Positions 1-45,922 of a DNA stretch of 45,922 nucleotides are shown here, one piece after another (positions within the stretch are counted from its first letter, which is position 1; each line of letters opens with the position of its first letter). A model generated the notes under the pieces. It was given only the letters and a program-made list of their open reading frames with translations, was not told the origin of the DNA and did not search any database. A program made the translations under genes and the position numbers. This DNA comes from Atractiella rhizophila (lineage: Eukaryota): contig MU271526.1 of assembly GCA_021432655.1 (NCBI GenBank), positions 1 to 45,922 on the forward strand, read 5' to 3'.

Positions 1-1100
1 GACGTGTCTGCTACTCTCGCTCTCAGCCAGTAATGAAAGAGTTGAGTTGATGCTCCTCTCCAACCGCGAGCGTGAGGAACTCATGATGCAAGCAGGGTTA
101 CACGCTGCCCCCACACCGCCTCAAAGAAATCCCTCAAAAAAATCCCTCAAGTTCTCCCAAGCGAATCAAAATCTTCATTCACATCAGACCTGCCATCTGC
201 TTCCTGGCGTGAGCCAGTCCTCATATGAGCCTGTGTCCAGAGCAAGTAACGCGCGTCATCATCGTGACCTGCATTTAGCCGACACTTCGAATAACAATAA
301 ATTTATTCTGCTCATTTTCGCCCACACGAACCGACAGAGTGACTTTGACGTTTTTACATCCGATTTTCATCTATTTTGACAGATTTTGGTCGCACTCCAT
401 CCAATCATTCGACTTCTTTCATCCTTTCAGGACCCCGCTAGACGCTTTCACTTCCTCCCGTGGTTCCTTTGTATCAGTGTTCAGTCAACTCCACAACAAT
501 GTTACTCATCTTGGCATAGGTGTTGGCGTGCCTCCTAAAAACCCACATAGATCCATGCGCGAATTTCGCCTCAGGCTCTGGACCTTGTTTTCCCCTTGTC
601 GGTGTAACGAGTCGAAATTGGCAGCAGACTGTAGCTAGAGGAGCACGCTTAGGATGGAACAACACGGGCCGCGCTCGCAAGTCGTGCTTCCTTCCGAAAT
701 CTTCTTCGCTCCAATTTCTGCCCCTGCCCCTTCCAAGTTCTGGCCTCGGCCCTGCCTGACGCGGTGAAACCGCCTTTGTGCTGACGTTGCCGGCTTTTTT
801 TGCTCACTCTTCGACGAATACGGCAACCTGTTGATTGGTTTCGATTGAGTTTGAACTGGAGTGACTTGGATGGAAGTCATGGAAGCCATGGAAAGGCCAG
901 TTTGTGACCTTGTCCTGACACACGGTTCATAAATACCGCCTCTCTTCAACCCTTCCATCCATGGTCCATCTTCGCTCTTGCTAGTTTCTCTGCTTCCTAA
1001 TAAACAGCTCGAGATCTTTATTACCCACTTCAGCTCACAAAGCACGCCCTCTTTCCACACTTTTCCAACCTTATTATCAAAGACAATTTCGATAGCCACA

Positions 1101-4100
1101 ATGTCAGATCCTGAAAGGGATTCACCTGTGGACGAGAAGAACACTGAGATTGAGAATGCGAAACACACTCAGGGTCCCTCGGAAGTAGAGAAGGAGACTA
1201 TTGAGGACGAGAAGAAACCTGCAGAAGAGAAGAAGCGGAGGTTCGACGTGAGTTTCCACTCAACACGTCCCTTCCACCTTCTTTTGGCGGACTTAAAATT
1301 CATGATTTTTCCATTGCAAACAGAAAACGTTTGAGAGTAAAGAAAAAGGTCCCAAGCACACTCTTATCGATATATCGCGGATCGAGCTGAAGGCTGAGGA
1401 CTTGTACGATAAGGAAAAGGTTGATTTGGAGCAGGTGGGGATGGATGACGTGTGGCAGTTGCTCCAGTGAGTTTGCGTTCATCATTCTTTTCGCAAGAAA
1501 TGGGAATGGGGGAGTGATTTTTGGCCTTGGTCATTGTTGGTCAACGTGGTCATGATGATTTCCCTTTTTGTGTTCAGATGCGACGAGAAGGGATTGACGA
1601 ACGAGGAGGTCAAACGTCGAACCGAAATCTTCGGACCAAATGAGCTGGAGTCGAAGGAACAGAACCCTTTCCCTCCAGTTCCTTTCATTCATGTGGAACC
1701 CTCTCTCCTGGGTCATGGAGGGAGCCGCTTTAGTCGCCATCGCTCTCTCGAACGGTGGAGGTAGCGCTCCGGATTGGCAAGACTTCGTCGGAATTGTCCT
1801 CCTCCTTTTCGTTAACTCAACCATCGGTTTCTACGAAGAACGCTCCCCCCGGAGCGCTGTCAAAGCTCTCATGGAATCTTTGGCTCCTAAGGCGAAGGCG
1901 AAGAGGAACGGCGAGTGGAACGAAATCGAGGCTTCTGAGCTCGTACCTGGAGACGTTGTTTCCTTCAAAAGCGGTGACATTGTCCCCGCTGACTGCCGTC
2001 TATACGATGCCATCGAGGTGTCTTGCGACCAAGCTGCTTTGACCGGTGAATCTCTTCCCTCCAACAAGGTAGCCGGAGACCAGTGTTTCTCCAGATCCGT
2101 CTGCAAGTCTGGAGAGGCTGAAGGTGTCGTCATCTCGACCGGTGCCAACACTTTCTTTGTTAGTCTTTCCTTGCTCACTTTACTCATTTACTGAGTTATT
2201 CTGTAATGAATAGGGAAAGGCAGCCACTCTTGTCGGAGCAGATGATGATACCACAGGGCATCTTCAGAAGATTCTTGGTCAAATTGGATCTTTCTGCTTG
2301 GTTTCGATTGGAATTTTCGTCATCGCCGAAATTTTCGTGCTTTACGCTGGTTTCCGGTTAGCAGTCTGATCCCCCAATCGAGAATAGTTTCTAAAATGTC
2401 GTGCAGCTACTCTTACCGCCGCGGTCTCAACAACATTCTCGTCCTCTTGATCGGTGGTATTCCCATCGCCATGCCCACTGTCTTGTCTGTCACGCTCGCC
2501 GTCGGAGCTCAGCAGCTCGCGAAGTACAAGGCGATTGTAACCCGTATCACTGCTATTGAGGAGTTGGCTGGTGTCACCATCCTTTGTTCCGACAAGACTG
2601 GTACGCTCACCACCAACAAACTGACCATCGATCGTTCGACCATCAAGCCCTACAACGGTTATAGTGCCGACGAGGTCATTCTCCACGCAGCTTACGCTTC
2701 GCGAACTGAGAACCAAGATGCCATCGATATGTCGACCATTAGCGCATTGGGTGAAAATGGAACCGCCAAGGCTCGTGAAGGTATCACTCTTCTCGACTTC
2801 AAGCCCTTTAACCCTGTTGACAAGCGAACGGAAATCACCTACATGATTAACGAGTCCGGAAAGGTGATGAGAGCCACGAAAGGAATGACTGGAAAGATTA
2901 TCGGACTTTGCACTAGGAACAAGACGGAGGATGTCGAGAATCAACTCGAGGAAGACGTCGAGGAATTTGCTCGCCGTGGTCTTCGTGCTCTCGCTGTCGC
3001 CATTGAGGAAGTCACCTCTGGAGTTAAGGATGGAGAAGGAAACGGATTGGAGCTCATCGGTCTACTCTCCATCTTTGATCCTCCTCGTCAAGATACCAAG
3101 CAAACCATCGATGATGCTCTTGCTCTCGGAGTCAAGGTCAAGATGGTTACCGGTGATCAGCTCGCTATCGCGAAGGAAATTGGCCGTCGTCTCGGATTGG
3201 GTGACCACATGTACCCCGCCAAAGTGCTCAAGGAAGGACCTCCTGCTGGTGGAAAGCATATGAACTTGGACGATATGATTCTCGATGCCGATGGATTCGC
3301 TGGTGTCGACCCTGAACACAAATACGAAATCGTCAAGCGTCTTCAAGGTCTCGGATATCTCTGCGCCATGACTGGTGACGGAGCTAACGATGCGCCTGCC
3401 CTCTCTCGTGCTAATGTCGGTATCGCTGTTGAAGGTGCCACTGACGCCGCGAGAGGCGCTGCCGATATTGTCTTGACGGAACCTGGTCTGTCCACCATTG
3501 TTCACGCTATCAGGCAATCACGTATCATCTTCCAACGTATGAGGAACTACTCCATCTACGCTTGCGCTGTCACCATCCGTATCGTTCTTGGTTTCTCCGT
3601 CATGGCTTTCGCTTTCAGGTTCGATTTCCCTCCGTTCATGGTCTTGATCATCGCTCTTCTCAACGACGGTACCATCATGACTCTCTCCCTCGGTAAGATT
3701 GCTTCACGTTTATCGTTTCCACCTGTGCTGAGGCCGGTGATGTAGATCGTGTGCTGCCTTCTAACGAGCCTGATCACTGGGATCTAGCCGAGATTTTCGC
3801 TCAAGCCATCGGCTATGGTATCTACCTCTCAGTCTGTACCATTGTCCTTTACGTCGTTGTCATCAAGACCAGCTGGTTCGAGGATACCTTCGGTGTTAAC
3901 CCTGTCAAGGGCGAGAACAACCCCGACGTGTAAGTCGACTGGTTCGGTTTTGTGACATTCGCTGATGAATTGCCAGTCACATGATCATCTATCTTGAAGT
4001 CGCTCAAATCTCCCAAGCTTTAATCTTCATCACTCGATCTCACGGATTCTTCTTCATGGAGCGCCCATCTTTCGCCCTCCTCGGAGCTTTCGGCAATGCC

Positions 4101-4523
4101 CAATTGATCTCATCCATCATTGCCGCTTACGGTGACTGGGGATTCACTGACATCCGCTCCATCTCCGCAGGCTGGATTGGTATTGTCTGGGTCTGGAACA
4201 TCGTTTGGTTCTTCCCTCTCGACCTGATCAAATTTGCCATGAAGCACGCGATCAGGGCTTATCAGGCTCGCGCAAGGCCCGATCATACCAGTCCCATCGA
4301 CCCCGACACTGGTATTCCTCTCACCAGGACCACTTCGAGGGCCGCGTCCATCAACGCCAGCTTGTACTCAAACAGAACAGGTTTCCTCAGGAAGGCCAAA
4401 AAGACGCTTCACCTCGGTGGCAGGAAGCTCAAGATCTCGGACAACGAGCTCCGCCGCTTCTCAAGCCACCAGGCTCAAGTCGCTGGAGCGGCTCTCACCG
4501 GCTCTGGCTCTCGCTCGAATTAG
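1101..4523 (+). CDS. PMA1: Plasma-membrane P3A H+-ATPase, 7 exons (1101-1247, 1324-1466, 1578-2158, 2214-2356, 2407-3692, 3746-3929, 3977-4523); apparent extra C at 1671-1673
   Basis: Motifs [57 protein letters not shown] introns join the ORF pieces in frame except for the +1 shift in [18 protein letters not shown]. Confidence 0.96.
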
Positions 4524-5177
4524 TTGATGACGGGCAGGAAGTGGGGTTCATTTTACTTTGTCTGAAGTACGTTTTCACTTGGATTCTTCTTGTGAACTCC
4601 TGCATACCACTTCGTCCTTTCTTCTCGTGTCAAACTCCAGCTTGTCTCCAACTTCGTCGCTTTCGTTCACCTTCTGAGCCTCACACCATTCCTCGACATC
4701 CCTTTCATGATTCGACACGCATGTTTTCTCAATGATTTATTAACGTTTTGCTTCAACCTCCTCATCCGACCCGTTTAGTCCAATTCTTGCGAACCATGCC
4801 CGTCTAGCTTCCTTTGCAGTTTGTTCTGACTGTATGCGTAAAAACCAAAGCGAGCTCGCGGCAATAATCGTACAATCGCATCGATTAACACACACGGAAC
4901 GCACCAATAGTCTTAGAGCCCCTGAAAACTCTTTTTGTGAGTGTTAGATGGGACGATCACTGCCTTTCGCGCAATTCTTGGATATACAGCATCTTGTTCC
5001 AATTGCCTTGGATAACTCGATTTGAGAAAGATTGGATAAAAGATAAATCACTGTGTCTTGCTCGATAACTCTCAACACAATCTACAATCTATAGCTCTAG
5101 TGGACAAGTGTAATCCCTCACCAGGATATATGGGATCGTAGTTGAAACTTATCATGAGGCATTCTGGGCTTCCGATG

Positions 5178-5253
5178 TCACAGTAGCGTAAACCAGACAC
5201 AAAATTATGTATCACAGTAGCGTAAACCAGACACAAAATTATGTATCACAGTA
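5178..5253. repeat. Perfect 34-bp tandem duplication (2.2 copies)
   Basis: tcacagtagcgtaaaccagacacaaaattatgta at 5178 and 5212, partial third copy at 5246. Confidence 0.95.
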
Positions 5254-5474
5254 TGTTCAACTGAATAGTTAATGTTTTGCCATATATTTTGAGCGCGAGA
5301 AGAGATGAGGGCAGAACAAGAGGTGGACTAAATGCAGGAATTAAGACATCGTAGGATATGATCAGTTTCATTCTGTGATGCAACTTGTATTGCGTCGCGT
5401 TTACGCTTACTTGTCGAGGTGAGTGGAAGTGCATGAATTGTCCTTAAAACAAACGAAGCACAATACATTGGCAT

Positions 5475-7739
5475 CTACAGCTCAGGTAACGGAGGTCTTC
5501 CTGCAACTTGGTGATGTGAAGGATATGGATAAGAGTCCACCGAAGGCCTAGGTCCGCCTGCTCCAGCACTTTGCTGTTGGTATTCGCTCACAGGAGCACT
5601 CCTATAGCTGACAGTTGCACTGGATGCTCCTCCTGTTGCCGGAGTCGTCGCCGGCTGACCGCTTCCCTGGCCTTGTCCCGCCCACGCGTTCGAATCGGCG
5701 CGTGTCCTGACTTGGATGGGAGGCGTCGCATGCGTCGCGTGCATGTGCGGCGGAAAGTAGGGATATCCACCAACAGAGGGGCTGGACAGGTCGTGGTATT
5801 CGTGATTCTTTGCTACTTGTCCAGTGGCTGACGGGGTAGGTTGCTGTAGCACTTGTGAAGGCACCGGGTATGCCATCCCTTGCGGTGGAGGCATTGTGAC
5901 GGCGTTCACGACCATTGGACGTGCTTGAGAAGGCGCAGTGAACTGATCAGGATACGGAGAGGGTATCGGCTGGGTGGCTGGCCGCGGAGCTACAGCTTCA
6001 GGTGTAGGAGGTAGGTGGCGGATCGTGGAAGGTGCCGGTTGGGAGTGGGGAGGGATTTGAGGTTGAGGATTCGATTGAGGCGTCATTGAAGGTTTCAACT
6101 GCGACTGAAGGGCTTGGGCAGCAGGCTCGGTGCGAGAATGAAAGGGAGGCTGCGGGTTCGGTTGGGGAGGTGGTTGACGCACAGCTTGGGAATGTGACTG
6201 TTGACGATGTGGTTGTGCTTGAGCGTGAGGGTGGTTAGGTTGTGCTTGTGAGAGGGGAACAGGTGGAGCAGAATGAGGGGTCATCGTCACCGCTGTCGAC
6301 TGATTAGGCGCCACAGCAAACAAGAATCAAAAACTCACAATCGTTTGTGGATCCTGAATTCGGATGAGAGGTGTTGACATTCATGCTACTATGGCTACTC
6401 CCATCTCCCCCGGCCAAAGCAAACGAGCTTCCATAAGCAGCATCACGATTTAAAATGCCATATGGATTTCCTGCATCGCTGAGCGGGAGTTCAACCGCGT
6501 CCATATTCCCATTGGAGTAGTTCGCATATCCACTCCCACTCCCGCTCTCATAGCTGCCACCCGAATGATAAGAATCCAAAGATGGTCGTCCATCCAATAC
6601 TTCGTCGTATAGTCGACCACCGTTCAGCCCAAATTCGTCAATCGGGGCCAGTCCTTGCAGTCGCAGCTGGCTCTCAGATTCTAACCTTTGACGGTTCCGG
6701 CTCGCTAACGACTCCAGACGGGCTACAGTCTCGTTGGGAGGCGGAGCTTGATTTGCCATCACCATCCCTATGGAAGGTACGGGAGTGGCTCCTGGCTCAT
6801 GCTCTTGAATTGGAGGGGAGCCCGCGCCGGTGAGACATTCCGTTTCGTCGTCTAAACACTCCGGATCTGCTAGTCCGACCATATTCTTCTTCTTCCTCGA
6901 AGTCTGCCGCTTTTTCTCCGCCATATCCTTCTCGTCTTGACGAGCGGCTTGATAACCCATCAAAGCGGCAATGGGACGTGAGAAGGCGGAGGACTTTTCG
7001 GAAAAGGAAGAGGAGGGAAAGGATCGTCGACGACGCCGCAGATAGAGGAAGAGAAGGACAAGGAAGAGAATGGAGACGAAGGCTAGGACGCCAAGAACGA
7101 TCCCTGCAATTGCGCCGGGAGTTAGACCCTTGGGAACGGAGCCGAGAAGCTCTGGACAAAATGTTTCGCAGATTCTGGACTCGGCGTCAACACGGTCATA
7201 ACAGGAGGGAAAGACGAACACGAAATAATCCAAAGTTAGGATACCAGAATTACCCCCAGTGTTCACAATTGTGATCGTGTGCTCCTTCATGGGATCTAGG
7301 TTGGACGCCTCGAAAAGCTTCACTTGTCCGACATAATCGTTGGAAAATGTGTGAAGAATGGTTGGATCACCATCAAGGAAAACATTGGAGAGGGAACGTG
7401 ACATATTAGTTGAGCCATAATAGAAGACCGCAGAGCCTGTGGTCTATCGTTCAACATCTTCTACGCATGCAGGAGGAGGACAGACCGTTGAATTTGAGTG
7501 TTGCTGTTGCCCCAGCGAGGAAGCTGTTGCGATTATTCTCTCAGTACGTGATAAGCGTGAGCAGGTAAGAACACCAACGTGGAAGTAAGGGTGTTGTTGA
7601 AGCTCTTTTGGTCTGTTGTAGGGACCCAAGCACCCTGAGGCTCGTAATCAATCCTCGGGTCTGTATCGTCAATAGATGTCGAGTCGGCGCGTGCACAAGG
7701 CAAGAGGGCTAAACAAAGCGCGAGAAGCTGCAACGCCAT
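5475..7739 (-). CDS. Type I single-pass membrane protein: signal peptide, extracellular beta-sandwich-like domain, TM helix, long Pro/Gln/Ser-rich cytoplasmic tail
   Basis: MALQLLALCLALLPCARA signal. Spliced IDDTDPRIDY..W..TLTSTFLAGATATLKFNGSAVFYYG..HTITIVN..LTLDYFV. TM GAIAGIVLGVLAFVSILFLVLLFLYL followed by RRRRR. Introns at 7578-7524, ~7485-7438, 7219-7175 and ~6338-6302. The start could lie at an upstream ATG. Confidence 0.8.
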
Positions 7740-8666
7740 CCGCCGCCTGCCCGTATTCTTGGAGACAGTCCAAAGCATCTTCCCACGACCATTCCTCGAC
7801 CGAAGCGAAAGGTTGAAAGGCGGAGAGGATTCCATGGTGAAGTAGCGGTTCGGAAAACTGTTGCGGAGGGGGCGAGGGAGCTGTGCCAGAAGCTTCGCCA
7901 CTAGTTCTACTCTTCCGAGTTATAGTGTCTTGGAAAGATTGAATGTTTATGAGTCCTAGACACGACGAAAGTGATCCACAGACGGTCCGGACTTGACCTT
8001 GCCAGTGAGTGTTAAATTGCCTCGGCGTTTGGGCCCTGGAGGAATGGGATGATCAACTAGCCTGGACAGGAGTAGGGCACGCAGGAGCAAGGGCGGAGGG
8101 GATGGCCGTTTGAGAGAGCTTTGGTATTGGTGGAGCATAAGGGCATGAGCAGTGCGAGCGAGGCGATGCGAAATTTGGGATTCGGAACCGAGCGGGTCGC
8201 ATTTCGCTCGTCGAGAGACATTGCCAGCAGATTGCATCAGACAGGACTTGCAGTTCTTTTATAATGAGGTGTGCCTTCAGTAGACGCGGGACTCATCATT
8301 TGCCAGCTGTCTTCATGTTACTAATTTCTTCCAATGTCAATGGAAAAAGGTCGTTTTCGTGGCGCTGGCTACGCTGCCATGAAGCTTGAGGAAATGTCCA
8401 TTGGAATGCTGCACTGGTTGCTTGTTGCTCAAACGAAACCGATTCTACATATGTCTCGACCATCCACAAACTGGAATCGGAAAGTATCAAAGAACGTTCA
8501 CGCCAACTACCCAAAGTATTTGATTATTATTTAAATTGAACGAAGACAGGGATTAGCCGTGCTTTAAATGTCCTTGCTGAAGCAAACCAAAGGGAATATG
8601 GAAAAAAAGGAACGCAATCTATTGTTTCTGACTTCCGGTTTCGTTCACTCTACTGGGTTGGAGGAA

Positions 8667-10522
8667 TTAGAGAAGATCTCCCTTCCCAGCTTCCTTGCAC
8701 CTAGCCACGAGTTTCTTCACTTCCTGGCTTCGAGCGTGAGAGGTGACGAGAACAGCATCAGGCGTGTCGACAACAACCTATTAGGCAAAGTCAGACAGGC
8801 TACTAATCATGAAATAGGCATCACATACCACATCATCAATTCCAAGAATGGCAATAGTCCTACCCGTGCAGGGAACGACGATACCACCAGCCACTTTCTC
8901 CGTAACGACAAGCCCATGATCACCAAGCACCCTCGGGCCTCCCTTCTCAGCTGGCAACATCTCAGCAAGAGAAGCATAGTCTCCCACATCGTCCCAACCG
9001 AACGTTGCTGGAACCACAGCAACTTTGCCCTCAGCAGCCGCAGGTTCGGCGACAGCGTTGTCGATTGCAATCTTAGGAAGGGTAGACCAGATGCTCTTGA
9101 AAGCCTCCGTCTTTTTGGAGGAAGAAAGAGACTTGTCCTCGAGGATGGCCGCTAGCCGAGTGAGACCAGAGTGGAGTTCAGGAGAGTATTTCTTGAGCAG
9201 ATCGAGCATGACAGTCGCCTTGCACACAAACATACCTTCGTCCTCCCATCAATCTACAATTCAAAAAGCACACAAGCAGGCTACGCACCAGCATTCCACC
9301 TATAATCTCCCCGAGCCAAATACTTAGACGCTGTCTTCGAATCCGGCTTTTCCTTGAATTGGAGAACTTGGCGTGCGGTGGGAGCCCCGTGGATCCCTAG
9401 CCGCTCTCCGATCTTGATGTAACCGAAACCAGTAGCTGGAGAGGACGGGGCAATCTGGGGCTCTTGTCAACGTGGCAACTTTGTGGACAGAGAGAACGTA
9501 CACCGATGGTGACAAGATGGCCCTCCCTCGCAGTTATGACAGCTTCTTCTACGGCATGCTCAAAGGCGTCCGCTCCAGAAATGAAATGATCAGCAGCAAA
9601 CGAGCCAAACACATTCTCGGGATCTGCGTACTCGTCAGTTTCGCTCAGAGGGCTATTAGTGAAAACAAACCTCGAAGGGCCAAAACGGCAGCGGCGAGAC
9701 CAATGGCAGCGGCAGACTCTTTCGCGCTGGGCTCGGTGAGGATGTTGTCAAGAAGAAGATCCGGAAGCTGGGATTGTACTGGTGAGGCGTGTCGGACCCC
9801 AGTGACGACCATGAGCCTCTCCTTGCCCGTCAAAGGTAGGAGACGATCTTCAGGAACATACATCAAAATGTAATTCTCACAACAAAGGTGAATAACATAC
9901 CCCAAGTGGCTTGAATAAGGGTTCTTCCCCTGCCAGTTAGGTCGAGCAAAAATTTGGGAAAGTCTGATCTGCTCAGCGGCCATAACCTCGTTCCGCTCCC
10001 TCCTGCGGGAACAACGGCCCAAAATTTGCTGATGTCGTGGGAGGGGCGGACCTGGAAGGCCCTCGTAGCTGGACTGGGAGGAGGTTGTAAGGAGAGAAGA
10101 GGTGGGTTAAGCAATTTGGGCATCTACTTCCAATCAGTCATCCCAATCGTGAAGGCATGAAACGGGACGAACATTGGGCCCCACAGCTGGTCCAACACGA
10201 GGAGAGGATTGAGGCGAGATCAAAGGTGTCCCCATCAACGGATTGAAGGAACCAGGAGGTGTAAGTCCTGTCGTAGACTGGGGAGAGACTGGGGACAGTG
10301 TTTGACCCCTATCGATGGGGACGGCATTCTGATTGAGGATCGCGTTGCTCAGCTGGCGCTCGAGATTGGCGTTGGAAGCTTTGAGCGCTGCAGTTTCAGC
10401 TCGAAGCGACGAGATGTCACTTTGCTGCGGGAATCATCAGGATGGACTGATTTGGGGGGAAAGGGCCTCACAGATTTTTCGAGCATAGAAATGATGGTCT
10501 GAAGCATGGCAGAGTCCGACAT
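8667..10522 (-). CDS. Mannose-1-phosphate guanylyltransferase (GDP-mannose pyrophosphorylase) of bacterial ManC/GMP type, ~8 exons, with N-terminal coiled-coil extension
   Basis: Spliced motifs PAGGSGTRLWPLSR..PKFLLDL, EPSAKESAAAI, AADH, TGFGYI, FKEKP, WNAGMF, IAIDNAVAE, WDDVG, VVVDTPDAVLV...GDLL*. Confidence 0.92.
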
Positions 10523-10835
10523 GTTGGGCTGGTCCTGGCTGATTTGAGGTCTGAGGCTGTTGGGAGGGCGTCGTCGTGGAAGGGGTCAAAGAACGTTGAG
10601 TCCGACTTGGCCTTATAAAAGAGGACGACGCATGCCTTTCACCCGGGGTTCCACTAACACTAAGAATTCATGCACGTCACCTAATGCGGGAATTCCTTCG
10701 GCGCACTCTGCAGCCTTCCATTGGGAGATATAGGTTCAACGGACTACAGTATGGACCCTGCCGTTGTCCGTATAAGGGGGCACGAGAGGTAAAGAGTGGA
10801 TTTGCAATTGATTTTTGATCAGATACTAGTATCCT

Positions 10836-11416
10836 TTACTTTCCGTTCTTCTCCAACTCGTTCAACTTTTGCTCCAACTCCTGAGTTTGGACCTTCTGCT
10901 CCTCCAACTTCTTTCTCAAGGCGGCAATCTGCTTCGCCTCCTGCACGCATTGGGAATCCATGTCAGCGCATCCTCAAACAGCATTACTACAGCAAAATCA
11001 CAGTTCCACTCGGTCATCCAGCTAGGGTGGATATAACAGTGGGCAACAGCGACATTTGACAGTCCCCGAACCAAAGCAGGAGAAGAGAACACGTACTTGG
11101 TCCCTGGCAAACTTGTTCTCCTCCGCCTGCTCCTTCTTGCTGAAGGTGCTAGAATGGGCGGTTGCACCTGTTCCAGGGCAAATGAGTAATAAAGGTAGCA
11201 CTACTCAAAAATCCTACCGGAGGAGCGACCGACGTGGTCATCAGGACCCCTGTGAAAGTTAGACCGTCACCTTCGGAGACAAAGAAGCGTACCTGGTAGA
11301 CACAGTCAAAACTCAGCATCCATCAGGGGAAGAACAAACCTTGGAGAAATAGAGGTGCTAAACATTCTTGGTAACCGCGAGAAGGTTCTGAGCGTTTGGG
11401 CACGGATGAGCGACAT
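10836..11416 (-). CDS. INH1: Mitochondrial F1Fo-ATPase inhibitor IF1 (94 aa), exons 11416-11340, 11249-11218, 11167-11097, 10940-10836
   Basis: Spliced product MSLIRAQTLRTFSRLPRMFSTSISPRGPDDHVGRSSGATAHSSTFSKKEQAEENKFARDQEAKQIAALRKKLEEQKVQTQELEQKLNELEKNGK. Arg/Ser-rich presequence, IF1 core F-x-K-K/R-E-x-A-x-E-x-x-F/Y-x-R, C-terminal coiled coil. All intron phases agree. Confidence 0.88.
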
Positions 11417-12064
11417 TTCGTCTTGCTGGTTTGCAGTGGTTTGTTGACAGGATGGAGTGAGCATTCTCCCCAAGGGGGGCATGCTGTACCGACCCGCAAA
11501 TCAAACTGGCCTGACAAACATCCTCGTCTAGGTGGGCCATCATTGTTCCAGAGGCCATCATGATATTATGAGCTGTTGCACTGAAATTTATCCCTCCAAA
11601 GTCGGTACAGCGATCTGGCAAGTTAACAGTCAACCGACACGGCATCATGTCAGTGCTTAGGCCACAGGCTTCTCCCACGCTCATTCCGAAGCCACTAATC
11701 AGAAGTCACTCCCTCCAGCCAGCCTCGACTTGAACAGTTGAAGTAATTCCATCACACCAACGTTGTCGTTTCTCGTTTTTCTGGTGCCCTTTGAACAACG
11801 GCCGCTGGTGATAGCTGAGCTTCCGCATGATGGCAGCCTGATAGTCAACTCGGGCTGAACTTATCAATGCAAAATGTCAAGAACCAGTTGATGAGTTGTA
11901 GTATACAGATGTTTTGGGAAAGTTATGCTGCGTCCACGACATCGAGGCACTTCATGGACTTGTCTTCCGAAGGTCCTGCCACCAGTCCGAGCTGTCAACC
12001 AAAGCTCCCACTCCCTTCGGCTGTTTTAGGGAGAAGGTCTCAGTCCCATCTCCTCGACACCTAC

Positions 12065-12575
12065 CTAAGTCGAAGAAGCTAGTAACCTTTCAAAATCGCT
12101 CCTCTCCGCAGCTTCTGCTTCCCAGACTCCTAAACATTTCTCTAGTTTGCCCACGGCGCAATGAACCATTAGACTGTTGGCACCCTTGATGTCGTTGACC
12201 AACCACTGTCCAAAGAATAGAACAACGGAAAGAAAATGTGCCCTGGATTCTCTCAGGCCATCCTCCTCTTCAGATCCGTCCTGTTCATTTGCTCGGCGAT
12301 CTGCAAAGAACCAGGGGATGAAGTTGCGGAAATCGTCAATGTCCACCACACAGTACTGAACATCAACGATTTCTATCGCCATTGCATTTTGAGAGTGGAG
12401 AAGAATTGGGGGGAAACAAGGTTTGAAGACTCCTTCCCACCGCTAAATGTTAGGGATGTAAGATGTCTAAGGTGCGATAGATTCAGCGGAGTGGATAGAA
12501 TGGACGTGCTTCCATCAACCGAGAAAGGGAGCAGTTGGAGTGAGAGATGTTGGAGAAATCCTAACCCTCTTCTGT
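12065..12575 (-). pseudogene. Truncated, frameshifted fragment of an LRR/F-box-like hypothetical protein
   Basis: LRR-like LQHLSLQ..LNLSHLRHLTSLTFSGG reads on as KNAMAIEIVDVQYCVV..WFF if one A is restored in the run at ~12387. No intact 5' exon found. Confidence 0.5.
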
Positions 12576-13745
12576 GGTAGAAACGGAGTGATGTCAAGCA
12601 GCAGACCTTGATCGTGCCCTTGCACGCCATCGACCTACATGTAAATGTTTGCCCAAGCGTATATACTTTTGAGTAACGATCTGGGTCGAAATTGCAGGAC
12701 TTCGAGTCGACTGAAATATTTGGCTTTTGCACCACTAATACCGTGGGAGGTTGCAGTGCTTTGATGCGGCAACAAGCTCACGCTGTGGCAGAAATATATC
12801 TATCCTTACATTAACAGTGGCAAGGCTCTAACTATGTGTATTACAGCCCAGTGAGGTAGGCATAAATTGGAAGCTACTCCGAGATGTTAACTCCCCAGAC
12901 CGGACAGCAAACGCCCATGATGCCCATTTTCACTTTGTTGCACAAGCACCAGCAATCCACGTCCCAGGCCCGAATCAGAATGGACTCAGGTTGATGTGTT
13001 TCGTCTTTCCAAACTACAGCAATCTATTGATGCTTTGACTTATCGATCTTTCATCCTCCCCTTTCTGCCGTCGTTGATTCTCGTTATACAGGTACGTTTC
13101 TCTCTTCACTCAGCCGCGTTCTCAACAGTAGAACAGGACAGCGTTCAGCTTCTGGGATAAATGGGGGAGGAAGCAATACAATCCCCGAGACAAAACAGAT
13201 CCCGCTTGCCTCGTCCTCGACGGCGTCCGGTATGGTTACCTCTATAGCACTGCAGTTACAAAGTCCTATGCCAGCGTTTCCGTCAAACTGATCGATAACG
13301 GATTGGAAATCGATACTACTATGGTTTCCGGTTTAGTTGGCACAGAAGCCACGGTAGACACCGCTTCTCCATTAGCAGGATGATGGATCTTCGAAGGGAG
13401 GATTGACAAGTGGAAGGAAGCAGAAGCCGCGGACGCAGCCGGAGTAAACGCTGAATTGAATAGGAGGTAACGGAGGGCAAATAGATAGATGACGCGAATC
13501 ATTATTCATGTTGTAGCAAACCTAGGGATCACTGTTGTTAGCTCACCACAGATTCCTTCCAATCGAAGAACGTTCTGCTCCTTAGACGACACAGTACTTT
13601 TACAATACGCTGCACAACTTTCGTTACGTGACTATGTCATATGAGAAGAGTGTGGTAATGGGGAAATACAGTTGTATTTTCTGGCAAATAAGCTCAGATA
13701 TAATATTGAAGGGAGTGTCATTTTCCGACTAGGCTGAATCAAGGC

Positions 13746-14866
13746 TCAGCCCAACTTCGCCATTAAATCAGGGTACAGCTCTTCTAGGACGGCCAGGATC
13801 TCATTCCAACACTTTTCGGCGAGCTGAGTTCCTTGATCGGACGCAGCCAAACCGCCTTCACTATTTCAAATATCCCCATCAGATTTATTTCGAAGAAGGC
13901 GGTGACAAGGGAAGGACAAACGGATAGACGGTTTGATGTTCCAAATACCTCCCATGCGTCTCCTTCCCCGCTTGTGCAGCGTGGACCAAAGTCTTTGCTC
14001 CCTCCTCCGTTGTTCTCCCGATTAGCCATTGTATGAACCTGAGCACCAGCGGAACTCCTTCTTCCCTCGACAGAAGTTCGGATTTGCAAAATCCTGGCTG
14101 AACAGTATTGACCACTACGGCTACGGCCGTCCGTCCTTCCGCTGCTTGAGCAATATATCGGAATGCGAATTGGAGCAGCAATTTCGAGACGGAATACCTT
14201 TCCGGCGTCATTCTGCCGTTCGGTTTGACGTTGAGAGCAGACAAGGAATTTGAGGCTTCCTTTTCAGGGAAAATTGCGTGCATATGAACGTCCGAACTGA
14301 CGAACGTGAGGTTGGCCTTCCCCTTCTGATCTGCAGTTCGTCGAAGAGAAGGAAGTAGAAGGATTCCTAGCAGTGTGGTGGAGAGGGCATTCACTTGCAA
14401 GGTGCTCTCCCATCCATTGGGTGAGACGGTCCAGTTAGTAGTCGCGAGTCCAGCGTTGAGAATCGCGGCGTCAAGGACGGGCAGCTCCTGCTCGACGCGA
14501 GCGGCAAAGCTGATCACGCTGGCGAAGGAGAGCATGTCGAGTTCCCATACCGATATTGTAGGCTTAAAAGACCGAGTGTTGGTGCTAGAAAGCAGCGAAG
14601 ACCGTGCATGTTCCCCTTTCAAGGTATTTCGGACGGCAAGGATCAGGTGTGAGCACCCCAAGTTCAGGGCGTGTTGAGCAGCGGCGAGACCAAGACCAGT
14701 ATTAGAACCTGTGATACTGTAGTTGGCTTATCAGATGGATAGGTTTAACGAAGGAAGAGGACATGACGAGCATTACAGTCTTGCCTCTGAAAGAAGTTTC
14801 GGGAGGGAGGCTGAGATGAATAAACGGTTGTTTGAAGAGCTTGAGAATAGCGGTAAGATTGGACAT
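13746..14866 (-). CDS. Short-chain dehydrogenase/reductase (retinol-dehydrogenase-like), 3 exons
   Basis: ITGSNTGLG Rossmann motif, ILAVR, LDM, ILNAG, VSS, YSVSK catalytic motif, PGFCKS. The last exon ends WNEILAVLEELYPDLMAKLG*. Confidence 0.92.
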
Positions 14867-14910
14867 GGACTGAATAACTTATTGAAGATGTGCATTCTAC
14901 ACCAATGAAG

Positions 14911-14918
14911 CTTTTATA
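14911..14918 (-). promoter_or_regulatory. Putative TATA box of the SDR gene
   Basis: TATAAAAG on the minus strand ~45 nt upstream of the ATG. Confidence 0.4.
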
Positions 14919-15049
14919 CCAGCACATCACCTCTGTCTCCGACCAAGTTCGGTGTCGTCGGACCACCGGAGCAGGCGGCTTCAGGAACACTCAGGGCAGC
15001 AGGTGGAATCCAACTGTCAGTGTTCGCGCGATACATAGCTGGGATGTTC

Positions 15050-15628
15050 TGCTCAGAGGGCTCGAATACAGCTTGCAGTCAATGTTGAGAACATGTTCCT
15101 TCTTCTCTCTGGCTGCGTGAATCATGGAAGCGGGGTGAGTCATTTAGCTTCCAAAAGAGTCCACTCGCGCTCAACAAACACTGCTACCGCTCTGGATAGT
15201 GCTCTGTCAAGAAGAGCGGCAAAGGGGAACGTTAGGACGGCGTGGTGCAAAGAAGGTGGAATGCACCTGAGAGTAGCTTCACTTCATAATGTTTTACTTT
15301 CTCCTGTCCTTTGCTTGCCTTCACGCTATACCTGTACCTTTTGCTTTGCGAGGTAAATCATCAATATCATTCCGTTCGCAAAGGGCTACTGGAAAGACGA
15401 ACAAGAGACTTTCTTTATCACTTTTTTTCAGAAGCTAGGGCCATAATTTCTCTTTGTTTTGGGAAACCAGAAGCCATGGCGCAACTTGATGATGAGATCA
15501 ATATTATGGTCTGTGACCGTAGCGGTCATGAAGCTCTTCTCCTGATGATCGGTAGTTACAGGCTTTCGAGATCTTGTAATGTATGTCCATCCTACTCCTG
15601 CCCTATCTGCTACAGGTCCTACATAACT
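15050..15628. repeat. Copy 1 of a local duplication (blocks A 15050-15151, B 15249-15380, C 15409-15628)
   Basis: Blocks recur at 16364-16809: A identical, C near-identical, B inverted. Confidence 0.93.
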
Positions 15629-15969
15629 CCTGTTTGCCTTGTAATGGTGGGTGGCATTCATGTAAGCTTGACATAAGAGATGGCTGGGTGAGGGTCAAAG
15701 CTCCATCAGGCGGAAGGTGTTTGATGCAATGCTTAGATTTGTCTGCCAACGAGGTGATTAGAGCGTGCTGAGTGAGTAGAAAAGAACTTTATAAGATAAA
15801 AGCAAGGGAGAAGAAATATATAAAGGGCAAGACGTGAAGCGTGAATGGTTTGGGAAAAGAAAAGGGGTTGCCACAGGGAACGGTATAAAGTGGTCGAAAT
15901 GGTTGGGCTACCCATATTAGTTCGGGCCTCCTCATGCTTTTTCTTTTTGTATCTCAGTATTCTCTCCGT

Positions 15970-16362
15970 GGAGCATGTGTGGAATGAGAATCTTTTGGTG
16001 GCTCGGATGAATTTCCACAGAAGGGGGAGGGCTTCAGGTGGAGAAAGGACCGATGCATTGCTTGTTAGGCTAATACCTGATTTCGCAAGTTGGTTTCCTG
16101 AGATGGGAGCGATGTCTCCTATACCTTCCGCAGAACTGAATAGTGCTTGACAGTCTCACGAGGATTGCAGAACTCACAAAGTGGGGACTCCTGCAGGCAG
16201 TCACCAAGACATATATGACCGGATCTCATTTGCACCATTATTGATGCCACTGGGCGGGGAAGGCTTGCGAGCATTTCCAAGGTCTTCGAGGAGGAAAGGC
16301 TGCCTCTGGGCTTGAGGTGGTGTTTCGCTGAAGTTGGAGCAGTTTCTGGTGGAGTGGGGGAG
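15970..16362 (-). mobile_element. 3'-end relic of a non-LTR (Tad/LINE-like) retrotransposon ORF2, C-terminal zinc-finger region
   Basis: LPRPVASIMVQMRSGHICLG..SPLCEFCNPRETVKHY, then after frameshifts FCGRYRRHR and LLWKFIRATKRF, the typical fungal LINE ORF2 end. Possible decayed A-tail (A5GA5) at ~15938-15948. Confidence 0.75.
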
Positions 16363-16363
16363 A

Positions 16364-16809
16364 TGCTCAGAGGGCTCGAATACAGCTTGCAGTCAATGTT
16401 GAGAACATGTTCCTTCTTCTCTCTGGCTGCGTGAATCATGGAAGCGGGGTGAGTCATTTAGCTTCTAATGCGAACGGAATGATATTGATGATTTACCTCG
16501 CAAAGCAAAAGGTACAGGTATAACGTGAAGGCAAGCAAAGGACAGGAGAAAGTAAAACATCATGAAGTGAAGCTACTTTCAGGTGCATTCCACCTTCTTT
16601 CTTTATTGCTTTTTTTCAGAAGCTAGGGCCATAATTTCTCTTTGCTTTGGGAAACCAGAAGCCATGGCGCAACTTGATGATGAGATCAATATGATAGAGC
16701 TTTCTGTGACCGTAGGGGTCATGAAGCTCTTCTCTGATGATCGGTAGTTACAGGCTTTCGAGATCTTGTAATGTATGACTGTCCTATCTGCTACAGGTCC
16801 TACATAACT
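16364..16809. repeat. Copy 2 of the local duplication (A 16364-16465, inverted B 16469-16600, C 16597-16809)
   Basis: Direct base-by-base comparison with 15050-15628. Confidence 0.93.
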
Positions 16810-19336
16810 ACCTAGCCGGAACAGGGTCCCTTTTCAAGATTCTTGTCCAATGTCAGTAAAATGCTTGTAGGTACTGGGCATTGATTGAAAAGGCATACCA
16901 CTGTGTCCAAACCGTGATCGTATGGTTGCACTGCTATGTCTTGAGCATTGCTCAATCGTTGGGGACAAACAAAACTTGGCCAGCAACCGACCACAACCGT
17001 CCCGAAATTGCCAAATTGTTGTCGCATCATTGTCTCACCATTGTCGAACCGCTACGACAGTTATCTGCGCTTGTCAACAATCGCTCCATGTTTGCTAGCT
17101 TATGTCGCAAGGAGGTGAGAAGAACCTTTCTATCGTCCTCCAACCGAAGCAAAATTGACGCCAATTTGGCTTAGGTCGCCTGTCATCCGTCTACAGTTGC
17201 CGCATGATTAGTGGACTTGCCAATCGTTGACCACTCCTTCAGAAACAATAGACACTGCCCCCAATGATGCAATAATGATGGTTAGTGCTTTTTATTTCAT
17301 CGTCAATAATGTGCTGACTCTGATGGGAAGCAAGGCATATCATTGGCAACATCGAAAATGGTGGAACAACGGGACATCTCTGCCCACAACCCTTGGTCAA
17401 CCCCGCTGCAGCTGTAGTGCAGGAGTAACGCAAGATTAGGGGAATATGCCAGAAGTGAGGGAGATGGGCATGAAGTGATGAGGAGGCTCGGAGTATCACG
17501 TCCAAGGAAACGCAATAAAGGTATGCTGTCTCTCAGAGCCATGATGAAGGGGCGAAGACGTTGACTCTCTGTGCGATTTGTATGCAGAGCTTCTACCTCA
17601 AGTGTGCTCTTCTATCAGCTAGGGGAGTTGAGGGAGAAAGCATGGGTGCCTAACACTTGAAGTTCTGTATGATTTACCTCTGTAGCTGACACATGGCTCA
17701 CTTTGGTATTAGTGACAGTATAAATCGCACTTCACACGATGCCCAGTCACAGTCATCGCCTTTCACCTTTACACTGCTTCTGACGTCCAAACGCCGCATG
17801 TTTCATTGGTGTGGGAGATGAAGATGGAATGGCATAAAGCATAGACATGGCTTGGAAGCTCCTTGAACGCTGAATTGGTACGCGTTCCTCCTCTCTCTCA
17901 CCAGAGCGGCCTTGCACGTGAGCTTGCCGAAGATTGGGCTTCTGATGAGGTTTGACATCAAAGAAAAACGACGACTTACCTTCCCTCTCCCCCCTCTCCC
18001 TTCGCAGCCTCTCCCTTCCAATTCCAGTCCCAGTGTGCAACTCGCCTCCCTAGGACGACACACTTTGTCTACGCATCCCTCATCCCCCCCTTGCACCCAT
18101 TGATTGCGATTGGATCAAGATGAGCACAGTGGACCCAGATGGGCAAGATCAGTAGTTCGAAATGAGAGAGTCTACAAGAGGTCGAAGGAGGTGTAGCAAG
18201 GATTCTGCTGTGCAACAAGGGAGGGAGGTAAGTTCTTCAATTGTTTAGAGTGTGAGTAAGTGGGCTAGTGTTTTCCAATCAAGCATGAAGGCTGGATTTG
18301 GCATGACTTCGATCGTAAGTTTTTCGCCAGGATGTATATAATTACAACGACTACTGTGCCTGGCACCATTTGTTTCTTTTGAAGCTCAGTAAGAGCTGAA
18401 CTTATCTTTTAGCCACAGGATCGCACCTAGACAAGGTCATCTTCATTTTTCGCGTGTGAGCGGTTTCATTCTTTCGTCTTCCCCTGGTAATGACGTCTGC
18501 ACATAGTCTTACTATTTCTTTAACCCATTGCTGTGCACGGTGAGTCTCCCTGCTCACTTTCGCTTAGCTGACCAACCTGTGCTAGAACATTGAAATTCTC
18601 CCATTTGCTTCCCTCTTTTACATTTTGATGACGCCCGAGGCCTTGGATCAGGTACGCTTTCGATCTCCTTGCTCTCCGTCCCATTCTTACACCTTCTACT
18701 CTTGTTTTAGCCATCCCGTGTTGTTTATGACTCACAATCACCTAATATGTCGAATGACTCCTCGTATCCCCTCCGCTCGGCTCCTGACGTCTCCACGACG
18801 GTTAGTAACGATGGGACGGTGTGTGGACAAGTGGAGGCTGGAGGAAATCAGAGGATGGGAAATCGCGAAGGGGATGTGAAGGGATGCAGAAGGAGGACGC
18901 GAGGAACAGGAGGAGCGACAAGGAGGGGGACAGGCTGTAGTAAAGGTGGTATACGAAAATTCAAACCATTTGAACCAAATCTCAATGTGCTGGTGCTATC
19001 TGGGAGTTGAATGTTTAAGAAATTGTCTGACCTTGAAAATTATTATTGTAGATTTCATGCTGTCGCTTCACCTTTTTATACACTCTTTCAACTGTTGTCA
19101 AGTAGGAACAATCTTTGTTCAAGCATTGTCGAGCCATAAAAGCATTGTCAAGATGTGCTTACTTGGCCATCACTGGCTGATGATTAATGCATTATCTCCC
19201 GACGATGGTTGAAGTATGGTTTTTTCATTGCCCAAATATTGTCAATCCCAGACAATGGTGCTTGGTCGACGTCGATGATTTTCACGGTTGGCAGTGGTTG
19301 GACCAGGATCTCAAAAAGAGCCCTGTTCCGGCTAGG

Positions 19337-19500
19337 TATATGACCGGATCTCATTTGCACCATTATTGATGCTACTGGGCGGGGAAGCTGAAGGTCTTCG
19401 AGGAGGAAAGGCTGCCTCTGGGCTTGAGGTGGTGTTTCGCTGAAGTTGGAGCAGTTTCTGGTGGAGTGGGGGAGTATTCGCGGATTGCCTGGGCGAAACA
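19337..19500 (-). mobile_element. Second relic of the same LINE-like element
   Basis: 19337-19474 nearly identical to 16212-16362 apart from a ~13-nt deletion; encodes PRPVASIMVQMRSGHI. Confidence 0.75.
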
Positions 19501-19851
19501 AGAGGGGCTGTGACAGAATACAGAATGGATGGCAATATTCCAGCAAGCATGACTCACACTGTCCACTTACTAGTAGTGCCTCTAGGCGGCCAACATATAT
19601 TCTGGCAGATTCTTCATATGTCTGCTCTCATCTTGATCCAATATTGATCCCTGTCACAGCTGTCCTCGCATTAAACTCATTTGTAACCCTCAACGCGTGA
19701 ACTCACCCGACAAGTTTCACTTTCGGTCGGAAAAGGACCTGAGACCCACTAACGGTTGGATATTGCGACGACGATCCTCTTCTTCTCGTCGTTTCTCTCT
19801 TTTACATCTCTCACTACTTCCTTACTTTCCGTATATTAGTATTAGTGTATA

Positions 19852-22800
19852 ATGTCTACCGCCGAAGCACCCGTCCAAGGCCACAAAAAGCTGCGAAAGA
19901 GCGTCTCAGGCTCCGTCAGGAAGAAGAGTTTGGACCACTCCCAGCTCCCTCAAAACGGCGCCCTCCCGACGTCGTCCTTCTCCATGAATCCCTCGCCCAC
20001 TTTCGAGTCGGCAGGCTTGGCAGGAGCAAACGGGAAGGAGGCAGAAAAAAAGGAAGGTTGGAAACGCAGGCTCAAGATTTCTCTCGGCGCAAGCAGCGCG
20101 GACTCAGGTACTTTCTCTCTCCTTCTCCATTTATTTCTGGGGTGGGAGCATTGGACGTTGATGTATCGTGACTGCTCAGCAGAAAGACCCACCTCGCCGG
20201 TCCCTCCGCTTCCCACGTCTAACCAGCTCCGAAGCAGTCCCTCCAACGTCTCCCTCGCCTCCTCTCCTTCACAAATCTCCAACGAAAAGCGGCGCCGCTC
20301 CAGGTCTTCAGTCGACATGATAGCGGAGTTGATCCATCCTACGCCTCCACTGCCCTCCAATTACGCCGCCTCAAACGATACTAGGAGTCACCGCTCATCG
20401 TCTTCTCTCTCCACTCCGACCCCAACGTCCCTCGGAAAGACTCCTGCAATCTCCTTCCCTGACGCAATCGCATCGAACCAGGTACAAAGGATCACTCTAG
20501 CTCAAGCGACCAGGGGAGCGAACGGATCGGGAGGGAAGAGAAAGAAGAAGGCTCCTATCGAAGTCTTGGAGATCAAAGGAGCAGAAGAGAAGGAAGAGCT
20601 CGTCCTCGCTCCTCAGAAAGAAGTAGGCTTCAGGTTAGGCATGACCATCGACTCACAGCGTCGAGCCTTCCCCATGCCACCTTCATCGTCCGCTTCTCTC
20701 GGCAATAGCTCTCCCGGTGCAGGACGGACGTCTTTTGGAAGTCTGGGCGGAGGAGTGGGAAGGAGCATGTCGGTCGTGAATCAGAAAGAGATTGAGAAGA
20801 TGCGAAAATCCCTCGGTACTGCTGGAACGATCACGTCCATCACCTCCACACACAGTTGGGGGACCGCATTCAGCGACCTCACCGCCTCCGCCTCTGTCGG
20901 TGGGAGGGCCATTTCTCCTTCACTCTCCACCTCTCACATCTCGAATCCCACTCCTGCTCCGACCATGCAACAAGGTAGCTCGTTCAACAATAAGGCGTTT
21001 GCCATGCTTGGGGCTATGCAACAGCAAGGGATGGAAGGCAAGGCGAAGGATATGGACGACCCATCCAAGTTTTTCGGCTTACCTCGGATCGAATCTCAAC
21101 GCGCCTCTTTCCATCCTCCTTCCACCTCTTCTCCCACCTCAGCTGGCAACACTTCGCTTACTCTTTCTCCTGGCTCCGTGGCCAGTTCCTTATCCCTAGC
21201 CAGCGTTGGTAGCGAAGAGGCAGTGAAGAAGATAAGGCGGAAGATGCCTCCTGCGGCAGTCAGGGAGAGCAGTATCGTATTCAGTGGAGAAGCTGGCAGG
21301 AGAAAGTCTTCTCTCCCCCTCCCACCTTCGCCGAGTCCGACGGGAGAGACCAGTTTAAGTATGGAGAGGAGCGGAAGCGGAGGAAGCGATTTAATATCCA
21401 TTGAAGAAAGAGAAGTTAAAGAAAAAGAGAAGGAGGCATCGAAAGAGGAGACACCTGCCGCTCAGGTTTCGCCACTTTCTCAAACGAATAGTCCCCTCTT
21501 CAGCAGCAATCTGACAGCAAATACCACGCCGTCTTCTACTCCAGGAACTGTCCCTTCGAGCCCCGCGAACTTGCGACCTGCAGTCTCTTTCTCTCCTCAA
21601 CCTGTTCCCATTTTCTCCACACCGCCCAACCCAAATAACGCAACCGATTCCAGCGCAACAGGCGGTCCGGAAGACTTATTTTCCCTCCTCCCCCGAGCAG
21701 CAAAAAGGCTAGAAGGGCAGCGAGCAGCTGCTCCGACTCCTGGTTTGAAGAAGAGCGCGAGCATATCAGCGATTGGCCAGGCTTCAGGAGGTTCTGCAAA
21801 TTTAGTCGGTTCGTATTCTTCGTTCCCTTACACCGGCGCTGCTGGCGGTGGAGGCACACAAGGTCTTGGCGGGATTGATGGCGCGCCCCTCCCGTGGAAG
21901 TTGAATGGGAGCGTCGTTACGAGCACTGTCAGTGCGGGTCCAATCGGAGGGTCGAAGAAGGAACGGAAGTTGGGATTGGGGATGGGGAGCATTAGGAGTG
22001 CTGTAGGGAGGGTACAGAGGAGGAAAGTTAAGGAACTTGCGGAAGAGGAGGCAGCGAAGACGAGCGTGGGAAGCAACATCGACTGCACCCCTTCAGTTAG
22101 GAACGAGAAGAGTGCTGGTAGAAATGGAGATAGGGCAGAAGTGGAAAGGGATTCGGATGAACTGGAGAGGTTGATGATGGGATTCGAGAAGGCAAGCAAA
22201 AGGCTGGATACACAGCGAGCTGGAGCACCAACTAGGAATGTGAGGAAAGTTCCATCTGCAAAAGATGGGGAAGTCATGCCAGGTATGGAAAAGAAGAAGA
22301 TCATTGGGAAGAGGCCGGAGGACATGGACATTGATGATGTTGAAGAAGGGGATGAAGAGGATGAAGAAGACGGAGAGGAGGATGACGATGGAGAGATCGA
22401 CTTCGCCACGGCACTCGAGATGATGGACCGCAAAGCTAGTCAGATTCCTTCCAGTTCAACCTCCAATAGCGTTGCGAACTCTATCCTTGCACGTCCTCCT
22501 CGTTCATCTTCAGCCCAAAATCAGCAGCCTATTCCGACGACATCCGAAGTGCACGCGACAGCAATTGAACCGTCGCCCACAACCACAACCTCACCAGATG
22601 TCTCTACCAATCCAGGTCGCAATTCAGTTGCATCCAGCACTCACGTCACGGACACCGATACAAATACGCGACCTCCTTCCATTCTGATCAACTCGCGCTC
22701 GAACTCGAACAAGCGCTCTTCAAAAGCGTATACCTTTGGGCGACCCCATTCTTTTTCATCGCATGGCCATGATGTTCTTGAGGAGGAGGAGGAGGAACCG

Positions 22801-25601
22801 GGGACCGCCCGTCTGCCTGCGGAAGGAGGAGGCACGTGGAACAGGACGTCGGTTTATGCAGAAGAAGTGGATAGCGATAGTGCGGCGGAAGGCGAAGAAG
22901 AGGAAGAGGAAGGGGAAGGACAGACTATCATTTTCACCGAGCCGGCCTTTCAATTTGACAATCACTGCGAAGTTTGCGGGAGGGAATTCGACGTTGATTT
23001 GGATGTTGAAGATGGATCGTTTCTCCCTATCGATCCTTTCCCGCTTCCTTTCCCTGTTCCGACACCGTCTTCCTCTCCCTTCCTCACTTCTGTGTCAACT
23101 GCGGCTTCTCAACATAGGAAACACGCACCGGAGCGGGTGATGGATTTGGCAGAGAGGATAAGAGACTATAAGGCGTTTCGAGCTAATACTCGGATGATTC
23201 ATGGAACGGAGAAAGGAAAGGGGAAGGTGGTGGACGATGCATTGATTGAAGAAGATGAAGAGGAAGAGGAAGAGGAAGAGAGTCGGGAGGAGGTCAAGCT
23301 CATCAGTTTTGAGGATTCGGAACGAGAACACAACCTTGCTACTCCAGTCACTCAGAGGCAGGGAAGTACGCAAAGCGTTATGGACGATCTTATGAGTAAG
23401 TATTTTCCTTGCTTAATGCAGGATGAATCCCACAGAATTGCGCTAGGCCTTGATTCCCAAGACTTTTCCTACCCTTCTTTACTCCCCCTCTCTTCTCCTC
23501 CCGACATCAACCCTTCCCAGCCCCCGACTCCAAGCGGTGCTCCCAGCGCAAGCAACTTTAACAGTAAGAGGCGTGAAGCTATAGTGCGACTTAGTGGAGA
23601 GGATATCATCCTCAAACTTGTGGAAGCAGGTGCGTCTCATTTTTCTATTTACGGTTCAGCTTTTGAACTGCAACTAGACCGTCGACTCTTTGAAGCCGTC
23701 TCCCTCTTCATATCAGTCGAAGCTTCAAACGGTTCATCTGCACTTACTCCACCACGTGGTCGTCCAGGCCACAATTCCCGTCCTGCATCTCCCATGAACT
23801 CAGAACCTGAATCGAGCGGTTCCCACAGCAGACAGAACAAGCGTTCAAGCATCGGACCGTTTGCCCCGCCAACAATTCCTCACCGACAAAATTCGCTAGG
23901 AACTATGTTTCATTTACGGGGGCGGACTCCCACTTCTCCTTCAGTTGACTCGCCTCCCAGACAACGCTGGGGAATGCCCTGTATGCCATTTTCCATCCTA
24001 GCCCTGCGCTTCCGCGCTCTCCCTCTTCAGATCCTAGCGGACACCCGTCCCCTGAACCTGAACAAATCGACGAGTCGGTCATCCAGCAATTAATCGCTCA
24101 GATTCATCGAAGTCAAGATGATCTGCTTCAGTCCTTTTCAGATCTACTGGGATTCATGGGCGATACTTCCACCTTGCAGTTCGTGCGGGAGCGGGACCTC
24201 GTCCATATGTCGAGAAACTTGTCATTCTTGTTCAAGCCATTGCGAACGGTTTGAATATTGATTCGCTTATCAATGGCTTGGATGAAAGCAAGAACAGCGA
24301 GGACGACGGAAGCCCTAGAAGGCACAGATCCGCTTCAAACCCTCGTCCTTCATCATCAAAAAGGATGGAGAAGCAGCCTTCGAAGGAGGCGGATCCTGCC
24401 GTTGAAGCATTGGCCAAAGATGTTTGCGCGAAATTGGCAGATATACGAGATTTTGGAAGAAGATGGATGGGTTTGAAAGAAGGGAAGCTCACGGATCAAC
24501 CAAGGGAAAGCTGGGAGATCCTCAACCTGACACTTTCTGACCTCCAAGACGATAGGTCCTCTCGCCGATTGAGCGGATTCAGCAAGCGGCTCTGGGGCAG
24601 TATTTCTGGAGCCCGTCCCAGCACTTATCTCAATCCTTCTGGTTCATCCTCCATGGCAGCACTAGACCTCAGCGACAACTCAAGCTCCCTTCCTCCTTCG
24701 ACTGCACATATTCGAAGGCAAGCCTCCCTTTCTCTGGACGATTTACCAAGTTCTGGCAGAGCCTCCAACCACAAGACAGCGACGAAGAAGGACGAGTTAG
24801 ATACCCTCGAGGATCTCGTTGCCGCTGTTGAAGCTTTTGACGAAGCATATGTTGCCTTCGCACGTCTTGTTGTCGAGCGTCATTCCACGGTCAAGGCTGC
24901 CCGACGTCAACGACGGTTCGAGAGACGGACTCTCAAGCTGCGCAACGGATTCGCTCATTATGGAGCTGTAGACCTTGAGATCCCGAACGATAGCTCGAGT
25001 GTGATGAGCACCAGAGATCTTGTGAGCTGCACCTTGGCTCTCGCGGTTGACTGTGGATGGATATCGACAGACGAGATTGAGATGTGCGACCCTCAGGTCT
25101 TCGTCATTCTGCCCCGTTTGACTCTGTTGGTTGGAGTGTTCCAGTATGTTCTTCCGTTTACACTCAGATCAAGTTTAACAATCTCGTAACAGCGCCACGT
25201 TCCCTCAAAAGTGGGATCATGATTGTCATCATAACAAAGAATGCGATGTCTACTTTGTCTTCCTCCCTCGCGTCTGTCGCGGCTTTCTCAAATCCGATAT
25301 CCGCGTCCTCAAGTCCCTGGATGCAGTCGATCGTTCCAACCTGGCGCTTACTCTAGGGGGTAAGGAACCCAAAAGCCTGCCATCCCCTCAAGTTATCAGC
25401 CTCTTCAAGATCATCAGCAGTCTTGCCGATCGTGCCAGCCAGGGTGGAAAAGGTGTTTCAGGTTGGATCCGAATCATGCAAAAAGTCATTAAAGCTCGGA
25501 ATGGGATGAGCATTGCTGGAGAGGAAGAAGAAGACATTGAAAGTGTCGCAAAAGAGCTGATGGATGCGGCCGTCAAAACACAAGCCGTGAGTAGAGGTTA
25601 A
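19852..25601 (+). CDS. Large (~1800 aa) protein: long Ser/Pro/acidic disordered region plus C-terminal LST2/ZFYVE28-like helical domain; unresolved frame break at ~24110-24250
   Basis: Long ORFs 19852-24093 and 24251-25189. Introns 20108-20179, 23630-23677, 23981-24030, 25144-25192. Last exon open to TAA at 25599-25601. Contains AVDCGWISTDEIEMCDPQVFVILPRLTLLVGV and LFKIISSLADR. Confidence 0.75.
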
Positions 25602-26626
25602 AAGCATTATTCTTATTTCCATAAGAAAGTTAATCAGTTGTTCTTTCATTGCATTTCTCACTTTGGATCGCACAAACTGAATTGTCAGGCAGCGCCGACT
25701 ATTTCATGTTCATTTGTCTTCGATTTCACTTTCAAGCTGAAGTTAATTGTTTATAAGTCCTTGCGTCTTTTAAGAACTTCGAATCTTCGACTGATTGAAC
25801 AGGATTTGGCATGGCGACAGGCAGTCTCTCATTGAGTGGCAATGCGTTTTTGGGTCCTTCGCGTACTTTTTTCTTTCTCGATGTTTAGCATACAGTCCTT
25901 CCTTACACTCCATTCTTTGTCGTGTCTCACTTTCAATGGATTGTCTTAAACTGAATAATACTTCTGTTGAACGACCCTCAACAAGTTCCGTGAAAGTTTG
26001 GTTAATCAGTCGGGTAGTTTGCAGGTACAAGTTCAGAGAAGACCATAAGGGGAAATGCGGCGAACATCAACGAGTAAGACTGCTGATACCAATCAACGTC
26101 ACGTTGCGTAAGACGTTGGCTTGAAAAATGAAGACGTTGCCTTCCAATTTCAACCCAGTGCTCGGATCTCGTATTTGATATGCGTGAGACTGAGCTTCGA
26201 GTGCTGCTCGCGACACACTTTATCATAATGGTTCCAGTCCCCTTTTCTCCTGCAAATTCCCTTCCTTGATAAAATACGTAGGCTGCAATGTACAGGTCCG
26301 CTGTTGTCGGCCCTGTCAGAGTGCTTTCCGTGACTTTATCAGTCTAGAATCCTAACAGGCGACATGGAATTTTTACCATGGGGTCTCGAGCTCTTTGAGA
26401 GAGAAGTTCATCGCTCGGATCCTCTTGAAAGAGAATAACTCCTACGACGGCGCTCCCCCTGCGAATGGCCCAGAGGAAGGTAGTTCGCGTCTTTTTACTC
26501 TCTGTTTTTCCATTTCTCCTCATCTTTTGCCTTCTTCGACTTCCACCAATCCTCTTGCTCCTCCTCTCCACGTGCCGGCCGCCGCCCTTCATGCGCCATC
26601 CTATCCTTCCATCATTCTGGTGAGCA

Positions 26627-28528
26627 TTAGCTTGCCCTAAGCCTTCTCTCCATATCAGGGCAATCATAGATCGGGTGCTCGCCGTTGCACTTCGAGTCGA
26701 TACACCTATGGGGTCGACGACACTTATTTGGATTGCAAGTCCCTCGATTAAATTCAAGGCATACGGCACCCGAATATAAATGTCCCCTCATCTCATGAGG
26801 AAGCGCGACTTCTCTCCAAAGTTCCCACCAAGGAGGACGCGAGAACGCTGAGTGTGGGCCTGGATGCGCCAATCTACGGCGCTTGTTCCACGATGTCTCA
26901 GGATTGTCTTCTCTGAGGCGTTTTACATGGACGTTTTGCATGGCTTTCGGCCCAGTAGGGATTTTGGTCTGCGCCATCTCCGTCTCCTGCGGCTGTTGTT
27001 GCTTTTTGAGCGGAAGTGAGATCGGTTCGGCCTTGATCCTGTGGACGAAACAGTGCCTGTCGAGTTGCGCTTTGAAAGCATCGACTTTGAGGGGCTCGAG
27101 AAAACGGTTCTTGTCGGCCACGCCTTCATCCGCTCTTCGGCCATCATCTTCAAGTTGAGGCGAATACGGCTGACTGATATCCCTTCCGCCTTGCATTTGT
27201 TGCATGCCTTGCCTCCTCGGTGATGCAGCGTATAGTGGGTCATTTTCATCGTTCGCCTCTTGCTTCAACAGCAAGGTCTGTGTTTCCTCTTCCTTCGGAC
27301 ACTCATCACCATCTCCGACATCCATCAAACTCTCGCTGTTGTGGTCTTCAACATTGAGAGGCACAACAAGTTCGATATGAGAGGATGAAAAAGTTTCGTT
27401 GTTGGACTCCTCAGCTTCACCGAAATCTGAGACTTCTAGATCTTCCCCATCGCCTACGTCCAACAAATAACCCCCATCTATTTCCTCAATATCATCATCC
27501 TCTGGAAGATTCGACTCCTCTTCCTCTTCCTCCATGAATTCCACCAAGTCCTCTTCCTGTTCGTCTCCGTCGTCGGCGATTTGATCTTCGTCCTCCTCGT
27601 CTTCAACTCCTCCTCCGACATCCATTAACCATGCATCCTCTTCCTCTTCTCCATCTAACTCCTCAGATACGGCCGCTGCACCTTCCTCTTCTGTGACTCC
27701 GCAGATCTCTCCTATCATCTCTCCCTCTGCCTCCCACACGGAGGGTTCCGGATTTTGCAATGGAAAATGCGGCGCGCCGCCAATCTCTGGCAGCAACCCG
27801 CGGTCTACAGGATCGAGGAACATATCTACACCCTCTTCTGCGACCTCATTCTTCAGCTTCCCTCCCGATTCTGAGGCTCGTTGGGAAGAAGAAACATTTG
27901 CGGAAAGGGCAAAGGAGTCCGGGGGTGGGTTGAGCGGACAGACGGTAAGCTGAGCTTGCGACCTCGTCCCTGGAGGAGAAAGGGTAAGTGGCGTAGGCAA
28001 TAAAGCTGCCGCCGATTGCAGCTGAGAGGTCATAGGCATTGGCGTGTCCGTGAGCTCCTGCGCGTAGATGGGGTTCTGAGAAGTTACTGTAGCCTCCTCC
28101 TTCTGCTCCAAACCTAGAGAGCGCAAGATAGAAGCAGAACGATGTATGCCGTACGAGGAAGAAGGCGAAGCGATTCCTGACGTCGCTGGTGGCACTTCAA
28201 CTGACGTTTGGGACTGGACAGTCGGTTGGAGTAGGGGAGGTGGAGCTACCAGTGTCGTACTCCTCTTTCCCACGCTGACCCAACTCATCGTCTTCCTCCC
28301 GTTCTCTCCAACATTTTTTGAAGCTTCTCCTCCAGCTGAAACACTCACTTCTTCCCCCTCCGCCACAACCTGCTTCTTTCTCGCAGCAGCAGCTTTACTT
28401 TGCGCCATCCACACAGTCAATAAGAGATTGTCGAGCGCTTCCTGCGCACTTTTGAGATCTTCTTGAGGATTTTGAAAGAGTGGACGGGTTGGGACTAAAG
28501 GATTGAACGTTTCTGCCATCCTGCGCAT
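26627..28528 (-). CDS. Intronless 633-aa acidic low-complexity protein with C-terminal CCCH + CCHC zinc-finger pair
   Basis: Uninterrupted 1.9-kb ORF; C-terminus CLEFNRGTCNPNKCRRPH-R-CIDSKCNGEHPIYDC. Confidence 0.75.
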   Translation of the reverse strand: MRRMAETFNPLVPTRPLFQNPQEDLKSAQEALDNLLLTVWMAQSKAAAARKKQVVAEGEEVSVSAGGEASKNVGENGRKTMSWVSVGKRSTTLVAPPPLLQPTVQSQTSVEVPPATSGIASPSSSYGIHRSASILRSLGLEQKEEATVTSQNPIYAQELTDTPMPMTSQLQSAAALLPTPLTLSPPGTRSQAQLTVCPLNPPPDSFALSANVSSSQRASESGGKLKNEVAEEGVDMFLDPVDRGLLPEIGGAPHFPLQNPEPSVWEAEGEMIGEICGVTEEEGAAAVSEELDGEEEEDAWLMDVGGGVEDEEDEDQIADDGDEQEEDLVEFMEEEEEESNLPEDDDIEEIDGGYLLDVGDGEDLEVSDFGEAEESNNETFSSSHIELVVPLNVEDHNSESLMDVGDGDECPKEEETQTLLLKQEANDENDPLYAASPRRQGMQQMQGGRDISQPYSPQLEDDGRRADEGVADKNRFLEPLKVDAFKAQLDRHCFVHRIKAEPISLPLKKQQQPQETEMAQTKIPTGPKAMQNVHVKRLREDNPETSWNKRRRLAHPGPHSAFSRPPWWELWREVALPHEMRGHLYSGAVCLEFNRGTCNPNKCRRPHRCIDSKCNGEHPIYDCPDMERRLRAS

Positions 28529-29525
28529 TGCCTACCTATTCGCCCACTCGTTTGCAATAGCCTGATGAAGCAAGCAGCACCCACCTAGAGAAGGACTGAT
28601 ATGTGTGTTGTCGTTTGCCCAAAGGCTAGTGAGATGGACGAGGCTAATGCGACGAAAAGCTCTGTGATCGGATCAGTTGTTACTAATTGTCAAACAAGTT
28701 CAACTGAAAACTAAATTACAGCCACAAATGACTCGCACGGACAAAATAATTTTGAATGTGCCATAGACAAGTTCGACTTTCACTTTTAAGAAGTCACCAT
28801 CAATACAATGCCCACATTCATGTAACCTGGACCGATACGCCTGGATATTGTCGCTAACACAGGAGCGACATTGAACGCAAATGGGACCCCTAACAAGAGA
28901 CACTCCTCCGGTTGCAGAGCAAATAAACGGCGGTCAACCTCCATGCTGCTTTAGCTGGATCCTTGATAGCGCTGTCCTGAGAGAATTTGGCATGTCTACG
29001 TTCAATAAGCTCCAAGGTCCAGCGACTCCTTTCAATTCAAGTCGTGCTTCTGCTTTCTAAGTGGAACAGAGCCCACATGTGAGTCTAAGCAAACTTCCGT
29101 TTGAATACTCCAAAACTGTCTGTCGTTAGGGAGGTACCTTTACATCTATTGCTTCCTAAGTGGCGCCTCAAGCATCATTGTATAAATCGGGAATAGTTCA
29201 ACAGAAGCATCCTTTGACCTCGACGACTACGTTAGGCGATGTAAGGAACCGACTTGGTATCGACGGTAGCCACGGTTCTTAGTGATTGATGAAAGAAAAC
29301 TGGAAATCGGAACAAATGTTGAACACCGCGGAAGAGAGACATTCAGCACGAATGCATGGAGCACAGATTATTAGAAAGCAGGATGGTGTCAATAGAAAAA
29401 CGATTGCGAATACAATACAATGATACGCGTACTGTTTCCCGACACAGCTTACATTACCGAGACAACTTGAAACTCACAGAGTCTGCCATCGCAACACACA
29501 AGCACTAAAACGGAATGATTAAGCA

Positions 29526-32500
29526 CTAACTCCAACTTGCAAACGTTCCACTCTCCATTTCTCCCGGTGTCCAAGCCCCCATGCCTCCTCCCCCGCTCAT
29601 ATTACCCACATCCCACGGTGCATTCTCCATGGGCAAACCACCAAAGGCTGCACCACCTGCCGACAATTCGAACTGGGAACCAAAACCAGGGAAAAGGAAG
29701 TTGTTCCAAAGGCCTTGTTGGTCCACTGTCGACCATTACACAATCAGCGTTGCGCATGAGAGAGTTAAGGAGTGGAAAACGTACGGAAGTTATCCATCTC
29801 GGCATCAGTCGCCAAGTTAAAGCTTCCATTTGCGTTCCCGTTCACAAAAGTTCCTCCGTCTGCATTCATATCCATCCCCATCCCACCCTGAGGTTGTTGT
29901 TGAATCGCAAAGTTCTTTACCACGCTCTCCAAACCCAATGCATTCCCTTCCTGCCCAACTACGTTCGTTTCCTGCCCAGCAACCAAACTTCCCTCCCTCG
30001 TACCTGCCGCACGGGTGCCGGTTCCCCTCCTTCCCTCCAACAGCATCTTGAGGAACTTGGCATACAGTGCAGGAGTGTGCGTATCGTCCACGGCCACGGA
30101 CTCGAAAAGGTCTATCACTTCTTGGACCAACAAGAGGAGCCTCGTCTCGGAACAAATAGATTCGAAGTCAGGTCGAATGCATTTGAGAAGGAAGACGGCA
30201 GCGTAAGAGAGGAAAACGAATTGAGCGTCAGTGGCGTAGCGCAGGTGGTTCTATTCCCTTTATGAAAACTATGAAAGGAACACGGGAAAGCACTAACACG
30301 TGGACCGAGGATATCCTTTCCTATGCGTATGATCCCGCTTGCATTCTCAAAGCACTGAAGAAATAAACCGTTGAGATCGATGGTCTCGTTTTCGTTGTCC
30401 CTCTTATCGAGAGCATTTTGGAAGCCAAAACTGAGGAGTAAAAGTTTGTAGTAGTGATCTGCTCACATGCTAAAGATCTGCTGGTTGGAAGGGGGACAAG
30501 ACAAACAGTAAAACATCTTGATCGCCGCCCAATAATGAGGTGCGCGCAATTGAGCAAGTGCTTCGATTGGAACGCTCCACTCGTCCCTCCAAGAGTCGAT
30601 CTGGGTAGAGAACGTTCTGAGCAGCATGGTATAGTCAAGATGAGGGTTTAGACCAGACGGTGTGGTTGTGTCCTTGTAGAGCGTCAATGAACAGAAGGAT
30701 GAGAGAGTCAGGGACAAACGCTATAGAGTATGTCAAGTATCCTCGTATTAATCCGATGCAGCTGGACCATAGCTACAATTCCCGTATCACCAATCGAGCT
30801 CGCGCGTTGCCGATGCCACGTTCTAGAGTTCCTGATGATAAAATCTTCCTTTGGGATGGAATATGGCTTTCCCATCTGTGAAGAGAGTGAACGGTCCTGA
30901 ATCCAAACGGCCAGCCAGGTGCGTTCACGGTTCAGGAGCTCGCGTTCGAATTGCAGTTGAGTTTGTTCATCACTGTCTTCAGGTAGACGAGCTGTGCTTT
31001 TTCGGTGCAGGTTGAGATCAGTGCACATTCGGATCGCGATGCCTTCACCGTTATGAGCATCATGCATGGGTTGGGAGCAATGAATTCGTACCGAGAAAGG
31101 CCCATGTCCGATCTTCCTCAAACCTCTCCGCAGGTTGATTCCACAAACTCAGCAGCAGGAATCCTTGCACGATCTCCACGCTCTTATATCCTTTATTGAG
31201 GACTTCAAACGCGACTTTCTTCGCCGTCGTCAGACATCGCTGATAGAGGTCCTTTCGTTCGGTATAGAACCTAGCGGCGACGGCGCAAATGACTGTGAAA
31301 AGGAAGGGTGATCGAGAGCCCACGAGTGTTGGAGTGTGGAAGTCAGCATCTAGAAAGGAGTTGTGGATGCCAATATGCTCGAAATAAATCCGGAACAAGG
31401 CCACAGCTTCTTCAATCGTCACTATCTTCTCTGTCAAAATAGCAGGCGGCATTCTTGATTCGATGACCACACGGCGGAGCGGTAGAATGTTCATGGCTGT
31501 AGGGAGGAAATAAGCTTTCGAAGCGAGGCCAACAGGGCGTTGTCCGGTCACAAGTGGATCGTCGTCACGGCGCTCCCTCTCCACTTCCAACACGGCCGCT
31601 ACTTCACCGTTCTGGCTGAGTAGGGGGGACTCGTTCTCTTTCCGCTGCTGCTTCCTGCTGTTCTGTAGCGACGCTCTATATCCACAATAAACAGGAGACC
31701 AGGCGCCAGGAAAAACCATTTACTCAGCTAACAAGCCTAAAGGATTCAGTGTGTTGTCCGGCAGACTATGTAAGCGGGGCGACGGTGGCTTTTCACGACT
31801 AGCATCCCGTACCGAAGGTTGAGTCGAACTGCGTCCTCGCCTTGAGTCATCATCAAGGCGTGGATCGATCGCAACAGGGAGCGGGCGAGTTGTGGGTGAC
31901 AGCGTTATGGGTGCGATGGGAGGCGTGCCTGTCAGCATGCCAGCGGAACTGGCCATAACTCCAGGATGGGAGATGCTCTTGAGTACGACGTCTAGGGTTT
32001 GTTCCTTATATTCCGGTCATGAATAGCAGTTTGGTGGAGGAGAAAAGAAGAGCCACCATTTTCTTGAGACTCGAAGCCATGGCATCGTGTTTCTTATTTG
32101 ATCGTTTTCCACGCTGCGACTCCTCAAATATACATTCATGACCACCATTGGAGCTGAACCCTCCGCCGATTAACTGTCTCATAACGGCAGAATAAAAGAT
32201 TGACGCACCAACGCTTACAAGGCGGCCCGACATCGACCCCATCCTCCATCCTCGGCACACACCTCATCTTCAATCTCCTGCACACCATACAAGCCCTCGC
32301 TCCCCTCGTTGTCTTTGGTTTCTTCGGTGGGGGTTCACCCTCCTCCTCTTTTTTCGCAATCATACCATTCGATGGCCGATCCCTCTTCGTTCCCTTCCCA
32401 TCACTCGACCCAGGAGTCAGTCCGTCGGCCTGGGGAGAAATGTCGCTCCCGCTCCCCCTGGTGGTGTGCTGGTGAGGGCTGCTGATGGTCCGACTTGCTG

Positions 32501-32609
32501 CGTTCCACATTCCTTCTCCACCAGGGACTGGAGGGATCCCATCGATAAAGTTGGAGGAAGAGGAGCTTTGATTGTACATGTTAGGAGAGGAATCGAGTGG
32601 GTAATTCAT
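29526..32609 (-). CDS. Zn(II)2Cys6 fungal transcription factor (PriB-like) with fungal-specific TF domain, multi-exon
   Basis: RGARACMVCRRLKMRC...PPCKRCSNGGHEC cluster (split by an intron), TLNPLGLLAEASL, RSPFLFTVIC, KSVEIVQGFLL, NRERTWL..DRSLSSQMGKP. Confidence 0.92.
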
Positions 32610-34781
32610 CGGGGTTGTGCAGCCGGATCTCACAGAGAGATAGCAAAGATGAGAGAGTGTGTGAGAGTAATCTGTCAAACAAATTCCATTAGTATGAGCC
32701 ATCTCAGACGTGACACCGTGCCACCGAACCATAAGCAGTAAAAGAGATAACTGGAGCTCAGTCTTATACGCCAGACAATGTCAGTTAATTCGGACTCTAA
32801 AACTTCCAGAACCCTGTGACTGCAAGCTGAAATGTTGGGTTCCGAACGCATTCCGTGTTTGAACAGGGTCAGTACGGCGTCAAGAGCATGTCATATTCGA
32901 CCCTTGCACGACGAACATCCCGACCGCACCGTCGTACCTTTTTTCTTAGAAACAGACAAAGCTATGCTATTGTAGTGGTTGCCTTATAGACAAGTGTGCA
33001 GATCCAAATCCAGGAAACTCGCCCATCTTCGAACTTCCGAGGTACTTGAAGAACAAAATCAATTCAACGAAGGGTTGGTAACGGACCCCTTAGAGCCCTG
33101 GTCCAGCCAAGAGATAGCAAGAAAAAGGTCATCATTATGAATGCCGCCTGTGGACGTGTTATGGTCAGCCCGACGGCAACGCCGAAGTGGAGCGACGCGC
33201 AATGAGGCTGTTTTCATTGGCTGCAAAGAGCTGGGGCAGCAGCAGCACAGATCTGGAGTACTTCAAAGAATGTGCGGGGCACAGAATCGTTTCATAGAAT
33301 CCGAAACTGCCTTCAAGCACGCAAAGCACTGGCTAGAGTAAGTGGGAGAAAAAGATAGAGGTTCGGCTCCTCCCGCCTCTTATAATGGGAAGGAGAGTAT
33401 ATGGTTATCAAGACGGATTAAAAGACAACAGCATTTCGAATGACAGAACATGCAGAGCCCTTTGCGTTGTCAAGAGTTCACAATCTGGACTCACCCAAGC
33501 AAGTCTTTGCGCAACGATCTGCTCAACCTTGAGACCGGCAATCAACACGATTCCCTGAGCGACAACAGTTCCCCTTGAGTCTTATGCCGTGTTGCTCTTC
33601 CTGTCCTTCCCCTCGATCCTCCTATCCACTCCGAATCCAATACAATTCCAATGCTCGAGTGTCAGCTCGGGTGGAACAAGTCTCCGTCCGGTGGTGCAGT
33701 TCCGGCGGCCGATATGGTGCGCGCGATAGAGTGCTGAGGGTCGCTGCTCGAATGGGGAACTGGGGAAGTCTGGGGAAATCGAAATCCAAAATTGTAGGCC
33801 AACTGCGGAGTTGGTCGGAGATCTTGATCCCTTGGGGGGTTGGTTGATGTTCCTCCTTACGATTTGGGACTTGCGACAGTAATATTTGTGGAGCAGGATG
33901 GAGCAGTATGGATGTAGTATGGATGTTCAGAGGGACTAGGATAGGTCAAAGAAAAAACCAAAACCAAAGTCCGTGTTTCAACCAAGCAAGCTTGGGACGA
34001 TGCCCGAATCAATGAATAAAGAGCTCGCGCGCTCGTTGCTAATGCCTACTGCTGCCCCATCGTTCTCCATCAATGATAGGCTCACGAAAAACGGACCGAA
34101 ATAAGAAGCTTCCCTGCTTCAACTGGTTCTGCCTTCTCCTGCTGCAAATAACTCCTTTCTTGGATTTGTGGTGGAGCGGAACCGCATTTCAAGCCGCTAT
34201 CCCTTTTCTACTTTTTGTTTGCTGAATTGGTCGTTTGCGCCAGCTCCCCATGACAGCCTGAGGCCTTTATGGTAAATCTTGCACTATGCTTTGACATCAG
34301 CTCCATAAGAATTGAAGTTGACTGTGGAATCTTTGCTTCTCTTGCGAACTGCCTCGAGATGAAGAGTAACATGGAAGAGAGAGCCGAATACTTTTATAAG
34401 ATCATGTGAGATTTGATTATCGTTGTTGATTTAACCAAACAAATTTACTTGTGAAGTTCCTTGAAAGTTCCTCAGTCAGCCTAAATCCGCCAGTGTAGTG
34501 TAGGGAAGTGGAACATAGTGGGAAGCAAAGGGAGATACGCCAACTTGGTACCCGCTACTTCAAATTACTAGCAGAACGCGAGATATGCCTTTAGATCGAG
34601 AAAGGAACACAATATTCGGACCTTGCACTACCTCGAACTGCTACTGCTACAATCAGAATGGATGTGCCCTGTTCTGGGGAGAAAGGGTTAGAAGGTTCGA
34701 ACATAGGAGTGTTGTCATGTCCAGAAGGTAATTGCTAGCACAGTTCCATTCTTACACTCCTTGTAAGTTCTTTCATTCAAG

Positions 34782-35660
34782 TTATCCCCAGCCGCTCTCT
34801 ACCAGTTTTGCTTCTGCAGCATTGATGTGATACGTCATCCCGGAACCACCACAGATTCGCACGAAACTATTGGAGACGACGTGCCCATCCTCGAATCCGA
34901 GACGAAAGCCCTACGCACAGACTCTGTTAATGTTGAAGGGGAACCCTGAAGAACCACTCACTCCGTACATCCCAGGGATTGGCATCCAGATCTCCTCAAA
35001 CTCCCGCAGCGCTCCAATAGGACACATCCTAAACCACTCCATATCCAGATCTCGTGGTCCCTCTTGTGGCACGAGCTTTCGCAGGTGCTCTTCAATTGCC
35101 GATATTTCACCTTCTGTCATTTCCTTCATGCGACTCTTTCTATCGAGCGAGCCACTGAGTAACTCGTAAAGGTGTTCGTGCCCCTTAGCTTTAGCGAGGT
35201 CCAGAGGGGTTTCTCCTGTAGTAGTTCTCACGAAACCTAGCACAGTCCATTGTTAACTACGCAAGCACTGAAAGAGGCACGCACGAGTTCCACCAAGCGC
35301 AAGGATTCCCTCTACAAGTTCCCTCTGAACTCCTTGATCAGCAGCATGGTGTAAGATTGTCCAACCATCACCCTTCTTCGCGTTCAGCGCCTTCGAGTCG
35401 CTAAGTTTCACACAGTTGATGATATCATGAAAATTTGCTCCTTCCTTTTCCGCCCAAGAGAAAATCTTGCCCCATTGTCCCTTCTCCGCATAGGTGACCA
35501 GTCGATTTTGCTCCTTCGCCCATTCCGATCTGTATGGTTGTGAATCGTACATGCAAACCCAATGCAAGTCTTCAGGCGATTCTACAGATTTCAACTTCTC
35601 AAGTATGGGCAGGATATCTTCAAGCTCAGCCTGTGGCTGCTTCGATGGCGATGACCCCAT
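34782..35660 (-). CDS. Ankyrin-repeat protein with C-terminal PGMYGGF...R-x-x-GGSG domain, predicted N-myristoylated; 3 exons
   Basis: MGSSPSK start. GWTILHHAADQG and GETPLDLAKAKGH ankyrin motifs. Spliced end IWMPIPGMYGGFRLGFEDGHVVSNSFVRICGGSGMTYHINAAEAKLVESGWG*. Confidence 0.85.
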
Positions 35661-36540
35661 AATTCAACTGTTGACCCTGATTTCAAGTGATGGTGAGGGG
35701 GCAGTCCCAGGCAGAGAAAGTCACGGTGGGTTAAATGGTTCTTCGAACCAGCTGTTTCCTTTACCGCATGAGTCGCATGCGGAAGCAAATGCCAATGTCA
35801 CTGTCAGTGACTGTGCAATTGGAATGTAACGAGTCTCCATGTATTACCAAAGCTTTTCGTAATACTGACCATCAAAAGCCATCATGAGCAAGAGTCTACA
35901 CTAAACGTTCAGGGTGGGTTAAAACTCAGTCGGTAAAGGACTGAAGCACCTCTGGTTTCGCCAGCCTGGAGCTCCTAAATTGCCCTGCTAGTAGCCTTGC
36001 AGATCAGAACTTGGGAACTTGAACGTCTTAAAGCGGTTACATGACTCAACGGAGCTTGAAGACGTCGCCATTCATTTCATCATTTAGGAATTCTTGTCTG
36101 CTGTGTACAGAAGCGTTTACTCAACTATATTCACTGCCAGTCAATATTTCTTCCTTAAAGCTCAGCAGAACTCACCAAGCTCCAGAGTGGTTTCTCCTGA
36201 CAGCGACGATTCCGGGATTTCTTCCCCTGCTCGTCGTATGGCAGTCGCCTATCGTCGAATTGTCTCAATCCCTCATTTGGAAGCAAGCCAAAAACTTACC
36301 CTTGTCATTAAACGTCGCGGTAGATCCCCCTAGCGGCGCAGAGCAATCAGTAGCGCTAGACTCAGTGATGCAGTTCAGTTCGCCGTCTTCAATTCATCGT
36401 CAGGGTTATCCTGTTTCAAACGACACAACGACGTACTGAAGTAGGTGTGGTATGAAAACCATCCGAAGCCATCCGGATTGGGAGGAAAGACCACACATTT
36501 TCCTTCCAATCACATTACATTACTTTAGCTCTCATCTAGT

Positions 36541-36812
36541 AGAGGCGAAAAAACAACCCGCAAACCCAAAAACTGCCACAAAACAACTCAAAAATCCGCC
36601 TGGAACAAAAAGCCAAAAAAAACGCACACAAAAGGGGCCCCAGAACACCCCACATGGGAAAAGAAAAACATCGGCCCCGGCACAAAACAAAACGAGATAG
36701 GAGAAGCCAAAAAGAAAAAAAAACAGAACACCCACATCGCCTCTGTGGCGCGGCGCTCAAAAGATACCCCCCCTTTATATCTCTCATCATAGCAGAAAAA
36801 AAACAACAAAAG
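36541..36812. other. T-depleted, homopolymer-rich tract; probable low-quality sequence
   Basis: Abrupt switch to runs of A/C/G with very few T, no periodicity, unlike the flanks. Confidence 0.6.
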
Positions 36813-37630
36813 ACGATCTTCTTCTTCTCTCCAAGGTATAGCAGTCGGTGACTTCTAGTTTGCTCAGCATCGTTTGCTGATGATCTGTACCCTACATTAG
36901 CCCAGACCCCACCATTACCGGATTACCGCTCTACCTCCCACGTCTCCTCACATTTTCGGTGGCTACCTATTTCGTTGCCGTCATCAGTTATTCACTCGCA
37001 TATTGTGATGGACGTATCTCCTTCCTTGAAACAGTCAGTTTTCCAGCACCGAAAATCAGTCGTCCGGCTTGGAGCGCTTGAATCCGCACTCCTCGTAGGT
37101 TGCAATGGCAGGTCCATTGGAGATTGAATTGCCAACCAAGAAGTCATGTATAAAAATCAAGTAACCAACCTCAACTACCCTTGTCCTTGTGCGCACGTTT
37201 CGAGGTGTAGTGCCACTGTACTCGGTCTCAATCTTGTATGTGACGGTTAGACCTCACGGTGAAGAAAAGACTCATTCAAAGTAGTTCAAAACACTAATTG
37301 ATCAGCGATTTCGGTAGAACTGCCTCCTCCTGGTCAAATTTGTCGACATTGGTTGGCCTTCGTACCCATTGCCTTCGGTTATGGACTTTGGACTTTGAGA
37401 GAGTAGTCATCAGGCAATTTCGGCGAAGAGAATATTCATTGCACAAACCACCGTAGATGTACTACCATCATAAATTCCAAGTGAAATCATTTCAATCGTC
37501 ATGTAGTTCAGAGAGACATTCTGAACATAAGGGTTCATGAACAGACCACAGCTGAATATCAAAGTCATTAGGTGAATCTCACCAACATGTCGGGGCGAGA
37601 ACCTTGAGGAAATTGAAAGTCGGAGTTGAA

Positions 37631-38593
37631 TCAGATCAGCACGAAATCGCCCCAATATCCTCTTGCTAACGTCTGGTTGGGTTGCACAAGCCTATACATA
37701 CCGGTCTTGATGCTATCCAAGCAACGATTAACAATCAAACTGAACGGCAGTAAGGAAGCTCACGTTTGTCTGTCAGATCCCATGTACCCACTGGCGTTAT
37801 ATCGCAGCAACACCTTTCCGCCTACCTTTTCCTTCGCTATGTATGAGAAGGAGCCATTCGAACCGTAGGTGACGACGATTTGGTGTCGAATTGCTTTATT
37901 TGTAAATCTGCGATTCGCGTTGAACGGGTGAGAGGAAGAGGAGAAAGGAACGGCAGACGATGATGCAGGTATGCGAGTTGAACAGCCCCCTCCACAGCGA
38001 ATGTTATCAATGATTTGAATGTAACCGTTGATGAGATCAAGGGTGATAGTAGGTCCGTTGTCTCCATGTGAGAAGAGCTAGGAAGGAATGTCATTTGACG
38101 CGTTGGAGTGAGGAAAGACTTGCTTGGAAAAGGTGAAAAAAGTGTTGTGACCATCCCGTCTCGCTCGATATCCAATTGGTCCATTGGTACGTCCTCGTGT
38201 CTCCATCCGCCTGATCTGTTTCGATTGTCAAACTACACATTGGAGCTAGGTTGATGGCTTACACGCATACAGAAACTCGTCTCGTTGCCGTGGGCTTCCT
38301 TCTTTACTCCCAGGATCCAACATGATGGTCGGATCCTGCGAAAGATAGAGCCCATAGCAGTAGGTGATATGCGAAGTGGCATCGGCATTATCGCAGCCTT
38401 TGGTGAATATGCCGGTCATTTGGTAGCTCACAGTGGTGGTGGTAGAGGTGAAGAAGGTGATGTTGCCATACTGGATCGACGAACCGTCTGCTATGACTGT
38501 AACATCACGGGAGCGGAGGTTGCCTTCGTCTTGAATAGGGGCGGAGGCAGCGAAGGCGAGGAAGAGTAGAAAGACTGAGGATATCAAGAGCAT
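37631..38593 (-). CDS. Secreted polysaccharide-lyase-like (beta-jelly-roll) protein, 5 exons including a GC-AG intron
   Basis: Signal MLLISSVFLLFLAFAASA. Spliced SPRQRDEFL..TRTYQWTNWIS..QHFFHLFQLF..GPTITLDL..SIKTGMYR..GYWGDFVLI*. R-x-E, H-x-x-Q and K-x-G-x-Y-R motifs recall PL7/PL20-type lyase folds. Confidence 0.7.
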
Positions 38594-40275
38594 TTCCTCT
38601 TAAATTTGTCTGACTTCCGCTCTCTGTGTCCAGAACCCGAAGGCTCCAGCTCGTCTCGCATGAGCTTTTATATAACTCTCTACCCAGGTGCCCACGACAG
38701 TTTTGCTCGAGATACAGTAAGATTTCCGATGGCAGACCCTAGGTTATTGTGCCTTGGGGATATTCGAAGTGTGCTATTCGTATTCGCAGCTGCCAGTTTT
38801 GGCCTTCATTAGGAAAACATCTTTGAAGGAAGTTGGGCATTGTGGCTTTCCGTTCTTGATGCGTTCTCAATACCGTGAAAGAACATTGAAAGCGTATGAG
38901 CGTGTGGCCGAGAGATAGATGACAGAGGGACGAAAGTTGACAAGATGGCTCATGGTACTACTAGGTTGCCAGATTAGCAGAGCAGAAAGCGAAAAGGCAA
39001 GCACGAAAGTCTCCCATTCGGTGGCGACTAACGTTTGTCATCGTTCAATGTTTGCCTGTGAGCTTCTGTCGAAGTGGTAGCGACGGGAATCGGGAAGCGG
39101 GAAGCGGTAACGGTAACCAGAAAAGAACATCCTACCATCGCCTGTGCTCCTTCACTCAATGTCAAAACCATCGGTGGCTGTGACAACTGAGAAAAACCAC
39201 AGAAATTGACGATAGAAATAAAGGTCTTTGATGATTGCCAATTCTTGCAAACAGAAGGTGTCAGTTCCCGCTTTGGGCGAGATGTGCAACACGTTGGGCC
39301 GATGGCACCACTTGACATCAGTGGAGATATTGCTGGAGTTGTGATGGTGAGCAGGCTGATCTTTAGGCCGACATCTTAACTCAAGAAGATGCAGCTCTCT
39401 GAGCGCGGACGTTCGTGTCCTGAATATTTCGACAGCGTGAGCCGCAGAAGGTACAAAGTTTCTGAGGGGAGTCTACACTAACCTCCTTCGCCACACGGTA
39501 AAGGTGACGTGATGGATTCCGTCGCACGCAATATTCCATGACACGCATTGGAAATTTTGGGTCAAAAGTAACAGCCGTCAAGATTCAAGGTGCAGCCTTA
39601 CTTGTAGGTGCCTTATGGCGCTTCATGCTTTTGGCAACGCAATGCCTTTCCACATGCCGCTCGATGAACCAGACAAGACGCAATCTGGGAGAGTCTGAGC
39701 AGCGTTCAAAGTATCCTGAGATAGACTATGCTTAGAGCGCGTACACTGATGAGCGTGCTTTTTCAAGGCACCAACCGTGAGTGGATCTCGGTGATATGCG
39801 TCACTCTCATCGGTATTGTGAAAGAGAGATATGTCGCTCTAATTGGGGGATCTACGCGGTACTCGCTAATAATGGGAATGGGCGAGATCATCCCTCCAAT
39901 TGATTGTCATTACTGTCGATGCATCAATGCATTTCAGCTCATATCTGCTGTGAAGCTGCTTCGGGTAGGATCACACACTCATCCTTCTTCCCAGTACCCA
40001 AACCAGGCCTAAATGGTGTCGTATTGGCGACTCAGATAGAAGATACGAACCCATAACACTTTAAATCAGTTCTGGGTTGGATACCAACTCCCTCACTCTT
40101 CCTTCCTGGCAATCGCTTCCAAGTTGCAATCAGACCCTTGCAGTAAACTCAACAGCTCCATCACTCTTCGGCTGAATTATGACAGCGGCCTGCAAAGAGA
40201 GATGCAGATGAGTCCCGCTTCTTTTACGCGTATCTCCTCCCGCGATCGAAAGGAACGAAAAAAGTACTTCACCAG

Positions 40276-42459
40276 ATGAGCGCCTCTCGCTACGCTCCGC
40301 ACGTCGAGAACTCCGCGACGCTCCTGCTGCCCGCCTCCAGCAGCGGCAAGCCACTCGTCTTCCTCAACCCCGTCCAAGAGTACAACCGGGACCTCTCCGT
40401 CGCCTGTCTCACCACATACCGTCACATAAGGCAGAGGGAGCTCCAGAAGTCCACCAAGAGAGACGACTTTTGTTGGAGACCTTATGTCCTCGACGCGCTG
40501 TCTGCTAGCGGGCTGAGGGCCATCAGGTATGCGAGGGAGATCAAGGAGTGTAGGTTGGTGGTCGCGAACGATCTGTCGAGGGAGGCAATGGAGGTCATCG
40601 AACGAAACATCTCGCACAATCGCGTCGCTAATCCAAATAACAATACAAATGGAGACACAAACGCAGAAGGAGCGGAAGGAGAACAAAAGAAGAAGGCGTT
40701 TTATACGCCTCAAGAGCGCCCAGCCTACGTCGTGCCCTCGCTCTCAGACGCCCTCGTCCTCCTCTCCCTCTCCAGAATCAAACCAAACCCCTCCTCCTCA
40801 TTCCCTTACACAGGTCCTACAGCCGGAAAAGCCTTCGATGTCATCGACCTCGATCCCTACGGCACCTGCGCACCTTTCGTCGACGCAGCGGTGCAGAATG
40901 TCGCTGATGAAGGGCTCCTGATGGTCACCGCAACCGATATGGCTGTTGCAGCGAGCACAAATCATCACGAGAAATGCTATGGGAACTACGGGGGTTTGCC
41001 AACGAGGAAGGAGTGGTGTCACGAAGCCGTATATATCCACTTTCTCCACTGTGACTGCTCTTGGAGGGCAGAAACTAATGGGTAACCAATGAGCAGGCAA
41101 TCCGCATGATTTTAAACACCCTCGCCACCTCCGCCGCTCGATACGGAAAGACCATCCGCCCTTTGCTCTCCCTCAGCATCGACTTCTACGTCCGAGTTTT
41201 CATTCGCGTCTCCCCCTCACGACAAGAAACGAAGGAGCTGGCATCTCTCACCTCTCTGGTGTACACGTGCGACCATTGTCATGCCCATTCGTTGCAGCCG
41301 TTCGGGAGAACAAGTTTGCCTCCCTCGGAAGAACACGTGAGTGGAGAGGCGGATGGGGAGGGGGAGGGAAAGAAGGGAAAGAAGGTCGCGAAGGGAAAGG
41401 GGAAGGGCGGTATCAAGTTTCACATACCTGCTGGACCCCCGGTCGAGACGACGAGAGGAGGAGGGAAATGTGAAGAGTGTGGAGCTGGCTTTCACGTTCG
41501 TCTCTCTCTTCTCTTCCCTTCTTGTCATTATCCTGTCAATCTCCAAGGCGCTGTTGGCTGCATAGGGACAGAAAATGCTCATAACTGATGCCCGTAATAG
41601 GTTGCGGGCCCCATGTGGACGGGAAGACTGCACGATCCCGAATTCGTCCAAGAAGTTTTGGAGACCGTAAAGGCGCGGGAGTCAGGTTCGTCCACGCCCG
41701 CAACCTCAACTGCAACAGGAGCAGAAACGTCAGCGACGGCGGGTGAGGATAATGGAAATGCGAATGGAGAGGAGGAGGAGGAACCGCTGAAACCTTTTGG
41801 GACGACGGAAAGACTAAAAGGGATGCTACAGATTGCTGCTTCCGTACGTCTCTCCCCCACTATGAAGAGATGGACTAAACCAATACTCGATGGTTGGTGG
41901 ACATATATAGGAGATTGAGACGCCTTTCTATTTCAGTCCATCGAGGATTTCAGGGATGTTCCACTCTCGCACTCCGCCGCTAGAGACCGTAACGTTCGTC
42001 TTCACCTCTATCCTCTTCAAGTGTACCAATATGTAAGTGACACGTATGTGCAACAGATCCGCCCTCCTGCATGCGGGCTACGCCGTCTCACGCTCACACG
42101 CCCTCCCCGGTTCTCTCAAGACCAACGCGCCAGTTTCCTTCCTAAACGACGTCTGGCGTTTCTGGATAAAAGACTCCGAACCAGTCAACATGTCCAACAT
42201 CAAGGAGACCTCTCCCGCACGGCAGTTGCTCCTGAAACCGATAACTCACGAAGTGAATACGAAGCGGCACGAGAAGGTCGAAGAGTTGCTTATGAGCAGA
42301 GTAAAGATCACTAAGTATCCAGCTAATCCGGAGCCTGGATGGGGACCTGGGAAAAAGGCGGTGGAGGGGAAAGGGAGGAAGAGGAGGAATGAAGAGGGGG
42401 AGGGGGATGGAGGATCTAAAAAACCGAGATTGGGGGAAGAGGTTGTAGCACCTTCATGA
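40276..42459 (+). CDS. TRM1: tRNA (guanine26-N2,N2)-dimethyltransferase, 5 exons
   Basis: VFLNPVQEYNRDLS, LDALSASGLRAIRY, VVANDLS, FDVIDLDPYG, LLMVTATD, PLLSLSIDFYVRVF, CxxC pairs, GPMWTGRLHD, SHALPGSLKTNAP, NPEPGWGP. Confidence 0.96.
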
Positions 42460-42960
42460 CGGACGGCTGTAAATGGAGTTTCTACGTTGCATCTTGAGAA
42501 ACGGAGTATCTGTGCGATGATATACATTCCAATTATAACATCCAGTGTCGTACATCCTGTGTAAGGGATATAAGTACATTACTTGCACTTCAAGGAGCGG
42601 GTACGATTGACTGCTTTGTAGTAATAGTAGTTACCAATCCACCTATAAACCATAACATTTTAGATAAAGTGAGATGGACTTTGTAATAGGCGATATTTAA
42701 TGATCCCTTTTCAACGATGAGCTATGCACGGCGTTGCATTTCTTGGGCCAGTATTACACTCATCAACAGTGCATCATTCATTTTATTAGGGCAATCCCTC
42801 GAATCCCCACTTCACCACAACCGACAAGGCCCTTGAACACCAATAGATGGCGATTATGAGTGGCGTTGGACGATTGACGCCAAATATGTCTGTCTGTCAA
42901 TCATTGAACTTGCTGAGCTCAAGCAGATGTGTGCGTTTTGGCTGGGCATACAAGGTAACG

Positions 42961-43359
42961 AAGGTCGACCTCAGGCTCGCGGCATCTTCAATTTGTTCAT
43001 CAGTAGAAACCGATGATCTGGGTTCCTGATCTTGAAGAGAGGGAATGCAAGATTTGTGGGCTTAAAAATTCGCTTGCGCTTCTTCTGGTTCTTGAATGTC
43101 ATCTGGGATGCTGTGGAGTATGTTGGCACTCTCAAGCTCTCCAAGGAAATCACGCGACTAGCGTTCCACCAAGGTCGACCTGGCGTGCCATGGACAATTT
43201 CGTCATGAGTAAAAGCCGATGAGGCTGAGTTCCTAATCTTGAAGAGAGGGCATGACGAGATTTGTGGGCTTGAAAATTCGCTTGCGGCATGCTTCTGGTT
43301 CTTGAATGTCAGCTGGGATCTGTAGTGAGAATGTTGGCACTCTGAAGGTCTCCAAGGAA
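42961..43359 (-). pseudogene. Decayed coding-like sequence with an imperfect 210-bp tandem duplication (42961-43148 / 43171-43359)
   Basis: Both units start aaggtcgacct and end ctccaaggaa. Minus-strand remnants SLETFRVPT / SLESLRVPT and RKRIFKPTNL appear in each, broken by stops and frameshifts. Confidence 0.6.
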
Positions 43360-45308
43360 CTGAAGCACCTTGACAATACCATCATCATGAGAGCTAGTAA
43401 GAGCTTCGTCTCCATGGAAACTGTGGACACTTGAGCGAGTGCCTCTGGACTGGACGAAGCCTTTTCTTGTATATCAGATATGCGACACCTTAACTCGTTG
43501 AGGTAATGGCACTAAATCGAATCAATGACTCATGATTAATGCGTATGTTTGTTTCCTTTTGCTCGAAAGAGTTTGTCAGTTCAGATTTGCCAGTCAGTGT
43601 AGAGAATTTAATAGGATGATGAATTGAAAATGTGTTGAAAACTACGTTTGGGATTTTCCTGCCCCAACAAGGAAGTCGGAGAACAAGTTCGCTCTTCATA
43701 AGTACAATTGGTCTTGCGCCTGTTTTTTGTTTCGCTGAAACATCATTACTGTTCAAATTAAATATGGAGAGACTGCGTACTCGTAAATATCTGCGCGTAT
43801 ATGCACTCACATTTACTCAAGTCCCGGATGTCGTTTGTCCCACAATAAAACCTTGCTATAAGCTTCTCCTCGCGCTACTCACTCAGAATGTCTACCAAGA
43901 AAAATGTATGCGAAGGGGGAGAGGGGTTGCATTTTTCCTTCACCTCTGAGTCATCCATTGTTTGGATTGGAGGGCTGAAGGCTTCCTCTAGGAGGTAAAG
44001 GTAGTAGGTAGGTAAGCAGGAGTGGGTGACAGGGATAAAGGGCGAGCACTAGCCAGTCAGCTCCCAAATCAGAGGAATCTGCAAGTTCTACGGTCTTCAA
44101 GATATCCGAGTCGATGTAACCATGAACTCGCGGACGACTTCGGCAACGAGGGGTGTATCAACTAGGAAGGCCGGTGGAGGTCGCAGATAGGAGGGTACTA
44201 CTAGAGACAGTCCAACGGATGCCTGTTCTGAGAATGAATCGTGAAAGAACCTCTTGCAGTCTACTGGTCTCGAAGGGGGCATGAACGTGGTATGTCCCTC
44301 CTTCCGAATGTCTCATCCGAAATTATTCAAAGAATACGCGTACTATCTGCAACTTGGAGCTGTGTCACTTCCATCAGTTTCCCGGAGAACTGACATCGCG
44401 AGTACCATCTGCCTTTGCTTGATGCTAAAACTATCCTCTCTCCTTTGATCCTGAGGATGAGGGGTGCAAAGGCTCAGGTCATCCAGAAGCTTGCTCTGCG
44501 GCTGTTGCGCAGGACATTCTATTGAGCATTCAGGTCTCATTTCCTCTCCTCCTCGTTCATCGAAGGCTATGGTTGCGCCGCCACCTCATTGCAATCCTCC
44601 ATCGATAACTTTGTAGTCTTGTGGCTTTTGTTGCCTCCCTAGCTTCGTAGCTTCGTAGCTTCGTAGAAGGAAGCTCGGGTCTTTCGCAGGCTGGTCCTCC
44701 TCCGGCATCGTTACCTTAGTTATGAGGGTATTGGTTACTGACTTTCAGATTTTCCATCTGCGAACTTTGCAGCCCGTTAGTCCTCCCCGGGTGTGACACC
44801 ACGCTCGCAAGGTATGCGGTATGCGAATGGACGAGGGATCATGAGTTGCTCTGTCCTCTCTCTCCACTCTTAATGCTACAGATGATTCTTCTGTAGCTTA
44901 TACCTGAGAGCAAATCGTGTAGGAGGACGACTGTGCTCAAAGACGTGAGCATTCTCGCAGCCGGGATACTCTCACGGACACACCACTTTCCTGAGTAGTA
45001 GAACGCGCGTCGTTAACGACGCTTCCGCCAGTCACGCTCTTCTGTCTTACTTTGTTACCTTTTTCGAGTCCGATGCTTTCTACACTCAGCAGAAAGTATG
45101 CGCGGAAAGTAGCTGCGCCATTCCATCAAGGTCGTGAAGCTGCTTAACTAGTCGCACACAGCGACTGCGCTCAAGCACTCCGCGTCTCTACCTATTGCAG
45201 AGGAGGGTTTGTGAGAGTAACTTTTGATGTTGAACGGGAACCTTAACCGCGCACTATTCGCTGATGAGAGGATTGATCCCTGGATAACGGGGTGCTCAAA
45301 CATTCGAC

Positions 45309-45316
45309 TATAAAAG
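45309..45316 (+). promoter_or_regulatory. Putative TATA box of the multicopper oxidase gene
   Basis: TATAAAAG ~120 nt upstream of the ATG, followed by a pyrimidine-rich leader. Confidence 0.5.
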
Positions 45317-45435
45317 CAGGAGGTATTATGGCTGGAAGAACTCACACCCAAGAAGATTCATCAGTTTCACAGTTCTCATAACATTTCTCAATCTTTTGCA
45401 CTTTCGTTGCATTTCCTCAAAAGTCGTCGATAGCT

Positions 45436-45922
45436 ATGCTTTCTGTCGCCACCTTTTCGCTCCTGTCTCTCTTACCACTGATCCTGGCCGCTCAACATGA
45501 ACACGAACTCGGAAGAAGAACAGCATCCTATGACCCAGTTACCACACTGACAGAATCAACTGCAGTCCCGATCGCGACAGTCGCTCCTATTGGTGATCCA
45601 AGTGGTCCAGGGCGTGGTCTGCCTCCGAGGGGACAACAGTATCGTCTGAACTCTTCGTTCGAGATTACTGATACTCCCGTACGTCAAAGCCGCTCCCTCT
45701 GCCTCACAATGCGAGAGGTCGCTTACTTCGACATTCCAGGCTACAAGGAGTTATGATTGGTTGATAGCGTCCGTCATCTCTATCTTCCTTTCCATCGCCA
45801 TTGACGCAGACATTATCAATAGAGCAAAAACGGCCGCTCCTGATGGCTATTCCAGAAATCTAATCACAATCAATGGTCTTACTCCGGGACCCCTGATTGA
45901 AGGTGAGCATGCAATGTGTTGT
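45436..45922 (+). CDS. Secreted multicopper oxidase (laccase/ferroxidase-like), 5' part; runs off the window
   Basis: Signal peptide MLSVATFSLLSLLPLILA. Spliced FEITDTPATRSYDWLIAAKTAAPDGYSRNLITINGLTPGPLIE, the start of cupredoxin domain 1 (PDG..R....ING..PGP.IE). Confidence 0.88.

Follow-up and report, generated by a model that had tools for sequence, protein, structure and literature searches.

Two abutting minimal introns in the INH1 gene of Atractiella rhizophila: a probable case of two-step removal at a zero-nucleotide exon

Splicing at a zero-nucleotide exon, i.e. at a pivot where an acceptor is directly followed by a donor, is already known in fungi: in the basidiomycete Cryptococcus neoformans, recursive splicing at such an exon has been reported for the gene BOT1/CNAG_07884 (Burke et al., bioRxiv 10.1101/224170), and in Schizosaccharomyces pombe, two instances of zero-length exons have been reported, for example in the 336-nt intron of SPNCRNA.445 (bioRxiv 10.1101/226894). 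The initial annotation of the locus that we describe here had traced AG|GT pivots to long animal introns, an account that is incomplete in view of these two fungi. Related arrangements are the stwintrons, including those of the [D1,2]/[A2,3] type, which are fungal, are removed in two U2 reactions and are associated with intron definition (PMC5587772, PMC6616335, PMC7138796); abutting introns are classed separately in one of these reports, as being excised by recursive splicing (PMC6616335). Also comparable are very short exons, of which Coprinopsis cinerea has 13, 57 and 27 with lengths of 1, 2 and 3 nt, respectively (PMC12230235).

Here, we have analysed a stretch of 45,922 nucleotides of the Atractiella rhizophila genome (contig MU271526.1; hereafter, the window), where the first intron of the gene INH1 consists of two abutting units of 47 and 43 nt. 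The likeness to BOT1 is threefold: the host is a basidiomycete, one annotated intron corresponds to two introns that meet at a pivot, and the full junction is found in the mRNA; the differences are that the BOT1 units measure 210 and 165 nt, with junctions and branches described for both steps, whereas INH1 shows the junction of the 3' unit alone, in one contig end. As in the S. pombe case, an acceptor adjoins a donor inside a fungal intron and the product is fully spliced, but SPNCRNA.445 is a non-coding snoRNA locus, reported as conserved across Schizosaccharomyces, whereas INH1 is a coding gene. The order of the junction that we have found corresponds to 3' recursive splicing (3'RS) as it is defined for dystrophin; there, it is described in very long human introns, whereas both INH1 pieces are minimal introns (PMC4829307). 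Animal ratchet points likewise lie in very long introns, and the INH1 stretch has 90 nt in all. In stwintrons, a splice element of the outer intron is split by the inner one, or both introns overlap by one G, and neither is the case in INH1 (PMC5587772). Like the INH1 pivot, the 1–3-nt exons of C. cinerea leave next to nothing between adjacent short introns, but the INH1 exon has no bases. What INH1 adds is the small size, together with one trace of an intermediate: the fungal zero-nucleotide exons described in the two preprints sit in introns of 336–375 nt (bioRxiv 224170, 226894), and no fungal case with two minimal units was found in a literature search of partial coverage.

The two units of the first INH1 intron

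The minus strand between positions 11416 and 10836 of the window is a four-exon gene that encodes a 94-aa IF1. The product is identical to P0001, an Atractiella rhizophila protein that is recorded at NCBI as a hypothetical protein, and it matches the Pfam family IATP with 41.5 bits (cut-off 25, E 1.9e-10); from this family, we take the gene to be INH1. Its elements, all on the minus strand, are listed below, followed by other genes of the window; X1, X4, X20 and X21 denote RNA runs.

11340–11416 (−): coding exon 1, 77 nt from the ATG, comprising 25 codons and 2 nt of Arg26
11293–11339 (−): intron unit 1, 47 nt, with donor GTTTGT, branch candidate TTTGAC and acceptor CAG
11292–11293 (−): pivot (zero-nucleotide exon) as seen in the sequence, acceptor CAG followed directly by donor GTACGC
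11250–11292 (−): intron unit 2, 43 nt, with donor GTACGC, branch candidates TCTAAC (−10, near 11259) and GGTGAC (−18, near 11267), and acceptor CAG
11218–11249 (−): exon 2, 32 nt, single copy in the genome
11168–11217 (−): second intron, ordinary, 50 nt, joint in X20, X1 and X4
11097–11167 (−): exon 3, 71 nt, inhibitory core of IF1
10941–11096 (−): last intron, 156 nt, without a YAG|GT pivot, joint in X20, X1 and X4
10836–10940 (−): exon 4, coiled coil and stop codon
8440–10571 (−): eight-exon gene with 7 introns of 47–53 nt, covered by one X1 contig
1598–4523: P-type ATPase, presumably Pma1-like
13885–14727: short-chain dehydrogenase
40183–42459: Trm1-type tRNA methyltransferase

The coordinates and motifs that the initial annotation had given for the two units at 11339–11250 are borne out by the sequence, each unit having a donor, a branch motif and a CAG. 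Its reading of the frame holds as well: the 94-aa open frame is obtained only with all 90 nt removed, and the removal of unit 1 alone truncates the product, with a stop after 36 residues; the same stop is reached when unit 2 alone, or neither unit, is removed, and in both half-spliced forms it lies upstream of two further introns. The public protein model is correct, and the pivot is without effect on the protein.

Exon 1, which is covered by contigs of runs X1 and X4, is a presumed mitochondrial presequence, judging from its position and composition. The first intron splits the codon of Arg26, a residue that we assume, from a cleavage motif, to lie at about the end of the presequence, in a region that aligns poorly. 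The INH1 locus is single-copy in the 51-Mb assembly, and exon 2 is still single-copy in a genome search where up to 3 mismatches are allowed.

In unit 1, the branch candidate TTTGAC (A at 11306, −14) is preferred over GCTGAG (−21), because the 7 RNA-verified introns of the neighbouring gene have branch-like motifs at −10 to −16. These introns measure 51, 53, 47, 47, 53, 49 and 47 nt, and one of the 47-nt introns opens with GTTTGTT, as unit 1 does. The neighbouring gene itself (8440–10571) has a weak Pfam nucleotidyl transferase match on one piece (E 0.25, below the cut-off) and is possibly, as a guess, a mannose-1-phosphate guanylyltransferase. Across the genome, an intron-like pattern has 8,254 matches at lengths of 41–61 nt, against 2,434 for the reversed pattern, and 1,847 against 2,461 at 80–100 nt, the reversed pattern being only a rough control. 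The length of unit 1 is typical, and that of unit 2 is at the short end: intron-like units of at most 43 nt account for 4/100 and 15/128 in two sets, and the branch A stands no farther than −10 in 7 of the 128.

Three other structures for the 90 nt have been considered and rejected. A hidden microexon would require one of the other in-frame AG/GT-or-GC pairings inside the stretch, all of which need a second intron of 31 or 21 nt with a poor donor; in addition, exon 2 continues directly into exon 1 in a contig of run X21. A tandem duplication of one intron is not indicated, since units 1 and 2 appear no more alike in global alignment than other introns do, with 39/101 and 43/101 other intron-like units scoring as high. 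A stwintron is incompatible with the arrangement, where both units are complete, no splice element is interrupted and no base is shared.

The comparison with other species has been confined to distant relatives. A word-index protein search for orthologues returned only P0001, and a family search of the genome for IF1 found none, because introns interrupt the gene. The 36 other proteins found are 29–54% identical, the best reaching 54% over part of its length; the 8 metagenome loci that were fetched are all distant and have other intron positions, four of them representing two yeast-like IF1 genes whose single short presequence intron lies elsewhere, and the remainder being one bacterial gene and three that seem animal-like by their long introns. 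No close INH1 orthologue was found among these 36 proteins and 8 loci, and the same 8 distant loci lend no support to the erosion of a microexon at the INH1 pivot.

RNA contigs and the order of removal

The RNA data are contigs, a form in which rare products are dropped; 24 runs were available, and 4 of them (X1, X4, X20 and X21) were compared with the segment 8400–11700. In runs X1 and X4, positions 11248 and 11339 are joined across a gap of 90 nt that is bounded by GT..AG, at depths of 14 and 20.3; these joints leave the bases between the exons unspecified, and the loose end of a contig in X21, a more divergent sample, runs from exon 2 into exon 1 with no base between them. The full junction 11340^11249 is thus present in 3 of the 4 runs (X1, X4 and X21), and it uses the donor of unit 1. 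The X21 contigs are 90–99% like the window at 8400–11700 and carry the same INH1 junction; a diverged strain or sister lineage exists, according to these contigs.

Run X20 is the deepest, with 17,229 and 21,781 on the two later INH1 joints; it is without cover of exon 1 or unit 1, possibly through a filter hole, and hence yields no ratio to the mature form. Behind place 11252, an X20 contig has a loose end, the only one listed at the start of exon 2 in this run, whose 8 letters equal window positions 11296–11303; together with the 3 letters common to both acceptors, 11 letters match the predicted junction 11293^11249, where unit 2 has been removed, and this 11-mer occurs once on the plus strand of the window. 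The removal of the 43-nt unit alone is therefore seen in one contig end, in X20 only (1/4 runs), for which no depth is given, and the full junction is not the only one on record. There is direct but thin evidence that a few molecules, at least, have the internal donor GTACGC joined to the final acceptor. The contig includes 11 nt of unit 1 and ends close to the branch A that is predicted at −14; such an end fits a lariat intermediate that halts the reverse transcriptase and equally fits a chance read end.

In the observed order, the 3' unit is the first to leave, and what is regenerated is an acceptor, not the donor of the ratchet order. The junction expected of the latter order, 11340^11292, is unlisted in all 4 runs, of which X20 is without exon 1 cover and the others have depths of 14–59. 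The two-step removal that was initially proposed has thus received an intermediate, in the one contig end, but in the 3'-first order and not as a ratchet; the second step, i.e. the removal of unit 1 after unit 2, is absent from the observed junctions. With respect to a zero-nucleotide exon, we have found that the acceptor abuts the donor in a sequence that is absent from the mRNA, that the outer exons are joined directly and, thinly, that a junction uses the internal donor (the 11 letters of the X20 contig end).

Chance and the search for similar structures

The likelihood of such a pivot arising by chance was estimated with dinucleotide shuffles of the intron interior, in which the outer donor and the last 20 nt were kept fixed. 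A branch with a YAG|GTRHG pivot and both units of at least 40 nt arose in 10 of 40,000 shuffles, a pivot under looser rules in 35/40,000, and a bare YAG|GT in 486 of 40,000. In the 45.9-kb window, searched on both strands, the only match of a relaxed two-unit pattern, which was written to fit the INH1 site, is the INH1 site. The pivot is beyond chance for one intron and not across the thousands of introns of a genome, where a handful of such cases is to be expected.

Genome-wide, an intron-like unit is followed directly by GTRHG at 118 sites (reversed pattern, 75) and by GTRHH at 406 (189), a ratio of 0.29, so that donor-like starts after intron-like units have no genome-wide excess of G at +5; with one base between the unit and the donor, there are 67 matches (reversed, 42). 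A second unit of 40–62 nt is present at 4/75 GTRHG sites against 2/60 controls (Fisher p 0.69), where the 75 are the distinct sites from 100 listed of the 118, with near-duplicates dropped by eye, and the 60 controls come from 100 listed of the 406; it is also present at 3/40 one-base sites (of the 67). With a second unit of 36–100 nt, the listed sets hold 9 GTRHG sites, 5 controls and 4 one-base sites. The stricter pattern of branch, YAG|GTRHGY and branch has 14 matches, 9 of them distinct, against 6 in the reversed control, a figure close to the rough background of ~11 for the strict centre pattern (about 5,800 × 9/128 × 7/256). The enrichment of YAG|GT pivots that a genome scan had been suggested to reveal was not found, neither in the two-unit counts (4/75 and 2/60) nor in the strict ones (9 distinct and 6 reversed), and none of the patterns searched gave a genome-wide excess of two-unit structures; the strict patterns would miss the INH1 site itself, owing to its GTTTGT and TTTGAC, and hence they limit the class and do not count it.

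Two further pairs of back-to-back intron-like units have been noted, one of 57 + 56 nt (contig C287, 42530–42624, locus L065, with a copy on contig C616) and one of 36 + 51 nt (contig C174, 24865, locus L050), all in the assembly G000; by their sequence, they are candidates for further zero-nucleotide exons. Directly after intron-like units, the donor-like GTACG, GTATG and GTGCG are often found in what appears to be coding exon, and the majority of the sites fetched resemble the start of an ordinary exon; an AG|GT at the start of an exon seems to be common, and apparently tolerated, in this genome.

Routes of removal and their alternatives

Taking these results together, we consider it probable that the 90 nt are two abutting U2 introns of normal size, which at least some transcripts lose in two ordinary reactions. 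In the first step, the internal donor GTACGC would be used together with the last acceptor and the 43-nt unit released, as in the one contig end; the CAG of unit 1 would then stand against exon 2, and what remains would be a standard 47-nt intron, to be removed in the second step. With its working donor, normal branch and CAG|G, this leftover would behave like any ordinary intron in splicing, which would make the route productive. The likely underlying cause is intron definition in a genome where introns cluster at ~41–61 nt, and an internal donor would be harmless only if the leftover piece is a complete intron. The two steps yield the same mRNA as a single cut of 90 nt, because the exon between the units has no bases. 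The two-unit arrangement is best explained as a way of removing the intron, and not as a switch.

A bolder form of this reading, which we hold only tentatively and regard as rather doubtful, is that the two steps, with the 3' unit first, are the principal or even an obligatory path, as a spliceosome confined to ~41–61 nt would see two minimal introns. If it is true, the INH1 pivot would be the zero end of a series of 0-, 1-, 2- and 3-nt exons in basidiomycetes, and two spliceosome footprints would touch, making the site a minimal natural substrate for the ordering of adjacent spliceosomes; INH1 would also test intron definition at its limit, and single annotated introns of about twice the usual length could conceal a pivot. 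As the stretch has 90 nt, with ordinary-sized units in a highly expressed gene, it is easy to assay for the two half-spliced forms and the two lariats.

The explanation that competes best with the two-step removal, unlikely in our judgement but to be taken seriously, is that of one ordinary 90-nt intron that is removed in a single step, with GTACGC as a rare cryptic donor whose use leads to a dead-end product with a premature stop. A single removal of 90 nt agrees with the public protein model, and INH1 also loses its 156-nt intron, which has no pivot, hence long introns are removable here; joints at the level of noise are visible in X20, where an alternative 159-nt joint has a depth of 7.55 against 21,781 (near 0.03%), and the two-unit structures are not enriched in the genome. 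A caution also comes from short human introns, for which one report describes recursive use as the minor route, those of less than 1,000 nt with recursive lariats having preferred conventional lariats (PMC10156609). Against a dead end speaks the remnant itself, with its proven donor, a branch at the usual distance, CAG|G and a common length, as does the rarity of branch and pivot together in the shuffles.

That the half-spliced forms are a regulated switch, feeding nonsense-mediated decay and thereby tuning the level of IF1, is a very improbable alternative. It draws on the premature stop that both forms carry upstream of two further introns and on splicing-linked decay as reported for S. pombe prp10 (bioRxiv 226894), but the runs that reach exon 1 (three, at low depth) show the full junction only, and a literature search of partial coverage found no report of splicing control of a fungal INH1; for this proposal of the initial annotation, then, no evidence was found. 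Still more improbable is an artefactual origin of the X20 contig end in the library, by template switching across CAGG, a 4-letter direct repeat common to both acceptors, with the pivot never used, since, for all that it is a short loose end in a single contig, the deletion is exactly a GT..AG unit with a consensus donor and branch, in a region whose folding is unremarkable and gives no reason for skipping (z 0.38; 126/200 shuffles fold as well).

Apart from the first intron, the 156-nt intron has two features of its own. The G of a TAG at 10987 is also the first base of the weak donor GTAATG, which opens a 47-nt terminal piece; this overlap has the geometry of a [D1,2]/[A2,3] stwintron, with no supporting joint, and neither path yields the observed 156-nt junction. 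The same intron ends in a tandem acceptor, CAG GAG (10936–10941), and the 159-nt alternative form seen in X20 would lose one residue.
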